The position numbers were made by a program, and so were the translations under genes. The notes beneath the pieces were generated by a model. It searched no databases and was not told the origin of the DNA. It saw nothing but the letters and a program-made list of their open reading frames with translations. Of a stretch of 64,000 nucleotides of DNA, positions 1 to 64,000 are shown piece by piece. Location of the stretch: contig CAVUSO010000001.1 in assembly GCA_963744145.1 (NCBI GenBank), positions 3,328,001 through 3,392,000 of the forward strand. Direction: 5' to 3'. Positions within the stretch are counted from its first letter, which is position 1, and each line of letters starts with the position of its first letter. Source of the stretch: an uncultured cyanobacterium. Its GTDB lineage: Bacteria > Cyanobacteriota > Cyanobacteriia > Cyanobacteriales > CAWUOF01.

Positions 1-86
1 AGTATCACTGGATATTGAAGATTCAAATAGTATTCCAATGGCGGTTTTTCAAGTTCCGGATTCTTCTGATTCAATGTTTTCATCAT
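1..86 (-). CDS. hicB: HicB-family antitoxin, N-terminal part (runs off window start)
   Basis: Manual translation MMKTLNQKNPELEKPPLEYYLNLQYPVI; the LEYYLxLxYP start is HicB-like and overlaps the hicA 3' end. Confidence 0.7.
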   Translation of the reverse strand, partial: MMKTLNQKNPELEKPPLEYYLNLQYPVI

Positions 87-324
87 TCCATTCTTCCAAT
101 TTCAATAGTTCAACTATTTGCTGTACGTAAACTCCCTTAACTTTCTGTCCACCTTTTTTGGGGATAGTAATCTTTCTTCCCTGGGAGTCTCGGAAACTGT
201 GATGACTACCCTTAGACCTTTTTTCTTGAAATCCAAAAGCTAACAAAATATACACTACATCCTCAAAGCGCACTTCTGGTGGTTGATTGAGGAATTGCTC
301 GACTAATTTTTTTAATTTGCCCAT
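49..324 (-). CDS. hicA: HicA-family toxin (mRNA interferase)
   Basis: 91 aa; GFQEKRSKGSHHSF...ITIP motif. Confidence 0.85.
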   Translation of the reverse strand: MGKLKKLVEQFLNQPPEVRFEDVVYILLAFGFQEKRSKGSHHSFRDSQGRKITIPKKGGQKVKGVYVQQIVELLKLEEWNDENIESEESGT

Positions 325-985
325 GAAAGCAAGGTAAAGCGATCGCAGTATTGATCATAATTGATAATTGACAATTAATACCAATTCACCATGAAGATAC
401 ATTGATGTATATTGATCTGTGGGTGAGGGTGGGTTTTGATGATTAGTAGGTAAATGTCAAACATCTCGGTGAACCCGGGCGGGTTTTTCTAATTAATTGG
501 TAAATTTCAAAAATCTGGGCGAACCCGCCCCTACTACAGAAATCCGCAAATTGAGGATAAAATTGGTAGATACTGTCTTGATTTGTCAATGGGTAGCGAT
601 CGCCAAATTGCCTAATTAGGGTCAAAGAGTTTAGCAGATTTGAAAATCGCCAAAATATGGTTAGGGATTTTACCATTAAAGCACTAATCTCCTGGATTTT
701 TACCTGACCCACGCAGCCATCATCTCTCACTCATTAATGGGAGTAATGAGTGGTGAAGCATCGTGACTGTGGGCAGAAAGGCGAGCATTTTTGGCACTGG
801 AAACCCGACGGATTGACCCTAACTATAGAGCCACCGTTTGTTCACCCAGACTGGGAATAGAAGTCAACCAGTTCCGTAGTTGTTTAAGCGAGATCCTCTC
901 GATGCACAGTCGTCAGTTTCGTCTGTTCATCTTGGTTGAGGGATGAACATGTTCTGGTGGCGAGATTTCGCCCGCCAGATCCCGT

Positions 986-1972
986 CTAGACGGGTAAAGG
1001 GGTAGCGCTCGCGTAATTGGGGTCAAAAGGTGTTTGGGATTTTAAAATCCCAAACGCCAAATGTAGGAGTTTTCGCATCAGGGCTCCAACCACCTGCATT
1101 TTTACCTTCCCACGCTCCAATAATCGCTCACTCATTGCCTTGAGTAATGGGTTATGACTCATCGCTACTACGGCGGGCATATACAGCGCTTTTCGCAGTC
1201 GAGTATTGCCTATACAAGACAAGCGAGTTTTACCATGAACTGAAGTTCCTGAACTCCGCTCGCAGGGATTTAACCCAACATAAGCAACTAATTGGCGGGC
1301 ATTTTTATAATCGGTAATCCGACCAATTTCAGCTAACAATACAGCCGCAGTTTGTTCGCCAATTCCCGGAATTGAAGTCAACAGCTCACGTTGTTTTTTC
1401 AAATGGGGATGTTGGTCAAAATGGTCGCGAATTAATTGTTTGATCTCGGCTTGTTGTTGGGCGAGATATTCTAGATGCTTTCTCGTTATCAGCGCGACAG
1501 ATTCGCTCTCGGTTTCGAGCCGATTCTGCTCCTGTTGCGCGATTTCGATGAAGGATTCTAGTCGTCTGAGTAGGGCTTGTAATTCCTTAACTTCCGGTGC
1601 TGTTGGTTTCCAAAATGACGGCTTCATCGCCACACAAAAACGCGCAATTAAGCCTGCATCTACCGCGTCGGTTTTCGTTCGCAGGAGTTCACTTTTGGCA
1701 AATCCTTTGATCCGCGCTGGATTAACGATACTTACCTGATAACCAGCTTGGTAGAGGAATTCAGCTAATGCTTCCCCATAAATACTGGTCGCTTCTAAGC
1801 AAGCATGAAGTTCTACCACACCTTGACATTTGAGCCATTGTGCTAAACTTTCAAACCCTTCTAGATCATTAGTAAACTTTTTTGGTTTTGGCTTTTTCCC
1901 ACAGTCCAGTTTCAATAAAACGACATGAAAGTCTTTTTTACTGATGTCTATTCCTAAGACTGTAGATGTCAT
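986..1972 (-). CDS. IS110-family transposase / bridge recombinase
   Basis: GIDISK, LEAT, KTDAVDA (DEDD RuvC), SIPGIG and the SSG serine motif are intact. Confidence 0.95.
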   Translation of the reverse strand: MTSTVLGIDISKKDFHVVLLKLDCGKKPKPKKFTNDLEGFESLAQWLKCQGVVELHACLEATSIYGEALAEFLYQAGYQVSIVNPARIKGFAKSELLRTKTDAVDAGLIARFCVAMKPSFWKPTAPEVKELQALLRRLESFIEIAQQEQNRLETESESVALITRKHLEYLAQQQAEIKQLIRDHFDQHPHLKKQRELLTSIPGIGEQTAAVLLAEIGRITDYKNARQLVAYVGLNPCERSSGTSVHGKTRLSCIGNTRLRKALYMPAVVAMSHNPLLKAMSERLLERGKVKMQVVGALMRKLLHLAFGILKSQTPFDPNYASATPLPV

Positions 1973-1989
1973 AAGTTTCGACCGATGTC

Positions 1990-2185
1990 GAGTTGATGGG
2001 TGAGAACTTGACAGACATTAAACTAACCTTGTTAATACAGGCTATCTCGTGACCACGAGTGCCTTAGATACTGTCGAGTTTTCTGTGCGTCTGTCATCAG
2101 CGACTGGGAGCTTATCTACAAAACAGACTTATGAGGTCTGAGGGGCGGGCCAACTTCACCACTTGCTGATGTTCTTCAGCACACT
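1990..2185 (-). ncRNA. Predicted IS110 bridge RNA (boundaries approximate)
   Basis: Target loop: CCCGCCCCT (2149-2141), hairpin, TGTAG (2120-2116). Donor loop: ACAGTATCT (2074-2066), hairpin, ACAAG (2032-2028). Confidence 0.8.
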
Positions 2186-2452
2186 TTCTCATCTCTACTG
2201 AGCTGAGGTCGAAAACTTTTCTAGTTTCTTTAGATTTCTCACTAATCCTTGATGTACCTGCATCTTGGTAGTCCAATTATCTGTATCCTTTAAAGATACA
2301 AGGGGCAGGTTCACCAGTCAATTTTGCCACCAACAGATCACCATTATAAACCTGCCCTGACCTAACAGATCAACCTCAGATTAAGTGCAATTTCATAGTT
2401 AATTGGTATAACCCGAACTCGGATTAATTGTCTTCTTCCTCACAATCTGTTC

Positions 2453-3202
2453 CTAAACTTCTGGCTCAATTCCAGCAGCGCGAAGTTGGGCTGCTAATTT
2501 TTCAGTGCGAATCCGTTCCTGTTCAGCGCGAATCCGTTCCTGTTCAGTTCGTTGACGTTCTTGGGCCATTTGCTCGGTAGCCCACAACAATAAATTCCCC
2601 AACTCATCCCACCAGCGTAGCCAATAACCCTGACGGTTTTCTCGATTTCCCTCCCATACCCCTAAAAAAAGTTGCATTTCCGGTATCCAAAACCGTTTTT
2701 GTTCTGATGCTGTCTCTAATCGATACTGTTTTGCCTCACTAAAACGATATAGTTCTAATGTGCCTGTTCTTGGCTCAAAAATGCCATAATTGGGCACTTG
2801 CAAAATCTGTTCGTAGTAGAAGAATTTTCCTGGAGGGTAAGTTTCTTTGATCGAATACTCTCCTCCTCCTGTATCTGATAAAAACTCTAATACTAAAGCC
2901 GGAATTTCGCCTTGAAGTCGAGGGGTATAACTACGAACAACTTCTGAACGGTCTACAGCGATCGGATAAATGTACGCCCAATCAGGAGCTTTCACCACTG
3001 TCTTCCCATTAATAGTGGCACAAATACCATAGTTGGTGGGAGTAAGGGCATTTTCTGGTAGTTTACCAGCCAATAGTAAGCTTTCAGTTAATGCCGCAGC
3101 CAGTGCCGGTTGATTAATATTATCCACAGGATCATCAGGTAATACAAAATCATCGGGTAACTTTTCCCAGGTAACCGTGTAAGTGGGGGTGGTAGCTAAC
3201 AT
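2453..3202 (-). CDS. Uma2-family (DUF820) putative endonuclease
   Basis: KAPDW, VLEFLS, YEQILQVPNYGIF motifs and a C-terminal coiled-coil repeat. Confidence 0.85.
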   Translation of the reverse strand: MLATTPTYTVTWEKLPDDFVLPDDPVDNINQPALAAALTESLLLAGKLPENALTPTNYGICATINGKTVVKAPDWAYIYPIAVDRSEVVRSYTPRLQGEIPALVLEFLSDTGGGEYSIKETYPPGKFFYYEQILQVPNYGIFEPRTGTLELYRFSEAKQYRLETASEQKRFWIPEMQLFLGVWEGNRENRQGYWLRWWDELGNLLLWATEQMAQERQRTEQERIRAEQERIRTEKLAAQLRAAGIEPEV

Positions 3203-3285
3203 GATGTTTTGTGTAGAGATAGTAAATTAACGTTATTTATTTTATCATCATTCCAGGTAAGGTCGCATCGTTCGTAGTCAGGGCT

Positions 3286-3624
3286 TTAGCCCCATTGAAT
3301 TATTGTAAAGTTTAGGACATAGATAATTTGTGCTGATTCCAAAATGTTTTTACGTCTCAACCAGTTTTGACTTCGTTCGATCGCTGCTTTAACAATGAGG
3401 TCTACTTTTCGCTCAAAGATAGCTTGAAGTTCATCACGCATTTGTAGTGTTTCAGTTAAACCACGTTGGGCAGTTGGGGCAAAAGTTAGCAATACATCAA
3501 TATCGCTATCAGGATTAAAATCATCTCTGAGAATAGAGCCGAATAGCGCCAATTCGGTAATTTGCCATTTGTGACAGAATTCAGCAATTTTTTCCATTGG
3601 TAAAGCGATCGCAGTATTAATCAT
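3286..3624 (-). CDS. Minimal nucleotidyltransferase (MNT) antitoxin, no HEPN partner adjacent
   Basis: LFGSILRDDFNPDSDIDVL motif. Confidence 0.85.
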   Translation of the reverse strand: MINTAIALPMEKIAEFCHKWQITELALFGSILRDDFNPDSDIDVLLTFAPTAQRGLTETLQMRDELQAIFERKVDLIVKAAIERSQNWLRRKNILESAQIIYVLNFTIIQWG

Positions 3625-3658
3625 AATTGATCATTGACAATTGATATTGTCATTAATT

Positions 3659-4267
3659 TTATTCCCCATTTTCGGCAAAATTAACTTTTTTATACAGTTG
3701 GCTTAAAGAAACTTCTAGATTAATTGATGGGAGAATTAACACTTGATCTTTTAACTCATATTCGGTCAAAATCCATTGATTTTCAGAAGTTTTGACATAT
3801 TGCATTATATAATATTTAGTTTGGTCAATCAGAAGATATTCTTTAAATTCTGGAATTGAGCGATAATAGAGAAATTTATCACCTCGATCGTAATCTTTAG
3901 TAGATTTCGATAAAACTTCTGCAATAAACACAGGATTGGTAACTGTTGTGGTATTTGTCCCGTAATAAATCGGTTGATGTTGAATTACCATGACATCAGG
4001 ATAAGTAAATTCCCGATAGTGAGGTATCCACAATTTCACATCCCCAATATAAACTTCATAGTCTTGATCGTTTAATGCTATGTTTAAACAAGTTGCTAAA
4101 TTCAAAGCCAGTTTATTATGATTGGTAGTACCCCCAGTCATGGGGATAATTTCTCCATCGTGATACTCGTTTTTATGATCGGTTTTTTCTTCCAGTTCTA
4201 AATATTCTTCTGGGGTATAGTAAGCTTTCAGCGTTTTGATCTCAAAAGTAGTAGTTTGCAGTTTCAT
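3659..4267 (-). CDS. Uma2-family putative endonuclease
   Basis: YTPEEYLELE, TYPDVMV, AEVLSKST, YDRGDKF motifs. Confidence 0.88.
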   Translation of the reverse strand: MKLQTTTFEIKTLKAYYTPEEYLELEEKTDHKNEYHDGEIIPMTGGTTNHNKLALNLATCLNIALNDQDYEVYIGDVKLWIPHYREFTYPDVMVIQHQPIYYGTNTTTVTNPVFIAEVLSKSTKDYDRGDKFLYYRSIPEFKEYLLIDQTKYYIMQYVKTSENQWILTEYELKDQVLILPSINLEVSLSQLYKKVNFAENGE

Positions 4268-4306
4268 TAGTTTGGCAAAATTTATTGTATTCGATCGAAC
4301 AGTGCA

Positions 4307-4372
4307 GAGGACAGGTAAGATACCTGTCCCACCAAAAAAAATACTTTTGTGGGACAGACATCTTGCTTGTCC
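4307..4372. repeat. REPIN-like paired palindrome (GACAGGYAAGATRCCTGTCCCAC family)
   Basis: Two inverted palindromic units; related copy at 29916-29978. Confidence 0.65.
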
Positions 4373-4400
4373 TAGTTATTTTATAGCAAAAACACCCAAA

Positions 4401-4982
4401 TTAAAATTCTTCCAACCGGGAAATTACTCTTTCAAGTTCTAGATTAAGGAAATCAGAACCGCGTTGTTGATAAACTTCCAGTAATTTATGATAAAACCAT
4501 AAAGTGTCTTCTTTTCCACCATTAAATTTCTGCCAAACTGCATCACCTTCTCGATCGCAATCCGCTAAGATGGAACGAGCATTATGTAGTTTATCTGCAA
4601 TGGATACTCGTAACACCGAGGGGGAAGCATGACGCATTTGTTCAATATATTGTAACTTGCGATCGCGCCAAGGTAATCTAGGTACAGTGAATGGTTCTGT
4701 ACAACCATCGACAATTTCCACAACTCGCTCACCAAATTGCTTCAGAATTGCTGCTCGTGTTTCTGCTCCTCCTTGATCTTCCACTGCATCATGTAAAAGA
4801 GCTGCGATCGCTTCATCTTCATCCCCATCATTTTCTAATACTAATGCGGTCACACTCAAGAGATGACTAATATAAGGAATATTGCCACTTTTTCTCACTT
4901 GTTTAGCGTGTAATTGTGCAGCATAGACTAAAGCTTGTTCAAAGCGAATGGAAAGTTTTGGATTTTCAGTAGTTTTAGCCAT
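4401..4982 (-). CDS. HD-domain protein (Mesh1/SpoT hydrolase-like)
   Basis: HAKQVRK, PYISH, AALLHDAVED, ADKLHNA motifs. Confidence 0.85.
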   Translation of the reverse strand: MAKTTENPKLSIRFEQALVYAAQLHAKQVRKSGNIPYISHLLSVTALVLENDGDEDEAIAALLHDAVEDQGGAETRAAILKQFGERVVEIVDGCTEPFTVPRLPWRDRKLQYIEQMRHASPSVLRVSIADKLHNARSILADCDREGDAVWQKFNGGKEDTLWFYHKLLEVYQQRGSDFLNLELERVISRLEEF

Positions 4983-5002
4983 AAGGTTTTTCTTGATTGT
5001 TT

Positions 5003-6163
5003 TTCAATTATGATAAAGATGGTAATTATCTTCAATTTCTTTAGCCATCAGCGATCGCAATTCCCAAGGTAAAAATACTTCTACCATAGCACCCCACGCT
5101 CTCAATGACAAATCTGTTCAGAGAAATCGGCAATTTTAACTTGATCCCAGGTTAGTTGTTCTAATTTCTGTATCCGGTCTAATCGATAATCATACCAGCC
5201 AATTTTACCTTTATTTACAGGATCTTGACCAAAGCTAAATAAATAAGGTGCGCGATGGGAATAATAGATGCAAACTGGATAAACAATATATTCTTCTCCT
5301 TCATCTTGATAGCTTTGATAATTTCTAGCACTGATATAGGTTATTTTTATTGGTGGCACTATTGATTGCTGCCAAACTTCCTTCAGTTGTTGTCTGATGG
5401 TGTTAATTTGCTCTGAAAAATTTGCAGGAACAATATACTCAATATCTAAAAAGAAGCGCTGTTTACCATTAATTTCACCTCCGAAATCATTAAAAAAATC
5501 AGCCAGGTCATTTTGAATAACATTACTGACTTTAATTTCCGATTGAGCAATAGGAGGATTGGGATAAATACCAAGATTAGGAAAATCTTCTACGCGACAA
5601 TAGAGAGTTTTACATCTTTTACTATTACAACTTGTTATTTTCTGAATTTTTAGCCATCCCATTTCCACCAATGCTCCAAAATCATATTGAATATTTTTAC
5701 TCGTGATCGCAAATAAACGACCACCTGGTAGGGGTGTTTGCTTGTTGGAATTTTCTCCATTTTTATTGATGATTCCCGATAACAGCAAGCTATCTAATTC
5801 AGATTGAGACATAGAATAAAGTTGTAAGAATGAATGTTGCCATGTTGTAGCTTCACAACCCATATTAGAATCGAATAACCAATCACTAATTGTTTTAGCG
5901 CAGGGACAATTAGGATCGTGATCAGTCGGAATCTTGTAATCTTTATGTTCATGATTGGTTAGATTAAAAAATAGTTTGTTCCACTCACTGTAAGTAAAAT
6001 TTCCACCCAGATCCAACCGCATGGGATCGGATTCATCCCCGTACAGCGATCGCAATAAGACCCATACCCGCACTGCTTTTGGTAAATTTTGTCTCAAAGA
6101 ACCTCTTGCTAGCACTTGTAACAGGTCCACACTGGGACACAAATCAAAGGTTTTACCAAACAT
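5003..6163 (-). pseudogene. CRISPR-associated WYL-domain protein (TIGR03985-like), internally deleted
   Basis: WYL-like YPVCIYY..APYL...WYDYRLDRI; ORF stops at 5102 and the family-like C-terminus RAWGAMVEVFLPWELR follows in another frame. Confidence 0.7.
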
Positions 6164-6272
6164 CATGTTAATCTCTCTCAGTTCCTTTTCCAAATTAACA
6201 GGCTTTGGAAACCTCCATTTCCATAGGGATGAGAGAATAAACCTCATCACTTATGCACAGGACATCAGAGCT

Positions 6273-7608
6273 ATGAATACCGGAATAACCAAGACTAGCT
6301 ATCAAATTCGGTTAGAAGGGGATACCTTAAAAGTAGATTTTGCTAAAAATGCAAAGGGAGAACCAATTCCCGCTGATGGAGACCAAATTGTGCGGGATCT
6401 AGCAACGCAACTGCGGGACATGATTGCTGCTGAGGAAATTAAAGGTGGAAATTTACTGAAAATTAATGGCAGAATTTCGGTGCTAGGTGGTTATACCTTC
6501 GCTCATGAGTTGGCTCATTTGTATCGTGCGATCGCTGTTTCAGATACTCGTTTAGGTGCATACGTGGTTGTGATCAGGTACTGCTACCGAGTATCCTGTT
6601 GGTAGTCGGATTGACATGATTACCGACGAAGTTAAACAAGTTCCTTCTATTTCTAGGGATTTCCCCTCTTTTGTCATCTATTGGGAAGAGGATGTTCTAA
6701 TTGCCAAAATTAACAATGGGATTAAAGTTGATGGTGACCAAATCCTCCGAGATGCAGAAGCAGAATTAGATCAATTAATTAATTCAGGACAACTACCTGG
6801 GGGTAAAGGACTGCTAAAAATTAATGGCAGGTCAACAGTTCTGGCTAGTTTTGTGATCGCTAATAAAGTGGCGCATCTGTATAGCAGTGTAGCAGTTTTT
6901 GATCCTAAACAGGGAGATAAAGGATCAGATCGATATGTGGTAGTAATGAGTCATGGTAAAGACTATCAAGTTGGGGAAACTTTTGATATTAATTATGATC
7001 CACAACCTACAGTTAAAGTCGTCTTATGTGGACCACCGAATACCGGAAAAACTGTAATGAGAGACGGATTAAAGACAGCAATTTTAAATTTAGACAATGC
7101 TCCTGATGATTTTTATACTGTCTCTGGTTGTCCCGATGGTGATGGATCTTGGTACTCAGAAACAGTTGCTAATTATCCTAATTTAGCTCGAAAACTAAAA
7201 GATGAATATAAGGCAAAATTTACCCCCGAATTCGCTAAAGCAAAAACCCGAGAGCTTAAGGTAATTAAAAACTCTCTGTTACTGTTTGATGTGGGTGGTA
7301 AAATTCCCATCTATGAGGATAAAGACATTATGTCTCAAGCTACTCATGCAGTTATTTTAGCGAAAACTGAAGCTGATGTAGCTGCATGGAAAGAACTTTG
7401 TGAAAAAAATCTTGCTCAACCTGTACAAATCATTGCAATTATTTATAGTGATTTCAACGGTAAAAATGACGAAATTACCAGTGAATATCCTATGTTGACA
7501 GGTAAAGTTCATCATTTGGAACGGGGAGAAGATGTTTCTAATCGCCCAATAGTAAAAGCTTTGGCTAAACTTTTAGTCAATTTAACGCCTAAGCTTTTTG
7601 ATAGATAA
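6273..7608 (+). pseudogene. csx3: Csx3-Csx3-P-loop fusion (Crn3 ring nuclease-like), split by a +1 frameshift at ~6577
   Basis: Two LLKINGR...AHLY Csx3-like domains plus Walker A GPPNTGKT; removing one G joins ORFs 6273-6605 and 6616-7608. Confidence 0.75.
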
Positions 7609-7691
7609 AACTCAAACTTTTGATTTCCGTTAAAAGTGGATAAGTTTTGCTGTGGCGATCGCGCGATCGCCATACCTTTATCCAACACCCA

Positions 7692-8040
7692 ATACAATTC
7701 AGTTAACCGTAGGGGATGGGAGCATTTCGACTGATCAATACAGCAGATGACCCATTGAGCAAGTACAGTAAAATTATGGGACAACGTCAGTTTGACGGAC
7801 TAGACAAAGCTGAAAAAAAGGCTGAGACTAGATTTGAAGAATTTGGTCTCAGCCATGCTTCACATGATTATCACGCCGAACTATCACCCAAATATTTGGT
7901 GATCTGGACGATTTTTGTACATATTTTGAGCGCTATTGGCAAACACAGCCCGAACTGACCGCTTTTTCCGGCGAGCGGCCCAGCAGTTCTCGGATGCGTT
8001 TAAGTAGAGGCGCAAGAGCTATACGGTTAACTGAACTGTA
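7692..8040. mobile_element. MITE-like element with TACARTTCAGTTAACCGTA terminal inverted repeats
   Basis: Left end TACAATTCAGTTAACCGTA, right end TACGGTTAACTGAACTGTA; same TIR family at 16780, 60560, 60755 and 61790. Confidence 0.6.
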
Positions 8041-8126
8041 CTGAATTATAACTTTTCAATCCCTAGATTAGAACAGAGCAAAAATTTATGTTGGAAATCC
8101 TAAGACCCACGAAAATACCCAAAAAT

Positions 8127-8396
8127 TCAAATTGCTTGAATCCATTCCTTAATTTCGTATTCAGTCCAAATCCCATTTTGCCAATAAGGATCGTTTTCAA
8201 TGAGCTGACGAACAATAGTTTCGTTTTCTGCTTCGTAGATCCCAAATACTTTAGTTACGTCTTTAGTTGGACCGATGGTAATTAAAACCCCATCTTCTTT
8301 TTGTTTCGTCAGTCTATCCAGATGTGCTTGTCGGTAGGGTGTACGTTTTTCTAAAACATCATCGCAGTAGGTTCCCCAAAGGACGTATTTTGGCAT
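8127..8396 (-). CDS. YciI-family protein
   Basis: RTPYRQAHL, GP and DPY motifs. Confidence 0.85.
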   Translation of the reverse strand: MPKYVLWGTYCDDVLEKRTPYRQAHLDRLTKQKEDGVLITIGPTKDVTKVFGIYEAENETIVRQLIENDPYWQNGIWTEYEIKEWIQAI

Positions 8397-8560
8397 ATTG
8401 TTATGACTTTAGTAAATTTTCTGATCTAGTAGCAATATATCGGATTTCTCGTAAATTTGTGATGAGAACCACTAATTGATTATATATTATTTATTTATAC
8501 TTCGTGAAAAATCAACAATCAATGTAGGGGTCAACAGATATTGACCCCCTAATTAGCAAT

Positions 8561-9634
8561 CTAGCGTACAGTTCCTCTGAGTGCTTCAGCATCAATCCCT
8601 TTAGTTAGATAAATCCGCGCTAAATGACCGACAATTGATAGCTGGAGTGGTAATTTCCGCAATGCTTTTACCCATTTAGGTTGATCAGTCTGATCAATCT
8701 GAGACATAGCCAAATTCAGATCGGAGCACTGATGCAAGCGATCGTAAAATTCGGGATGTTCCGTATCAAGAACTGAAGGAAAAGCACGAGCTGCGGTTTC
8801 ATTAGTTTTGCGAATTACTTCTCGATCGAATTCACTTGCATCGATACCTAGTACATCATAAAAACCAGTACGTTCGTGAACAGTGAGGGTATGGGTAGCA
8901 AAAACAGTCAGTAAGAAAAAGCGACTCCATAAACTAGATTGCCAAGTTTTCCATAACTTGGGCTGCGATCGCAATAGGGCTTTAAAAATATCCCCGTGAC
9001 GATTTTCATCCTGACACCAGCTTTCAAAGTAGCGGAACAAAGGATAAAACTGATTTTCCGGATGTTCTTTTAAATGGTTATATATGATAATATAACGCCA
9101 ATAGCCAATTTTTTCTGATAGATAGACTGTATAAATTACCCATTCGATCGGGAAGAAGGTATAAACCCGATTCTGGGTCAGTTGACCTAAATCTAAGGTA
9201 CAACCAAAATCTGCCATCGCTTTATTCAAAAATCCGGCATGACGAGCTTCATCTCTTGCCATTAAACTAAACATTTCCGAGAGGAGGGGACTACGGTCTT
9301 TGAGTTTGCGGGATAGTTCCTTAAATAGCAAAAAGCCAGAAAATTCCGAAACACAAGACCTTTCTAAATAATCGATAAATGCTTGTCGCGCTTTACCAGT
9401 GACATTGTCCCAGGATTGATTAAACGCTTCATCCCGGACAAAATGGTGACGGTTATAGTCGGCCCGCATTTCTGCTAACATTGCTTCTAATTCTTCTTCC
9501 TGTGCCGATAAGTCCATCTTTGCTGCTGTTTCAAAGTCGGTTGTGTAAAATCGGGGCGTCAGGATATTTTCTTTAATTCCCTTGATTTTGGTCGCAGATC
9601 CATTTAGAGATGGCCGTGGAAGTGAAGTAACCAT
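8561..9634 (-). CDS. acsF: Mg-protoporphyrin IX monomethyl ester oxidative cyclase (probably the low-oxygen ChlAII paralogue)
   Basis: LTPRFYTTDF, DEARHAG, WCQDENRHGD; clustered with ho2/hemN. Confidence 0.95.
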   Translation of the reverse strand: MVTSLPRPSLNGSATKIKGIKENILTPRFYTTDFETAAKMDLSAQEEELEAMLAEMRADYNRHHFVRDEAFNQSWDNVTGKARQAFIDYLERSCVSEFSGFLLFKELSRKLKDRSPLLSEMFSLMARDEARHAGFLNKAMADFGCTLDLGQLTQNRVYTFFPIEWVIYTVYLSEKIGYWRYIIIYNHLKEHPENQFYPLFRYFESWCQDENRHGDIFKALLRSQPKLWKTWQSSLWSRFFLLTVFATHTLTVHERTGFYDVLGIDASEFDREVIRKTNETAARAFPSVLDTEHPEFYDRLHQCSDLNLAMSQIDQTDQPKWVKALRKLPLQLSIVGHLARIYLTKGIDAEALRGTVR

Positions 9635-10055
9635 AGTGTTTAGGTCGTCAACTATAACTCAATGGCTTTTAAGTTATAGTATTTTTTGCTGGTTGAAAAG
9701 ATTGATTGCCAAAAAGGTAATAAAGATTTACCTAATCTGACTTTTATTAATTTATGTAAACTTATTTTTTTCCATCCGCTTGAACCAATTGCTGCTAGTA
9801 TCCTTGATTTAATGTAGATTTATAGTTATGCTTTAGCTGAATTACGGGTTCATCTGGGATAAAAAAAACTTGTAAGTTGTTTATTAAATTTTGTAATCAA
9901 TTAATCTTTTAGTGCTGCATCGCTATAGAGTGATGCAAGATTAAAAAAATTGCTCAAGCAGCGATGGGCTGAAGATCAGCAAGTATCCTGTCCATCACCC
10001 AGGCTGAGTAATTCTTACTAACAGTTAGACCCAAATATTTGATGAGGTATTCTGT

Positions 10056-10808
10056 ATGACTTTAGAGCTAGCAACCTTGTTACGGGAAGGAACCAAACAT
10101 TCCCATACAGCAGCAGAAAATACAGCTTTTATGAAGTGTTTCCTCAAGGGAATAGTGGAATGGGAACCCTTTCGCAAACTGATCGCTGATTTATATTATG
10201 TATACCATACTCTAGAAGCAGCAATTCGTGATCACCGAGATCATCCTGTAGTGGGTTTAATCTATTTTCCAGAATTAGAACGCGAACAGAAATTAGAGCA
10301 AGACTTAGAATTTTATTATGGTGAAAACTGGCGCGATCAGATTAGTGCTTCTCCTGAAGGAGTTAAGTATGTAGAGCATATCCAGGAAATATCTAATCGT
10401 AATCCAGCTCTGCTAGTAGCTCATTCTTATGTGCGTTATATGGGCGATCTTTCCGGGGGTCAAAGCTTGAAAAATATTATTCGTTCTGCTTTGAAATTAC
10501 CAGACGATCGCGGTACTGGATTGCATGAATTTGACCAAATTCCAACTCCAGTTGAGAAACGAGCATTTAAAGAAAAATATCGGGATGTCTTGAATGCTTT
10601 ACCAGTTGATCAGGAATTAGCTACCCAAATTGTCGCTGAAGCTAACTATGCTTTTGAACTCAACCGTAATGTGTTACATGAATTAGAAGCAGATGTCAAA
10701 ATAGCCGTTGGTGACCATGTTTTTGATTTACTTACTCGTCAAGATAAACCTGGTAGCACAGAACGTGATCCTGGTAATACATCAGTTGAACTAATTAGCG
10801 CTCAATAG
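10056..10808 (+). CDS. ho2: Heme oxygenase (HO2-type)
   Basis: LREGTKHSH and YVRYMGDLSGGQ motifs. Confidence 0.92.
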   Translation: MTLELATLLREGTKHSHTAAENTAFMKCFLKGIVEWEPFRKLIADLYYVYHTLEAAIRDHRDHPVVGLIYFPELEREQKLEQDLEFYYGENWRDQISASPEGVKYVEHIQEISNRNPALLVAHSYVRYMGDLSGGQSLKNIIRSALKLPDDRGTGLHEFDQIPTPVEKRAFKEKYRDVLNALPVDQELATQIVAEANYAFELNRNVLHELEADVKIAVGDHVFDLLTRQDKPGSTERDPGNTSVELISAQ

Positions 10809-10931
10809 TTTGAGGGAGAGCTGGTAATTGGTTAATCAGCGATCGAACTACATCAATTACCAATTACCAAAACTAGAAATTTCTCATTAAGCACCAGTCC
10901 ATTAATTCAGAATTAGAACTTAGCAGAGACT

Positions 10932-12329
10932 ATGAAATTAGTATCCCAAACCGTTGAATTTGACTTAAATTTGCTCAGAAAATATGATCGTCCCGTACCA
11001 CGATATACCAGTTATCCACCCGCAACGGAACTGAAGGAAGAATTTGATCTCATCGATTTTCAGACAGCGATCGCAGTCAGTAATTATAAGAAAACTCCTT
11101 TATCGCTTTATTGTCATATTCCCTTTTGCGAAACTCCCTGCTATTTCTGTGGTTGTAATACAATTATTACCCCAAGGAAAGACTTAGCTGCTCCTTATTT
11201 GGATTATCTTGAACGTGATCTTGAGCAGATGGCTGAATTAATCGATCGCGATCGTCAAGTCCATCAACTTCATTGGGGAGGTGGTACACCTAATTATTTA
11301 TCTCCAGCACAGGTAGAAAGACTGTGGAATAAGATTAACCATCATTTTCACTTTGCTCCTGAAGCGGAAATTTCTATCGAAGTAAATCCCAGATTTTTGG
11401 ATAAGAATTACATTTTCTTTTTGCGCGATTTAGGATTTAAACGGATTAGTTTCGGAATTCAGGATTTCGATCCAAAAGTCCAAGAAGCTGTGAATCGTAT
11501 TCAGCCCGAATCAATGTTATTTTCGGCAATAGAGTGGATTCGAGACGCAGGATTTGAAAGTGTTAATGTTGATTTAATTTATGGATTACCCTATCAAGAT
11601 TTAGATACTTTCAAACGGACAATTCAGAAAACTATTAAACTAAATCCCGATCGCATTGCTGTGTTCAATTTTGCTTATGTTCCTTGGTTAAAACCAATTC
11701 AAAAACGCATTCCTCAATCAGCACTACCACCAGCTTCAGAAAAACTTAGGATCATGCAAATGACGATTGAGGAATTAAGTAGCAATGGTTATGTATTTAT
11801 TGGGATGGATCATTTTGCTAAACCTAATGATGAACTAGCGATCGCCCAAAGGGAAGGAGAATTGCACCGAAATTTCCAAGGATATACCACCCAACCGGAA
11901 TCTGATTTGCTAAGTTTTGGAATGACTTCTATTAGTATGTTACATGATGTTTATGTGCAAAACCATAAACGGCTAAAAACTTACTATAAATCTATCGATC
12001 GGAGAGAATTACCAATAGAACGAGGTGTTAAACTGAGCAAAGATGATATCATCAGACGCACGATAATTATGGAGTTAATGTGTGAGTTTCAACTGGACAA
12101 AGATGAGATTGAAGAAAAATATCATCTTAGCTTCGATCAGGATTTTGAAGAATATTTTGCTCAAGAAAAATATGAATTGAGATTACTCGAAATCGATGGT
12201 TTAATCCAGCTTTCTCCTAACCATATTCAAGTCACACCCACGGGACGATTACTGATTAGAAATATTGCCGCAGCTTTTGATACATATTTGAAAAAACACC
12301 AGGTTGAAAAATTTTCTAAAGCTGTGTAA
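10932..12329 (+). CDS. hemN: Oxygen-independent coproporphyrinogen III oxidase
   Basis: PRYTSYP, CxxxCxxC radical SAM motif, HRNFQGY. Confidence 0.95.
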   Translation: MKLVSQTVEFDLNLLRKYDRPVPRYTSYPPATELKEEFDLIDFQTAIAVSNYKKTPLSLYCHIPFCETPCYFCGCNTIITPRKDLAAPYLDYLERDLEQMAELIDRDRQVHQLHWGGGTPNYLSPAQVERLWNKINHHFHFAPEAEISIEVNPRFLDKNYIFFLRDLGFKRISFGIQDFDPKVQEAVNRIQPESMLFSAIEWIRDAGFESVNVDLIYGLPYQDLDTFKRTIQKTIKLNPDRIAVFNFAYVPWLKPIQKRIPQSALPPASEKLRIMQMTIEELSSNGYVFIGMDHFAKPNDELAIAQREGELHRNFQGYTTQPESDLLSFGMTSISMLHDVYVQNHKRLKTYYKSIDRRELPIERGVKLSKDDIIRRTIIMELMCEFQLDKDEIEEKYHLSFDQDFEEYFAQEKYELRLLEIDGLIQLSPNHIQVTPTGRLLIRNIAAAFDTYLKKHQVEKFSKAV

Positions 12330-12343
12330 TTAGTAAATACCAA

Positions 12344-12375
12344 TATAACTCAATACGGTTCAGTATTGAGTTATA
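12344..12375. terminator. Palindrome between convergent genes; probable bidirectional terminator derived from a MITE end
   Basis: TATAACTCAATAC-GGTTCA-GTATTGAGTTATA. Confidence 0.5.
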
Positions 12376-12376
12376 A

Positions 12377-13705
12377 TTAATTCTTTACTGAAGAAGAATG
12401 GTGCTGCCGAAGAGGAATTTCAATGATAAATTCTGTTCCTTGACCTGGAGTAGAATGACAATAAATCTTACCATGGTGTTTTTCAACTATGATTTGGTGA
12501 CTAATAGAAAGTCCTAACCCAGTTCCTTTACCAATAGGTTTAGTTGTGAAAAATGGTTCAAATAGTCTAATGGCGATCGCTTGATCAAAGCCTATTCCGT
12601 TATCTGCAATGCAAATCTTAACCCAGCTATCAGATATTACATCGGTGGAAATCTTAAGGAGAGAAGGTGAATTTTGACTATTAATACCATTGGAGTTTTT
12701 ACTGCGTTCTTCTAAAGCATCAATAGCATTACTAAAAATATTCATAAATACCTGGTTTAAGTGACTAGGATAACATTCCACAACTGGAATTTTTCCGTAA
12801 TTCTTAATAACTTGAATGCCAAGAGAATCAGAATTAGGTTTAAGACGATGTTGCAAGATTAACAGAGTAGTTTCAATTCCTGTCTGGAGATCAACTGTTT
12901 GTAATCCAGTTTCATCTGTACGGGTAAAATTACGCAGTGACAGCACAATATCACGAATACGATCAGTGCCGATTTGCATCGACTCCAAAATTTTAATTAA
13001 GTCTTCCTGTAGGAATTCTAGCTCGATTTCCTCTGCTTTTGCTTGAATTTCAGGTATGGGATTAGGATAGTGTTTTTGATATAGTTGGAGAAACTCAAGT
13101 AAATTTTGAGTATAGCTTTTCAAATGGGAGAGATTGCCATAAATAAAACTAACTGGGTTATTAATTTCATGGGCAACACCTGCTACTAGCTGTCCTAGTG
13201 ATGACATTTTTTCATTTTTGACAAGCTTTACTTGAGTGGACTTCAAATGATTGAGCGCTTCGGTTAGTTCATTGGTTCTTTCAACTACCTTTTGTTCTAA
13301 TGTCTTTCTCATCGCTTGAAGTTCTAATTGTACTCGAATCCGTGACAACACTTCTTCATGTTGAATTGGCTTAGTAATGTAATCCACTGCTCCTAAATTT
13401 AGCCCTTTAACTTTATCAACAGGATCAGCCAGAGCAGTCATAAATATCACTGGAATTCCTTGAGTCTGCTCAGAAGCTTTCAGTTGACGACAGGTTTCAA
13501 ATCCATCAATTCCTGGCATCATTACATCCAATAAAATTAGGTCTGGTGTATAGGATTGTAGCCTTTGCAGAGCATTTTCACCGCTTTTGGCGATCGCTAC
13601 CCGATAACCGGTCTCATTCAAAAGATCGAATAGTACCTGAATATTAGTAGGATTATCGTCAACTACTAAAATCGTGCCTTGTTGTATGGTTGTTTCAATT
13701 TTCAT
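12377..13705 (-). CDS. Hybrid response regulator / histidine kinase (REC-HisKA-HATPase)
   Basis: ILVVDD, LLDVMMP, AHEINNP, GTGLGL motifs. Confidence 0.92.
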   Translation of the reverse strand: MKIETTIQQGTILVVDDNPTNIQVLFDLLNETGYRVAIAKSGENALQRLQSYTPDLILLDVMMPGIDGFETCRQLKASEQTQGIPVIFMTALADPVDKVKGLNLGAVDYITKPIQHEEVLSRIRVQLELQAMRKTLEQKVVERTNELTEALNHLKSTQVKLVKNEKMSSLGQLVAGVAHEINNPVSFIYGNLSHLKSYTQNLLEFLQLYQKHYPNPIPEIQAKAEEIELEFLQEDLIKILESMQIGTDRIRDIVLSLRNFTRTDETGLQTVDLQTGIETTLLILQHRLKPNSDSLGIQVIKNYGKIPVVECYPSHLNQVFMNIFSNAIDALEERSKNSNGINSQNSPSLLKISTDVISDSWVKICIADNGIGFDQAIAIRLFEPFFTTKPIGKGTGLGLSISHQIIVEKHHGKIYCHSTPGQGTEFIIEIPLRQHHSSSVKN

Positions 13706-13716
13706 AATTTGAGTTA

Positions 13717-15874
13717 CTAGAGGTACTGCTGCAATAAATTTAAAATGGCGATATCATCAAATTGCCGACTGAATTCCAAAAGTTTATTGGCAAATGGAAC
13801 ATATTTAGGATCAAGAAGTTTCAGACGATTTGCTTCCTGCTGAATATCACTAATAAAACCAACTTGGGCTGCTTTATATAAAGCATCTAGTTCGGCTGCG
13901 GGTGGTGCAATCAATTCCTGTGGTGACTCCAAAGTAGACACTTGCTGCACAGTTTCTTTTGTTTCATAAACCCAAGTTATATTCAAAAATCGCTGCAACT
14001 GTCCTAATAAACCTTCAAATTCAATCGGTTTGGGAAAGAAACTGTCGCATCCTGCATCAATGCTTTCCTGGCGATCGACATGGGATAGACTAGCTGGAGA
14101 CGCAATAATGGGGACTGTGGCAAATTGTGGGATCTGACGTAACTGACGAGTCATTTCTAAACCATCCATCACAGGCATCAATATATCAGTAATAATCAAG
14201 TGTGGGTGCATCTGAATGATATAATCAAAACCTTCCTGTCCATTTTTTGCTTCCAAAACTTTAAATCCTAGAGGTTCTAACAAATTTACTATGATTGAAC
14301 GATTTTCAGGATGGTCATCTATAACTAGAATTTTACAGCGTTCTCCTTGATAGCCGATCACCTTTAATGTTGAATTTTGTGCCTGTCCAATCCAATCGGA
14401 GGCGCGTCATTAAATCCAGATCAAACCAAAATAGAGTTCCTTTACCAACAACACTATTGACGCGAATTTTACTGCCCATCTTTTGAATAATTTCCTGACT
14501 GATTGCCAAACCTAATCCAGTTCCTTCCGAATTGCGATCGCGCTTTCCAGCTTGTTCAAATGGTAGAAAAATCGAGTCTAATTTATTAGCCGGAATACCA
14601 ATTCCTGTATCTTCAATTTGAAAGCGAATTTTATAGGTGGGAATTGTAAGCTTTGAATTTGATTCTCTCAAAGAAATATCATCTTTTGTACCTTCTTTCT
14701 GTTCAAGTAGATCAATTTTAAAAGTAACACTGCCAAAATCAGTAAACTTTACTGCATTGCTGAGTAAATTGAGCAATACTTGCCGTAAGCGTTTGTCATC
14801 AGCATAAATTGCTACAGGCAATTGATCGGATGGTTGATATTGAAATGCTATGCCTTTTTGGTCTGCTTTAATCCGACACATTTCAGCCGTATTACTAAGG
14901 AAATTCGAGAAATGGAAATCTTGAGGATAGAGTTCCATTTTGCGCGACTCCAGTTTAGCTAGATCTAGCACATCGTTGATCATGGTTAGCAAATGAGAGC
15001 CACATTGATGAATAATATTTAAACCTTGGAGTTGTTTTGGTGTGATTTCTGGATCGCGCTCGAGAATTTGGGTATAACCCAGAACACCATTAAGAGGAGT
15101 TCTTAGCTCGTGGTTCATATTTGCTAGAAACTCGGTTTTGGTTCTGTTAGCAACTTCAGCAGCTTCTTTAGCAATATTTAGTTCGGTCAGTTTGATTTCT
15201 AATTCTTCATTCAATTGTTGCAGCTTATTTTCCGCATAATTTCTTTCTATTACTTCACTACGAATTAGCTTGTAGAGCCATAAAACAATAGTTATATTAA
15301 GAATAATTCCAGCTAAAAACGTGACTATACACTGAATTACAGTAATTTTAACTGCTTGCTCTTTCAGAAGTATTCCTCCCTGTTCTCTAGCTTTCATCTC
15401 TCGCACAATTCCCTGGATATAATTAAGATTAATTTCCTGTGTGCTAATAATTGCCGCTATATTAAGATGATTATCTTGATGGGATTCAATTCCTTGCTTA
15501 AATAACTTTAAGCAATCCTTAATCAAGGATTTTAATTGTTGTAAACTTGCTGTTTGTATCAAGTTACTAGCAACCAGTTTTTGTAACCGTCGCAATTCCT
15601 GATCAACGTTTAATAAAGCAATACCATAGCGATCTAAAGCTACATTATTATTCTGAATTAACAAATAACTCTGTTGTCCTACCTCTGCATCTTTTAAACT
15701 ATTTACCAACAATCCAAGACTTTCCATAATTTCCAAATGCTGGGCAATTTTGTGATTTGTTTCCAGAGTTTCTTGTGCGCTCCAAAATGCTATTCCATTA
15801 ACGAGTAGTGACAGGACTATTGCTAATCCTAATCCTCTAGCTATCCGTTGTAAAAATTTTGTGGATTGTTTCAT
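13717..15874 (-). pseudogene. CHASE3 hybrid histidine kinase split by a frameshift at ~14404 (kinase 14333-15874, REC 13717-14361)
   Basis: DAEVGQQSYLL (CHASE3-like), HELRTPL; linker ASDWIGQ...VIGYQG continues in the REC frame. Confidence 0.75.
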
Positions 15875-15920
15875 CAGTATTTTCCCAACCGTGAAGGATA
15901 GTTAAATTGATATTTTGTGA

Positions 15921-16706
15921 TTACAGTAGCTTAATTCCAAACTGTTTAAAAACCGTTACGGATTGAGGGGTAGTTAAAAAATTTAGGAATGCGGTTGCTT
16001 CCTTAACGTGGGTAGATCCCTGACGAATTGCTGCTACACCAGTGATCGGTTGATACAAGTCTAAACTTGCGATCGCAGCTATTTTAACGGCAGAGGATAA
16101 CTTGGCTTCTGACAAAAAGGTAATTCCTGCATCTACCTCACCATTTTCAACAGCTATTAAAATCTCTCGGACATCGAAATTTGCCCAGATTGCTTTAGGC
16201 TGAATTTGTTCATAAATTCCCAAATTAGTCAGAATTTCTTTTGTATAATTCCCAATCCCAAGACGGTTAGTACCGATCGCAATCTTTCGGATACGACCAC
16301 TAGTTAAATCTTTAAAATCAGAAATTGATAAAGTGGAAGTTGCTGGTACAATAATAACGACATCTGTAGTCAGTAAATTTCTGCGGCTTTTTGGCACAAT
16401 TAGTCCATCTAATTGCAACTGATCAATCGGTAGAGCTGAAGCAGATAGTAAAAGATCAAATGATTCTCCCCGTTTGACAGCATTCTGTAACACCCGATCG
16501 CCTGCAAATGTGTAGCTGACAACAATGTTTGGTTTTTCCTGTTGATAAATACTATTAATTTCCTCTAAGGGACTTCTGACCATCCCCGCTGCTCCCACAT
16601 TTAACGCGATTGATTCGGATGCTTGTGGAGAAAAACTTTTTATCCAGAGACAGAGAGCAAATGTGGTAACTAATAGTATAATGTATGAAAATATTTTCAT
16701 AAACAT
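15921..16706 (-). CDS. modA: ModA-like (molybdate) ABC substrate-binding protein
   Basis: Signal peptide, DLLLSA, VENGEVDAGI..SEA, FLNFL..FG; divergent at the anion-binding motifs. Confidence 0.7.
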   Translation of the reverse strand: MFMKIFSYIILLVTTFALCLWIKSFSPQASESIALNVGAAGMVRSPLEEINSIYQQEKPNIVVSYTFAGDRVLQNAVKRGESFDLLLSASALPIDQLQLDGLIVPKSRRNLLTTDVVIIVPATSTLSISDFKDLTSGRIRKIAIGTNRLGIGNYTKEILTNLGIYEQIQPKAIWANFDVREILIAVENGEVDAGITFLSEAKLSSAVKIAAIASLDLYQPITGVAAIRQGSTHVKEATAFLNFLTTPQSVTVFKQFGIKLL

Positions 16707-16779
16707 TTATCCTCAATAAGCGATAAAACCTAATTTAGCATAATACAAAGCTTTAAGAAGAGCTAAATGAATTATAACT

Positions 16780-16902
16780 CAATCCGGTTCAGTTAGGAAT
16801 ATTTTGGAATATCTCGGAGAACAAGGACGAAGAAGCATTTAACCCTAATATTAATTCCCATCTGTGAGCGGATCAACTCAGAGCATTAACTGAACCCTAT
16901 TG
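16780..16902. mobile_element. MITE (CAATCCGGTTCAGTTA TIR family), intron-free copy
   Basis: TIRs CAATCCGGTTCAGTTA / TAACTGAACCCTATTG; interior similar to 60755-60810 and 61581 onward. Confidence 0.7.
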
Positions 16903-17068
16903 CAATATAACCGGGTCAGCTAAGATATTTCTGTACCCTAAGTACCCTTTGACTCTACTCAAGGGGGACTCGATCGCATCACCATCTTCCCAGCAGTGAT
17001 CCAAAACACAGGCAAAGCTAAAATCTAAGTGTTACTCTATTAAAAAACTGATCAGGAGCATTAACAAT

Positions 17069-17653
17069 ATGCACAGAGTAATACCATCAATTTTAACCAT
17101 TAGTTTACTTTTAACTGAATGCTATATTCAACCAGCGATCGCAGAAACACCAAATCAAGCTACTCAATCAACTTGGAAAAAATTTGTTTCTCAAGAATAT
17201 GGATTTAATATATTAATGCTCGGAGAGCCTCATAGTTCAAAAGCTAATGATTTTTCCTTTAAGGATGGGAAAAAGATTAATTTTCAAACATTTTCTAGTT
17301 ATCAAAATCATCTTCAAGCTGTATATGGAATCTCAATTACTGACGTTGATAATCAACTGAAAGATCGGCAAGGGCAATTAAGTTTCTTCACGACATTTTT
17401 AAATAGTATTTTATCCGATCAAAATTATACAGCAACTTTAATTTATCAAAAAGACATTACCATTAATAACTATCCAGGTAAAGAATTTAAAGTTAATCTC
17501 CTGATTAACAATAAGAAAGTTTTAGCTATCCATCGATTATATTTTATCAATCAACGTGCTTATATAATTGGTGTTATAGCAGCTGATAATTTGCCGAGTG
17601 ATATTGCTGTTAATAGTCGAAATTTTCTAGACTCTTTCCAATTAAACCCTTAA
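17069..17653 (+). CDS. Secreted hypothetical protein
   Basis: Signal peptide ending AIA; WKKF...YPGKEF...FLDSFQL pattern. Confidence 0.7.
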   Translation: MHRVIPSILTISLLLTECYIQPAIAETPNQATQSTWKKFVSQEYGFNILMLGEPHSSKANDFSFKDGKKINFQTFSSYQNHLQAVYGISITDVDNQLKDRQGQLSFFTTFLNSILSDQNYTATLIYQKDITINNYPGKEFKVNLLINNKKVLAIHRLYFINQRAYIIGVIAADNLPSDIAVNSRNFLDSFQLNP

Positions 17654-17850
17654 TCTAGTTTTGATCGCGTTTAACTAGATCAGCATATTCATTATACATT
17701 ATAATTATAGGCGTAACTTGCTGATATTCATCCTGATTGTCCTCAAATCACCTAGAGTGATTAGTTGCCAATCCGAATTCCTCCCGCTAATATAATCAGC
17801 TAGATGATCAAGCGATCGACATTAATAATCTGAATCAGGAGTAATTTAAT

Positions 17851-19497
17851 ATGCAAACCATTTCCTCTAGTTCATCGGCTTGGCAAAAACTCAGAAACCG
17901 GGAAATTACCTGTGAAGAAGCACTAGCTTTATTAATAGATGCCAAAGGAATTGTGAATCTAAAACTAGTTGACAAAGAAGTAAGTTATCGCTTTTATCGC
18001 GAATTTCCAGATCAGAATTCTTTACCACCAATTATTCCTTTACTATTATGGCGAAACTGCTACTATTTAGGTTGTCCAGTAGAAATATCCCCTGAAGATA
18101 TCCGCAAACTCAGCGATCGCACTTTCACCGAAATCAAAATTATCCCTATTGCGGATAAAAGCTATCGTGCTTGGTATCACTCAGAAAAGCTTGATCCAAA
18201 CCGGATCAGTTCCGCACCATTATTAGATCCACTCACTGGACTAACAAGCAAAGAAGATATTAGCGAAACTACGGAACTATATCTCGCGAAAGCAGTTGAT
18301 CAAATTGGACGGATTAAAACCCTAATTTCTGGTGCTTTGCGTAATCGAGCTAGTGATATCCATTTAGAACCAACCATAGAAGGATTAAGAGTTCGCTATC
18401 GGATTGACGGGGTACTACGAGAGATAACTACTCTACCCGTTGACATTAGTCGTCGAGTAGTTGTTGCTCTGAAAGTGATGTCAAAAATGGATATTTCCGA
18501 AAGTCGTCGTCCCCAAGATGGACGGATTGGAGATAACTATGCGATCGATCAAACTACTCAAGCTTCCTTAGATATGAGAGTGAGTACCCTCCCTTGTGTA
18601 GTTGGGGAAAAAGCAGTGATTCGTTTACTACCCCAGGAAAATCCTTTTTCCGATCTCAACAGTTTAGGATTTTCACCCAAAACCTTAGAAACTTACAAAA
18701 CTTGGTTGAGCCAACCCCAAGGAATGATCATTCTCACCGGACCGACTGGTTCAGGAAAAACCAGCACTCTTTACACCAGTTTACAAGCAGTTGCCACAGA
18801 ACAAGTTAACGTTGTAACCGTAGAAGATCCGGTGGAATATGTTTTATCTAATATCACTCAAACCCAAGTTCATGAACGTGCTGGAATGACTTTTGCGGCT
18901 GGATTAAGAGCAATTTTACGTCAAGATCCAGATATTGTCATGGTCGGGGAAATTCGGGATAGTGAAACCGCAGAAACCGCAGTCCGAGCAGCTTTAACAG
19001 GACATTTAGTATTTACTACTTTACACACTAACGACGCCGTCGGTGCCATTCCCCGGTTAAAAGATATTGGTCCTGATCCTGGTTTAATTAGTGATGCGTT
19101 ATTAGGAATTCTAGCCCAGCGTTTAGTCCGCAAAGTTTGTGATGCTTGTGCCGAACCTTATACACCAACAGATGAGGATTTAAGAGTATTAGGAATTACC
19201 AGAGACGCAGCTAATCCTGATGCGTGGCGTCGGGGACGAGGTTGTTCTCATTGTTTAAATTCTGGCTATAAAGGACGGGAAGCCATTGTGGAAATTTTGG
19301 ATGTCGATGAAAGAGTCCAAGAGCTAATTTATGAAGGGACAATGATGCAAATGCACCGCTATTTGAGTCAAACTGGTTTTGCTTCTTTTCGAGTCGCAGC
19401 GATCGAGAAAGTGACAAGCGGGATCACCACTATCCCCGAACTACTGCGAGTTTTGCATCGTAGTGCTTTGCGACGCAAATCTTATATGACTGAATAA
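17851..19497 (+). CDS. GspE/PulE/PilB-family ATPase
   Basis: ASDIHLEP, GPTGSGKT, LRQDPD, TGHLVFTTLHTN, Cys pairs. Confidence 0.92.
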   Translation: MQTISSSSSAWQKLRNREITCEEALALLIDAKGIVNLKLVDKEVSYRFYREFPDQNSLPPIIPLLLWRNCYYLGCPVEISPEDIRKLSDRTFTEIKIIPIADKSYRAWYHSEKLDPNRISSAPLLDPLTGLTSKEDISETTELYLAKAVDQIGRIKTLISGALRNRASDIHLEPTIEGLRVRYRIDGVLREITTLPVDISRRVVVALKVMSKMDISESRRPQDGRIGDNYAIDQTTQASLDMRVSTLPCVVGEKAVIRLLPQENPFSDLNSLGFSPKTLETYKTWLSQPQGMIILTGPTGSGKTSTLYTSLQAVATEQVNVVTVEDPVEYVLSNITQTQVHERAGMTFAAGLRAILRQDPDIVMVGEIRDSETAETAVRAALTGHLVFTTLHTNDAVGAIPRLKDIGPDPGLISDALLGILAQRLVRKVCDACAEPYTPTDEDLRVLGITRDAANPDAWRRGRGCSHCLNSGYKGREAIVEILDVDERVQELIYEGTMMQMHRYLSQTGFASFRVAAIEKVTSGITTIPELLRVLHRSALRRKSYMTE

Positions 19498-19575
19498 TTT
19501 TACGATTTTTTTTAGATTTTCGGAAAATCAATTTATGATTTTAGCATGGGTTTTTCAGTCATCAAGGAGACAATA

Positions 19576-20577
19576 ATGAAAGCAGTAGTAATGATTACAC
19601 CAGGTCATCCCGAGGTTCTGCAAGTTCAAGAAGTACCAACACCTACCATTAAAACCGATACAGAAATTTTAGTTAGACTTCGTGCCGCAGGAGTTAACCC
19701 CATTGATACTAAACTCCGTAAACGAGGTAATTTTTACCCCCAGGAAATTCCCGGAATTTTAGGATGTGATGGTGCTGGTATTGTAGCAGCAGTAGGAACA
19801 AAAGTTGAAAATTTTCAAGTTGGAGATGAAGTCTATTATTGTCAAGGGGGATTAGGTGGTCCCCAGGGAAATTATGCTGAATTTGCCGTAGTTGATGCCC
19901 GTTTTGTGGCGAAAAAACCTGCTAATTTGAGCTTTACTGAAGCCGCAGCTGCACCTCTAGTTTTAATTACTGCTTGGGAAGCACTATACGATCGCGGTCG
20001 TTTACAAGCTGGACAAACAGCTTTAATTCATGCTGGTGCTGGTGGTGTTGGTCATGTGGCAATTCAACTGGCTAAACTTCAAGGTGCTACTGTTTGTACT
20101 ACTGTTAGCTCCCCAGAAAAAGCTGACTTTGTACGTCAATTAGGCGCTGATTATCCGATTTTATATAAACAAAATGATTTTGTCAAAGCTGTTTTAGAAT
20201 GGACTAATGGTGAAGGAGTTGATCTGGCTTTTGATACCATTGGAGGATATTTATTAACCCAAACATTTCCGGCTGTGAAAGTTTATGGAGATCTAGTAAC
20301 CATTCTCGAACCTGACCAAAATACTAATTGGAAAGTAGCTCGCAATCGCAATCAACGTATTAGTATGGAGTTAATGTTAACACCAATACTGCAAAAAATG
20401 GTAACAGAACAGCAACAACAAGCGAAAATCTTACAGCAATGTGCCCGTTTAATTGAACAGGGTAATCTGAAAATTCATGTTGGTCAAACTTTCCCCCTCA
20501 CCGAAGCGATCGCTGCTCATCGTTTACAAGAAACTGGTTCAATGACTGGTAAAATTGTTTTGCTCATTGGCGATTAA
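19576..20577 (+). CDS. NADPH:quinone reductase / MDR-family oxidoreductase
   Basis: GVNPID, HAGAGGVG, GKIVL motifs; AGGAG RBS. Confidence 0.9.
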   Translation: MKAVVMITPGHPEVLQVQEVPTPTIKTDTEILVRLRAAGVNPIDTKLRKRGNFYPQEIPGILGCDGAGIVAAVGTKVENFQVGDEVYYCQGGLGGPQGNYAEFAVVDARFVAKKPANLSFTEAAAAPLVLITAWEALYDRGRLQAGQTALIHAGAGGVGHVAIQLAKLQGATVCTTVSSPEKADFVRQLGADYPILYKQNDFVKAVLEWTNGEGVDLAFDTIGGYLLTQTFPAVKVYGDLVTILEPDQNTNWKVARNRNQRISMELMLTPILQKMVTEQQQQAKILQQCARLIEQGNLKIHVGQTFPLTEAIAAHRLQETGSMTGKIVLLIGD

Positions 20578-20752
20578 TCGAATTGGCCAAATTGTTAGAT
20601 TAACTTGACAAAAAACCAGAAAGATGATCTCGGTAGATAGCAAAAACCCGAAATAACACGATTATTTCTAGAGCAACTCTAATTAAAACATGGAACTTTT
20701 TCAGAGAACATCTTGTCTAAACTTGCAAATCAAGAAAAAAGGAATAGACATT

Positions 20753-21280
20753 ATGTCTCTGAACGGCTATAAATTTGCTTCTAGAGGTATTCTGACAGCT
20801 TTGCTGACACTAGGAATCGGCTCGATCGCTTTAGCTGATGCTCCAGGTAATCATCCCCGTTATATTCATGCTCGCAGTGACTTACAGAAAGCAAGTATTT
20901 TATTACATATAAGGGAAGAAGACTCTAGATTTAGGGATCAAGGAGGAGCAGATAATGAGGTCAGAGCTGCAATTAGAGAAATCGATCACGCTGCATTTCT
21001 TGATCAGAAAAATTTAGATGATCATCCAAATGTAGATGTTTCTCTCAGAGGGACCAATCGACTCCACGAAATTTCTCGACTGCTCCAGAGTGCTAAAGGA
21101 GATATCAGACAAGAAGAGGATAATCCCGATGCTAGAGCTTGGCGTAACCGAGCTGAATCTCATATTGATCGAGCCATGAATTGGATTGCACAAGTTCTTA
21201 ATAATCGAGACAATAATTACGATAGTAATCATAATTATCCCCGTGATGCCTATCCCAGAAATTACTATCCCAGATATTAA
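20753..21280 (+). CDS. Secreted hypothetical protein with a C-terminal YPR repeat
   Basis: Signal peptide ending ALA; HPRYIHARSDL. Confidence 0.7.
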   Translation: MSLNGYKFASRGILTALLTLGIGSIALADAPGNHPRYIHARSDLQKASILLHIREEDSRFRDQGGADNEVRAAIREIDHAAFLDQKNLDDHPNVDVSLRGTNRLHEISRLLQSAKGDIRQEEDNPDARAWRNRAESHIDRAMNWIAQVLNNRDNNYDSNHNYPRDAYPRNYYPRY

Positions 21281-21471
21281 TCACCCGGAGAAATGGCGAT
21301 CGCTTGTCTCTCAAGGGAATAGTTAAAGCCAAGTTTTTTTAATCCCAGTATGAATGGGTGATGAACAGTAGCTTATTCAAATTTCTGTTAATATTTCTTT
21401 ATCCTATCATCAAGAAACCCAGTTTCTAGTCTGGAGTGCGTAAGTTCTGATCTATACAGGAAAATAGCAAA

Positions 21472-22218
21472 ATGAATAAGCTGCCACAAATCACAGTATT
21501 ATTTTGGGTGATGAAAATCTGTGCTACTACCTTGGGAGAAACTGGGGAAGATCTTTTATCGATGACGTTAAATATAGGCTATGAGTTTAGTTCGCTGATC
21601 TTAATTAGCATATTTTTAGCTACCCTGGTAACTCAATTAATTTGGAAAAGCTATAACCCATTACTTTATTGGACTGTGATCCTTTCCACTAGCACAGCTG
21701 GGACAACAATGTCAGATTTTATGGATCGGACTTTAGGACTGGGCTACGCTACGGGATCAACAATTTTACTCAGCTTACTCTTAGGGATTTTAGCATTCTG
21801 GCGATTCAGCGTTGGGTCTCTATCTGTTAATCGAGTGGAAACACCAAAAGTGGAACTACTTTATTGGATTACCATCCTAGTTTCTAATACTTTGGGTACT
21901 GCTTTAGGAGACTTTCTCGCTGATTCTTCTGGACTTGGATTTGTCGGAGGAGCGCTGCTAATTTCTGGTTTACTCGCTCTAGTATTAGCAGCATATTATT
22001 TTACTCCAATTTCGACTGTGATGTTGTTTTGGATTGCCTTTGTTTTAACCCGACCATTTGGTGCAACTTTGGGAGATGTTCTGACCAAAGCACATCAACA
22101 AGGTGGTCTAGGTTTTGGAACGATTGGCTCATCAATAGTTCTTTTATCAATCCTGGTAGTCTGTATTATATTCGTTACTTTAAGGGAGAGAAATATTGCC
22201 AGACTCGATCAGAATTAA
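21472..22218 (+). CDS. COG4705/DUF347-family membrane protein
   Basis: FWVMKICATTLGET and LTRPFGA motifs. Confidence 0.85.
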   Translation: MNKLPQITVLFWVMKICATTLGETGEDLLSMTLNIGYEFSSLILISIFLATLVTQLIWKSYNPLLYWTVILSTSTAGTTMSDFMDRTLGLGYATGSTILLSLLLGILAFWRFSVGSLSVNRVETPKVELLYWITILVSNTLGTALGDFLADSSGLGFVGGALLISGLLALVLAAYYFTPISTVMLFWIAFVLTRPFGATLGDVLTKAHQQGGLGFGTIGSSIVLLSILVVCIIFVTLRERNIARLDQN

Positions 22219-22279
22219 TCTGTTTTTTATTCTGGTCATTCGGAGCGCGATCGCGCTCCTGTAATCGATTAGCTTAGAT

Positions 22280-23473
22280 AATAGAGAAATTAAATGCCCA
22301 CACTGTAATAAGATTATAACCGAACTACATCAAAACCGACCAATTCTAATTAGAGATTTATCAGTTTTTGGTAAACCAGTATATTTGAAAGTACCACGGC
22401 GTCGATTCTATTGTCGTAAATGTCAACGTTATTCAACCGAAAAGCTGGATTGGTTAGATTGGGGACGCCGACATACTCAAAGATATGAAGCTAATATTTT
22501 TGAGAGAGTTAAAGGAGCAAGTATTTCTAGAGTAGCGTCGGAAGAAGGACTAAGTTTTGATGAAATTGAAGGGATATTTAAACAGGTCAGTAAAGCGAAA
22601 ATAAAACCAGACTGGGAACCAGTAAACCGAATCAGCATAGATGAAATTGCCATGCGGAAAGGGCAGAAAAGTTTTCAAACAGTAGTCAGTAATTTAGAAA
22701 GAGGAAAACTGAGCCGTAGGGGCGTATTGCAATACGCCCCTACTGATGGTCATAATCAAGAATCAATTGTTGAAAAGCTGATGCAGCAATCATTAGAGAT
22801 TAGAGAAATGGTGAAGGGGCGTATTGCAATACGCCCGTACATAGATATGTGGGGAGGATTTGCAAAAATTATCCCACAAATCTGCCCAAATGCTCGAATA
22901 GTTACTGATAGATTTCATGTCATGAAACCATTAATTAATGAACTCAAAAGAATTGCTAATCAGGTGGGAATTAAAACCTGGAAAGAGCTAGCATTAATTC
23001 TCAAAAATAACGAGCAATTAAACGCAAGAGAACTAGAAGAATTAGAGAAACTATTAAAGAAATCAAAACCTCTGAGAATAGCTTATGATTATAAAGAGGA
23101 ATTTCGTCAAAAATAGGTCGATACTAAAACGGTGGAAAAGGGGAAAGAGTTATTTACTAAATGGTTAGAAAAAGCATCTTGTATCTATGGACAAGTAATC
23201 CAAACAATTCAAAATTATTTAGATACAATTTGCAATTATTTTCTGAGCCGTAGTAGTAGTGGAGTGAGGTCAGGAATCAATAACAAAATCAAACAAATAA
23301 AACGTCAAGCCTACGGATTTACTAATTTTGATAATTTTCGTCTCCGACTTTTAGCTGGTTTTATTGATTAAAAAAAGTTTCAATTAGTAAAATATTCAGG
23401 AGCTTGGAGATTTTTTAAATAGTTAGTTTTGTTTGGTATTACATAATTTTATCACCATTAAACCATAAGACCC
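22280..23473 (+). mobile_element. ISL3-family element, 5'-truncated pseudogene with an in-frame stop at 23114 and two REP insertions
   Basis: CPHC, CRKC, SIDE, DMWGGF, DRFHV, GINNKIK..KRQAYG; right end ...CCATAAGACCC. Confidence 0.88.
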
Positions 23474-23902
23474 GTGCAAACTTTAGTTTATAATAATATC
23501 TTTTTGTATCAACATGGGTGTTTAGGGAAAATGATATAATTGCTAGACAATGCTATTATATTAATTTAGTTCTGTGCGATCGCACTTAACAATACCACAA
23601 ATCAAGCTTTTTATTCGTCCGTTTCTGGTTTCTTTTCTATCACTTGCATAGAATTGGTCTCGGCTCTTGCTTCTTCTAAGCTTAATCCTGTTCTGATGAA
23701 ATATAGTTCTAGAGGAGCATTCTTACTATTAGCCATAATTTCCACATATTCTGTATCTAACAAATCAATCTTTTCTATTTGCGCTGCCATTAGATTTTCT
23801 CCAAATATCAAGCTTTCTTCTCAAATTCTTGCTCAAGCTATTTATAATCTCTGCAATCCTATCAAGCATCTCAAAACAGTCGGCGGGCATGCAACAGGAT
23901 TG

Positions 23903-24418
23903 TTAGACCATTGTATTTAGAGCAGGTAGCCAGGGAATATCTGTAACACCTGGTTCATAGCCAAGTTGTTTGATCAGTGTTGTGATCTGTCCTCGATGAT
24001 GGGTTTGATGATTGAACATATGTGTCACCAAAATCCAAGTAGGTAGGACTCGGCGTTTTCCATCTACATTGCTTGTGTACTCAAATGGTTGTCTGAGCCA
24101 CACAGGATCGAGCTTCAGAGACCATTCTAAAATTTGCTGATCTATCTTCTCTCGCTCTACTCTTAGCTCTTCAAAATTCGTATATAGCTCCTGCCCGATC
24201 GCTGCAACGGAGAATGGGTTGTTGGTAAAACGTCCCATCCATGCTTTATCGCCATAAAGTATGTGATTCAATGTTTCATGAATAGACTTAAAGAAGGCAC
24301 CAATATCTTGCTTACGTTTTTCGTTAGGAATTTTTGAACAAACCAAGTATAGATTCTGGTTCATCCAGCAATTGTACTCAGCCATTAGTTGGTAGTAACT
24401 GCCATCATACATACTCAT
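23903..24418 (-). CDS. DinB-family protein
   Basis: YNCWMN, TLNHIL, HMFNHQTHHRGQ motifs. Confidence 0.9.
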   Translation of the reverse strand: MSMYDGSYYQLMAEYNCWMNQNLYLVCSKIPNEKRKQDIGAFFKSIHETLNHILYGDKAWMGRFTNNPFSVAAIGQELYTNFEELRVEREKIDQQILEWSLKLDPVWLRQPFEYTSNVDGKRRVLPTWILVTHMFNHQTHHRGQITTLIKQLGYEPGVTDIPWLPALNTMV

Positions 24419-24462
24419 TGCTATTATCCCAAAACTTTTTATCATCAAGTTTAAAGTTTAAC

Positions 24463-25065
24463 GGGAGCATCCCACTTTTACAATAAGTATTTTTACTTAT
24501 TGTAATGAATAATTAAATACAGGACAATAGAAAAGTACAACAACCAATTAATTGACACCAAAAAATGACACCAGAAGAACAAATGATTATTGAAAAAAAT
24601 TTAGTAGAAGTAGCCGCGATTCTATATAGCTATACACTAGCTGAGGAATTAAGTGACTTTGAACAAGTAGAATTGAGTGTGATCAAACAAATATTGGAAC
24701 AAATAGCACCTCAAATTGGTAATTTTTTTGGCTCTCCTAGACTGAGTATGAAAAATAATGGCTGAAACCTATATATAGCGTAAGATTCACGGCAAAAAGA
24801 ATAGAATTTGATAAATTTATCAAATGTTTTGCGTCAATCTTTTACGTGTAAGTCTTTCAGCTATTTTTAGGGCTAGTTTACCATACCAAGTCTAGGAGAG
24901 CCTTTTTTTTAAACGCAGCAGGAGGGAAGAAAGCCGGACGTTTAAGAACCATTAAAAGTTGTGTAGGGGAAATCTCATTATCAACTCTCACAAGCACAAA
25001 GACTGAAATTAAAGAAAAAAACTCGTTTAAGTCCAGTCTTAGAAAAAAGTTCTTTAATCTTAATC
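24463..25065 (+). mobile_element. ISKra4-family transposase remnant interrupted by a MITE
   Basis: Left end GGGAGCATCCCA; MTPEEQ...AAILY N-terminus; degenerate KSCVGEI...RLSPVLEK continuation after 24902. Confidence 0.7.
24730..24902. mobile_element. 173-bp MITE with GGCTCTCCTAGACT TIRs (ISL3-type ends)
   Basis: Perfect 14-bp TIRs, poly-T on both sides (probable target site duplication). Confidence 0.8.
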
Positions 25066-25080
25066 AGCTTTAGAATCATT

Positions 25081-26180
25081 TATGATGGAAATCAGATAGT
25101 TAAATGATCAAAATATTTGCTATCCTTTATCCCCGACAGGAGAAAATCTCAAATCTTATGACCCGGTTTCCCCACGACCAATTTGCGAAAGAATACCTGA
25201 AAGAATTATTAACCTCATTAGGACAAGTAGAAACCAGCCGTAAAGTAGCTGGAGAAGTCAGGGAAATCGATGTATGGTTTACTCCATCATCAACAACGAA
25301 CCAGGAAGCCCAAACCTTGGGATTACTAGCAAAAATTGCTACCACTCCCGCCATATTTGAACCATTTCGCCATGCAGTCACCAGTCGGCAAATTCGCAGT
25401 TGTATGGGTAAACTGTTTGCGGTGGAAGCCGAACTAGAACGTCAGGCGAAACGAGAAATTACTACTTTTAACGAATCGGCATTACCCAAATTATGGATTT
25501 TCACCCCCACCGCCTCACCACTGTTATTGGAGCAGTTCAGAGCCATTGCCGCTCCGGAAAACTGGCTAGCTGGAGTTTATTTGTTAGCAGAGGGTTTAAA
25601 AACGGCGATCGTCGCCATCCATCAGTTACCACGTACTCCTGAAACCCTATGGCTGAGAATTCTGGGCAAGGGAACAGTGCAAAAACAAGCGATTGAGGAA
25701 TTGACGGCACTGCCAGCAGATAACCGATGGCGAGTAAATACGCTAGAATTATTATACAATCTGCGAGTTATTCTAGAGGCCAATCAAAATTTAGAGCCAG
25801 AAGACAGGGAGTTAATCATGGAATTATCACCACTTTATTTAGAAAGACTTGATACAGCTTTACAATCAGGAATTCAACAAGGAATTCAACAAGGAATTAA
25901 ACAAGGGATTCAACAAGGAGAACGGATTGTGGTGGAAAACTTATTGAGGATTCGCTTTGGTAACTTGGATGATGAATTACAGGGAATTATGGAACCATTG
26001 CTAAAATTAACACCAGAAGAATTCACTCGATTACTGTTGCAATTATCCCGCGATGAACTATTAGCTAGGTTGAGGAGATAGCATCAGAAGTGATTTGATT
26101 AATAATTGTTTTATTCTGACCAGCGCGATCGCCCCTCCATTCACCAACCCGGTGGTTCTAGACAACCGGGTTCTTTAGTG
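25081..26180 (+). repeat. ~1.1 kb direct repeat, copy 1
   Basis: Near-identical to 27357-28470. Confidence 0.9.
25158..26081 (+). CDS. Rpn-like / DUF4351 protein, copy 1
   Basis: HDQFAK, EIDVWF, FEPF, GIQQG repeats, RFG.L C-terminus. Confidence 0.8.
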   Translation: MTRFPHDQFAKEYLKELLTSLGQVETSRKVAGEVREIDVWFTPSSTTNQEAQTLGLLAKIATTPAIFEPFRHAVTSRQIRSCMGKLFAVEAELERQAKREITTFNESALPKLWIFTPTASPLLLEQFRAIAAPENWLAGVYLLAEGLKTAIVAIHQLPRTPETLWLRILGKGTVQKQAIEELTALPADNRWRVNTLELLYNLRVILEANQNLEPEDRELIMELSPLYLERLDTALQSGIQQGIQQGIKQGIQQGERIVVENLLRIRFGNLDDELQGIMEPLLKLTPEEFTRLLLQLSRDELLARLRR

Positions 26181-26328
26181 AGTGCGCTCATCCTGAGCAA
26201 GCAATTATCTCAGGTGCGATCGAACTTTTCATCCCTGTGTATCCGATCAGAAAGAGCGATCGCCTGAAATCGTTACAGCAATTACCTTATGATTGGTCTG
26301 GTAATCGTGTTAGGCTGATGAAAGACTG

Positions 26329-26772
26329 ATGGTAAAACTCTATTATCGAGGCATGGTAGAAGAAAACGGTAAACCTAAAATGGGACGCAGCGCGAGGCTA
26401 CTGGGAGTCAGACCTGGTATTGACATTGATGTTGAGCAAGTACCTAAAGACTGGTTGGATGAACAAGGTTATCTACGACCCGAAGCAGAACGGAAATCTT
26501 CGGAGGAGTCTGTTACTTTAGTCATTAGAAACAAGAAAGGAATGTCGGTGTCTCTTTCGATCGAAGCCTTGCCAGTATTCCGCAAACCCACAAAATTTGG
26601 TGGTATAGGGAAAGATCCTCTTTGGCAGATTGACGCCATAAAGATCGTCGGAGATATTGAAGCTGTGCAGGATAGTCCAACTCATGTCAGTATTTTGCCA
26701 AGTGCTACAATGCTTTTAGAGAAATATGAAGCAGCACTAGCAAAAACACAGCAGGAATGGGAGAAAGTTTGA
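26329..26772 (+). CDS. Tse2-like ADP-ribosyltransferase-fold toxin (putative)
   Basis: YYRG, GMSV, H..I.P...M..EKYEAAL pattern. Confidence 0.6.
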   Translation: MVKLYYRGMVEENGKPKMGRSARLLGVRPGIDIDVEQVPKDWLDEQGYLRPEAERKSSEESVTLVIRNKKGMSVSLSIEALPVFRKPTKFGGIGKDPLWQIDAIKIVGDIEAVQDSPTHVSILPSATMLLEKYEAALAKTQQEWEKV

Positions 26773-26802
26773 TAGTTTAATTTAGTTAACTGGAGAACCG
26801 CA

Positions 26803-27327
26803 ATGGCATGGGTGTTTAGCTTATCGGCAGAATGTGGGACAAAGCTATTTGAAGCAGAACAATTTGCTCAATATTTCAATGAAATTTCCTGGGTTCTTTC
26901 AAATGGTATACACTCCCAATGTCGGGCTGCAATTTTCCAGGATCTAGAAGAAAATTGGTGGTGTCGAGTTTGTCCAAGTGGCATTAGTGAGATTGGGATT
27001 GACCAGACCGAAAGTGCTGATTTAATGACAGAAATAGGTATCTTTTTATATCAGGCTTTGCGTTTGGCTCCACGGTTTCGGTATGCTTTAGTTGGTATAG
27101 AAGTAGATGAGTTTAGAACCTACAGCGAATTGATTGAAGACTCTACTTTGGTTTTCCCAGGATTAGTTTTGAGTGAAAATGTTTGGCAAGCAACTGGATC
27201 ATCTTCAGTTTTTCACTCATTTAGTCTTGGATATGTTTGGAAACCATATCAAGGTGAAGTTGATCGACCACTAATTGCATCACCCGAGCTAAAGAGCAAG
27301 CTTGATGAATTACTGAGTGTGGGGTAA
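26803..27327 (+). CDS. Hypothetical protein, candidate immunity partner
   Basis: Acidic 174 aa ORF 30 bp downstream of the toxin-like gene, with GGAG RBS. Confidence 0.6.
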   Translation: MAWVFSLSAECGTKLFEAEQFAQYFNEISWVLSNGIHSQCRAAIFQDLEENWWCRVCPSGISEIGIDQTESADLMTEIGIFLYQALRLAPRFRYALVGIEVDEFRTYSELIEDSTLVFPGLVLSENVWQATGSSSVFHSFSLGYVWKPYQGEVDRPLIASPELKSKLDELLSVG

Positions 27328-27356
27328 ATCTCTTCATTCATGCGATCGCTCTAGGC

Positions 27357-28470
27357 TATGATGGAGATCAGATAGTTAAATGATCAAAATATTTGCTATC
27401 CTTTATACCCGACAAGAGAAAATCTCAAATCTTATGACCCGGTTTCCCCATGACCAATTTGCGAAAGAATACCTGAAAGAATTATTAACCTCATTAGGAC
27501 AAGTAGAAACCAGCCGTAAAGTAGCTGGAGAAGTCAGGGAAATCGATGTATGGTTTACTCCATCATCAACAACAAACCAGGAAGCCCAAACCTTGGGATT
27601 ACTAGCAAAAATTGCTACCACTCCCGCCATATTTGAACCATTTCGCCATGCAGTCACCAGTCGGCAAATTCGCAGCTGTATGGGTAAACTGTTTGCGGTG
27701 GAAGCCGAACTAGAACGTCAGGCGAAACGAGAAATTACTACTTTTAACGAATCGGCATTACCCAAATTATGGATTTTCACCCCCACCGCCTCACCACTGT
27801 TATTGGAGCAGTTCAGAGCCATTGCCGCTCCGGAAAACTGGCTAGCTGGAGTTTACTTGTTAGCAGAGGGTTTAAAAACGGCGATCGTCGCCATCCATCA
27901 GTTACCACGTACTCCTGAAACCCTATGGCTGAGAATTCTGGGCAAGGGAACAGTGCAAAAACAAGCGATTGAGGAGTTGACGGCACTGCCAGCAGATAAC
28001 CAATGGCGAGTAAATGCGCTAGAGTTATTATACAATCTGCGAATCATTCTAGAAGCCAATCAAAATTTAGAGCCAGAAGACAGGGAGTTAATTATGGAAT
28101 TATCACCACTTTATTTAGAAAGACTTGATACAGCTTTACAATCAGGAATTCAACAAGGAATTCAACAAGGAGTTCAACAAGGAATTCAACAAGGAATTCA
28201 ACAAGGAGAACGGCTTGTGGTGGAAAACTTATTGAGGATTCGCTTTGGTAACTTGGATGATGAATTAGAGGGAATTATGGAACCATTGCTAAAATTAACA
28301 CCAGAGGAATTCACTCGATTGCTGTTGCAATTATCCCGGGATGAACTATTAGCTAGATTTAGCAGATAGCATCAGAAGTGATTTGATTAATAATTGTTTT
28401 TTATTCTGACAGGCGCGATCGCCCCTCCATTCACCAACCCGGTGGTTCTAGACAACCGGGTTCTTTAGTG
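27357..28470 (+). repeat. ~1.1 kb direct repeat, copy 2
   Basis: Near-identical to 25081-26180, with one extra 12-bp GIQQ unit. Confidence 0.9.
27434..28369 (+). CDS. Rpn-like / DUF4351 protein, copy 2
   Basis: Near-identical to copy 1. Confidence 0.8.
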   Translation: MTRFPHDQFAKEYLKELLTSLGQVETSRKVAGEVREIDVWFTPSSTTNQEAQTLGLLAKIATTPAIFEPFRHAVTSRQIRSCMGKLFAVEAELERQAKREITTFNESALPKLWIFTPTASPLLLEQFRAIAAPENWLAGVYLLAEGLKTAIVAIHQLPRTPETLWLRILGKGTVQKQAIEELTALPADNQWRVNALELLYNLRIILEANQNLEPEDRELIMELSPLYLERLDTALQSGIQQGIQQGVQQGIQQGIQQGERLVVENLLRIRFGNLDDELEGIMEPLLKLTPEEFTRLLLQLSRDELLARFSR

Positions 28471-28570
28471 GAGTCCTGTATTAATCAATACTCTCAAACT
28501 TTAGAAGTCAAACTCAATAGCAATCATGCCAAAATAGGAATAACATTAAATCTAAATAGGGGAGAAAAAC

Positions 28571-29842
28571 TTGAAATTACTTTGTATTAGTAATGGTCAT
28601 GGAGAAGATGCGATCGCGATTCGGATTTTGCGGGCACTCCAGCAACAACCAAATCCACCAGAACTAGCAGCTTTACCTATTGTAGGGGAAGGAAGAGCTT
28701 ATGCACAATTAACCAATGTACCGATTATTGGTCCAGTCAGAAAAATGCCTTCTGGTGGATTTATTTATATGGATACAAGTCAGTTGCTCCGAGATGTGCA
28801 AGGAGGTTTATTACAACTCACCTTAGCGCAATTTCGAGTCACACGCAACTGGGTCAAAAATGGTGGAGTGATTTTAGCAGTAGGTGATATTGTCCCCTTA
28901 TTGTTTGCTTGGTTGAGCGGTGCCCGTTATGTTTTTGTGGGTACAGCTAAATCAGAATATTATTTACGAGATGAAGCTGGTAAACTTCCACGTAAATCAG
29001 AAAGAGAAAATTTTGAAGGATGGTCTGGATCGGTTTATTTACCCTGGGAGCGTTGTTTAATGGGTAGTAACCGCTGTCAAGCTGTTTTTCCCAGAGATCG
29101 CTTAACCACGGAAACTTTACAAAAATTCTCGATTCGAGCATTTGATCTGGGCAATCCCATGATGGATGATCTGGGAATAGAAAAGTCTCTGTTCGTTGAC
29201 AAAGACATCGAAAAGAAAGAAAATGTGCGACCGCTAACTGTCACCTTAATTCCTGGTTCCCGGGCACCGGAAGCTTATCAAAATTGGCAACAAATTATCC
29301 GCGCAGTATCTAATTTAATTGAAAATTATACTTCCCCAAATTATCAGGTCAATCCTAGACTATTGTTTTTAGGCGCGATCGCCCCAGGTTTAAGTTTTGA
29401 GCCTCTCTGTCAACAATTAGAACTCTATGATTGGCGAAAATTAGAAAATCCTGACGATTTAATCTTTACTTATAAAAATGCTACTTTAATTCTTAGCCAA
29501 AATCATTTTAGTGAATATTTACAGCGCGGAGATGTCGCGATCGCGATGGCTGGGACAGCGACAGAACAATTTGTGGGTTTGGGTAAACCAGCGATCGCTT
29601 TACCGGGTATGGGACCTCAATTTACTCCTGCATTTGCTGAAGCTCAAAGTCGTCTGCTCGGACCATCTTTAATTCTAGTGGAGCGACCTACCCAAGTTGG
29701 TCAAGTCGTGCAAAGATTATTTAGTGATCCTGATTGGTTATATTTAATCGCTGAAAATGGCTATCGACGGATGGGAACACCGGGAGCATCGGTGCGGATT
29801 GCTAAAAGTATTATGGAAAAATTAGGTGAGATGGTTTGTTGA
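28571..29842 (+). CDS. Lipid-A-disaccharide synthase-related protein (TIGR03492-like)
   Basis: SNGHGED, PGSR, AMAGTATEQ motifs. Confidence 0.85.
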   Translation: MKLLCISNGHGEDAIAIRILRALQQQPNPPELAALPIVGEGRAYAQLTNVPIIGPVRKMPSGGFIYMDTSQLLRDVQGGLLQLTLAQFRVTRNWVKNGGVILAVGDIVPLLFAWLSGARYVFVGTAKSEYYLRDEAGKLPRKSERENFEGWSGSVYLPWERCLMGSNRCQAVFPRDRLTTETLQKFSIRAFDLGNPMMDDLGIEKSLFVDKDIEKKENVRPLTVTLIPGSRAPEAYQNWQQIIRAVSNLIENYTSPNYQVNPRLLFLGAIAPGLSFEPLCQQLELYDWRKLENPDDLIFTYKNATLILSQNHFSEYLQRGDVAIAMAGTATEQFVGLGKPAIALPGMGPQFTPAFAEAQSRLLGPSLILVERPTQVGQVVQRLFSDPDWLYLIAENGYRRMGTPGASVRIAKSIMEKLGEMVC

Positions 29843-29885
29843 CACTCTCAGGTCTAAAGACACGCTCGATGCTGCGATTCAATCA

Positions 29886-30020
29886 GTAATAGACAAGAAA
29901 GCAAAAATAAATAGGACAGGCAAGATGCCTGTCCCACCAGAATAAATAACTTTTGTGGGACAGGCATCTTGCCTGTCAATAACATAGATCAATAAGGACT
30001 TTTGCTTTCTTGTCTAATAC
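29886..30020. repeat. Large palindromic MITE/REPIN between convergent genes
   Basis: Outer IR TAGACAAGAAAGCAAAA/TTTTGCTTTCTTGTCTA enclosing two GACAGGCAAGATGCCTGTC units. Confidence 0.75.
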
Positions 30021-30049
30021 TTCAGGAATTTCCGTAGCTAAAGCTTTCA

Positions 30050-31843
30050 TCAATTCTTGATTTGTTGACTGCCCCTTAGTGGAAAAGCTGTTCCTGTTTC
30101 AGTATCAAAAGCCCAAGCTTTGATATTTACCAATCCTTTTGGTAATTTACTAGCAGAAAAAGACTTTTGCCATCCAGCCATCAAGTATACTTGGTTTTTC
30201 GTTGCATTGACAACATCTGGCCTTTCCACTCTGGCATCAGAAATAGCGAAGATTATATCATAACCTTTCTCTTTTTCATAAGTTAACAACACTGCGTCTG
30301 CTGGTTGTTTTTTTTCTGGTAATCTCGCCCATCCTCCAGCCACATATAAATCTTTGACTTGACTAACTTGATCAAACCAACCATAACCTAAACCATCATT
30401 AATAACAGTATTTGTTCCCTGGATATCTTGGACTTTATTAGAATAGATAAACTTAGCATTGATTAAGTTTTTGTTATGAAATAATTTAGCTCGTTTTTTC
30501 ACAGTTATAAGTCTAGGATATACCTTCTCTGTCAAACATTTTTCATCTACCATTACATTGACAAATGCGAGACAGGTTTTTGCGTTTAAACGTTCCAGTT
30601 TTGTCCAATACATTTGGTTAATTGCAAATACACTTGTGAGGATATGTAAAATTAAAAAGCTTACTAATAACACCCCCACCATAGTTTGAGTAATTACTTT
30701 TTTATTTTTGACTAAATAACCTCTATTTTTTGCATCATCAAAAATAATTGCTATCAATCCAACTAAAGCTAAAGGCAAATATACAGAAAAAGTCATGTAT
30801 CTTGATACAATAGAAGTTTCCACACCAAAACCTACCCTTCCTAAGGAAGTAATTATCCCACTAATGACTGTATAAGAGCCAATTACCAACCAACCACTCA
30901 TGCGATAAATTAAGCTGGATTCCTTAATGTGTTTCAGTAAATAAAAGTAAGATACACAAAATACAATTATTAATACTGTCCCAATTATAATATTAATTAT
31001 TATATCGACTTGCCCATCAAAACTATTTATTCCCCCAGCCAAAGGTGAACCCAAGAAAGAAAGGAAGTAGCGAATTGTGTCAATTGGATTTAATAATGCC
31101 ACTAAAAAACTTGGATGATGGGGAGGTTTTTGGTAATTATAAAAGTATACAGCCATGTTAGCTGTAAATGTAGCAATCCAAGGTATATACAACCATTTTT
31201 CTTTAAGATCTTGCCATCGCCAAGTTTTTGATATAGCTAACAGGGGGAAAATGATTAGCCAACTTAACATTCCATTAGCATAAGAAAAGGTACTAATAGT
31301 ACATAAAATCAAGCATAAAATCACCTTAATTATTATATTAATTTCGGAATAAATAACCATCAAACAAGTTGTAATACAAGCAATTGGCATAAAGACGATT
31401 AATTGAACTCCCCATAACCAGTTGTCATATTGGATTGGGGAAAAAATTAATGAATTACAGATAATTGCTATAAATATTACCTTGATTAAACTATCGTTTA
31501 TTGTCCATTTAATTAATTGAAATACATTAATTGAAACTAGACAAGCTAAAGCTAGACTAACCCACATTTGATATCGTACATCCCATTTCCAATTGTTCAG
31601 AGCAGCCAAACCAACGAAAATAAATTTGGGGAATAGATATCTAGTTTCATTTGCTTGGGCTAGCCAATTTTCTAAAGTTAATCTATATTCAGGATAGGCT
31701 TGATTTAAAAATGAGCCAATCTCCCAATCATCCATAAAAGGGATATTCACGCCATTTTGATAAATTAATATTCCAATTAAAAATGCCGGGATGATTGTCA
31801 ATATAAGCCCTGTAAAAAGCCAGATTTTATGATGCTTATTCAT
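30050..31843 (-). CDS. Polytopic membrane glycosyltransferase-like protein (GT-C/GtrII-like)
   Basis: PFMDDW after TM1, many TM helices, periplasmic C-terminal domain; downstream of a GT2 gene. Confidence 0.6.
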   Translation of the reverse strand: MNKHHKIWLFTGLILTIIPAFLIGILIYQNGVNIPFMDDWEIGSFLNQAYPEYRLTLENWLAQANETRYLFPKFIFVGLAALNNWKWDVRYQMWVSLALACLVSINVFQLIKWTINDSLIKVIFIAIICNSLIFSPIQYDNWLWGVQLIVFMPIACITTCLMVIYSEINIIIKVILCLILCTISTFSYANGMLSWLIIFPLLAISKTWRWQDLKEKWLYIPWIATFTANMAVYFYNYQKPPHHPSFLVALLNPIDTIRYFLSFLGSPLAGGINSFDGQVDIIINIIIGTVLIIVFCVSYFYLLKHIKESSLIYRMSGWLVIGSYTVISGIITSLGRVGFGVETSIVSRYMTFSVYLPLALVGLIAIIFDDAKNRGYLVKNKKVITQTMVGVLLVSFLILHILTSVFAINQMYWTKLERLNAKTCLAFVNVMVDEKCLTEKVYPRLITVKKRAKLFHNKNLINAKFIYSNKVQDIQGTNTVINDGLGYGWFDQVSQVKDLYVAGGWARLPEKKQPADAVLLTYEKEKGYDIIFAISDARVERPDVVNATKNQVYLMAGWQKSFSASKLPKGLVNIKAWAFDTETGTAFPLRGSQQIKN

Positions 31844-31959
31844 AGTTGTTCCTGTTAATCTCACCGTTTAGCCAATTTTTTGCCAAATTCCGAAAATCGA
31901 TTTTCCTAAGAAATATTGTAATATTGGTTCATTTCCCAGGTAAGAGTAGTTTGTTTTGG

Positions 31960-32973
31960 TCATAATTTAGGAAAAACTTGTTGAATTCCCATGATAAAAT
32001 AATGATAATCTCGTTTAGGTAGAAAGTTTAAATTTTCTCTACCATTCAAGACTATAAAACTAAAAAACAGCGACAGCATTATCGCTTGCATCAAAACTAT
32101 AAATAATAGCAAGACCATATAAGATGCCCAACCAGGAATTGCTAAATTAGTTGCCAACCTAATAATTATTACTATACTTATTGCTGTGAAAGCGAATCCA
32201 ATTAGCATAACAGTTACCATTAATAGCCTAACTCCAACCACATCTCCATTAACAGAAATTGCGCTTAAACCATGAGTTACTAAGGAGACAAAATTCATTT
32301 TTGGTTTGCCAGCCAAGCGCATTCCCCTACTACTAGCAATTTCTGTATAAGGAACTTTCGCTTTCAACAAACCGACAGCATAATGATTCCACAATTCCGA
32401 AACAACTACCAATCTGCAAAGAATTTTGTAGGGAATTATGCTAAAATTGCCCACCTGAATATTATGTCCAGTAAGTAACTTATATAATTGTTTGTAAAAG
32501 ATATAAAATAGCTTAAACAACAAAATTTCTGATCGCTTACTCCTTCGAGCAAAAACTGCCTTTTTATATTCTTCCCTTTGGCATTTTTGAATTAGGCGAA
32601 TCACATCTCTTGGTTCATCTTCCCCATCGCCATCCATCACCACCACAGCTTGGTAATATAAATTTGCTTCAATATAAGCTAAACCAATGGCGATCGCTCT
32701 TTGATGACCAATATTTCTCCGTAACTCTAAAATGTCGATCCTTTGAATAGCCCTTAATCGATTGCAGATAAAATCCTGATAAATGGGAATATTAGAAGCA
32801 TCATCTACAATTAAAACATCAGCTTGGATGCTTTTATGGTACAAATGCTCATCTAAGCCAATTAGCAATAACTCTACCGCTTTCCAGTCATTAAACACTG
32901 GAATCATGATTAAAATAGACTGATTTTCATTCTTAGGGCGTTCTTTAGTTGATTTCTCAAACACAAAAGACAT
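31960..32973 (-). CDS. Family 2 glycosyltransferase (GtrB/ArnC-like)
   Basis: IPVFN, VDDAS, RNIGHQRA, MDGDGED and two C-terminal TM helices. Confidence 0.88.
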   Translation of the reverse strand: MSFVFEKSTKERPKNENQSILIMIPVFNDWKAVELLLIGLDEHLYHKSIQADVLIVDDASNIPIYQDFICNRLRAIQRIDILELRRNIGHQRAIAIGLAYIEANLYYQAVVVMDGDGEDEPRDVIRLIQKCQREEYKKAVFARRSKRSEILLFKLFYIFYKQLYKLLTGHNIQVGNFSIIPYKILCRLVVVSELWNHYAVGLLKAKVPYTEIASSRGMRLAGKPKMNFVSLVTHGLSAISVNGDVVGVRLLMVTVMLIGFAFTAISIVIIIRLATNLAIPGWASYMVLLLFIVLMQAIMLSLFFSFIVLNGRENLNFLPKRDYHYFIMGIQQVFPKL

Positions 32974-33028
32974 ATCACTCTCTCACCTTTTCCTACTCCT
33001 CAAGAATGAAGTGTGGGCTGAAGTCCAA

Positions 33029-33784
33029 CTACCTGCCTAATTTCATTAAGACTCCTGGCTCGGTTTGGATGGGTACTATATCTAAAATATCCAGTTCCGC
33101 ACAATATTTTAGGTCTTCAATAATATTTAAACGTTGCAGACGTTTACCGTGACTAGCATGATAGAACATATTTAAGAGATTGTCTTGCCACTGACGAAAC
33201 AGGGCGATCGCTTCGATTACTTCATCGTTACCAGCAAAATCACTTAATGGATATCCAATTTCTGTGATTAACTGGTCAGCGATCGCACCAGCACAAGCTG
33301 TATCTTCGAGGGAAAAACTTCCTTCCCAACCCGAACCCACAATCCAAACTGTGGCTGGTTTTTGCTCAATGATATAATTTACAACTGCCTCACGATTAAT
33401 CAATGCTCCAGCTAAAACTATTGGTGCTTTTTGGATACACTGGAGCGCACGAGTGCCGTTAGTGGTACTAATAAATAATCGACAACCTTGAACTCGTTCG
33501 GGGGTACAGTCTAGCGGTGAATTACCGAAATCGCAATCAGCAACTTTTGCTCCACCTCTTTCACCAGCACGAATCCGTTTATCAGCGGGCCACTTGGCGC
33601 TCTGCTCCATTAATTCTTGCAAGTCGCTAAAGACTTGCACAGCTTCAGCACCAGCATTTAAAGCAGTAGCAATGGTACTTGTGGCTCGGAGGACATCAAC
33701 AGCGATCGCGCATTCGGGTACGCTATCCGTTGGGGTTAGTTCTGGTGTATGATATATAAATAATTTCACGCTTTTTGCTTGCAA
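33029..33784 (-). CDS. comB: 2-phosphosulfolactate phosphatase family
   Basis: [26 protein letters not shown] motifs. Confidence 0.9.
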
Positions 33785-33795
33785 CTAATAATCAA

Positions 33796-33880
33796 CGGAG
33801 AAGGGGAGATTCGAACTCCCGGAACCTTTCGGTTCACTCGATTTCAAGTCGAGCGCAATCGACCACTCTGCCACCTCTCC
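33796..33880 (-). tRNA. tRNA-Ser(TGA)
   Basis: GGAGAGG acceptor stem, anticodon arm CTCGA-CTTGAAA-TCGAG, long variable arm, TTCGAAT. Confidence 0.96.
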
Positions 33881-33973
33881 AAACTGAAATATGCGATCCG
33901 ACTATATCACATCTAGTTGGTACTTTCTCTCAAATTGGCAAGAAAATTTATTCCTGAGTTTTTTTAAAATATT

Positions 33974-34903
33974 CTAGGCTAGTGGCACGATAGTCGGCGA
34001 TCGCCGATACAGAGTTTGCTCGGATTTAATTGTCAAGTCTGACCCCACCCAGACCAAGGAGATCCGTGCAACAGTTTCCCCTTCCAACCAGACGAGGGAA
34101 AAATTACGTTGTTTGGCAGCTCCACTGTTGATAATGCGCGGGACACTAGCAGCATTTAAGTAAATTGTCCGTTCTGGACTCAGATGAACTGCTTTGCGCT
34201 GTTGGGTTTTACTATGACGTAAACGATGGTGCATATGTCCAAAAGCAACCAGGGGAATCACTTTACCATAGTCACGGGTAATGGCGATCGCTTCAGCCAA
34301 ATCTGGATCACCAAAATCCCCACCCATAGGTTGCCAATCTCTCCCACAGGGATCTTCGGGGCGATCGCCTAAACCTAGTGGGCCATTATGTCCTAAGAAA
34401 ATCACTTTTGCATAAGTTGTCTTCTGAACTGCATCCATAATCCGTTCCGTCGATTCAACGAAACTATTTATTCCTAACCATTCTTGATAAAACTGTCCAT
34501 ATTTCCATTCTTGTCCCCCCCAAGTAAAGGGACGACCACCTACTACTGATAAACCTAGTTCGGGAAAATCTAGGTGACTATAACCGACATGGGTATGGCC
34601 CAATAATTCTAGTTGTTGTTTTAACCAGTCTTCAGTTTGCCGATTATAGGGACATTTACTTCTGCCCCAGTCTGTCGCTGTATACCATGCGTCGTGGTTT
34701 CCCAAGATTACAGCTTTGGGTATGTCTAGCGCGGCGATCGCTTGGACTACTGACACTGCTTCATTGCCAAAATCGCCCACAAATAACACTAAATCAACAC
34801 CCAAGTGCTGAAGAGCAATACCATCTTCCTCTTCCCACTGATCATGGACATCCCCAACTACTGCTATTTTAATTGGGCGATCTAAATTGGTCTGACTATT
34901 CAT
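33974..34903 (-). CDS. Metallophosphoesterase (TIGR04168/DevT-like)
   Basis: GDVH, GDFGNE, GNHD, GHMH motifs. Confidence 0.85.
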   Translation of the reverse strand: MNSQTNLDRPIKIAVVGDVHDQWEEEDGIALQHLGVDLVLFVGDFGNEAVSVVQAIAALDIPKAVILGNHDAWYTATDWGRSKCPYNRQTEDWLKQQLELLGHTHVGYSHLDFPELGLSVVGGRPFTWGGQEWKYGQFYQEWLGINSFVESTERIMDAVQKTTYAKVIFLGHNGPLGLGDRPEDPCGRDWQPMGGDFGDPDLAEAIAITRDYGKVIPLVAFGHMHHRLRHSKTQQRKAVHLSPERTIYLNAASVPRIINSGAAKQRNFSLVWLEGETVARISLVWVGSDLTIKSEQTLYRRSPTIVPLA

Positions 34904-35510
34904 GCCATCTTTACTTTTGCTGTTCCTTCATCCAGAATAGACAAGCTCAACTAGTTTTTCCAACTAATTTTCAAATAGTAATTAATACTTATATAAATAA
35001 TCGGGGTCATAAAACTTGACTCTGATCAGTTTGATCATCTTAATGATCGTACAGTGCGATCGCCTGAAGTTTGAACTGTGCGATCGCGTTTGCTAAGATG
35101 ATCTGTAGTTTGGGATTGATCTGTGGGGTGAGGGCAGGTTGATGATGATTACTCATTTGTGACAGAATTGATCGGTGAACCTGCCCCTACAATAGGGTTG
35201 ATTGTTTAATTTTCTTTTTGATGCGATCGCATCCATTAATAATTATAAAATATATAGTTCATCAAACAGAAATATACTGGTGATCAATTAATTTGGTCTA
35301 ATTGTCCTATTGCTGCTAAATTAGTTATCGGTGAAGTGTCACTAACAATAATCACAAATCGCCCAATTTTTTCAGAGTTTCCAAGTCATATTGTAAATCT
35401 TCAACTTTTATCATTATTTTACTGAAAATGCAAGCTTTTTATGTTGGGATGGGTATAGTTTTGTCTAATTTAGACTTTTGGTGTGAATAAACCAGTAATA
35501 ATGATAAAAT

Positions 35511-38183
35511 TTGATCAGAACTCTACTCAAACAAAATCCCTTGTTACCTATGTCTACGAGTAAAGGATTTCGGGAACAACAGAAGATTATCGCATATTTG
35601 TTACTACATCCTAAACGGTTGGCAATTATAGAAGCTTGTCTAATCGGGATTGTTTCTGGATTAGCAGGTGTATTTTTTAGACAAGGAGTAGGATGGCTAG
35701 GCACATGGCGAGTTACCCCTCCTTTTGCGCTATCATCTTTGTTGTGGTTCCCTATAGTTGGATTAATTGGGGGCTTACTTTCTGGCTGGTTGGTAGAAAT
35801 ATTCGCACCAGAAGCATCAGGTGGAGGGATTATCCAAGTCAAAGCTGTCCTTGCTAATGTGCCAATGCCCTTAAATATGAGGATTGCTCTGATTAAAGCT
35901 GTAAGCTCTATCCTGGCACTAGGTTCAGGATTTACCTTAGGATCTGAAGCTCCCATCATCCAAATTGGTTCCGCCTTAGCTGCTCAATTAAGTCGTATTT
36001 TTCCCACTTCTCCAGATTACAGACGCCAATTAATTGCTGCTGGTGCAAGTGCTGGGTTAGCCGCTGAATTTAATACCCCGATGGGTGGTGTAATATTTGT
36101 GGTTGAAGAACTATTACATGATGTCTCCGGATTAACTCTTGGTCCAGCAATTATTGCGTCTTTTATTGGTGCAGTAATTTCCCGTATTTTAGGTGGAAAA
36201 AATCTCAACTTAGCTTTAAATTTAACCATCCATAATACCAGTTTTTCTGCTCACGAAATCCCCTGTTACATAATTTTGGGAGTACTGGCTGGATTGTTAG
36301 GGGGACTATTCAATCAAGGGATATTAGCAAGTTTTGCATTAAATAAACGTCTAGGGTTGACTACTAGTATTCGTGTTGGGTTAGCTGGTTTGATCTCTGG
36401 TTTAGTATTAGCAATGCTCCCAGAAGTCTTCCGAGATAACGCTGGATTAAGAGAATTTCTAATTAATGGTGAAGCTAATTGGACGATTACCAGCATTGCC
36501 TTTATTGTTCATTTTGTTCTTACTTTAGTTGCTGCTGGTTCAGGAGCGCCAGGAGGCTTATTGACTCCTTCTTTAATTTTGGGATCTGCCCTAGGATATC
36601 TAGTGGGATTTGCCCAAGTAAATTTGTTAGGAATAGGGTGGCCAACTACCTATGCTTTAGTTGGAATGGGAGCTTTTTTTACCGCTGTATCAAGAGCGCC
36701 AATTACCGCGATTGTTATGGTTTTTGAAATTACGACAAATTTTAATTTAGTTTTGCCCCTAATGATTGTCTCTATAGTTGCATATCTAGTCGCTGAGAAA
36801 GTTCATAGTGGATCACTTTATGATCACCTGTTAGAATTGAATGGAATTAACTTAAAAAAAGAAAAAATAGCTAATGACATTTTAATTGAACTCACAGCCA
36901 ATGATGTAATGCAAAGTCGAGTAGAAACTTTAAGCAGTAGTTTATCAATCCAAGAAGTTATTCAAGCTTTTTCTCGATCGCATCATCGCGGTTTTCCCAT
37001 AGTCAATGATGACCAACTGGTCGGGATTGTCACTCAAACCGATTTAGCTAATGCGGAGAAACTTCATTTACTACCAGATACACCAGTCAGTCAGATTATG
37101 ACTCCTCATCCCGTAACGGTGAACTCAACCGATACCCTCAGCCAAGTATTATATTTACTCAATCGTTACAAACTAAGTCGATTACCAGTTACAGATGGGA
37201 AAAAATTAGTCGGAATTATTACTCGTACCGATATAATTCGGGCACAATCCGATCGACTAACTGGTGAAATTGGTCAAGTCGGTCCCCATCCAGAACCTTC
37301 TTACTGTGTTTATCAAACAAGGGCAGCATCTGTGGGACAAGGACGATTATTAGTTCCCTTGAGTAATAGCCAAACCGCACCAGTATTACTACGATTAGCC
37401 GCAGCTATAGCACGCGATCGCAATTACGAACTAGAATGCTTGCAAATCATCTCCATTCCTCGACATAATTCCCCAACTCTTACCCCAGTTAGAACCACTA
37501 CTTCCCGTCGTCTGCTACAACAAGGGGAACGAGTAGGAAAGGAATGGGATATACCTGTACATACTCAAATACGGGTAGCACATGATCGCGCCCAAGCAAT
37601 TTTAGAAACCATCAAAGATCGACATATAGACTTAATCTTAATGGGCTGGAGCGGCACTACACCTACCCCCGGTCGGATCTTCGGTAACATTGTCGATACA
37701 ATAATTCGCCAAGCAGATTGCGACGTACTTTTGGTAAAATTTAGCGAAAAATTGATTAATTTGGATCAACACGATTACTCCCAATTGGGTTTAAACCGTT
37801 GGTTAGTGCCAATTCGCGGTGGTCCAAATGTCGCCCGAACTTTAGAGCTTTTACCTGCATTAATCGCGATTAGCGATACCCCAGAAATTCGGTTGTGTCA
37901 GGTATTTGAACGTAGTAACGAACATCCTGACACCACAGAACTAGATCAAGCTACCCAGTTACTCCAGGGTCAACTCAGCTGTCCAATTTTTTCTTTATCC
38001 GTTTGTTCCACTTCAGTTCCGGAAGCAATAATTGATATGACCCAGAAAGACCAATGCGATGTAATAGTCTTAGGAGCAAGTCGCGAAGGGTTATTACAAC
38101 AGGTAATTAAAGGGAATATTCCCGAAGCGATCGCCCGTGGTGTTAACAGCACCATCATTTTAGTGCGTGGTGCGATACGCTAG
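35511..38183 (+). CDS. CLC chloride channel with CBS and USP domains
   Basis: GGGI, GSEAP, FNTP, two CBS domains, two USP-like domains. Confidence 0.9.
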   Translation: MIRTLLKQNPLLPMSTSKGFREQQKIIAYLLLHPKRLAIIEACLIGIVSGLAGVFFRQGVGWLGTWRVTPPFALSSLLWFPIVGLIGGLLSGWLVEIFAPEASGGGIIQVKAVLANVPMPLNMRIALIKAVSSILALGSGFTLGSEAPIIQIGSALAAQLSRIFPTSPDYRRQLIAAGASAGLAAEFNTPMGGVIFVVEELLHDVSGLTLGPAIIASFIGAVISRILGGKNLNLALNLTIHNTSFSAHEIPCYIILGVLAGLLGGLFNQGILASFALNKRLGLTTSIRVGLAGLISGLVLAMLPEVFRDNAGLREFLINGEANWTITSIAFIVHFVLTLVAAGSGAPGGLLTPSLILGSALGYLVGFAQVNLLGIGWPTTYALVGMGAFFTAVSRAPITAIVMVFEITTNFNLVLPLMIVSIVAYLVAEKVHSGSLYDHLLELNGINLKKEKIANDILIELTANDVMQSRVETLSSSLSIQEVIQAFSRSHHRGFPIVNDDQLVGIVTQTDLANAEKLHLLPDTPVSQIMTPHPVTVNSTDTLSQVLYLLNRYKLSRLPVTDGKKLVGIITRTDIIRAQSDRLTGEIGQVGPHPEPSYCVYQTRAASVGQGRLLVPLSNSQTAPVLLRLAAAIARDRNYELECLQIISIPRHNSPTLTPVRTTTSRRLLQQGERVGKEWDIPVHTQIRVAHDRAQAILETIKDRHIDLILMGWSGTTPTPGRIFGNIVDTIIRQADCDVLLVKFSEKLINLDQHDYSQLGLNRWLVPIRGGPNVARTLELLPALIAISDTPEIRLCQVFERSNEHPDTTELDQATQLLQGQLSCPIFSLSVCSTSVPEAIIDMTQKDQCDVIVLGASREGLLQQVIKGNIPEAIARGVNSTIILVRGAIR

Positions 38184-38218
38184 AAAATAATCAAGAAAAC
38201 TAATATAAAGCTAGATCC

Positions 38219-38827
38219 ATGATTCCCACAGTTATTGAACAGTCTGGCCGTGGTGAACGCGCCTTTGATATCTATTCGCGACTCCTCCGAGAGCGGATTG
38301 TCTTTTTGGGACAACAGATAGATGCCGATCTGGCTAACTTGATCGTGGCTCAGTTGCTGTTTTTAGATGCCGAAGATCCGGAAAAAGATATTTACCTTTA
38401 TATCAATTCACCCGGAGGGTCGGTGACGGCTGGCATGGGCATTTTTGATACCATGAATCATATTCGCCCGGAGGTTTCCACGATCTGTATTGGTTTGGCT
38501 GCTAGTATGGGAGCATTTCTGTTGAGTGCTGGTGCCAAAGGTAAGCGCATGAGTTTGCCCCATTCCCGGATTATGATCCATCAACCCCTCGGTGGCGCTC
38601 AAGGACAAGCAACAGATATTGAAATCCAAGCCAAAGAAATTTTGTACCACAAACGACGCTTGAATGAATTACTAGCGGCTAATACGAATCAGCCCCTAGT
38701 TAAAATCGAAGAGGATACGGACAGAGATTTCTATATGTCAGCCAAGGAAGCAATGGAATATGGTCTGGTTGATCAAGTAATTGACCGTCGTCCTTCTGCT
38801 ACCCGTCCTGTAGCTGCCGTCAGCTAG
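38219..38827 (+). CDS. clpP: ATP-dependent Clp protease proteolytic subunit
   Basis: [24 protein letters not shown] motifs. Confidence 0.97.
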
Positions 38828-38907
38828 CGAGCAAAAATCAGTCCGGAGTAATTTTCCAGTAGGGGCGTAACCAAGGTTGCGCCCCTTACCATTTCCAACT
38901 CCTGAAT

Positions 38908-39852
38908 TTAAGGTGTGGGTAAAGATTCCAAATGGTGGAGAAATTGCAATAACTCGGCGTGACTTAGCAGTGCTCGCAAGGTCTTACCCTTACCATAGGT
39001 GCGTTCTAGGTAATTTTTTCCTTCTTCAGGAGTCCAACCCAGACGCTTCAGCTCGATATCAGTAGCGCCGATCGCCTCCATACAATTTAAGAAATTGATC
39101 ACTTCAGCATCATTAAGTTCATGGAGAGAGTGCTTGCGATAAGTTTTTTCTAAGTAACTACGTTTTTGTTTATCACTCCAACCGAATTGTTTTAGTAGCC
39201 CATTGATTTTCGCGATCGCATCACTAAGATCAGTCATAGTTTCACCCGGAACAGTATTAATTTCACTGATCACGGGATTTTGATTAATTAGCGGATCACT
39301 AATCTGGCTCAGGATTTCTGTTGATGGACTGCTGATTTCGCTCACCACAGTATATTCAGGAATAATTGTCTCAATTGGTTCAGTTTCCCCATGATCAGCA
39401 GGTAAATTGATGTCTGACTCCAATGGTTGGTTAACTTCTAGTTGCGGATCTGATTGAGCAGAAATACTCGACCAAGTAGGAGAAGACCAATCTTTTGCCG
39501 TTGTACTCGTGAGGGGAGCTGGCCAAACTCCCTCGGGAATTTCTTTTGTTTCTGAAGTTGAAGTAAACAAATCTGGAGAAAAAGAAGTATTGTTTGTAGA
39601 AGGTGCCGTTCTTGATATTTCTGAGGAAGCGGATCGTCCCGGGGCAATGGGCTGAATACTTAAAACCTCCAAAGCCCTAATGCGAGCTCGGTTTTCTGCT
39701 ATTTCGATCGCGTCATCAGCAGCTAGACCTGTGGCTAAAGTAACGCCATCTACGATCACTGAAGCTCGCACTACATAAATTCCTTGGTTAATTTTCACTA
39801 ACTCAGAAATTAAACTGCCCGTAGGATAATGGTTTCGGAATTGTGCAAACAT
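38908..39852 (-). CDS. Conserved cyanobacterial hypothetical protein
   Basis: 314 aa; globular N-terminus, low-complexity linker, two LGW..E..YL..TY repeats. Confidence 0.75.
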   Translation of the reverse strand: MFAQFRNHYPTGSLISELVKINQGIYVVRASVIVDGVTLATGLAADDAIEIAENRARIRALEVLSIQPIAPGRSASSEISRTAPSTNNTSFSPDLFTSTSETKEIPEGVWPAPLTSTTAKDWSSPTWSSISAQSDPQLEVNQPLESDINLPADHGETEPIETIIPEYTVVSEISSPSTEILSQISDPLINQNPVISEINTVPGETMTDLSDAIAKINGLLKQFGWSDKQKRSYLEKTYRKHSLHELNDAEVINFLNCMEAIGATDIELKRLGWTPEEGKNYLERTYGKGKTLRALLSHAELLQFLHHLESLPTP

Positions 39853-40046
39853 AAAACTCCCGGAATGTTTCCTAAAGTACGCACTAAAACTAAAATTAGA
39901 TCAAGAGTAATCACTCTAATCTGGCAAGATTGAGCGTGTGAGTGTGTTTAATCCCACTTTTGATCATTTTGGGCGAGCAAGCAGGTCTAAAAAACCCAAA
40001 TTATCGCCTAGGTAACCGAGTTAAGAGAACAAGGACTATTCGCTAC

Positions 40047-42383
40047 ATGGAATTTTCGATCGCGACACTGCTTTCCAATTTTGCAGATGATAAATTGGTT
40101 GCCCCTAAAATCTTGGAGAAGAAATTAGGATGTCAAGATGAAACTAGTCTTGATAAGTTGCAAATTGCTTTAGATGTACTCGAGAAAATCGGCTTATTAA
40201 TTAAAGAAAAAGGCCGTTATCGACGAGTAGGTGAAGAAGGGATCGTTGAAGCTAAACTCCGCTGTTCGAGCAAAGGTTTTTGCTTTGCGATTCAAGATAC
40301 GGAAGGTGCCGAAGATATATATATTCGTGAATGTCATCTGAGTAATGCTTGGAATGGCGATCGGGTGTTGGTGAAAATTATCAAAGAAGGTAGTCGTCGT
40401 CGCTCTCCGGAAGGAGAGGTCCGGTTAATTTTAGAACGCGGTAATCCTTCAGTTTTAGCACGGGTGAAACAAACTGAAGTCGGCTATCGAGCGGTTCCTT
40501 TAGATGATCGCCTGTTATTTGAACTCCAACTGAAAGCCAATGGCAATAACTTAGAAGAAGCGATCGATCATTTAGTACATGTCGAAGTTCTGCGCTACCC
40601 TTTAGGACAAAATCTGCCCCTAGGTCGCATCGCTAAGATTCTCGGAATTGATGCTGAAGCAGCTAATGATCTAGATATCGTTTGCTGTAAACATGATTTA
40701 CCCCGCAGTTTTCCTCCCCTGGTGATTGCGACTGGTAATGAGTTATCAAAAACAGTCCGGAAGGTGAATTTTAAAAATAGATTAGATCTACGTGATGTGT
40801 TTACGATCGCTTTTGTAGCTGAAAAAGAAATCAAAACCCAAGAGTCAGCGACGGAAATTACTGCTGCTAGTTATCCGATCGAACACGCGATCACTCTGGA
40901 AACTACTCACCAAACTGGTCAATGGCGTTTAGGTATTCATGTTACGGATGTTTCTCATTTTGTTCAACCTGAAGAAAAATTAGATCGAGAAAGCTTAAAA
41001 CGTGGCACTTCTGTACATCTAGGAGAAACCATCTTACCGATGTTACCTAAATATGTCAGTAGTGAAGTTTGTTCTTTATTACCAGAACAAGATCGATTGG
41101 CAATTTCGGTGTTGATCACTTTAAATGCGAAGGGACAGGTGTTAGAATTTGAAATTCAACCAACGGTCATCCATTTAGATGAATTAATCACCTATGAAAA
41201 AGCCACAGCAATTTTAGAACGTCGTGAGACTAATCGCATTCTGAGTCCGCTTTTGGAGCAACTTTTAGCACTCAGTATTCGTTTACAAGAACAGCGACAT
41301 CAACGTGGTGCTTTTGCCCTAAATTTGCCAGATAGTAAAAATCCCTATGAAGATGAAGGGCTGATTGGTGCGACGATCGTCTATCCCTCTCCTTCAATCA
41401 GGGCAATGATTACAGAGTTAATGATTCTAACTAATCAGCTTGTCGGAGAACATTTAAATGCGCTAGGAGTACCAACAATTTATCGAGTTCAACCTGCTCC
41501 TGATCCGGATGATGTGCAAGAGTTAATTAAATTGGCTAGCACTCTCGGGATTAATTTGCAATTGGAAAGTGAAGATACAGTTAATACTCAAGATATAAAA
41601 TTTTTTACCGAAGAGTTTGCTAAATCTCAAGCAGACAGAGTGTTAACTTATCAGTTACAATCCCTCCTTAGACCAGCACTTTACAGCACAACTCCCAAAC
41701 CTCATTTTGGACTAGCGTTGCATTCGGGATATACTCATTTTACTTCACCCATTCAACGTTATCCAGATTTGTTGGTGCAACGCTCCTTACAAGCAGTGTT
41801 TGAATTAGGTCGCGATCGCCGTACTACTCGGGCTAAAGAAAGGGTTAATTTGCGTCATAGTTCTTGTCACGGTAAAATTAACTGGAATGTATTACCTCCA
41901 GAAGTTCATCATGAATTAGAATCACGTTTGTCTGCTCAGATTGTCCATCTTACTGATCGAGAAAAAGTCGCTTTTGAAGCTCAAGCAGATCTAAGTGGAT
42001 TACAAAAAGCTGGGTTGATGAAAGAACGTACAGGGGAAACTTTTCCAGGATTAATTACAGGTGTTCAGTCTTATGGTTTCTTTGTCGAAATTGAACTCCC
42101 TGGTCCGAAAAATGAACCCCTGAGAGTCGAAGGACTGGTTCATGTTTCCTCGCTCAAAGATGACTGGTATGAATATCGTTCTCGACAAATGACTCTGGTT
42201 GGTCGGAAAAATCGTGCTTCCTATCGATTGGGCGATCGAGTAGAAGTTCAAGTTAAAAGCGTAGATTACTATCGTCAGCAAATAGACTTAGCTGTCGTCA
42301 GTGGTGGTAGTCAAGATGCGGATGATTATGATGATGCGCCTAATTCCGATTTGTCTTTTGACAACGATCCCTATGATTTTTAA
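40047..42383 (+). CDS. rnr: Ribonuclease R/II family protein
   Basis: Cold-shock domains, HFGLA..YTHFTSPI.RYPDL, C-terminal S1 domain. Confidence 0.9.
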   Translation: MEFSIATLLSNFADDKLVAPKILEKKLGCQDETSLDKLQIALDVLEKIGLLIKEKGRYRRVGEEGIVEAKLRCSSKGFCFAIQDTEGAEDIYIRECHLSNAWNGDRVLVKIIKEGSRRRSPEGEVRLILERGNPSVLARVKQTEVGYRAVPLDDRLLFELQLKANGNNLEEAIDHLVHVEVLRYPLGQNLPLGRIAKILGIDAEAANDLDIVCCKHDLPRSFPPLVIATGNELSKTVRKVNFKNRLDLRDVFTIAFVAEKEIKTQESATEITAASYPIEHAITLETTHQTGQWRLGIHVTDVSHFVQPEEKLDRESLKRGTSVHLGETILPMLPKYVSSEVCSLLPEQDRLAISVLITLNAKGQVLEFEIQPTVIHLDELITYEKATAILERRETNRILSPLLEQLLALSIRLQEQRHQRGAFALNLPDSKNPYEDEGLIGATIVYPSPSIRAMITELMILTNQLVGEHLNALGVPTIYRVQPAPDPDDVQELIKLASTLGINLQLESEDTVNTQDIKFFTEEFAKSQADRVLTYQLQSLLRPALYSTTPKPHFGLALHSGYTHFTSPIQRYPDLLVQRSLQAVFELGRDRRTTRAKERVNLRHSSCHGKINWNVLPPEVHHELESRLSAQIVHLTDREKVAFEAQADLSGLQKAGLMKERTGETFPGLITGVQSYGFFVEIELPGPKNEPLRVEGLVHVSSLKDDWYEYRSRQMTLVGRKNRASYRLGDRVEVQVKSVDYYRQQIDLAVVSGGSQDADDYDDAPNSDLSFDNDPYDF

Positions 42384-42454
42384 TCGTTAGTAGTTAGACT
42401 TTAGTAGTTATTTTTTTGCTGCTAATGTCTATCTGCTCACAAAAAACATGGGTT

Positions 42455-44062
42455 TGTGGGAAGCTCAGGTTCTTTAGACCGTTCGACTACGCTCACTTAG
42501 AGCCTGAGAGGGAAACGACCCAAGTGGTTTTAACCACCAGAGAATATTTCTTAATCTTACCATTGCTTTTGTAGAAAAGACTTACTTTTTTCTCGACATT
42601 AAGCTATGATGTATATAGAGAAAGGAAAGTAATCAAATGGTCAAAAAAAAGAAAACAGAAAAGAAGCCCCGTAGGGGGCGTATTGCAATACGCCCGTACT
42701 TAGGTGTTCAGCAAAATTTAATTAATGCTGGTTCAGAGTTAAAAGCAATTCTTGAATTTATTTGTTCAGAGTCCAATAAACTACACAATTGTGCTACCTA
42801 TTACGCTCGTCAAATCTGGTTCAAAACTCGCAGATTTGTAACGAAGTTTGAGATCGGGGCACACCTAATACAAACTAAAAATAGACATTTTTCTGCCCTA
42901 CCATCCGATGCCGCAACACAAACTTGTAATGCCGTAGGTGAGTCAATTAGTTCCTTCGCCAAATTACGAGAACTTTGGCTGAGTGGTCAACTCGAAACTA
43001 AACCCAACTTGCCCAATTATCGGAAAACAGGTGGCTATCAATTAATTGCCTATCCGAAACGATCGCTAAGGTTAATTGATGGAAAGATTAGATTTCCTTT
43101 AGGGTTGCAAATCAACGCTTGGTTTGGCATCAAAGAGTTTTTCCTACCAAAGCCAGTACGGGCGTATTGCAATACGCCCCTAGATTTTGAGTCTGTTAGA
43201 GAAGTCAGAATCCTCCCAAGAAATGGATGTTTTTATGCAGAGTTTGTCTACCCAAACTTAGTCGAAAAACCTGTTCTAGACCCAGCTAAATGCTTAGGGT
43301 TAGATCACGGTTTAAACAACTGGCTAACAGCCGTTAGTAATGTGGGCACAAGTTTTATTATTGATGGCAAACACTTAAAATCTGTTAACCAATGGTACAA
43401 CAAACAAATAGCCAAACTCAAAGCTGGTAAACCAGAGGGGTTTTGGTCTAATCGTCTGGCAGCAATGACTGAAAAACGAAACAGACAGATGAGGGATGCT
43501 ATCAACAAAGCGGCTCGGTTAGTGATAAACCATTGTTTGAATAATGGGATAGGAACTTTAGTATTTGGTTGGAATAAAGGACAAAAAGATAGCATTGAGT
43601 TAGGTAAGAAAACTAATCAGTACGGGCGTATTGCAATACGCCCCTACCAAATACCTACGGCTAGACTCAAAGCAAGACTTGAACAACTTGGTAAATTGTT
43701 CGGCATTAAGTTTGAAGAAACTGAAGAAAGCTACACAAGTAAAGCTAGTTTTTTAGACGCTGACCCCATGTACGGGCGTATTGCAATACGCCCCTACGAT
43801 GGTGAAAAACCTTTTATAATGGACAGCATCAGGAAAAAGAGTTAAACGAGGCTTGTATGTCAGTTCTAAAGGCATTCAAGTTAATGCCGATTGCAACGGT
43901 GCAGCTAATATTTTGAGAAAAGTAGCGGTGAATCTTGGGCTAGTCCTAAGTGAAATCAGTAGAGGTGTCTTGTACGCGCCTTTGAAGGGGCGTATTGCAA
44001 TACGCCCGTACAGACTCTGGACTATTCAAGAATCTCCGTGTCTTTAGACCTGAGAGTATCAA
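42455..44062 (+). mobile_element. IS200/IS605-family element carrying tnpB only (left end approximate)
   Basis: Subterminal TCTTTAGACC..TGAGAG at both ends; right end finishes TCAA at 44062. Confidence 0.8.
42637..44047 (+). pseudogene. tnpB: TnpB RNA-guided nuclease, frameshifted at ~43815, with five in-frame REP insertions
   Basis: LGLDHG, EESYTSKASFLD, NADCNGAANIL; WTASGKRVKRGLY continues in the shifted frame. Confidence 0.88.
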
Positions 44063-44093
44063 TGATCAACTCTTACCAATAAAAACTTACAAA

Positions 44094-44720
44094 TTGCAAC
44101 ATCATCCTTTAATTTTGGGAATTTCTGGAGCATCTGGTCTGATCTATGCTGTCCGTTCCCTGAAATTTTTATTGCAGGCAAATTATCCAATTGAGTTAGT
44201 CGCCTCGAAAGCAAGTTATTTGCTCTGGCAAAGTGAGTATGGGCTAAAAATGCCCGCCCAAATGCCTAAACAGGAGGAATTTTGGCGTCAACAAGCGGGT
44301 GTAGAAAATAGTGGTAAGCTGACCTGTCATTTTTGGCATAATGTGGGCGCTAATATTGCTAGTGGTTCCTTTCGCACACTGGGGATGATAGTGATTCCTT
44401 GCAGTATGAGTACAGTAGCTAAACTAGCAGTAGGGATGAGTTCTGATTTATTGGAACGAGCTGCTGATGTCCAACTCAAAGAAGGTCGTCCCTTGGTGAT
44501 TGTACCGCGCGAAACTCCCTTGAGTCTGATTCATCTCCGGAATTTGACTGCTTTAGCCGAAGCTGGTGCCCGAATTGTCCCAGCAATTCCTGCTTGGTAT
44601 CATCAACCCCAGACTATTGAGGATTTGGTCGATTTTGTGGTTGCTCGCGCTTTAGATCAGCTCAATATTGATTGTGTTCCCCTGCGTCGGTGGGAAGGAC
44701 TTGCTCCTGATGCTGATTAA
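44094..44720 (+). CDS. ubiX: Flavin prenyltransferase (start uncertain)
   Basis: GISGASG, IASGS, PCSM, LKE, PRETP motifs. Confidence 0.92.
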   Translation: MQHHPLILGISGASGLIYAVRSLKFLLQANYPIELVASKASYLLWQSEYGLKMPAQMPKQEEFWRQQAGVENSGKLTCHFWHNVGANIASGSFRTLGMIVIPCSMSTVAKLAVGMSSDLLERAADVQLKEGRPLVIVPRETPLSLIHLRNLTALAEAGARIVPAIPAWYHQPQTIEDLVDFVVARALDQLNIDCVPLRRWEGLAPDAD

Positions 44721-44786
44721 TGTTTGATTCTTTTCCGGTGAGCAAACCATCAGATTTAACTACTCAAGTTGAGAAAGGAGATTCTC

Positions 44787-45476
44787 ATGTCTAGTATGCG
44801 GATTGTGTTAATCATTACAGTGGTAGCGATCGCGGTTTTTTGTGCCCAGAATTGGCAAGAATCCATCACATTAGTGTTTTTGGGGATGCAAACGGTGCCA
44901 TTACCCCTAGGATTGTTAATTTTAATTTCGATGATTGCTGGTGGATGTACTTCCTTGCTGTTCTCTGGTTTGTTCCAACTCTCCAATTATTTGTCTGCTC
45001 GTGGGCGATCGCGCTTAGAAGAACCGCTACCATCGACCCCCCGGTCCACTATTTTTTCTGGAAATCGGGGTGGGAAAACTCCTTCATCCACTCCTCGCGA
45101 TCGGTCTAGCAATGATCCTCCCCCATTTTCACCACCAAATCGAGTCCAAGTAGATTTACCTAATCATCCCCAAGATGATGATGATGATTTTGAGGAGGAG
45201 CTTGAGTCAGAACATCCTCATCGTCAATCAGCAGAATTTCATCAAGAACCTACCAACTACGAAGTTACTCAAGCACCACAAGCTAGTTCTTGGTCTGGGT
45301 CAGTTTATTCTTTTAGTTACAAACAACCCACTGATTCAGCAGTGGGCAAAACCGAGTCTGTTTATGATGCAGATTATAAGGTGATTAAACCCCCAGTTAA
45401 ACCAATTGCTGAATCTGAGGACGATTGGGAACAGAAACCGAAAAAAACTGATCATGATGACGACGATTGGATCTAA
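44787..45476 (+). CDS. LapA-domain membrane protein with a disordered acidic tail
   Basis: TM-QN...L.FLG...LPLG-TM. Confidence 0.75.
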   Translation: MSSMRIVLIITVVAIAVFCAQNWQESITLVFLGMQTVPLPLGLLILISMIAGGCTSLLFSGLFQLSNYLSARGRSRLEEPLPSTPRSTIFSGNRGGKTPSSTPRDRSSNDPPPFSPPNRVQVDLPNHPQDDDDDFEEELESEHPHRQSAEFHQEPTNYEVTQAPQASSWSGSVYSFSYKQPTDSAVGKTESVYDADYKVIKPPVKPIAESEDDWEQKPKKTDHDDDDWI

Positions 45477-45591
45477 GACATTGAGCCATTTGGTGATCCA
45501 GACTGTTAGAGATGCTGCTCAATGTCAATCTTCTGATATTTACACCAATATTTAGCTCTCGGGAGATTTTCCTATATTAATCCTCGGATTT

Positions 45592-45846
45592 TTATTCAGC
45601 CGGGAAATTGTTGGTCGCTTCGTTTAGCAGAGCCCGCATATGTTCAGCTGCCACTCGAATATGCTGAATATATTCTCCTTGTTCCTCATCTTCTGCACTT
45701 TCTGAGTTAATAGCTTCGAGAAACTCAACCGATAGCAAAATCGTATTGAGACAAGTCCGAAATTCGTAGGACATTAAGTTATAAAAATGAGCTTTAAGTT
45801 TGGTAGATTCTTGTTCTTGTGTCATCTGGGCTTGCATGGAAATCAC
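45592..45846 (-). CDS. Small HisKA-like dimerisation-domain protein lacking the phospho-His
   Basis: MSYEFRTCLNTI resembles SHEFRTPL. Confidence 0.55.
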   Translation of the reverse strand: MISMQAQMTQEQESTKLKAHFYNLMSYEFRTCLNTILLSVEFLEAINSESAEDEEQGEYIQHIRVAAEHMRALLNEATNNFPAE

Positions 45847-46095
45847 TCAACTCGCTGATCCCAATATCCATTATTTTTGATGGGAAAGCAATGATTTCAA
45901 ACTGGCTGACAGGTGATGCTTATCTGTGATCTGATTGATGGAAAACTCTGAATTTATGTGACTGAGCGATCCCGATCAGGTGATTTTCAGCTCGGAGCTG
46001 GGATGACACAATCGAGTCCGGTAAGTGATCCAGATCATCGATTTTGGCCAATCAAAGTGGCAGACCGAAGTCTGCCCAACTACATTACTATTGTA

Positions 46096-46791
46096 TTAGT
46101 CCGATCTGCGGATTGCTTCTAAGATCCGAGAGAAATAAAACTTAGTGCTGGTCATTGCTTGACGCTGAACTGAAAAACCATTATTTTCCAGAATCTTCAC
46201 GATCTCAGCTTCGCGGTGCTGGTAAGCACGAGTGGTTTTACTTGGTCCTGGAAACAACTCACCAATTTTCTTGAGTATGCTTAAAGCGAAAGTTTTTGGT
46301 GCAAAGCTTAAAATCAAACGAGATTGGGATCGGGAACTAAGATGACTAATCATCTGGGCCATTTGCTGGTCTGGATAGTGGATCAGGACATCTAAACAAA
46401 TAACTGTATGATAACGACCACTCAAAGCTTCTAAATCCTGTGCCATGAAAGTCAGGTTATAATTAAACTTGCCTAAATTTGTCTGGGATCTAAGGTAAGC
46501 TTCTGCTACCATTTTCTCGGAAATATCACTACCGTAGACGATCGCCCCTAATTCTGCTAAAGGAATACTCAGACTACCCACTCCACACCCTGCATCACAA
46601 ATAGTCAGTCCCGGTAAATTTCCATCCGCGGTTAACCATCTGACCACTGTATCCACTGTCTGCTGATGTCCTTTGCGGATATCTCGTTGGACTTTACTTA
46701 CCTCTCCATCACCATAAATTCGTCGCCAACGCTCGAACCCCGTGGCGTTAAAGTAATCTTTGACAATGGTTTTATCGTCGAATCCGTTCAT
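46096..46791 (-). CDS. chlM: Mg-protoporphyrin IX methyltransferase
   Basis: GFERWRRIY, DAGCGVG, CLDVLIHYP motifs. Confidence 0.96.
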   Translation of the reverse strand: MNGFDDKTIVKDYFNATGFERWRRIYGDGEVSKVQRDIRKGHQQTVDTVVRWLTADGNLPGLTICDAGCGVGSLSIPLAELGAIVYGSDISEKMVAEAYLRSQTNLGKFNYNLTFMAQDLEALSGRYHTVICLDVLIHYPDQQMAQMISHLSSRSQSRLILSFAPKTFALSILKKIGELFPGPSKTTRAYQHREAEIVKILENNGFSVQRQAMTSTKFYFSRILEAIRRSD

Positions 46792-46960
46792 TAATTTCTC
46801 TCAATTTCCAATTCCCGATATTTTCATCATATTCCCTAACTGTCTGTTCTTGTTGTCACTAATGCTCAGATATTAAAAAAAAAGATCGGTATGTCAATTA
46901 CGATTAAGTTGTGATATATAATTCAGAAAGAAAAAAAATTCATCCTAGCAGGAAAAACTC

Positions 46961-47293
46961 ATGTCTGAATTTCACGATTTTTTGAAGTATCAATTTGCAT
47001 ACGTTGCAATTGGCGAATTTAAGGAAGGTAAATTTTCGGATGCAGAAAAACTTTTTGAAAAAGCTGTATCAACTTTTACCCAAGGTTTTAAAAGGGCTTA
47101 TCTACTGCAAGAACCAGGAACAGACAAAGGAATTGCCATAATTATATGGGATAGTAAAGAAGATATGGAAGCTAATAAAAGCGAAATGTATGACGCAATC
47201 TTAAAGGAAATGAATCCCTTATTTCTGAAGGCACCCGTGATCAATTGTTACGAAATCTTGAATGAAATTAGACCAAAAATTGGAGTAGAATAG
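46961..47293 (+). CDS. Antibiotic biosynthesis monooxygenase-like protein
   Basis: GF...YLL...IWDSKE pattern. Confidence 0.7.
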   Translation: MSEFHDFLKYQFAYVAIGEFKEGKFSDAEKLFEKAVSTFTQGFKRAYLLQEPGTDKGIAIIIWDSKEDMEANKSEMYDAILKEMNPLFLKAPVINCYEILNEIRPKIGVE

Positions 47294-47294
47294 T

Positions 47295-47320
47295 TTTGAT
47301 CTTAGTCGTCTAAGATCAAA
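47295..47320. terminator. Bidirectional hairpin between convergent genes
   Basis: TTTGATCTTAG-TCGT-CTAAGATCAAA. Confidence 0.55.
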
Positions 47321-47339
47321 GCATGAATTAGGAGCATAA

Positions 47340-48593
47340 TTAGCTAATTAGTGGGCAAGAAAATAATCTTTGCCAGTTGAGAGTTCGTGGGGATGACTTT
47401 AACTCCCAACGTAATAGTTGTGTAGCTGGTTGTCCCTTCGAGAGCCCAGGAAGACCGATGGCTCGTCTTGGTACTTCTGTCCCAAGCGCGATCGCTCTTC
47501 CTACTTCACAAATTCCCCATTTGACTAAATTCTGTATCCCCATTAATAGTGGTAAGGCTGTCCCAGCTAAGATCCCATTTTGTAACTTGGTATGATAGTC
47601 TAGTCTAATCCACGCTGTGCCGTCTTTCACTTCAATCTGTCGGGTGTCCCAAGGATAGGTCCCATCAGGTAGTCCTAAAGGTGCCAGTGCATCACTGACG
47701 AGAAAGACTCCTTGCTGATCCGAACTAGCACGTAAGAGTAAATTAATCATCATGGGATTAACGTGCTGTCCATCGGCAATTAAGCCACATTGCACTCCGG
47801 GATTGAGCATTGCTGCTGCTAATAAACCTGGTTCACGATGATGTAATGGGGGCATCGCATTAAAAGCATGGGTTACCATCGTCGCACCCAGATCAAATGC
47901 TTGCTGTGCTTGCAATTCGGTCGCCAGAGAATGTCCTAAACTAACAATAATTCCCTGCGATCGCAAATAAGGAATTACTTCTGAGTGGGGAGCTAACTCT
48001 GGTGCTAAGGTAATAATTTTAATAATCTTGAGATAATCTCCACAAACTCGCTTGACATTTTCTAGCGTCAGTGGTAAAAGATATCTTTCTGGATGAGCGC
48101 CACGTTTATCAAAATTAATAAAAGGACCTTCAAGATGAACTCCCAGAATATTTGCGGTTGGGGTTGGTTGGAGTCGGTGAGCTGAAGTATGGATAAAATT
48201 AGCGAGGATACTGAGGGATCGGTGAATATTCTCGACAGAAGTTGTGACCAAAGTTGGCAAAAATCCATCCACTCCTTGGTTCCATAACAATTGACAGATT
48301 TCCTGTAACCGAGAAAAATTGGCGGAATTGAGATCTGTAAAAGCTAGACCCAAGGCTCCATTAATTTGTAAATCAACACCACCTAAAGAAATCCAGTCTC
48401 CTTCCACATCGATCACCTCAACATCGGTGGAGACTAACTGAGTTATGGGCTCAATAGCTTGAATTATGCCCTGACAAATCAAAATCTGGTGTAAACCTGG
48501 CACAGTAGGTAAGCGAGCGTTGATAATATTTAGCGGTGCAGTTGGAGTGGGAATACTTGGCTCTGTCATCATTTTTAATTTTTCTGTCAACAT
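47340..48593 (-). CDS. nagA: N-acetylglucosamine-6-phosphate deacetylase
   Basis: HLEGPF, GAH, TLAPE, GHS, THAFNAM, IADG.H motifs. Confidence 0.93.
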   Translation of the reverse strand: MLTEKLKMMTEPSIPTPTAPLNIINARLPTVPGLHQILICQGIIQAIEPITQLVSTDVEVIDVEGDWISLGGVDLQINGALGLAFTDLNSANFSRLQEICQLLWNQGVDGFLPTLVTTSVENIHRSLSILANFIHTSAHRLQPTPTANILGVHLEGPFINFDKRGAHPERYLLPLTLENVKRVCGDYLKIIKIITLAPELAPHSEVIPYLRSQGIIVSLGHSLATELQAQQAFDLGATMVTHAFNAMPPLHHREPGLLAAAMLNPGVQCGLIADGQHVNPMMINLLLRASSDQQGVFLVSDALAPLGLPDGTYPWDTRQIEVKDGTAWIRLDYHTKLQNGILAGTALPLLMGIQNLVKWGICEVGRAIALGTEVPRRAIGLPGLSKGQPATQLLRWELKSSPRTLNWQRLFSCPLIS

Positions 48594-48654
48594 GAATATT
48601 GTGGATGAAGATCACCTAAAATTTAAAGTCTGCCTTGATAATTAATTACTACAG

Positions 48655-49170
48655 ATGGTTCAAGCATTAATTGGTATTATTATGGGAAGCGATTCCGATT
48701 TGCCAACCATGAAAGAAGCGATCGCGGTAGCTGAAAATTTTCAGGTACCTTGGGAAGTTGCCATTGTTTCTGCCCATCGAACTCCTCAACGCATGGTAGA
48801 ATATGCTGAACAAGCTTGTGAGCGGGGCTTAAAAGTAATTATTGCTGGAGCTGGAGGTGCAGCACATTTACCAGGGATGGTAGCTGCTTTGACGCCTTTA
48901 CCAGTGATTGGAGTTCCCGTACCTAGTCGTTATTTACAAGGAATGGATTCTCTCTATTCCATTGTCCAAATGCCCGCAGGTATCCCAGTTGCGACTGTGG
49001 CGATCGGTAATGCTCAGAATGCTGGTTTACTAGCGATCCAAATCTTAGCAACTTATCGGCCAGAATTATTGGAGCGCGTACAGCAATATCGACGGGATTT
49101 AGCCCAATCTGTGCTTGATAAACAAACCCGTCTGGAAAACTTAGGTTATCAAGACTACCATCAGATTTAA
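48655..49170 (+). CDS. purE: N5-CAIR mutase
   Basis: [21 protein letters not shown] motifs. Confidence 0.97.
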
Positions 49171-49574
49171 CAATGGGGACTCTTATTCCAGATCCTTTCT
49201 AACATTTCAATTTGTTCTTGGAGACTAGCTGTTTGTGGATAGCGATTTTTTTTGGCTCGCGATCGACTGAACATATAGCCCATCACTGTGGCACCAATCA
49301 CAATGGTGATCAAAATTTGATTAATCTGTCCGAGCTGGTTTTCTTGACTAGGTTGGATATTGCTCTGAGGTAGTTTTTGGGGTAGTAATAATTGCGGTTG
49401 AGTACATTGTTTACTATTAGCATTATTATTGCTGCTTAATTCATTTACCCAATTCTGCGCTTCCAGGGAATTGCTTTGGTTTTCTACATTAGTAGCGATC
49501 GCGGGTGTTCCGATGGATAACAATCCTACCGTTGCCAAGCAAACATTTAAACAATTTAGCAGTTTGATTTTCAT
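49167..49574 (-). CDS. Hypothetical secreted/membrane-anchored protein
   Basis: Signal peptide and a C-terminal TM helix followed by basic residues. Confidence 0.6.
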
Positions 49575-50087
49575 AGTTAATTGAGTAGATGATAATTATT
49601 TGGCGTAATTAATAAGAGCCTTTAAACGGTGATATTTGGAAAACCAATCACTTATTTTTGAGTAAATCACATATGTTTTCCTGACCAAAATTTTCTAGAT
49701 TTTCTTAATATTAAATTTTCAGTATAACCAGTTAAGGCGGGACATGATTGCTAGGTAAGGATTGGACTATGCTCATCCAGGTGTTTTGACTTACTGGTTT
49801 TACGGTTTTTGTGAATACTCCTATTGGTAAATTGGCATATATATTTTACTACATTAATGATAAATATAATTTTCAGGTTTGTCAAGCCAGTCAATCATTT
49901 GCTGATCGCTGACCAAAATTTGCTTGGGCGATCGCCGGACTAAACTTAACAAAAATAAACAAATATTTATATAGCTTTACATTTGGGGAAATTTTTTTGG
50001 TTGAGCAGAAACTAATAACAAATTTATCGGTGATAATTTGATATTTTTGACAGTTGCTAAAATGCCAATTTTTGAATTTCGAGAACC

Positions 50088-50125
50088 TTTAAGCATCTTT
50101 AAGCATCTTTAAGCATCTTTAAGCA
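50088..50125. repeat. 10-bp tandem repeat (TTTAAGCATC, about 3.8 copies)
   Basis: Seen directly upstream of amt. Confidence 0.8.
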
Positions 50126-50256
50126 AAATTTAGAATTGTGTAAAAAGTGAACAATAAGGTTAGCAAACCACTTCAGTAAAGCGACCTGAACTTGATCAAC
50201 AAAAATCAATTTATTAGGGGTGAGGGGTTTCACCCCCTATAGTTTAAATGGGTTTA

Positions 50257-50272
50257 TGTAACTTCTGATACA
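50257..50272 (+). promoter_or_regulatory. NtcA binding site upstream of amt
   Basis: TGTA-ACTTCTGA-TACA = GTA-N8-TAC, about 63 bp before the likely amt start. Confidence 0.8.
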
Positions 50273-50334
50273 GAATTACCTTGAATAGAATTGCTGCAAT
50301 TCAATGTCACATATGTAAAAATTTGTATGCAACG

Positions 50335-51921
50335 ATGGAAGAACAAAAACGATTGTTGAAAAAAATTCTGATGACCGGGGTCCTGGCACTATGGCTAGTA
50401 GTATGCCCACTGATGGGTCAAGCGATGGCTCAAGACCAACCGGCGACAGCGACTCCCAGTCCCGCAGTAGTTAGCCCTTCACCGACAGGAGCAACACCAA
50501 CACCAGGAGCTTTACCTAATGCTCCGATCGTACCAACACCAGGAGCAACAGCGACACCAGGAGCAGCACCAGCAGCAGGAGAAACCCCTGCGGCACCACC
50601 AGGAACACCAGCACCTCCCAAAATCGATACAGGTGATACAGCTTGGATGCTAGTTTCCTCAGCCCTGGTGCTATTAATGACCCCTGGTCTGGCATTTTTC
50701 TACGGAGGACTGGTGCGATCGCGCAATGTGCTCAACACCATGATGATGAGTTTAATCCTCATGGCCTTAGTAGGAGTTACTTGGGTACTATGGGGTTATA
50801 GCCTATCCTTTGCAGTTACAGTTCCAGCGAACCCCCCTGATTCGTGGTTTGGGGAAGGAATAGAAAAATTCATAGGTAACTTGAACTGGATATTTTTAAA
50901 CAGCGTAACTGCGGATAAACCAGATATTGTGGGTTACGCACCGACGATTCCTCATCAGGTTTACATGGTCTACCAGATGATGTTTGCGATCATCACCCCA
51001 GCGTTAATTTCCGGGGCGATCGTCGAGCGGGTCAGCTTTAAAGCATATTTCTGGTTTATCATTCTTTGGTCTACCTTTATCTACTGCCCCTTAGCCCACT
51101 GGGTTTGGGGTAAAGGTTGGCTGAACGCGATGGGAGCTTTGGACTTTGCGGGTGGAACCGTTGTGCATATTAGTTCCGGTGTTTCTGCGTTAGTCGCCGC
51201 TTGGGTAATTGGTTCGCGGAAAAGCTTTATGGTCAAACCCGCAGCACCCCATAACGTGCCCTATGTTTTACTAGGAATCGGACTACTGTGGTTTGGTTGG
51301 TTCGGGTTTAATGGTGGTAGTGCTTTAGCATCAGGTGCTTTAGCGACCGTTGCTTTTGTGGCGACAATGATTGCTACTGCTTCGGCTGGTTTAACCTGGG
51401 TAATTATTGAATGGGTACTCAGAGGTAAACCAACCGCAGTTGGGATCGCGAGCGGATTTCTGGCTGGATTAGTTGGTATTACTCCAGCCGCAGGTTTTGT
51501 CAATCCGATTGGGGCAATTCTGGTAGGTTCTCTGACCTCTGTTGCTTGCTTCTTTGCCGTTAGTATCAGAGCCAAATTACAGTTTGATGACTCGCTTGAT
51601 ACCTACCCGGTTCACGGTGTTGGTGGTACAGTCGGGGCAATCCTTACAGGTGTTTTTGCCACCAAAGCAGTTAATAGCGCTGGTGCTGATGGTTTGATTG
51701 CTGGTAATCCTGGTCAAGTAGGTATCCAACTAGCTGGTGTGGTAGCAACCTATATCATTGCTGCAATTGGCACTTTTATTATCCTTAAGGTCTTAGCAGC
51801 ATTTATGGATTTGCGTGTCAAATCTGAGGCTGAAGACCAAGGGTTAGATATCAATGAGCATGGTGAAGAAGGTTATGGTGAAGAATTTACTTCGGGTTTC
51901 AGTTTTTCTAAGGAATCATAA
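50335..51921 (+). CDS. amt: Ammonium transporter with a Pro/Thr/Ala-rich N-terminal extension
   Basis: DTAW, MTPGLAFFYGG, DFAGG.VVH, WFGWFGFNGGS motifs. Confidence 0.95.
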   Translation: MEEQKRLLKKILMTGVLALWLVVCPLMGQAMAQDQPATATPSPAVVSPSPTGATPTPGALPNAPIVPTPGATATPGAAPAAGETPAAPPGTPAPPKIDTGDTAWMLVSSALVLLMTPGLAFFYGGLVRSRNVLNTMMMSLILMALVGVTWVLWGYSLSFAVTVPANPPDSWFGEGIEKFIGNLNWIFLNSVTADKPDIVGYAPTIPHQVYMVYQMMFAIITPALISGAIVERVSFKAYFWFIILWSTFIYCPLAHWVWGKGWLNAMGALDFAGGTVVHISSGVSALVAAWVIGSRKSFMVKPAAPHNVPYVLLGIGLLWFGWFGFNGGSALASGALATVAFVATMIATASAGLTWVIIEWVLRGKPTAVGIASGFLAGLVGITPAAGFVNPIGAILVGSLTSVACFFAVSIRAKLQFDDSLDTYPVHGVGGTVGAILTGVFATKAVNSAGADGLIAGNPGQVGIQLAGVVATYIIAAIGTFIILKVLAAFMDLRVKSEAEDQGLDINEHGEEGYGEEFTSGFSFSKES

Positions 51922-51971
51922 TTCCTCAATTTTCCTGTGAAAAACTGTACTTAAGATCAAATTCAACTTAG

Positions 51972-52008
51972 TCCACTGATTAGTTAGCTGATCAGTGGAT
52001 TTCTTTTG
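51972..52008 (+). terminator. Rho-independent terminator after amt
   Basis: TCCACTGAT...ATCAGTGGA followed by TTTCTTTT. Confidence 0.65.
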
Positions 52009-52194
52009 GAGGAGAACGAACAGCAATTTAAGCAATTATTTTTCTGCTCAGAGTTAATGATTATTTATCCAGCGGTTAAGATTGGCTTGCTCGCATTTAT
52101 TTCAACAGAGTAACATTAAATCCCCAGAAGTATAGTTTTATTAATTGAGTATGACAGTAGCTCTTGAACAAGCCCATCTAATCAACTAGTATCT

Positions 52195-53027
52195 ACAGGA
52201 GCGATCGCGGAATTGAATACTCTAGGTCTGGCATTTAATCAAATGGCAAATCAGTTGAAAACTGCTTTTACTAGTTTAGAACAAAAAGTCCAAGCACGAA
52301 CTGCCGAACTTGCCGAAGCTAAAGAATATGCTGAAGTCGCCAATCAAGCTAAAAGCGAATTTCTAGCAAATATGAGCCATGAATTACGCATACCTCTGAA
52401 TGGGATTTTGGGTTATGCTCAAATTATGCAACGGGCAACTGATCTTAATCAACATCGTAAAGGTGTGAATGTGATTGAACAAGCTAGCAATTTGCTGTCA
52501 ACTGGTGAGCATGATGGGGAGTGCAATTCAAGTCAGTAGTAGTTTAGGAGTAGGAAATATTTTTTGGTTTGAAGTTGATTTACCACTCTCCAATAATTGG
52601 ATGAATATCGCAACTATGTCTAAACAAGGCAAAATTATTGGTTATGCTGGTGAGCGGAAGAAAATTATGATCGTCGATGATAAACTAGTTAATCGGATCG
52701 TGATTGCAGAGGTCTTAAAACCCCTAGGGTTTCTGATTGCTGAGTCGGAAAATGGGCAGGAAGGATTAAAAAAAAATGGCTCTATTTCAAGCAGATTTAA
52801 TTATTACTGATATGGCGATGTCCGAGATGAATAGTTATGAATTTGTTCGTCAGGTTCGTCCAGATTACACTCAGGATTTACCAGTGATCGTCGCTAGTGC
52901 TAGTAGCAAAAAGACTAGCAAGCATCAATAACCAATATCAAGGATTTCGCGATCGCATCTGTACTTTAGTTGCAGAATTTAATGAAAATGGGATGGTCGA
53001 ATTTCTAGCAGGGGGTCAAACAAAATA
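52195..53027 (+). pseudogene. Deleted and frameshifted paralogue of the downstream hybrid kinase
   Basis: HAMP end, [11 protein letters not shown] and REC fragments; 3' end GATCGCATCTGTACTTTAG...GGTCAAACAAAATA matches 56183-56260. Confidence 0.8.
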
Positions 53028-53188
53028 ATTAACACCTCTTCTTGGTTCTGGCAAAACTTTTTAGGAAATTTTCTCAATTGACCAAATATATATCTACCTA
53101 TTGGTGATTTACTAATTAAATAATTTAGACGCCTTTGCAAACCAATGATATTATAGAGGTATTCGGCAAAGATTAGATCAACAAAAAT

Positions 53189-56100
53189 ATGAAATTACAT
53201 CTACACTTGGTCTTGATAGTTCCGTTTGTATTACAAATCTTTGCAGCAGTAGGATTAACCGGATGGTTGTCCCTACGGAACGGACAAAAGACATTGGAAA
53301 ACCTTGTTACTGAATTGCAGAAGGAGATCGGTAATCGGATCGAACAACGTTTGAATAATTTTTTAGAAAAACCTTATATTGTTAATCAAAATATTCTCGA
53401 TGCTGTTGATCTAGGATATATTGATCTGAAAAAACCTCGCAGTGTACAGTCTTATTTTTTAAAAGAAATAAAACTCTTCTCACAAGTTAGTTATATTCAA
53501 ATTGGTAACGAGAAAAAAGAATTTTATGGGCTTGAGCGTCTAGATGATGGCAGTTTTAATGTAGAAATTTGCGATCGCAACACTAATTATAATTTATACA
53601 CCTACGCAACGGATAAGCAAGATCATCTGACTAACAAGTTATTACATATTGTTCCTAACTATAATCCTCGTCTTCGTCCGTGGTATATTGCTCCTGCGAC
53701 CCAGAAGAAATCAAGTTGGACTAATATTTATACTTATCCCAATCATTCGCGACTAGCTATTACTCTAGGAGTTCCTGTTTACAATGAAACCAAAAAATTG
53801 CTGGGAGTGATTGCTACAGATTTGGTTTTATTAGATATTAATAAATTTCTCAGTCATTTGCAACTGAGTAAGTCAGGTCAAACTTTTATTTTAGAACGCT
53901 CTGGACTATTAGTAGCTACTTCGACCCCAGAAAACCCTTTTTATTTCAGTGAAAAAGAGCAAAAATTTCAACGACTTCCAGCAATTAATAGTCACAATCA
54001 GTTAACCCAATTAGCAGCTAAATTCTTACAGCAACACTTTCAAGACTTACACCAAATTGTCAGACCAGAACAACTCAGCTTTCAAATGAATGGTGAGCAA
54101 CAATTTTTACAAATATTACCCTATCAAGATCAATTTGGCTTAAATTGGTTGATCGTGATTGTTGTACCTCAAAGTGATTTTATAGCTGAAATTAATGCTA
54201 ATATAAATACTACTATTTGGCTCTGTTTAGGGGCTTTAAGTATCGCCACAGTAATGGGAATTTATACTTCACGGTGGATTAAGCACACAATTTTACGTCT
54301 GATTGAGTCAGCTCAGGCGATCGCTGAAGGTAATTTATATCAACAGGTATCGGGAGGTGCGATCGCGGAGCTAAATACTTTAGCTAGCGTATTTAACCAG
54401 ATGGCAATTCAATTGCAAGAATCTTTTTTTACTCTCGAACAGCGAGTACAAGAACGCACTGAAGCGCTCCTCATTAGCCAAGAACGGTTACAATTAGTAA
54501 ATGAGAGTGTCAATGATGGAATTTGGGATTGGAAAATATCCTCCAATGAAGTATATTTTTCACCCCAATGGAAAAAAATGTTGGGGTATGAGGAAAATGA
54601 AATTCCTCACCAATTTTCAAGTTGGGAAAATTTACTCCATCCTGATGATTTACCAGAAGCAAAAAGATTGGTTGTAGATCATCTCGAAGGGAGAACTGAA
54701 AACTTCCATATTGAATTTCGGATGCGTCATAAAATGGGTCATTATCCCTGGATTTTGTCTCGGGCTAAAGTTGTAGTAAGAGATCCGAAAGGAAGAGCGA
54801 TCCGAATGGTCGGATCTCATACCGATATTACCGATCGCAAACAAATTGATTTAGAATTGCAACAAGCTAAGGAAACTGCGGAAATTGCTAATCAAGCAAA
54901 GAGTGAATTTTTAGCGAATATGAGCCATGAATTACGCACTCCTCTAAATGGAATTCTTGGTTATGCTCAAATTATGCAACGTACCCCTGACCTCAACCAA
55001 TGTCGTCAAGGTGTTGAAGTAATTGCTCAAGCAGGTTCTTACTTACTGACTCTCATTAATGATATTTTAGATTTGGCAAAAATTGAAGCAAGGAAAATGG
55101 AGTTATTACCAAAAGACTTACATTTTCCTTCCTTTTTAGTAGGGATATTGGAAATCGCCAAAGTCGGAGCAGAAAGCAAAGATATCGTTTTCCATTTTAT
55201 TGAACCAGTTAATCTCCCCAAGTGGGTAGTTGTAGATGAAAAACGTTTACGTCAAGTGTTACTTAACTTATTAGGCAATGCAATTAAGTTTACCAATCGC
55301 GGTAGCGTTACATTTAAAATTGAAGTCTTATCGCAAAGTGATTATAGCAGTAAAGTTCGATTTAATATCCAAGATACAGGTATTGGGATGAGCCCCGAAC
55401 AATTAGCAAAAATATTTTTGCCTTTTGAACAAGTTGGTTCTAAATCCCGTCGGTTAGAAGGTACTGGTTTAGGATTAACAATTTGTCGTCAAATAGTCAC
55501 TATGATGGGTAGTGAAATCCAAGTCAGTAGTAATTTAGGAACAGGAAGTACCTTCTGGTTTGAAATTGAATTAACTCACTCTAATCAATGGATTAATGCT
55601 GCTACTATATCGGAAAAAGGCAGAATTATTGGTTATGTTAATCCCCCAAAGAAAATTTTAATAGTTGATGATAAATCTGTCAATCGCACGCTGATAATGG
55701 AAGTATTGAAACCGCTCGGATTCTTGATTACCGAAGCGGAAAATGGACTGAAAGGGTTAAGTAAAGTTGCCAAATTTATCCCAGATTTAATTATTACAGA
55801 TATTGTCATGCCGGAAATGGATGGTTACGAATTTGTTCGTGCTATTCGTGAATCTTACGATCCAGAATTACCGATTATTGCTTCTAGTGCTAGTGTATCT
55901 TTAGCCGATAAAAGTTCAGCGATCGCATCGGGCTGTAATGATTTTATCGAAAAACCGATCGATATTGAAAAATTACTCAAAGTGATGCAAAAATATTTAA
56001 ACTTAGAATGGATCTATGCTGAACCTCAAGTTGAAATTGAATCACCATTATCAGAAATAATTTTCCCCACGCTAGCTGAGTTAACCATACTTTATCAAGC

Positions 56101-56260
56101 GATTAAGATTGGTGATATTATGACGATCGAAACAGAAGCCAAAAGACTAGCGACCATCAATTCCCAATATCAAAGATTTTGCGATCGCATCTGTACTTTA
56201 GCCGCAGAATTTGATGAACCTGGAATCGTCGAATTCCTGGGTCACGGTCAAACAAAATAG
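53189..56260 (+). CDS. Hybrid sensor kinase (Cache-HAMP-PAS-HisKA-HATPase-REC)
   Basis: YNPRLRPWY, DGIWDW..HPDD, SHELRTPL, ILIVDD motifs. Confidence 0.92.
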   Translation: MKLHLHLVLIVPFVLQIFAAVGLTGWLSLRNGQKTLENLVTELQKEIGNRIEQRLNNFLEKPYIVNQNILDAVDLGYIDLKKPRSVQSYFLKEIKLFSQVSYIQIGNEKKEFYGLERLDDGSFNVEICDRNTNYNLYTYATDKQDHLTNKLLHIVPNYNPRLRPWYIAPATQKKSSWTNIYTYPNHSRLAITLGVPVYNETKKLLGVIATDLVLLDINKFLSHLQLSKSGQTFILERSGLLVATSTPENPFYFSEKEQKFQRLPAINSHNQLTQLAAKFLQQHFQDLHQIVRPEQLSFQMNGEQQFLQILPYQDQFGLNWLIVIVVPQSDFIAEINANINTTIWLCLGALSIATVMGIYTSRWIKHTILRLIESAQAIAEGNLYQQVSGGAIAELNTLASVFNQMAIQLQESFFTLEQRVQERTEALLISQERLQLVNESVNDGIWDWKISSNEVYFSPQWKKMLGYEENEIPHQFSSWENLLHPDDLPEAKRLVVDHLEGRTENFHIEFRMRHKMGHYPWILSRAKVVVRDPKGRAIRMVGSHTDITDRKQIDLELQQAKETAEIANQAKSEFLANMSHELRTPLNGILGYAQIMQRTPDLNQCRQGVEVIAQAGSYLLTLINDILDLAKIEARKMELLPKDLHFPSFLVGILEIAKVGAESKDIVFHFIEPVNLPKWVVVDEKRLRQVLLNLLGNAIKFTNRGSVTFKIEVLSQSDYSSKVRFNIQDTGIGMSPEQLAKIFLPFEQVGSKSRRLEGTGLGLTICRQIVTMMGSEIQVSSNLGTGSTFWFEIELTHSNQWINAATISEKGRIIGYVNPPKKILIVDDKSVNRTLIMEVLKPLGFLITEAENGLKGLSKVAKFIPDLIITDIVMPEMDGYEFVRAIRESYDPELPIIASSASVSLADKSSAIASGCNDFIEKPIDIEKLLKVMQKYLNLEWIYAEPQVEIESPLSEIIFPTLAELTILYQAIKIGDIMTIETEAKRLATINSQYQRFCDRICTLAAEFDEPGIVEFLGHGQTK

Positions 56261-56367
56261 GTATGTAGTAGCGATAAGAGCGTCGCTCTCATCGAAACTA
56301 CACTGGGCTGATCTAAACCATATTAACAGCAATTTTTAGTAAGAACAAAAGAAACTTGGGAATGGGT

Positions 56368-57402
56368 CTATTCTAAGACTTCTTTAATTTTAGCTACATC
56401 CAAAGCACGACCAATCATCACTAAACTAGTTTTTCGTAATTCATCAGCTTTCCAAGGACGATCATAAAAATATTCAAAACGAGATCCCACTCCTTGCAAC
56501 ACCAAACGCATTGGTTTATGATTGACTGCAACAAACCCTTTAATGCGATAAATTTCCTGATGTTGGACTAAATTTTGCAATTTTTCTACCAGTGTCTTTG
56601 GTTCAAACGTTTGCTCGACGACAAAATGAACCGAATTAATTTCCTCATCATGATCATGTTCTTCCTCATGATCATGGTGACTAGGACGAAGGTCTAAATT
56701 ATCTTCAACTGTAGCATTAAATCCTAGTAGTAAGTCTGGATTAATCTGACCATCTTGACAAGCTACGATTTTTACACCAGGTTGTAATTGTGTTTGTAAC
56801 CATTGCTCTACTTTGGTACGGGTTTGGGAATCAACTAAGTCTACTTTAGTTAGTAGCACTAAATCAGCACATCCTAATTGATCCTCAAATAGTTCTTCGA
56901 TTGGTGTTTCGTGATCTAAACTATCATCTGCTTGTCGTTGAGCATTTAATGCGTTTAGATCGCTAACTATTCTTCCTGATGCTACTGCTTCGCAATCTAC
57001 TACGGTAACTACACCATCAACTGTAGCACCTGTGCGAATTTCTGGCCAGCGGAAAGCTTGAATTAAGGGTTTTGGTAATGCTAATCCTGATGTTTCAATT
57101 AAAATACAATCGATGCTCGATCGCTTTTTGAGAATTTCTTGCATTGTGGGCAAAAATTCTTCCTGGACGGTACAGCATAAACAACCATTAGTAAGTTCGA
57201 CGATATTATTAGCGAGTTCTTCTTCATCTTCGCAAATGTTGCAAGATCGCAACAAATCTCCATCAATCCCTATTTCACCAAATTCATTAACTAAAACTGC
57301 GATTCTGCGTCCTTGATTATTTTGCAATTGTTGTCGAATTAAGGTAGTTTTACCGGCACCGAGAAATCCGGTAATTATGGTCACTGGTATTTTAGCACTC
57401 AT
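56368..57402 (-). CDS. cobW: Cobalamin biosynthesis GTPase CobW
   Basis: GFLGAGKT, GCLCC, ETSGLALP, His-rich linker. Confidence 0.92.
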   Translation of the reverse strand: MSAKIPVTIITGFLGAGKTTLIRQQLQNNQGRRIAVLVNEFGEIGIDGDLLRSCNICEDEEELANNIVELTNGCLCCTVQEEFLPTMQEILKKRSSIDCILIETSGLALPKPLIQAFRWPEIRTGATVDGVVTVVDCEAVASGRIVSDLNALNAQRQADDSLDHETPIEELFEDQLGCADLVLLTKVDLVDSQTRTKVEQWLQTQLQPGVKIVACQDGQINPDLLLGFNATVEDNLDLRPSHHDHEEEHDHDEEINSVHFVVEQTFEPKTLVEKLQNLVQHQEIYRIKGFVAVNHKPMRLVLQGVGSRFEYFYDRPWKADELRKTSLVMIGRALDVAKIKEVLE

Positions 57403-57417
57403 AAATCTCCTGACTTT

Positions 57418-57825
57418 TTATTCTAGCGGTGGGATTTTTGCCAAAATCCCTTTCTTTAAAGGTTCTGGTCGTTCTGACCAAGGTAATAAACCATCCTGTT
57501 TACCCATGTATTGACTAGCACATTGTAATACTGCATCTGCTGTTTCTGGTAATTTTTCTGCGGTAACAGGTAAATTACCAAATAGATAAGTATATTTTCC
57601 CTGAGCAGCAAAGGAAATTGCACAAGCATGACTACAAGCACTCATACATTCTACTGCTTGAATGGGAAATTGTTCTTTTAATTCCCAGTTTTGGTGCAGT
57701 ATCGTTAATTGCTCTAATAATTGCTGACCACCACTTTTACCGATGCGTTTTCCCTCTTGCCAAACTGAAGCGCAAGTGGTACAAACGAATAAAATATGTT
57801 GCGTTGTTTTGCTCATATTTAACAT
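57418..57825 (-). CDS. DUF1636 metal-binding protein
   Basis: VCTTC, ECMSAC..AC, KYTYLFG, ARIPP-like end; adjacent to cobW. Confidence 0.85.
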   Translation of the reverse strand: MLNMSKTTQHILFVCTTCASVWQEGKRIGKSGGQQLLEQLTILHQNWELKEQFPIQAVECMSACSHACAISFAAQGKYTYLFGNLPVTAEKLPETADAVLQCASQYMGKQDGLLPWSERPEPLKKGILAKIPPLE

Positions 57826-59573
57826 AATAACTCCTCTAATTTTTGCTCATTCCAGAGGGACTGATATAAACCATGTTCTTGCAATAGTTCTGCATGACTA
57901 CCAATTTGAATAATTTCACCACGATCCATGACAAAAATTCGATCAGCAGTTGCCGCAGCTGACATTTGGTGAGAAATAAAAATAACCGTTTGGCGATCGC
58001 GTTTAAAACTCAAATTCTTCAAAATATCTGTGGCTGTCTGATTATCCACGCTTGAAAGAGCATCATCTAAAATTAAGATTGGTGCATCGATCAGTAATGC
58101 TCTTGCTAATGCTGTTCTTTGTCTTTGTCCTCCCGACAGAGTTATACCTCGTTCGCCAACGATCGTATCATATTGTTGGGGAAAGTTGATAATTTCTGTA
58201 TAAATTTGTGCTTGTTTAGCGACATTTTCTACTTCGGCTAGTTCAACTAGGGGATTACCATAACGGATGTTATTTTGGATCGTAGTGCTAAACAGAAAAC
58301 TATCTTGGGGTACATAAGCGATCGCACTTCGTAAATCTTCTAGTTGCAATTCGGTTATATCATATCCATCCAAGAATAGTTGTCCTGACTCTAACTCTAA
58401 TAAACGTGGAATTATGTTCGCTAAAGTGGTTTTTCCTGCCCCAATTGGCCCAACAATTGCAACTGTTTCTCCTGGTACAATTTCAAAGCTGATATTTTTT
58501 AATATAGGTGCTTTTGCTCCTGGATAGGTAAAAGTCAAATTATTGGCTTTTAACAGTCCTTTTACTGGTTTTGGTAATGCGATCGCATGAGGACTATTTT
58601 TAATTTTTGGCTCCACGGTCATAATTGATTCTACCCGATCAATACTTACTTCCCCTCGTTGGTAAGCAGTAATCGTAAAACCTAGTAACGCGGTGGGAAA
58701 AACTAAACGTTCTACATATAAGATGAGCGCTAAAAAGTTACCGACAGTAATCTCACCGCTCGCGATCGTTCTCCCTCCAAAAACTAGTAAGATTAAGAAA
58801 CTTGTACTTGCTAACCCGATCAAAATGGGAAATAATATAGATCGAGTTTGCGCGAGGCTAATATTAGCTTCTAATAGCTCCTGATTCATTAACCCAAAAG
58901 CACGACGTTCGTTTTCTTCTTGGGTGTAGATTTTAATCGAAGCAATACCACTAATATCTTCTTGAATCAGATCGCTTAAGTTAGATAGTTTTTCTTGGAC
59001 TTCTAGTTGTTGATTCCTTAACCGATCGCTAAATAAGTGGACTAACAGTAGCATTAATGGATAAACTGTGATCGCTAATAGGGTTAATCTCACGTTAATC
59101 CATAACATTACTGGTAAAGTCAAAGCATAAGCAAATGTTGTGTTAGCAAGACTCAGCAGTGCAAATCCTACCAAACGTCGAATATTATCAACATCGCTAG
59201 TGGCACGATTAATTAAATCTCCAGCAGTATTAGTAGCAAAATAAGATGGTTCCAGAGTTAATAGATGTTCAAAAATCCTTTGCTTTAAATCAAATTCTAC
59301 CTGTCTTCCTAGTCCAAATAATAATAATCGTGAGACAATTCTAATCACCCACATGATGCTAGCTAAGATAAAAATTAGCACCGCATAATTCAAAACTTTG
59401 TTAAAACTAAAAGTTATTTGCAGATCGTCAATAGTTTGACGAATCAGGAGCGGAATATAAACACCAAGTCCATTTACCACTAAGAGTGAGAAAATACCAA
59501 GTCCCAATTTCCATTTATGGGGACGTAGATAACCAATCAGTTTTTGGAATCGATAACTACTAGCGGTTGTCAT
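57819..59573 (-). CDS. ABC transporter permease/ATP-binding fusion (MdlA-like)
   Basis: TMD, GPIGAGKT, LSGGQRQR, LDDALSSVD. Confidence 0.92.
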   Translation of the reverse strand: MTTASSYRFQKLIGYLRPHKWKLGLGIFSLLVVNGLGVYIPLLIRQTIDDLQITFSFNKVLNYAVLIFILASIMWVIRIVSRLLLFGLGRQVEFDLKQRIFEHLLTLEPSYFATNTAGDLINRATSDVDNIRRLVGFALLSLANTTFAYALTLPVMLWINVRLTLLAITVYPLMLLLVHLFSDRLRNQQLEVQEKLSNLSDLIQEDISGIASIKIYTQEENERRAFGLMNQELLEANISLAQTRSILFPILIGLASTSFLILLVFGGRTIASGEITVGNFLALILYVERLVFPTALLGFTITAYQRGEVSIDRVESIMTVEPKIKNSPHAIALPKPVKGLLKANNLTFTYPGAKAPILKNISFEIVPGETVAIVGPIGAGKTTLANIIPRLLELESGQLFLDGYDITELQLEDLRSAIAYVPQDSFLFSTTIQNNIRYGNPLVELAEVENVAKQAQIYTEIINFPQQYDTIVGERGITLSGGQRQRTALARALLIDAPILILDDALSSVDNQTATDILKNLSFKRDRQTVIFISHQMSAAATADRIFVMDRGEIIQIGSHAELLQEHGLYQSLWNEQKLEELLC

Positions 59574-59737
59574 AGAGGGAATTGGGAATTAATAACTGAA
59601 CAGGGTATGGGCTAAGTTTCCATTATAAATTATATCATGATCAAGATTACCTAACCAAGTATGACAATAATTAGGTAAGTTTGATTTAGGCGATCGCTTA
59701 CTAAAATTAGCTTTGTGATCGGATCAATAATTCTATA

Positions 59738-60124
59738 TTACCGCTCTAAAAACTCCATTACTTCTAATATAACCTCAGCAATATCTGGTTTTTTGCAAGC
59801 AATTACTTGATCAGGAAGATGTTTATGGTGTGGAAAACTGGGCAAGTTAGGAAAATGCGGTGTGCTATCATAGCGAAAAATCAAATTATTTTGTTCGTCT
59901 TGGAAATGATATCGATAATCTATGTAGATAATCTGGTTATTTGCAAGGACTAGAATTTCACTAATTGCTAATAAATATTTAATGGCAAAGCGTATTCTCA
60001 TGCGAAAATTAGCTCTCTCTGTCGTTAAAATGACTGCATTGTATTCCTCAACGTAGGCATTATAACAGTTAAGAAAAAGTTGCTCAATTTTATCAAAATA
60101 GGCAGAGAAAACTTTAGGCGACAT
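59738..60124 (-). CDS. DUF6516/TumE-family toxin
   Basis: YRYHFQD...LIFRYD..PH...FPHHKH. Confidence 0.75.
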   Translation of the reverse strand: MSPKVFSAYFDKIEQLFLNCYNAYVEEYNAVILTTERANFRMRIRFAIKYLLAISEILVLANNQIIYIDYRYHFQDEQNNLIFRYDSTPHFPNLPSFPHHKHLPDQVIACKKPDIAEVILEVMEFLER

Positions 60125-60344
60125 TTCTGAGTTTACTCTCTAGGTATTGATGTAAAGCTAAATAATGTTGATAATTTCCTGCCCATTCAATCAACTCTTC
60201 ATCATCAGTTGTTTTCCCTTGACTATATTTAGTAAAAAACTCTTCTGAATCCATTTGATATTTTATTTCATAGATATTTAGCTGTTTGACAGTGCCAACC
60301 AGTGCATCTAATGGTGATGTGTATTCAATAATTTGCTTACGCAT
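60114..60344 (-). CDS. TumA-like antitoxin
   Basis: YE.KY.MDSEEFF..Y..G...EW motif; overlaps the toxin start. Confidence 0.7.
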   Translation of the reverse strand: MRKQIIEYTSPLDALVGTVKQLNIYEIKYQMDSEEFFTKYSQGKTTDDEELIEWAGNYQHYLALHQYLESKLRNVA

Positions 60345-60442
60345 GGTTTTATTTACTTAATTTTAACTCAAGTTGATGATTTTATCCTAATTATACTAAA
60401 TACTTGCAAAATGGCTAGAACCTAAATATTTTTAGCAAATCA

Positions 60443-60514
60443 AGCGGGCGATGGGACTCGAACCCACGACGTTTAGCTTGGGAAGCTAACATTCTACCAC
60501 TGAATTACGCCCGC
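60443..60514 (-). tRNA. tRNA-Gly(CCC)
   Basis: GCGGGCG acceptor stem, TTAGC-TTCCCAA-GCTAA, TTCGAGT. Confidence 0.96.
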
Positions 60515-60810
60515 GTCAAGTAAAATGGTTATAGTTTTTCGTAAAAACTAATTATAACACAATCCGGTTCAGTTAACCGTAGGGGCAAAGCATTTCGGCA
60601 AATCAATAATTGCCCAAACGCTTGCCCTGAGTTTACCCTGAGCCTTGCCCTGAGCGTAGTCGAAGGGGTAGCCGAAGGGCGTAGTCGAAGGGAAGAAGAA
60701 TATTACCGAAATGCTTTGCCCTCAATCTATGCAGCCAACAGATCAACTATAATACAATCCGGTTCAGTTAAGAATATTTTTGGGGATCTCGGCAGAAGAA
60801 GGGTGAAGCA

Positions 60811-61580
60811 GTTAGAGAGTCGATGGTAGGGTGTCCCCTACCATCTCTCCTTCAAAACCGTGCTTGCGACTTTCACCGCACACGGCTCCTGAGTAAAGTA
60901 ATCCTTGTCATAGATACGATATTGTGGAGTGCTCCTACGATACCGCTTGACACATTCTGGTTTACCCCTGTATCCCCACCTTCAGTTTGCACCTTGGTAT
61001 TAGGCTTATCTAGGGTGACTAAAAACTGTGCCGTTTACCTCACCCGGTGCTGTCAGCAGATCTCTGTCATTACGGCAGAGCTTTGGCTTCTGCAACCATC
61101 CCTCACACTCACAACTTCCGGTTAGCTACCTACTTGTGTGACAAGAGCTGTGAGTGCTTTACTTCGTTCCGATTACACATTGTTTGAACTTTTAGCGTGA
61201 TGCTTTCCACCGGGTTTATTGGCAGTGCTAATCAGTCAATCCGAAAATTGCTGATGCCTAATCCTTGCCTTTTGGCTTGGTCAATCAGCCATTTGACCAT
61301 CTATTATAACGATGGTTCAGACGCATCTTCACTTGCGTTACACATCAGTTCTTGCTTGACAGCTACCCCAGTTGGCTAAGAGTATTTCTGCCTTTTATCC
61401 CCGCTTTATCCTGCTGGTTGCTACCCAACACAATATGGGATATGCTTTCACTCCTGCACTTGGAGGCCCTGACTTGGGGAGGAACCCCGCACAAGGATAT
61501 GTAATCAGTTGTCAAGGTTCTGTGGAACCAGGCTAACCGTCCCTAAGTATTTCTACTCATTTAGGTTAAACGAATCGCAC
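60811..61580 (-). ncRNA. ORF-less group II intron (770 nt)
   Basis: 5' GTGCG; domain V GAGCCGTGTGCGGTGAAAGTCGCAAGCACGGTTT; domain VI; 3' AAC; EBS1/EBS2 match the 5' exon. Confidence 0.92.
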
Positions 61581-61599
61581 TTCGGGTATAATATTACTG

Positions 61600-61732
61600 C
61601 CCCCTTCGACTCTGCTCAGGGCAAGCTTCGACTCCGCCCCCTTCGACTCCGCCCTTCGACTACGCCCTTCGACTACGCTCAGGGTAAACTCAGGGTAAAC
61701 TCAGGGTAAACTCAGGGTAAACTCAGGGTAAA
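61600..61732. repeat. Short tandem repeats: about four CCCTTCGACT(C/A)CG units and five CTCAGGGTAAA units
   Basis: Read directly; inverted related array at 60625-60692. Confidence 0.8.
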
Positions 61733-61801
61733 GTTTGATCGCTCAATTGTCGCCCAAATGCTTCGCCCCTACGCTTAACTGAACCGTATTGTCTTATAGC
61801 C

Positions 61802-64000
61802 CTATTTTCTGATTTTAATTTTACCATTTTGATGTTCCGCTGAGGGTTGTAGTAATTTTTTCTGCCCCAATTGGCTGTTCGCTCTGAATATTTTTTCTTT
61901 CCAACCACCGCGCAAAAATTGTTCCAATCCCTGTTGGAAACTATCAATATAGGTAAATAATACTGGAACTACTACTAAAGTCAGCAGTGTCGAAGTAGTA
62001 AAACCCCCAATTACGGCGATCGCCATCGGAGCCCGGATCTGGGAACCAGCACCAATCCCTAACGCGATCGGCATCATTCCCGATATGGTGGAAACTGAAG
62101 TCATCATAATTGGACGTAAACGTGATACTCCAGATTCTAGTACCGCTTGCGATCGCGACATTCCTTCCGCTTGATTACTTAATGCACAATCTACTAATAA
62201 GATCGCATTTTTGGTCACCAATCCCATTAGTAACACAATTCCAATTAGCGCAAATAGCCCTAATTCTTTTTGCATTACCATCAATCCCATTAAAGCACCA
62301 CCGACAGATAAAGGTAAAGCTACTAAAATAGTTAACGGAATCAAAAATCCGTTATATAATAGCACTAAAATTGCATAAATACATAATATTGCCATACCGA
62401 GTGCCCCCAAAAAGCGCCCAAAAATGTCTTGCATGATTTTCGCATCCCCTGCTGACTGCTGAGAAACATCGGTCGGGAGAGGATTTAAAGCTGGTAAAAC
62501 TTTTATTTTATCTAGAGCATCTCCTAATGATATCCCTTGTAAATTGGCTTCAACTGATACCTGACGAGCGCGATCGTAACGGTCGATTTTAGCTGGACCG
62601 CTGCCCAAGGTAATATTTGCGACAGCCGATAAAGGAACCATTTGTCTCGTTTGACTAGGAATCTGAATATTTTTCAAAATATCCAAATTGTTGCGAAATT
62701 CCTCAGCTAATAAAACCCGAATGGGAATTTGTCGATCGGGTAAATCAAACTTAGCTAAATTAGCGTCAATATCTCCTAATGTTGCTAAAGAAGCTGTATG
62801 AGCGATCGCAGATACAGAAACCCCTAGATCTGCTGCTCTTGCTGGGTCTGGTTTGATTAAAATCTCTGGTTGAACTAAACTAGCACTAGAATATACTTCC
62901 ACTAGACCGGAAATTTCTCGCATTTGTCGTTCTAAATTTTCAGCAGTTTGATTCAGAGCAGTTGCATTTTCGCTTTTCAGTAGAATTGTTACATCTTTAT
63001 TATTACCCGCTCCACCACCACTTAAAAAACCAATATGAGCCCCAGGTATTTCTTGAAATTGCGATCGCATTTCCTGCTCAAATTGCTGCTGAGAAATCTT
63101 TCTTTCTTCTCGCGGTGTCAGATTAACATAAAGCGTACCTGAATTGACATTGATATTACCATTTTCATTATTCCCTGCTGTAGCTAAAACACCTGTAACA
63201 ATCGGATTTTCCCGTAATAATTTAGTGAGTCTGTTCATGACTTTTTCCGTGTCATTAACAGTAGAACCTGGAGGTAGTTCAATTGTCACTGTACTTAACC
63301 CAATATCGCCACTATTAAATAAACCTTTAGGAATTAATGGAACTAGCATCAAGCTACCAATAAAGAAAACTATCGCGATCGCTAAAGTTGTTAATCTATG
63401 TCTTAATGACCAACTCAGTAAACTACGATAAGGATGAAATTGTGTTGGGAAAATCCCAAATTTTTTACCTAACTTATCTTTTTGGTGATGTTGATGTTTC
63501 GTACCCCTCATTACAAATGCTCCTAACATCGGGGTCATGGTTCGAGCTACTAAAACAGAAAATGAAGTAGATACCGCTACTGTTACTCCAAACGGTCCAA
63601 AAAATTGACCAGGAATTCCCCCCATAAAAGCTACGGGTAAGAATACTGCAATAATTGTTGCACTTGATGCTAATACAGCAAACCCAATTTCAGCTGAGGA
63701 ATCTAAGGATGCTTGTTCTGGACTTTTTCCCATTTCCAGATGTTGATCAATATTTTCTACTTCTACTACTGTATCATCTACCAAGTTACCCACTGTCAGT
63801 GCTAATGCTAACAAAGTCATTCCATTGAGAGTGTAACCTAGTAGGTTCATGACCGCATAAGTGGGAATAATTGATAGGGGTAAAGAAACTGCTGTAATTA
63901 AAGTTGGTCTCCAATCGCGCAAAAATATTAAAATTGCTATTACTGCGAGAATCGAAGCTTCGATTAAAGAGTGAATCGAAGCTTCATAAGCATCTATGAT
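61802..64000 (-). CDS. RND efflux permease (AcrB family), 5' end outside the window
   Basis: GNLVDD, KNAILLVD, RLRPIMMT motifs. Confidence 0.93.
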   Translation of the reverse strand: MIDAYEASIHSLIEASILAVIAILIFLRDWRPTLITAVSLPLSIIPTYAVMNLLGYTLNGMTLLALALTVGNLVDDTVVEVENIDQHLEMGKSPEQASLDSSAEIGFAVLASSATIIAVFLPVAFMGGIPGQFFGPFGVTVAVSTSFSVLVARTMTPMLGAFVMRGTKHQHHQKDKLGKKFGIFPTQFHPYRSLLSWSLRHRLTTLAIAIVFFIGSLMLVPLIPKGLFNSGDIGLSTVTIELPPGSTVNDTEKVMNRLTKLLRENPIVTGVLATAGNNENGNINVNSGTLYVNLTPREERKISQQQFEQEMRSQFQEIPGAHIGFLSGGGAGNNKDVTILLKSENATALNQTAENLERQMREISGLVEVYSSASLVQPEILIKPDPARAADLGVSVSAIAHTASLATLGDIDANLAKFDLPDRQIPIRVLLAEEFRNNLDILKNIQIPSQTRQMVPLSAVANITLGSGPAKIDRYDRARQVSVEANLQGISLGDALDKIKVLPALNPLPTDVSQQSAGDAKIMQDIFGRFLGALGMAILCIYAILVLLYNGFLIPLTILVALPLSVGGALMGLMVMQKELGLFALIGIVLLMGLVTKNAILLVDCALSNQAEGMSRSQAVLESGVSRLRPIMMTSVSTISGMMPIALGIGAGSQIRAPMAIAVIGGFTTSTLLTLVVVPVLFTYIDSFQQGLEQFLRGGWKEKIFRANSQLGQKKLLQPSAEHQNGKIKIRK

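Follow-up and report, generated by a model that had tools for sequence, protein, structure and literature searches.

A cyanobacterial IS621-type insertion sequence with a predicted left-end bridge RNA matched to a REP-like repeat

Results

An intact IS110-group element at the locus

The window analysed here is a stretch of 64,000 nucleotides from an uncultured cyanobacterium. Close to its start lies an IS110-group insertion sequence (IS) on the minus strand, consisting of a left end of 330 nt, a recombinase gene and a right end of 418 nt (Table 1). The genome holds four full copies of it (A, the copy of the window, and B, C and D). Its minus-strand sequence opens with CT-TGTATC at 2302 and closes with ACAGTAT-CT at 568; the total of 1,735 bp is made up of 1,733 bp of inserted DNA and one extra CT. 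There are no terminal inverted repeats, and the insertion is site-specific, with the 2-nt CT core alone repeated.

Three observations bear out the ends that the first-pass annotation had placed at 568 and 2302. All four genomic copies align with the query across bases 1-1735. Elsewhere in the genome, 18 uninterrupted copies of the joined flanks have only one CT where the element would lie. In addition, four DNA sequencing runs were examined as contigs; in those of a soil metagenome, 567 is linked directly to 2301, so that 1733 bases are missing and 2 bases at the joint are ambiguous. The site occupied by the window copy is CCTGCCC-CT-AC, which carries the single mismatch to the guide (CCCGCCC) that the annotation had read from the reconstituted insertion site.

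The predicted recombinase matches PF01548 (E 5.1e-26, residues 6-153) and PF02371 (E 7.6e-30, residues 196-279), both above the cut-offs, and structure matches to IS621 (8wt6, E 4.6e-74) and ISCro4 (9t56, E 1.3e-73) extend over its full length. Alignment by eye places D9, E60, D102, D105 and S241-G242 opposite D11, E60, D102, D105 and S241-G242 of IS621, the latter named as in the published IS621 work. The earlier description of an IS621-like recombinase with intact DEDD residues and catalytic serine thus agrees with the domain matches, the full-length IS621 match and the alignment of all five residues.

Table 1. Features of the element and of the flanking host repeat (positions in the window)
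Feature	Position	Strand	Remarks
Whole IS110-group element	568..2302	-	1,735 bp including the CT core at both junctions
Host MITE, left part	2303..2409	-	left target half-site CCTGCCC and TTGACT
Left-end terminus: CT core and right donor half-site TGTAT	2296..2302	-	-10-like TATCTT directly after
Conserved 5' stem-loop, upstream of the target-binding loop	2212..2228	-	38-sequence alignment; helix 1, 88% paired
Left target guide (LTG) CCCGCCCCT, RNA CCCGCCCCU	2141..2149	-	N9 slot of the IS621 template
Target-loop inner hairpin CAGAC/GUCUG	2124..2140	-	helix 3, 92% paired
Right target guide (RTG) GUAG with 5' U-rich extension and 3' handshake guide AU	2114..2122	-	
Left donor guide (LDG) ACAGTATCT, RNA ACAGUAUCU	2066..2074	-	sequence equals the right-end terminus
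Donor-loop inner hairpin	2040..2063	-	compensatory changes; pairing 100% (helix 6) and 92% (helix 7)
Right donor guide (RDG) AU .. ACAAG with handshake GU	2026..2036	-	ACAAG inside 2026-2032
Recombinase gene, intact, 328 aa	986..1972	-	catalytic D9, E60, D102, D105, S241
Relic right-end motif GACGGGATCT	977-986	-	
Right end, 418 nt	568..985	-	derived from the 3' ~550 nt of the recombinase gene, decayed and with internal deletion
Working right terminus ACAGTATCT	568-576	-	perfect TTGACA at 584-589
Host MITE, right part	378..567	-	contains the unoccupied perfect site 524-534 (+)

The left end carries the loops of a putative bridge RNA

Joining the right end to the left end yields a 14-nt junction, ACAGTATCTTGTAT, which is the wild-type donor specificity of IS621 as listed in Supplementary Table 2 of Durrant et al. 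2024 (PMC11208160); the donor identity claimed at first pass is therefore exact. The published IS621 template could be fitted to the left end position by position, its N slots being filled by GUAGAU, an LDG of ACAGUAUC and an RDG of ACAAGGU, and the proposed target and donor loops are arranged as in that template. The left target guide CCCGCCCCU comprises seven target-specifying bases followed by CU, which pairs with the core, and the RTG with its handshake bases, GUAGAU, is the same as in IS621. In the donor loop, ACAAG complements the left-end CTTGT and AU complements the left-end AT. The target loop, CCCGCCCCU plus GUAG, fits CCCGCCC-CT-AC (the site of copy D) perfectly and CCTGCCC-CT-AC (the sites of A, B and C) with one mismatch. 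The handshake scheme described for IS621 applies here too (target-loop AU against donor A6-T7, donor-loop G against target C7). On the reading favoured here, the RNA would be produced and its pairing would direct recombination.

The non-coding left-end block upstream of the gene (228 nt) was aligned in 38 sequences, with a mean column identity of 72%. Relatives from Microcoleus and Chamaesiphon show the design of this element. Proteins of the relatives are 66-82% identical, and around the conserved loops the remainder of the left end ranges from 277 to 698 nt. Comparison of the guide with the 7-nt left flank showed a perfect match at 29 of 34 related loci, one mismatch at four and two mismatches at one. 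The perfect loci fall into 23 with CCCGCCC and six with ATTGCCC, where the flank likewise reads ATTGCCC; with only these two guide classes, and a single MAG as the source of all six ATTGCCC loci, independent covariation events are few. The right flank is AC in 35/35 relatives; in four relatives G replaces the U expected to pair with the core. The "natural cyanobacterial retargeting" named by the first-pass annotation stands as a change of target relative to IS621 but is not peculiar to this copy, 23 Microcoleus-type loci having the same guide and flank.

A manual structure, drawn from the window sequence and laid on the alignment, pairs in 89.4% of cells, versus 23-40% when the partners are slid. 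Among these closely related sequences, 8 pairs have changed on both sides; shuffling gives 2.3, and a value of 8 is attained in 1 of 500 cases. RNAalifold alone, run on the 38 sequences, recovered part of the manual structure, with 5 double-change pairs and a covariation term of +0.06; we set its structure aside for the manual one, as it was partial and paired part of the guide region. Folded alone, the whole 330-nt left end gave z -1.78, and the loops are absent from the global fold. A search of window positions 1-4000 against Rfam 15 (E up to 1) returned no family beyond chance matches to HIV_GSL3 and SNORD82 (E 0.14 and 0.28), and a bridge-RNA model is perhaps absent from that release.

The predicted target is one arm of a REP-like hairpin

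The predicted 11-bp target CCCGCCCCTAC occurs 119 times in the genome against 0.63 expected, and its CCT variant CCTGCCCCTAC 96 times against 0.97 expected. An inverted partner of the 9-nt arm lies upstream at 204 of these 215 sites, versus 10 for a shuffled arm. The arm-to-partner distance is 35-39 nt at 162 of the 204, and CTAC follows immediately after the arm. The REP-like repeat that the annotation had named is a hairpin with the predicted target on its 3' arm; at ~37 nt, its loop is longer than is usual in REPs. The RAYT-linked arrays of the genome have the GCCCCTAC head in common with the target motif, though not the full motif. The window itself holds two matches (0.25 expected), both pointed out earlier: 524-534 (+), perfect and unoccupied, and 35180-35190 (+), with one mismatch.

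Genomic copies share a repeat motif and, in three cases, a MITE

A host MITE harbours copies A, B and C, all three at a single position within it. Of this MITE, 21 copies of ~297 bp could be aligned, with ends TACCAATT..AATTGGTA; by reading, most of their flanks fit a 3-bp TNA repeat, and the 18 empty sites belong to it. The three share MITE flanks of 107 and 190 bp, and the composites have the TNA duplications TTA, TTA and TGA. Copy D and a solo left end are located outside the MITE. Tabulation of the flanks showed that the four full copies and two solo ends, both decayed, all adjoin CT in the REP-like motif; none was at an unrelated site, the finding that would have spoken against the annotation.

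A and D are intact, with frames of 328 aa, and B and C are frameshifted. D is 93% identical, and its guide reads CCU where that of A, B and C reads CCC (IS base 156, C to T). The guides cross-match: the CCU of D fits the sites of A, B and C, and their CCC fits the site of D. A-type copies in CCT sites thus need a C:A mismatch, despite 119 perfect sites genome-wide, one of them ~35 bp from the insertion within the same MITE.

Two explanations of this site preference were rejected. Extended pairing of the right guide (UUUU) would favour CTACAAAT over the occupied CTACCAAT. Better survival at mismatched sites, with matched copies excising, disagrees with the perfect match at 29/34 related loci; a 2026 preprint, which reports IS621 excision to be independent of target complementarity, counts against it as well.

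B and C show 0 differences in 1,736 bp of IS and 4 in 297 bp of MITE flank, the nearest lying ~25 bp from the IS end; the probability that all four would fall in the flanks is ~0.0005. That identical IS copies occupy differing MITE copies indicates that a dead copy moved recently and precisely, served by recombinase in trans.

The right end contains a dead gene fragment and contributes to a predicted promoter

The right end is longer than the left (418 vs 330 nt) because of the dead gene fragment it contains; a left end exceeding the right is a mark of the IS110 group as against IS1111. Among relatives the right end extends 13-26 nt beyond the protein match in 35/35 cases, and a contig of one sequencing run (X4) skips 604-1014, representing a relative without the 409-nt tail. 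Origin of the tail from a different, closer relative was rejected: its identity is 65-70% to the relatives' 3' ends and 67-72% to the element's own gene. Being similarly distant from both, the tail is simply old.

Elements of the IS110 family form a promoter at the junction of a circular intermediate. In the computed circle junction, TTGACA is followed by 18 nt and TATCTT, a predicted promoter with 10/12 matches. In the integrated state the MITE offers TTGACT, followed by 17 nt and the TATCTT of the element, again a predicted promoter.

Discussion

Together, the data favour the reading, to which we give a probability of about 0.9, that the region is an autonomous IS621-type IS of the IS110 group whose left-end bridge RNA steers insertion into a REP-like repeat. 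The 328-aa DEDD/Ser recombinase would bind a bridge RNA of ~200 nt from the left end. The donor loop, ACAGUAUCU ... AU..ACAAG, would pair with the junction that the right and left ends form after excision, and the target loop, CCCGCCCCU ... GUAG, with both strands of the 11-bp site CCCGCCC-CT-AC. Recombination would take place at the CT core, giving insertion without inverted repeats and no duplication beyond CT. The -35 would come from the right end in the circle and from the MITE flank once integrated. Since many target copies lie inside the ~297-bp MITE, insertions would be largely harmless. Alternative readings concern, first, the copy that would have supplied the RNA and the protein.

One possibility, which we hold tentatively and would not bet on, is that the three MITE-borne copies and the solo right end owe their positions to a guide not their own, the CCU of the diverged, intact copy D, working in trans. 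This guide is perfect on CCT sites and forms a G:U wobble on CCC sites, including D's own, and D differs from A at exactly the mismatched guide position. A and D do not differ in donor loops or ends, so the RNA of D could handle the circle of any copy; the precise movement of the frameshifted B and C likewise implies that protein supply in trans already occurs here. There is precedent in IS621, whose bridge RNA works when trans-expressed (Durrant et al. 2024, PMC11208160) and whose natural guide has one G:T position with the commonest target ATCAGGCCTAC. Eight relatives with a donor guide GCGGUAUCU beside the right end ACAGTATCT again have G:T positions. However, the absence of A-type copies from all 119 perfect CCC sites is left unexplained by a guide from D, the pattern comprises only four copies and two remnants and may be chance, and a single distal C:A mismatch may be tolerated; most natural sites are reported to carry zero to two mismatches (Durrant et al. 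2024, PMC11208160). A broader and rather unlikely extension treats the copies as a shared pool, two guide alleles (CCC, CCU) coexisting with two target alleles (119 CCC and 96 CCT sites). The C-to-U change of D would widen the reach to all 215 sites, the RNA of D would have placed A-lineage copies, dead ones included, in trans, and the MITE -35 would keep them expressed. If true, single-base retargeting and guidance in trans would here be observed as they happen in nature.

The MITE-borne copies could instead be passengers, either because the MITE transposase moved the composite or because homologous recombination copied the IS between MITEs. The common flanks of 107 and 190 bp, the separate TNA duplication of each of A, B and C, and their position at a site mismatching their own guide would all suit such transport. 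It is nevertheless very improbable, given the identity of B and C over 1,736 bp of IS beside 4/297 flank differences (P ~0.0005) and the presence of copy D and a solo left end at the same motif outside the MITE. That the element is a fossil, its loops retained by descent and no copy active now, we consider hardly credible. Frameshifts in 2/4 copies, the decay of both solo ends and the 418 nt of dead sequence in the right end would fit such an end state, but A and D keep their 328-aa frames, the catalytic residues of A align, identical B and C in different MITE copies speak for very recent movement, and the loops are conserved at 66-82% protein identity while the left-end length varies from 277 to 698 nt.

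For genome biology, the locus nests an IS, a MITE and a REP-like repeat and documents the movement of a dead copy, leaving the known mechanism unchanged. The natural pair of guide alleles is suited to testing mismatch and wobble rules. As a tool, the element is a compact candidate orthologue with ~215 native landing sites, from a phylum short of integration tools.

Comparison with known systems

Bridge RNAs have already been reported as general to IS110 elements (Durrant et al. 2024, PMC11208160). The guide and target described here were not found in the searchable supplements of that paper, and the element may still be in its catalogue. A search of the full-text literature, judged by title and abstract opening, returned no paper on a cyanobacterial bridge-RNA element, and blastn in distant mode with the left end and gene gave no match in all complete E. 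coli genomes.

Elements of the IS1111 group likewise have a DEDD recombinase and choose their sites by RNA guidance (Durrant et al. 2024, PMC11208160). In contrast, they carry the seekRNA/bridge RNA in the right end and have long subterminal inverted repeats, whereas the cyanobacterial element has its predicted RNA in the left end, and its long right end consists of a dead gene fragment and holds no RNA gene. ISPpu9 and ISPpu10 of Pseudomonas putida are IS110 elements that enter repeated palindromic intergenic sequences (PMC12288879). The preprint 10.64898/2026.03.19.712850 reports that specificity in ISPpu10 depends, in addition, on a stem-loop 5' of the target, and that its recombinase can work in trans; the cyanobacterial site is also a hairpin 3' arm and a dead copy has also moved. 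ISCro4/IS622 (PDB 9t56) belongs to the same family, with a full-length match at E 1.3e-73; these are enterobacterial orthologues that have reportedly been engineered for human cells (Perry et al., 10.1101/2025.05.14.653916).

The nearest counterpart is IS621 of Escherichia coli (PMC11208160, PMC11208158). The two have the same Pfam pair, catalytic residues, donor 14-mer ACAGTATCTTGTAT and CT core, the right target half AC with guide GUAG, the handshake bases AU and GU, and the same left-end order of loops and hairpins; they also agree in a REP-type target ending in CTAC and, as predicted here, in a -35 in the right end with a -10 in the left end. The differences are a protein ~50% identical (48 of the first 102 residues by our own count), a left target half of CCCGCCC here and ATCGGGC in IS621, ~130 nt of extra left end ahead of the bridge core, a right end of 418 nt where that of IS621 is short, and a cyanobacterial host. 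The element is a clear further example of the known IS621 kind, and its mechanism is not new. It extends the IS621 design to cyanobacteria, where the seven left-target bases alone have shifted and now fit a REP-like hairpin of the host, the fixed half-site in both hosts being the CTAC/GTAG head of the repeat.

Recombinase gene and boundaries of the element

The element, on the minus strand of the window, holds a single ORF of 328 aa (986-1972), flanked inside 568-2302 by 330 non-coding nt before it and 418 nt after it. Both IS110-family transposase domains are present in the protein (PF01548, E 5.1e-26; PF02371, E 7.6e-30), which aligns at full length with the solved recombinases IS621 (E 4.6e-74) and ISCro4 (E 1.3e-73); a manual count gave 48 identities to IS621 in the first 102 aligned positions. 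Its residues D9, E60, D102, D105 and S241-G242 align with D11, E60, D102, D105 and S241-G242, the composite active site of IS621 according to Hiraizumi et al. 2024 (PMC11208158). The DEDD residues and catalytic serine, called intact in the first-pass annotation, all stand opposite their IS621 counterparts. The host genome carries one other IS110-family DEDD domain, distant from the element (G000:C1:4052920-4053402, minus strand, 37.8 bits).

The host genome (7.70 Mb, 4 contigs) contains four full copies matching query bases 1-1735: A, the window copy, B and C (99%), and D (93%). Every full copy starts with CT-TGTATC and ends with ACAGTAT-CT; inverted ends are absent and only the CT core is repeated. 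In A, B and C similarity extends about 109 and 192 bp beyond the ends, in D 43 and 2 bp. Searching the host genome with A's two flanks, joined by script, detected 18 uninterrupted copies (17 with at least 98% identity), with a single CT at each join, and two soil metagenome contigs join 567 to 2301. Because copy ends, empty sites and metagenome joints agree, the boundaries 568 and 2302 proposed at first reading are exact. Two further insertions, mostly deleted since, have left as remnants a solo right end of 40 bp and a solo left end of 33 bp.

Past the stop codon, the 418 nt can be aligned to part of the element's own gene region (bases 756-1309, 67-72% identity), with the catalytic-serine region deleted and a relic terminus, GACGGGATCT, right at the stop codon. 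This tail is present in all four genomic copies. Since it is equally distant from the 3' ends of relatives (65-70% identity), 35/35 relatives have their right end 13-26 nt beyond the protein match, and a tail-less contig of sequencing run X4 connects 604 with 1014, the tail is either a partial duplication of some age or a nested remnant, with the outer terminus now serving as the working end.

The computed circle junction reads, across the core, TTGACA, 18 nt, TATCTT, the promoter arrangement that IS621 has across its circle junction according to Durrant et al. 2024 (PMC11208160). Once the element is integrated, a TTGACT of the MITE flank stands 17 nt before the same TATCTT. Both are candidate promoters, as consensus matches only.

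A predicted bridge RNA with the layout of IS621

Joining the right end to the left end gives the 14-mer ACAGTATCTTGTAT, the same as the donor specificity of the wild-type IS621 bridge RNA, whose target specificity is ATCGGGCCTAC (Durrant et al. 2024 Supplementary Table 2, PMC11208160); the match to the IS621 donor, noticed at first reading, is therefore complete. The supplement also gives a design template with variable guide slots between fixed hairpins, and the target loop and donor loop recognised in the left end follow its order. IS621 has an identical right target guide (GUAG), identical handshake guides (AU and GU) and two identical donor guides; the guides differ only in seven left-target bases. 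By the published pairing rules the predicted target is CCCGCCC-CT-AC. After strand exchange the AU handshake would pair with donor A6-T7, as the ATCTAC found at the right junction allows; the G of GU would pair with target C7.

Bridge-RNA features of copy A and associated loci in the host genome
Feature	Sequence	Position	Strand	Basis or remark
Left target guide	CCCGCCCCU	2141-2149	minus	IS621 template layout
Target-loop hairpin, 5-bp		2124-2140	minus	IS621 template layout
Right target guide region	UUUGUAGAU	2114-2122	minus	IS621 template layout
Left donor guide	ACAGUAUCU	2066-2074	minus	IS621 template layout
Donor-loop hairpin, two-part		2040-2063	minus	IS621 template layout
Right donor guide, AU part	AU	2035-2036	minus	IS621 template layout
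Right donor guide (ACAAG) and handshake guide (GU)	ACAAGGU	2026-2032	minus	IS621 template layout
Solo right end (L005)		G000:C1:1845634-1845673		40 bp; adjoins right part of MITE
Solo left end (L006)		G000:C1:6337133-6337165		33 bp; adjoins REP-like unit (CCCGCTC-CT)
MITE around A		378-567 and 2303-2409		18 further genomic copies, e.g. G000:C1:1219444-1219742

The bridge block is alignable across 38 sequences. A manual seven-helix structure is 89.4% paired, compared with 23-40% when partners are slid 1-3 columns, a percentage biased in its favour because the structure was drawn from this element's sequence. Both-sided pair changes number 8 (shuffles give 2.3, and 1 in 500 gets to 8), and RNAalifold alone recovered only part of the structure. 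A consensus scan called the target-loop hairpin with the following UUUUGUAGAU (the U-rich right guide, minus strand) terminator-like. Immediately before the left guide the RNA reads GGUGAAGUUGG (2150-2160, minus strand), and the genomic repeat has GGTGAA immediately before the target bases; Chamaesiphon relatives are without this parallel, and the likeness is probably due to chance.

The predicted target is a REP-like host repeat

The genome has 119 occurrences of the perfect target CCCGCCCCTAC (0.63 expected) and 96 of its CCT variant CCTGCCCCTAC (0.97 expected); in the window a perfect site at 524-534 and a one-mismatch CCT site at 35180-35190 lie where they had been placed. The sites form one repeat family, mostly GGTGAACCyGCCCCTAC. 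Of the 215 sites, 204 have the 9-nt arm AACCyGCCC matched by an inverted partner upstream, at 35-39 nt in 162, compared with 10 for a shuffled arm, bearing out the proposal that the target is REP-like. On the opposite strand the unit has a GTAG head followed by a hairpin, which is the geometry of a REP. The 8-nt head GCCCCTAC has 955 genomic copies (82 expected). RAYT-linked REP arrays (G000:C1:4373019-4374982 and 4306636-4308084) have this head in common with the target and differ in the rest of the motif. The octamer GCGATCGC occurs 7,811 times in the host genome (41 expected); its excess is a mark of cyanobacteria and agrees with the cyanobacterial relatives of the element.

Copies A, B and C occupy the same position in a roughly 297-bp MITE that is composed of REP-like sub-units and has TACCAATT and AATTGGTA at its ends. 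MITE copies are 98-100% alike, and 21 of them were aligned; by manual reading, most have flanks consistent with a 3-bp duplication of the form TNA. About 35 bp from the insertion site and on the other strand, every MITE has a perfect CCCGCCCCTAC; in the window it is the site at 524-534, which is empty. The MITE-type site hosts 4 of 6 insertion events (those of A, B, C and of the solo right end) though it makes up only ~37 of 215 sites. Neighbouring ORFs on the minus strand (49-324, 2453-3202, 3286-3624 and 3659-4267) match HicA toxin, Uma2 (twice) and a nucleotidyltransferase domain; the neighbourhood is therefore rich in small toxin-antitoxin-type and nuclease genes.

The reading frame is intact at 328 aa in A and D, and B and C have a common one-base insertion that ends it at 273 aa. 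Because B and C show 0 differences in the 1,736 bp of the element but 4 in the 297 positions of MITE flank, an identical dead element entered two different MITE copies precisely at CT. This pattern argues against spread of these copies as MITE passengers or by homologous recombination, and favours site-specific insertion by a protein acting in trans.

The left target guide (IS base 156) reads CCC in A, B and C, which occupy CCT sites (a C:A mismatch, the single mismatch reported earlier for A's site), and CCU in D, which occupies a CCC site (a G:U wobble). This cross-match may reflect trans use of D's RNA, or it may be plain tolerance of one distal mismatch.

Guides and flanks of relatives

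The nearest proteins are from Microcoleus (78-82% identical, 323 aa), others being from Tychonema, Chamaesiphon and Calothrix, and 49 loci of relatives were fetched. Tabulating the flanks of these loci, in line with one of the checks proposed beforehand, showed that the first 7 guide bases equal the 7-nt left flank in 29 of 34 loci with both readable: 23 CCCGCCC and 6 ATTGCCC, the latter being copies in a single Chamaesiphon MAG. Of the remaining five loci, four show one mismatch and the fifth shows two. AC forms the first two bases past the right end in 35/35 relatives. Because guides and flanks match across two guide classes, the guide follows the flank where changes occur, although independent changes are few.

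Several relatives deviate in their ends. Eight (L019, L027, L029, L030, L033, L035, L051, L057) carry the donor guide GCGGUAUCU, and the right end is still ACAGTATCT in 7/7 of those with a right end recovered, giving two G:T positions. L025, L026, L027, L046 and L049 have CUCUUGU or CUCUCGU instead of ACAAGGU as right donor guide, possibly a sign of inactive copies or of another pairing mode. In L031, L041, L048 and L054 the left-guide U expected to pair with the core T is replaced by G (CCCGCCCCG), and the hairpin after the left guide starts differently. Most Microcoleus loci (L011-L057) carry a variable minisatellite between left terminus and bridge block, whose 20-nt unit includes GCGATCG (L034:851-1214 has 18.2 copies), so that left ends range from 277 to 698 nt; the array is absent from the left end of this genome's element.

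Comparison with known systems

A literature search found no paper on a cyanobacterial bridge-RNA element, and the guide does not occur in the parts searched of the Durrant et al. 2024 supplements (PMC11208160). That work describes bridge RNAs as general to the IS110 family and REP elements as IS621 targets. For ISPpu10, a preprint reports trans action and a stem-loop at the target (10.64898/2026.03.19.712850), and another preprint reports target-independent excision. The element is in a good state of preservation and instructive in some local details. Having, at the level of sequence, the features of the IS110 group and of its bridge RNA, it would work like IS621, which meets the E. coli REP in the same geometry at a target likewise ending in CCTAC.

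What the first reader, a model, noticed from the sequence alone, without database searches (positions are those of the whole stretch)
42637..44047. A 20-bp palindrome has colonised tnpB five times, always in frame; all seven copies seen in the window are in transposon genes
Seen: the identical core GGGCGTATTGCAATACGCCC, with GTAG/GTAC...CTAC/GTAC feet, occurs at about 42671, 43156, 43620, 43770 and 43986 in tnpB and twice in ISL3. By eye I found no copy in host genes or intergenic DNA, although these two IS cover under 3 kb of 64 kb. Family motifs resume in frame after every insert (peptides GRIAIRPY, VRAYCNTP, RRGVLQYAPT); 7/7 in frame has a chance of about (1/3)^7. In the GRIAIRPY frame the canonical GTAG foot would give a TAG stop, and those copies read TAC, AAG or AGG instead. 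Compared with the family consensus as I recall it (e.g. NQ-KFV-QIP), the inserts seem to replace 2-4 codons rather than duplicate a target. Known: GTAG-hairpin REPs are mobilised by HUH/RAYT enzymes, and very small dispersed repeats occur in cyanobacterial genes. Inference: this is a transposon-tropic micro-element, either a hyperparasite hitchhiking on still-translated IS genes or a host mechanism that marks or disarms mobile DNA.
Basis: partly seen in the sequence, partly recalled or inferred. Interest (0 to 1): 0.85.

Follow-up and report, generated by a model that had tools for sequence, protein, structure and literature searches.

The report
Orphan REP palindrome crowding dead transposons
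The 20-bp palindrome is the core of a known kind of small mobile hairpin repeat (a "double-foot" REP); in this cyanobacterium it has lost its own transposase gene and, unlike the other hairpin repeats of the genome, has piled up in decayed copies of insertion sequences.

Summary
There are 7 exact copies in the window: 5 in a tnpB relic and 2 in an ISL3 relic, and the frame is kept across all of them.

The element is a 28-bp double-foot REP, GTAG-GGGCGTATTGCAATACGCCC-CTAC, with 167 copies genome-wide. Its cognate RAYT, carrying three flanking or in-frame copies, sits in two other genomes (G007, G181). This genome has no close homologue; the best hit is 42% identical.

Filled/empty comparison of 37 distinct sites shows:
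- no target duplication;
- 3-13 target bases replaced, for a net gain mostly of 14-24 nt;
- an AACTT target motif in 14 of 37 sites (1.5 expected).

Keeping the frame is not intrinsic to the element. Net gain is a multiple of 3 at 10 of 12 sites in tnpB/iscB and 7 of 7 in Uma2/host genes, but only 1 of 9 in transposases proper and 1 of 9 in noncoding DNA.

The link with IS DNA is real and specific to this repeat. Old IS-homologous DNA holds 38 copies in 42.5 kb (894/Mb), against 64/Mb in unique noncoding and about 1-3/Mb in unique coding DNA. Three other REP families of the genome have none there. Still, 66 copies are in unique noncoding DNA, 9 in Uma2 genes and 6 in host-like genes.

Nothing points to a host defence. 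This is a known kind with an unusual niche and a newly defined junction. The cause of the IS bias is unresolved.

The parts
42672..42699 (.). Palindrome copy 1 in tnpB (core 42676-42695; feet GTAGG..GTAC). Encodes RRGRIAIRPY in the N-terminal tail.
   Evidence: Versus 7 empty paralogues, 29 nt replace 8, net +21.
43156..43183 (.). Palindrome copy 2 in tnpB (core 43160-43179; feet GTAC..CTAG). Encodes VRAYCNTPL.
   Evidence: Net +18 versus 11 empty paralogues. The empty target holds AACTT. A soil-metagenome contig lacks 18 nt here.
43620..43647 (.). Palindrome copy 3 in tnpB (core 43624-43643; feet GTAC..CTAC). YGRIAIRPY replaces NFV.
   Evidence: Net +18. The same site is filled in paralogues at C1:6641368 and C1:4112784. 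DNA hairpin -8 kcal/mol, z -3.5.
43770..43797 (.). Palindrome copy 4 in tnpB (core 43774-43793; feet GTAC..CTAC). Encodes MYGRIAIRPYD.
   Evidence: Net +21. The same site is filled independently in the paralogue at C1:4590128: each filled copy's flanks match its own empty relatives.
43984..44011 (.). Palindrome copy 5 in tnpB (core 43988-44007; feet GAAG..GTAC). KGRIAIRPY in the C-terminal tail, about 50 nt from the IS right end.
   Evidence: Net +21. The site is also filled at C1:4589915, 6641026, 6464519 and 3321429.
42637..44047 (+). tnpB relic of a tnpB-only IS200/IS605-family element. ORFs 42637..43845 and 43853..44047 are separated by a +1 frameshift within 43810-43819. Homology to paralogues ends near 44063.
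   Evidence: PF01385, 65.6 bits; 79-86% nucleotide identity to full-length insert-free paralogues; no twin at 95% or more.
22716..22743 (.). Palindrome copy in ISL3 (core 22720-22739; canonical feet GTAG..CTAC). Encodes RRGVLQYAPT.
   Evidence: The Pfam DDE_Tnp_ISL3 match runs across it. About +21 versus diverged paralogues (uncertain).
22813..22840 (.). Palindrome copy in ISL3 (core 22817-22836; feet GAAG..GTAC). Encodes KGRIAIRPY.
   Evidence: The same site in twin ISL3 copies C1:4663595 and C1:6508385 has a GTAG foot and hence an in-frame TAG.
22265..23371 (+). ISL3 transposase relic. The open frame runs to 23113, an in-frame TAG sits at 23114-23116, and a second ORF runs 23132..23371.
   Evidence: 3350631-3351350, 1 TAG inside.

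Best explanation
What it is. The 20-mer is the stem-loop of a 28-bp 'double-foot' REP, GTAG-GGGCGTATTGCAATACGCCC-CTAC. This is the kind of hairpin repeat tied to REP-associated tyrosine (HUH/Y1) transposases of subclass 2.4.

Shown:
1. Its cognate RAYT gene sits in two other genomes of the order. One copy of the palindrome lies just upstream, one lies in frame right after the HuH motif, and one lies at the 3' end.
2. This genome has 167 copies but no close homologue of that RAYT. Its two resident RAYT-like genes are flanked by other REPs that share the head GTAGGGGC.
3. New copies do not duplicate the target. They replace 3-13 bases, very often at AACTT/AAGTT. The same junction recurs at the same site in different paralogues.
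4. Net gain is not intrinsically a multiple of three. In-frame copies are what survives in genes kept open (tnpB, iscB, Uma2, sensor-kinase linkers). Out-of-frame copies sit in dead transposases and noncoding DNA.
5. Copies are about 14-fold denser in old IS-derived DNA than in unique noncoding DNA, and other REP families are not.

Inferred:
- Insertion is a single-strand cut-and-join by a Y1 enzyme acting in trans, probably a resident RAYT that reads the shared GTAGGGGC head.
- In this genome that non-cognate reaction has a target choice favouring IS-derived DNA, for a reason not yet known.
- The five hits in one tnpB reflect several AACTT sites lying in length-variable tails and loops of a long-lived relic.
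For: Copy number and form: 87 exact copies, 167 with up to 3 mismatches. The canonical 28-mer folds at -12.6 kcal/mol as DNA.

REPtron:
- G007:C1:2237462-2238055 encodes a 198-aa protein with MPNHLHGII, WQRNYYE and YIINNP.
- These match the subclass 2.4 signature NH[IFV]H / WQ / YIxNNP in Table 1 of PMC6006769 (passages read).
- That paper also describes 'double foot' REPs and in-frame REP insertions between HuH and Y.
- The three palindromes there are the only exact copies in G007.
- G181 has an 87% identical orthologue with the same three copies.
- Both proteins hit the NCBIfam RAYT model best, at 66 bits.

Own genome:
- The best homologues are 42% and 41% identical.
- They are flanked by GTAGGGGCGGGTTCACC... 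and GTAGGGGCAAAGCAT... repeats.
- There are 602 GTAGGGGCG heads in the genome.

Junctions and frame:
- Searches give the filled/empty junctions.
- AACTT occurs in 14 of 37 distinct empty sites against 1.54 expected, p 1e-10.
- Multiples of 3: 10 of 12 tnpB/iscB sites, 7 of 7 Uma2/host, 1 of 9 transposases proper, 1 of 9 noncoding.

Enrichment:
- 38 copies in 42.5 kb of old IS-homologous DNA, against 70 in 1091 kb of unique noncoding DNA.
- The other REP families have 0 copies in the same masks, against 38-160/Mb in unique noncoding DNA.
- AASTT is only 1.6-fold denser in tnpB.
- Exact cores make up 57 of 83 copies in repeated DNA against 21 of 69 in unique noncoding DNA.
- None of the 116 homologues of this TnpB from other sources, among the best 120 listed, carries the peptides.

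Position in TnpB: all five tnpB sites lie in or next to length-variable parts of a 20-sequence TnpB alignment.
Against: - No RAYT flanked by this palindrome exists in the genome itself. Mobilisation here is inferred, and the burst could be over.
- Y1 transposition as known for IS608 neither deletes target bases nor changes flanking bases, so the 3-13 nt replacement is not explained by the textbook reaction (recalled knowledge).
- The NCBIfam scores of the REPtron proteins (66 bits) are below the curated cut-off of 80.
- The IS masks cover only tnpB, ISL3 and DDE_Tnp_1 without bias. Other IS families were seeded from copies that hold the palindrome.
- The coding mask is crude: ORFs of 100 aa or more.
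- Young IS copies (76 kb) hold only 9 copies from 2 sites, which fits simple time-dependent accumulation as well.
- The frame contrast rests on few lineages: more than half of the tnpB sites come from one tnpB family.
Confidence: 0.65

Rival explanations
1. Neutral sink only. The element lands anywhere with AACTT-like sequence. Selection removes it from host genes and most intergenic DNA, and dead IS copies are simply the largest stock of truly neutral DNA. There is no insertion bias.
For: - Density falls in the order relics 894/Mb, unique noncoding 64/Mb, unique coding about 1-3/Mb.
- Survivors in host-type genes are all in frame, 7 of 7.
- They sit in linkers or tails. Both sensor kinases carry it between HATPase_c and the receiver domain.
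- Young IS copies have few.
Against: - Three other REP families with 38-160 copies/Mb in unique noncoding DNA have 0 in the same 42.5 kb.
- In G213, G181, G352 and G148, 0 of 18 sampled copies lie in IS-homologous DNA, and 0 lie inside 30 sampled tnpB genes of G213 and G181, although G213 and G181 give 46 and 42 OrfB_IS605 matches.
- IS-associated copies are mostly exact, hence young: 57 of 83 against 21 of 69. This gives little time for slow purging elsewhere.
- The feet differ by context. Canonical GTAG/GTAG makes up 31 of 69 copies in unique noncoding DNA but 4 of 52 in coding classes.
Confidence: 0.28
2. Spread by gene conversion. A few original insertions were copied among paralogous IS, Uma2 and kinase genes by homologous recombination, which inflates counts in multi-copy families.
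For: The same site with the same junction is filled in several paralogues:
- tnpB sites 3, 4 and 5;
- the Uma2 sites, with net +18 or +15;
- the linker of two kinases.
Against: - At tnpB site 4 the bases right next to the palindrome match each copy's own empty relatives, not the other filled copy.
- At least 15 distinct sites exist in tnpB-homologous DNA alone (my count from the 24 copies listed and the junctions), and 37 distinct sites have empty partners. De novo insertion is therefore frequent.
- Uma2, with at least 150 genes, is not enriched: 9 copies in roughly 90 kb, my estimate at about 0.6 kb a gene.
Confidence: 0.1
3. Host device against mobile DNA. The cell inserts the hairpin into transposon genes to mark or disarm them.
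For: - 8 of 9 sites in transposases proper shift the frame.
- The canonical foot gives a TAG stop in ISL3 twin copies.
- Copies are enriched in IS DNA.
Against: - In tnpB and iscB, 10 of 12 sites keep the frame.
- The young multi-copy IS, the active ones, are nearly untouched.
- One IS multiplied to several near-identical copies after taking up two copies.
- 66 copies are in ordinary unique noncoding DNA.
- The element has a selfish REPtron in other genomes.
- No candidate host machinery was found.
Confidence: 0.04
4. Imported with the IS. The palindromes were acquired in a former host and came in by horizontal transfer of already colonised IS copies.
For: - The 20-mer is identical in two families of the order and patchy, in 6 of 401 genomes.
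- IS DNA is foreign-looking: HIP1 is 14-100-fold rarer than in host DNA.
Against: - None of the 116 TnpB homologues from other sources, among the best 120 listed, carries the palindrome peptides.
- Insert-free paralogues of the same lineages sit in the same genome.
- Cores are exact while the relic is 14% diverged from its nearest paralogue.
Confidence: 0.04

Closest known systems
'Double foot' REPs of TnpA_REP (RAYT) subclass 2.4 / Bertels group 4 (Quentin et al. 2018, PMC6006769; passages read)
   Same: - 5' GT[AG]G and 3' C[TC]AC feet around a GC-based hairpin.
- Abundant in cyanobacteria.
- REP copies flank the RAYT gene and are inserted in frame between HuH and Y. Exactly this is seen in G007 and G181.
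   Different: - In this genome the cognate RAYT is missing.
- 39% of copies sit in IS elements.
- Many copies have one GTAC or GAAG foot.
- A preference for IS relics, the AACTT target and the replacement of target bases are not in the passages I read.
REPINs and RAYTs (Bertels and Rainey 2011, PMC3116915; abstract and passages read)
   Same: Short palindromes spread within a genome and are linked to a single-copy Y1 transposase. That paper's survey includes Nostoc punctiforme.
   Different: REPINs are doublets of REPs with a spacer and are extragenic. Here the unit is a single 28-bp perfect palindrome, which could be a doublet collapsed by central deletion as PMC6006769 suggests, and it is often intragenic.
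Intragenic REPs (Di Nocera et al. 2013, PMC3733652; abstract and passages read) and Rickettsia palindromic elements (named in that text)
   Same: GTAG-tagged palindromes are found inside open reading frames without breaking them. Cyanobacterial families GTAG-12, -15 and -16 are listed.
   Different: That survey stresses replication and repair genes, not transposon genes. Its supplements held here contain none of the peptides or the core. No junction analysis with empty sites appears in what I read.
Small dispersed repeats (SDR) of Nostoc punctiforme (Elhai et al. 2008, PMC2527708)
   Same: Recalled only: 21-27 nt hairpin repeats in cyanobacteria, nested in other mobile elements and in genes. 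PMC4390886 says SDR5 inserts precisely inside HIP1.
   Different: The paper is not held. I could not check whether this palindrome is one of the SDR families, or whether replacement of target bases was already described there.
IS elements that target REPs (Tobes and Pareja 2006; title seen in a reference list only)
   Same: It links REPs with insertion sequences.
   Different: The relation is the inverse. There the IS inserts into REPs; here the REP inserts into IS genes.

Membership tests
REP / RAYT system (double-foot REP, TnpA_REP subclass 2.4) | Short, high-copy dispersed hairpin with a GC-rich stem base | tested here: met
   167 copies (87 exact) in 7.7 Mb against 0 expected in shuffles of the window. 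12-bp stem with feet, -12.6 kcal/mol as DNA. The window copy at 43620 folds at -8 kcal/mol, z -3.5.
REP / RAYT system (double-foot REP, TnpA_REP subclass 2.4) | 5' GT[AG]G foot and its complement C[TC]AC at the 3' end | tested here: met
   Both feet are canonical in 44 of 167 copies of this genome and in 11 of 14 sampled copies of G213 and G181. The other copies here carry GTAC, GAAG or other variants, mostly in genic or IS contexts.
REP / RAYT system (double-foot REP, TnpA_REP subclass 2.4) | Copies flank a RAYT gene (REPtron) | tested here: inconclusive
   Met in G007 and G181: upstream, internal and 3' copies, conserved between 87% identical orthologues. Not met in the window's own genome: the best homologues are 42% and 41% identical, with other REPs at their flanks.
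REP / RAYT system (double-foot REP, TnpA_REP subclass 2.4) | Associated protein has HuH and Y motifs with the subclass signature NH[IFV]H, WQ, YIxNNP | tested here: met
   P0001 reads MPNHLHGII, WQRNYYE and YIINNP, against Table 1 of PMC6006769. The best NCBIfam hit is the RAYT model, but at 66 bits it is below the cut-off of 80 because the insert splits the match.
REP / RAYT system (double-foot REP, TnpA_REP subclass 2.4) | REP inserted in frame inside the RAYT gene between HuH and Y | tested here: met
   CRGVLQYAPT follows right after HLHGIIII in both orthologues.
REP / RAYT system (double-foot REP, TnpA_REP subclass 2.4) | Mobilised by the RAYT | not testable with these tools
   This needs a transposition or cleavage assay.
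MITE (non-autonomous DDE transposon) | Terminal inverted repeats plus target-site duplication | tested here: not met
   No duplication at any of 37 distinct filled/empty sites. Target bases are lost instead.
Solo end hairpin of an IS200/IS605 element | Sequence matches the subterminal LE/RE hairpins of a resident IS | tested here: not met
   The ends of the 5-copy tnpA+tnpB IS, TCATAGAAATAACTCGG... and ...TAGACCTGAGAGTATCA, bear no likeness to the palindrome. The palindromes next to IS605-type tnpA genes are insertions relative to paralogues.
SDR families of Elhai et al. 2008 | Identity with one of the eight published SDR consensus sequences | not tested

The most novel reading that the evidence does not exclude
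In this lineage a REP has changed niche. Cut off from its own RAYT, it is moved in trans by a non-cognate Y1 enzyme through a cut-and-replace reaction at AAC^TT. That reaction prefers IS-derived DNA, making the REP a parasite of transposon relics. Solo tnpB and iscB genes are under enough selection that only in-frame hits persist in them, unlike DDE, Y1, IS1 and ISL3 transposase genes.
Probability: 0.3. Interest if true: 0.75.

Novelty: new variant of a known kind. Interest (0 to 1): 0.5.

Why it matters
By my recollection, how REPs and REPINs choose and enter a target is still unknown. This genome offers 37 distinct filled/empty site pairs. They give a target motif (AACTT), show that there is no duplication, and show a reproducible replacement of a few bases. 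These are concrete constraints that a biochemical model of RAYT action must meet.

The family-specific crowding in IS relics is absent for other REPs of the same cell, and absent where the family lives with its own RAYT. That is a testable case of one selfish element living on the remains of others.

The frame contrast (tnpB/iscB kept open, transposases not) is indirect evidence that solo TnpB/IscB genes are under selection.

In practice, these inserts add 5-7 residues to many predicted proteins. They can also seed false start codons, so annotators should know them.

Tried and rejected
- Target quasi-palindromes. By eye several empty targets looked like small inverted repeats. A DNA-folding test of 53 empty sites against local controls showed no excess: 21% fell below the 25th percentile. 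Idea dropped.
- Extended target motif. Aligning the 14 AACTT sites showed nothing conserved beyond the pentamer.
- IS605-type tnpA genes next to palindromes (L001, L002) first looked like REPtrons. They are ordinary IS200/IS605 transposases (160 and 138 bits to NF033573), and the palindromes are insertions relative to paralogues.
- Foreign-DNA tropism. HIP1 density within 3 kb of unique-noncoding copies does not differ from controls. The distance to the nearest HIP1 is slightly larger (432 against 347 bp, p 0.004), too weak to build on.
- tnpB-specific hot spot. It held at first, but old ISL3 and DDE relics have the same density.
- A first compartment test with 'repeated DNA' as a proxy for IS hid the effect. 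That class is mostly non-IS gene families such as Uma2, with at least 150 genes.
- Rfam: no match in 42300-44300.
- PDB by sequence: no match for the insert-free TnpB.
- Sequencing runs: no RNA holder is listed. The two runs laid are soil-metagenome contigs from one study. One 186-nt contig lacks 18 nt at site 2, which may be a paralogue or a relative.
- Earlier notes of this scan: nothing by sequence or words.
- Literature searches for REPs inside tnpB or IS genes listed no paper on it. This is a listing check, not proof that none exists.
Full report
OBSERVATION

The window holds exactly seven copies of GGGCGTATTGCAATACGCCC, all exact, at 22720, 22817, 42676, 43160, 43624, 43774 and 43988. 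No match occurred in 100 shuffles.

Five copies lie in a gene with a Pfam OrfB_IS605 match. Two lie in a gene with the three ISL3 transposase domains.

The core has no stop codon in any of the six frames. With the canonical feet the unit is a perfect 28-bp palindrome, GTAG-core-CTAC.

Both host genes are relics.
- tnpB carries one extra base within 43810-43819, which splits the frame.
- ISL3 has an in-frame TAG at 23114-23116.

JUNCTIONS IN THE WINDOW'S tnpB

The genome holds full-length paralogues of this tnpB that are 79-86% identical and lack some or all inserts. A MAFFT alignment shows the following.

| Site | Inserted nt | Replaced nt | Net gain |
|---|---|---|---|
| 1 | 29 | 8 | +21 |
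| 2 | 24 | 6 | +18 |
| 3 | 27 | 9 | +18 |
| 4 | 29 | 8 | +21 |
| 5 | 24 | 3 | +21 |

There is no target duplication.

Site 4 is also filled in the paralogue at C1:4590128. The bases beside the palindrome in each filled copy match that copy's own empty relatives. These are therefore independent hits that produced the same junction.

A broken paralogue at C1:6642278 has a site of its own with net +22, which is a frameshift.

GENOME-WIDE MAP

The genome (7.70 Mb, 4 contigs) has 87 exact copies and 167 with up to three mismatches.

Stop-to-stop frames of 100 aa or more span 62 copies. They make 46 distinct frames. Pfam names them as follows:
- 8 TnpB-type
- 2 ISL3
- 3 DDE_Tnp_1
- 2 IS630-like
- 1 IS1
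- 1 serine recombinase, next to a tnpB
- 1 Y1 transposase
- 1 RRXRR+HNH (IscB-like)
- 8 Uma2
- 4 host-like: two sensor kinases hit in the linker between HATPase_c and the receiver domain, DUF1822, and YcaO at residue 5
- 15 with no family

With tblastn masks the final tally of the 167 copies is:
- 57 in DNA homologous to IS proteins, plus 8 in the end region of one multi-copy DDE IS, making 65 in IS elements
- 9 in Uma2 genes
- 6 in host-like frames
- 21 in other repeated noncoding DNA
- 66 in unique noncoding DNA

IS THE IS LINK MORE THAN TOLERANCE?

A first test used all repeated DNA as a proxy and showed nothing special. Repeated DNA makes up 15.5% of the genome and is mostly gene families. 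Uma2 alone gives at least 150 matches.

I then built masks from Pfam-located genes for tnpB, ISL3 and DDE_Tnp_1. I split them by whether a twin of at least 95% identity exists.

| DNA class | Size | Copies | Density |
|---|---|---|---|
| Old or solo IS-homologous DNA | 42.5 kb | 38 | 894/Mb |
| Young IS copies | 76 kb | 9, from two sites | 118/Mb |
| Unique noncoding DNA | 1091 kb | 70 | 64/Mb |
| Unique coding DNA | 5.4 Mb | 6-15, by mask | 1-3/Mb |

Within the old IS class, tnpB (24 copies in 29.4 kb), ISL3 (2 in 1.9 kb) and DDE_Tnp_1 (12 in 11.1 kb) all lie near 800-1100 copies per Mb.

The control that matters is the set of other REP families in the same genome. The heads GTAGGGGCGAAGCAT (463), GTAGGGGCGGGTTCACC (247) and GTGGGACAGGCT... 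(213) have no copy in either IS mask. Their densities in unique noncoding DNA are 38-160/Mb.

The target pentamer is only 1.6-fold denser in tnpB than in noncoding DNA.

Copies in repeated DNA are more often exact (57 of 83) than copies in unique noncoding DNA (21 of 69).

The feet also differ by context. Canonical GTAG/GTAG makes up 31 of 69 copies in unique noncoding DNA but 4 of 52 in the coding classes, where GTAC/GTAG (24) and GAAG/GTAC (15) dominate.

So the association with IS-derived DNA is real, specific to this family, and not a general property of relics. It is not specific to tnpB.

Hitch-hiking is real but minor. One DDE IS took up two palindromes (+17 and +23 relative to its single insert-free copy) and now has several near-identical copies that carry both.

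FRAME

Across 37 distinct sites with an empty partner, net gain runs mostly from 14 to 24 nt, with one +38 site that looks like a double copy.

| Context | Sites that are a multiple of three | Note |
|---|---|---|
| tnpB and iscB | 10 of 12 | The other two are +22 and a +23 that is site 5 in a fragment |
| Uma2 and host-like genes | 7 of 7 | |
| Transposases proper (DDE, Y1, IS1, ISL3) | 1 of 9 | |
| Noncoding or unknown DNA | 1 of 9 | |

The mechanism therefore does not make in-frame inserts. In-frame copies are what remains in genes that are kept open.

There is a natural counter-example to the window's ISL3 copy. Twin copies elsewhere have the canonical GTAG foot at the same site and thereby an in-frame TAG.

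An open frame that reads through a copy is not proof of frame-keeping. In a DDE relic at C1:3599846 and C1:3600245, two copies of +20 and +19 lie in one 172-aa frame.

TARGET

AACTT (or AAGTT) occurs in the 16-nt centre of 14 of 37 distinct empty sites against 1.54 expected, p 1e-10. Nothing is conserved beyond the pentamer.

Targets are not unusually hairpin-prone.

The left foot often keeps the target's AC and the right foot its TT. For example, GAAC|TTC becomes GTAC-core-CTTC at site 5. Part of the foot variation therefore comes from the target.

WHAT IT IS

The exact 20-mer occurs in 6 of 401 genomes of the order:
- this genome: 87
- G181: 68
- G213: 50
- G352: 4
- G007: 3
- G148: 1

The five others all belong to a different family. 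Four further genomes of the genus of G181 and G213 have none, and the only other genome of this genome's own family has none.

The three copies in G007 surround and enter one gene. One lies about 85 bp upstream, one lies in frame right after the HuH motif, and one lies at the 3' end. G181 has an 87% identical orthologue with the same three copies. Likeness between the two loci stops just outside the outer copies.

The protein reads MPNHLHGII, WQRNYYE and YIINNP. This is the signature of TnpA_REP subclass 2.4 in PMC6006769. That paper also describes 'double foot' REPs (GT[AG]G...C[TC]AC) and in-frame REP insertions between HuH and Y, and it cites REP insertions in unrelated genes (passages read). 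Both proteins hit the NCBIfam RAYT model best (66 bits, below the cut-off of 80).

The element is thus a member of a described kind.

THE OWN GENOME LACKS THE COGNATE ENZYME

The best homologues of the G007 protein are 42% and 41% identical.
- The one at C1:6661741-6662280 is flanked by inverted GTAGGGGCGGGTTCACC...GGTGAACCCGCCCCTAC repeats.
- The one at C1:4373058-4373597 is flanked by an array of GTAGGGGCAAAGCAT... repeats.

All share the head GTAGGGGC with our palindrome. The genome has 602 GTAGGGGCG heads. Mobilisation in trans by a resident RAYT is therefore plausible, but it is inferred.

Two results show that the IS colonisation arose in this lineage.
- Where the family lives with, or near, its own RAYT, sampled copies have canonical feet (11 of 14 in G213 and G181), and 0 of the 18 copies sampled in G213, G181, G352 and G148 lie in IS-homologous DNA.
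- None of the 116 homologues of the window's TnpB from other sources, among the best 120 listed, carries the palindrome peptides.

PLACE IN THE PROTEIN

No 3-D model could be made, and PDB has no sequence match.

In a 20-sequence TnpB alignment:
- sites 1 and 5 lie in N- and C-terminal tails that most relatives lack;
- site 4 lies in a subfamily-specific segment;
- sites 2 and 3 lie at places where relatives differ in length.

This fits tolerated positions but is weak evidence. Site 5 lies about 50 nt from the IS right end, in DNA that in this IS family should encode the guide-RNA scaffold. That rests on recalled knowledge and was not tested.

VERDICT

The element is a double-foot REP of the RAYT subclass 2.4 type, which is a known kind.

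What is unusual here:
- the loss of the cognate RAYT;
- the family-specific 14-fold excess in old IS-derived DNA;
- the defined AACTT target with replacement of target bases;
- the frame contrast between RNA-guided nuclease genes and transposases.

The cause of the IS excess is open. I put about 0.55 on a real insertion bias and 0.3 on pure tolerance.

Elhai et al. 2008, which may already describe this family, could not be read.

Noticed in passing
G000:C1:6349143-6349550 (L057), outside the window: The only Y1 protein above the NCBIfam RAYT cut-off (100.3 bits) lies in frame inside a 1237-aa open frame. The rest of that frame looks like a DNA methyltransferase (DPPY motif). The RAYT part is bracketed on both sides by translated hairpins of other REP types, GTGG-GACAGGCTTCTAGCCTGTC and GTCGGGCAGGATGCCCGAC-CCAC.
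   Followed up: partly
whole genome G000: HIP1 (GCGATCGC) is 14-100-fold rarer in IS-homologous DNA (71/Mb in relics, 13/Mb in young copies) than in unique coding or noncoding DNA (993 and 1350/Mb).
   Followed up: partly
whole genome G000: The Uma2 (PF05685) family is hugely expanded: 150 matches scored out of 250 candidates. Nine Uma2 genes carry the palindrome, with net gains of +18 or +15.
   Followed up: partly
G000:C1:6641822-6642248 (tnpB paralogue): A roughly 230-bp insertion of another REPIN type (GTAGGGGCGGGTTCACC...GGTGAACCTGCCCCTAC) splits this tnpB copy. It is of the kind that flanks the resident RAYT-like gene at C1:6661741.
   Followed up: no
window 43995-44720: The longest ORF of the gene downstream of the IS starts at a TTG inside palindrome 5 (MQYARTDSG...). 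The first residues of that ORF are therefore element and IS-end sequence, and automatic annotation may over-extend this gene.
   Followed up: no
L082 (G181:C62) about 300-360: After the internal palindrome of the G181 RAYT gene there are extra partial repeats of the half palindrome (AATACGCCCCTAC...). They add residues relative to G007.
   Followed up: no
window 43156-43180: One 186-nt soil-metagenome contig laid on the tnpB lacks 18 nt at site 2 and has 5 other differences. It is an empty allele in a relative or a paralogue.
   Followed up: no
G000:C1:344065 and C1:5920202: Two large sensor kinases (open frames of 1995 and 957 aa) carry the palindrome at the same linker position, between the HATPase_c and receiver domains (IVGAY(C/G)NTPVLN). 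Net gain is +21 versus 10 empty paralogues.
   Followed up: partly
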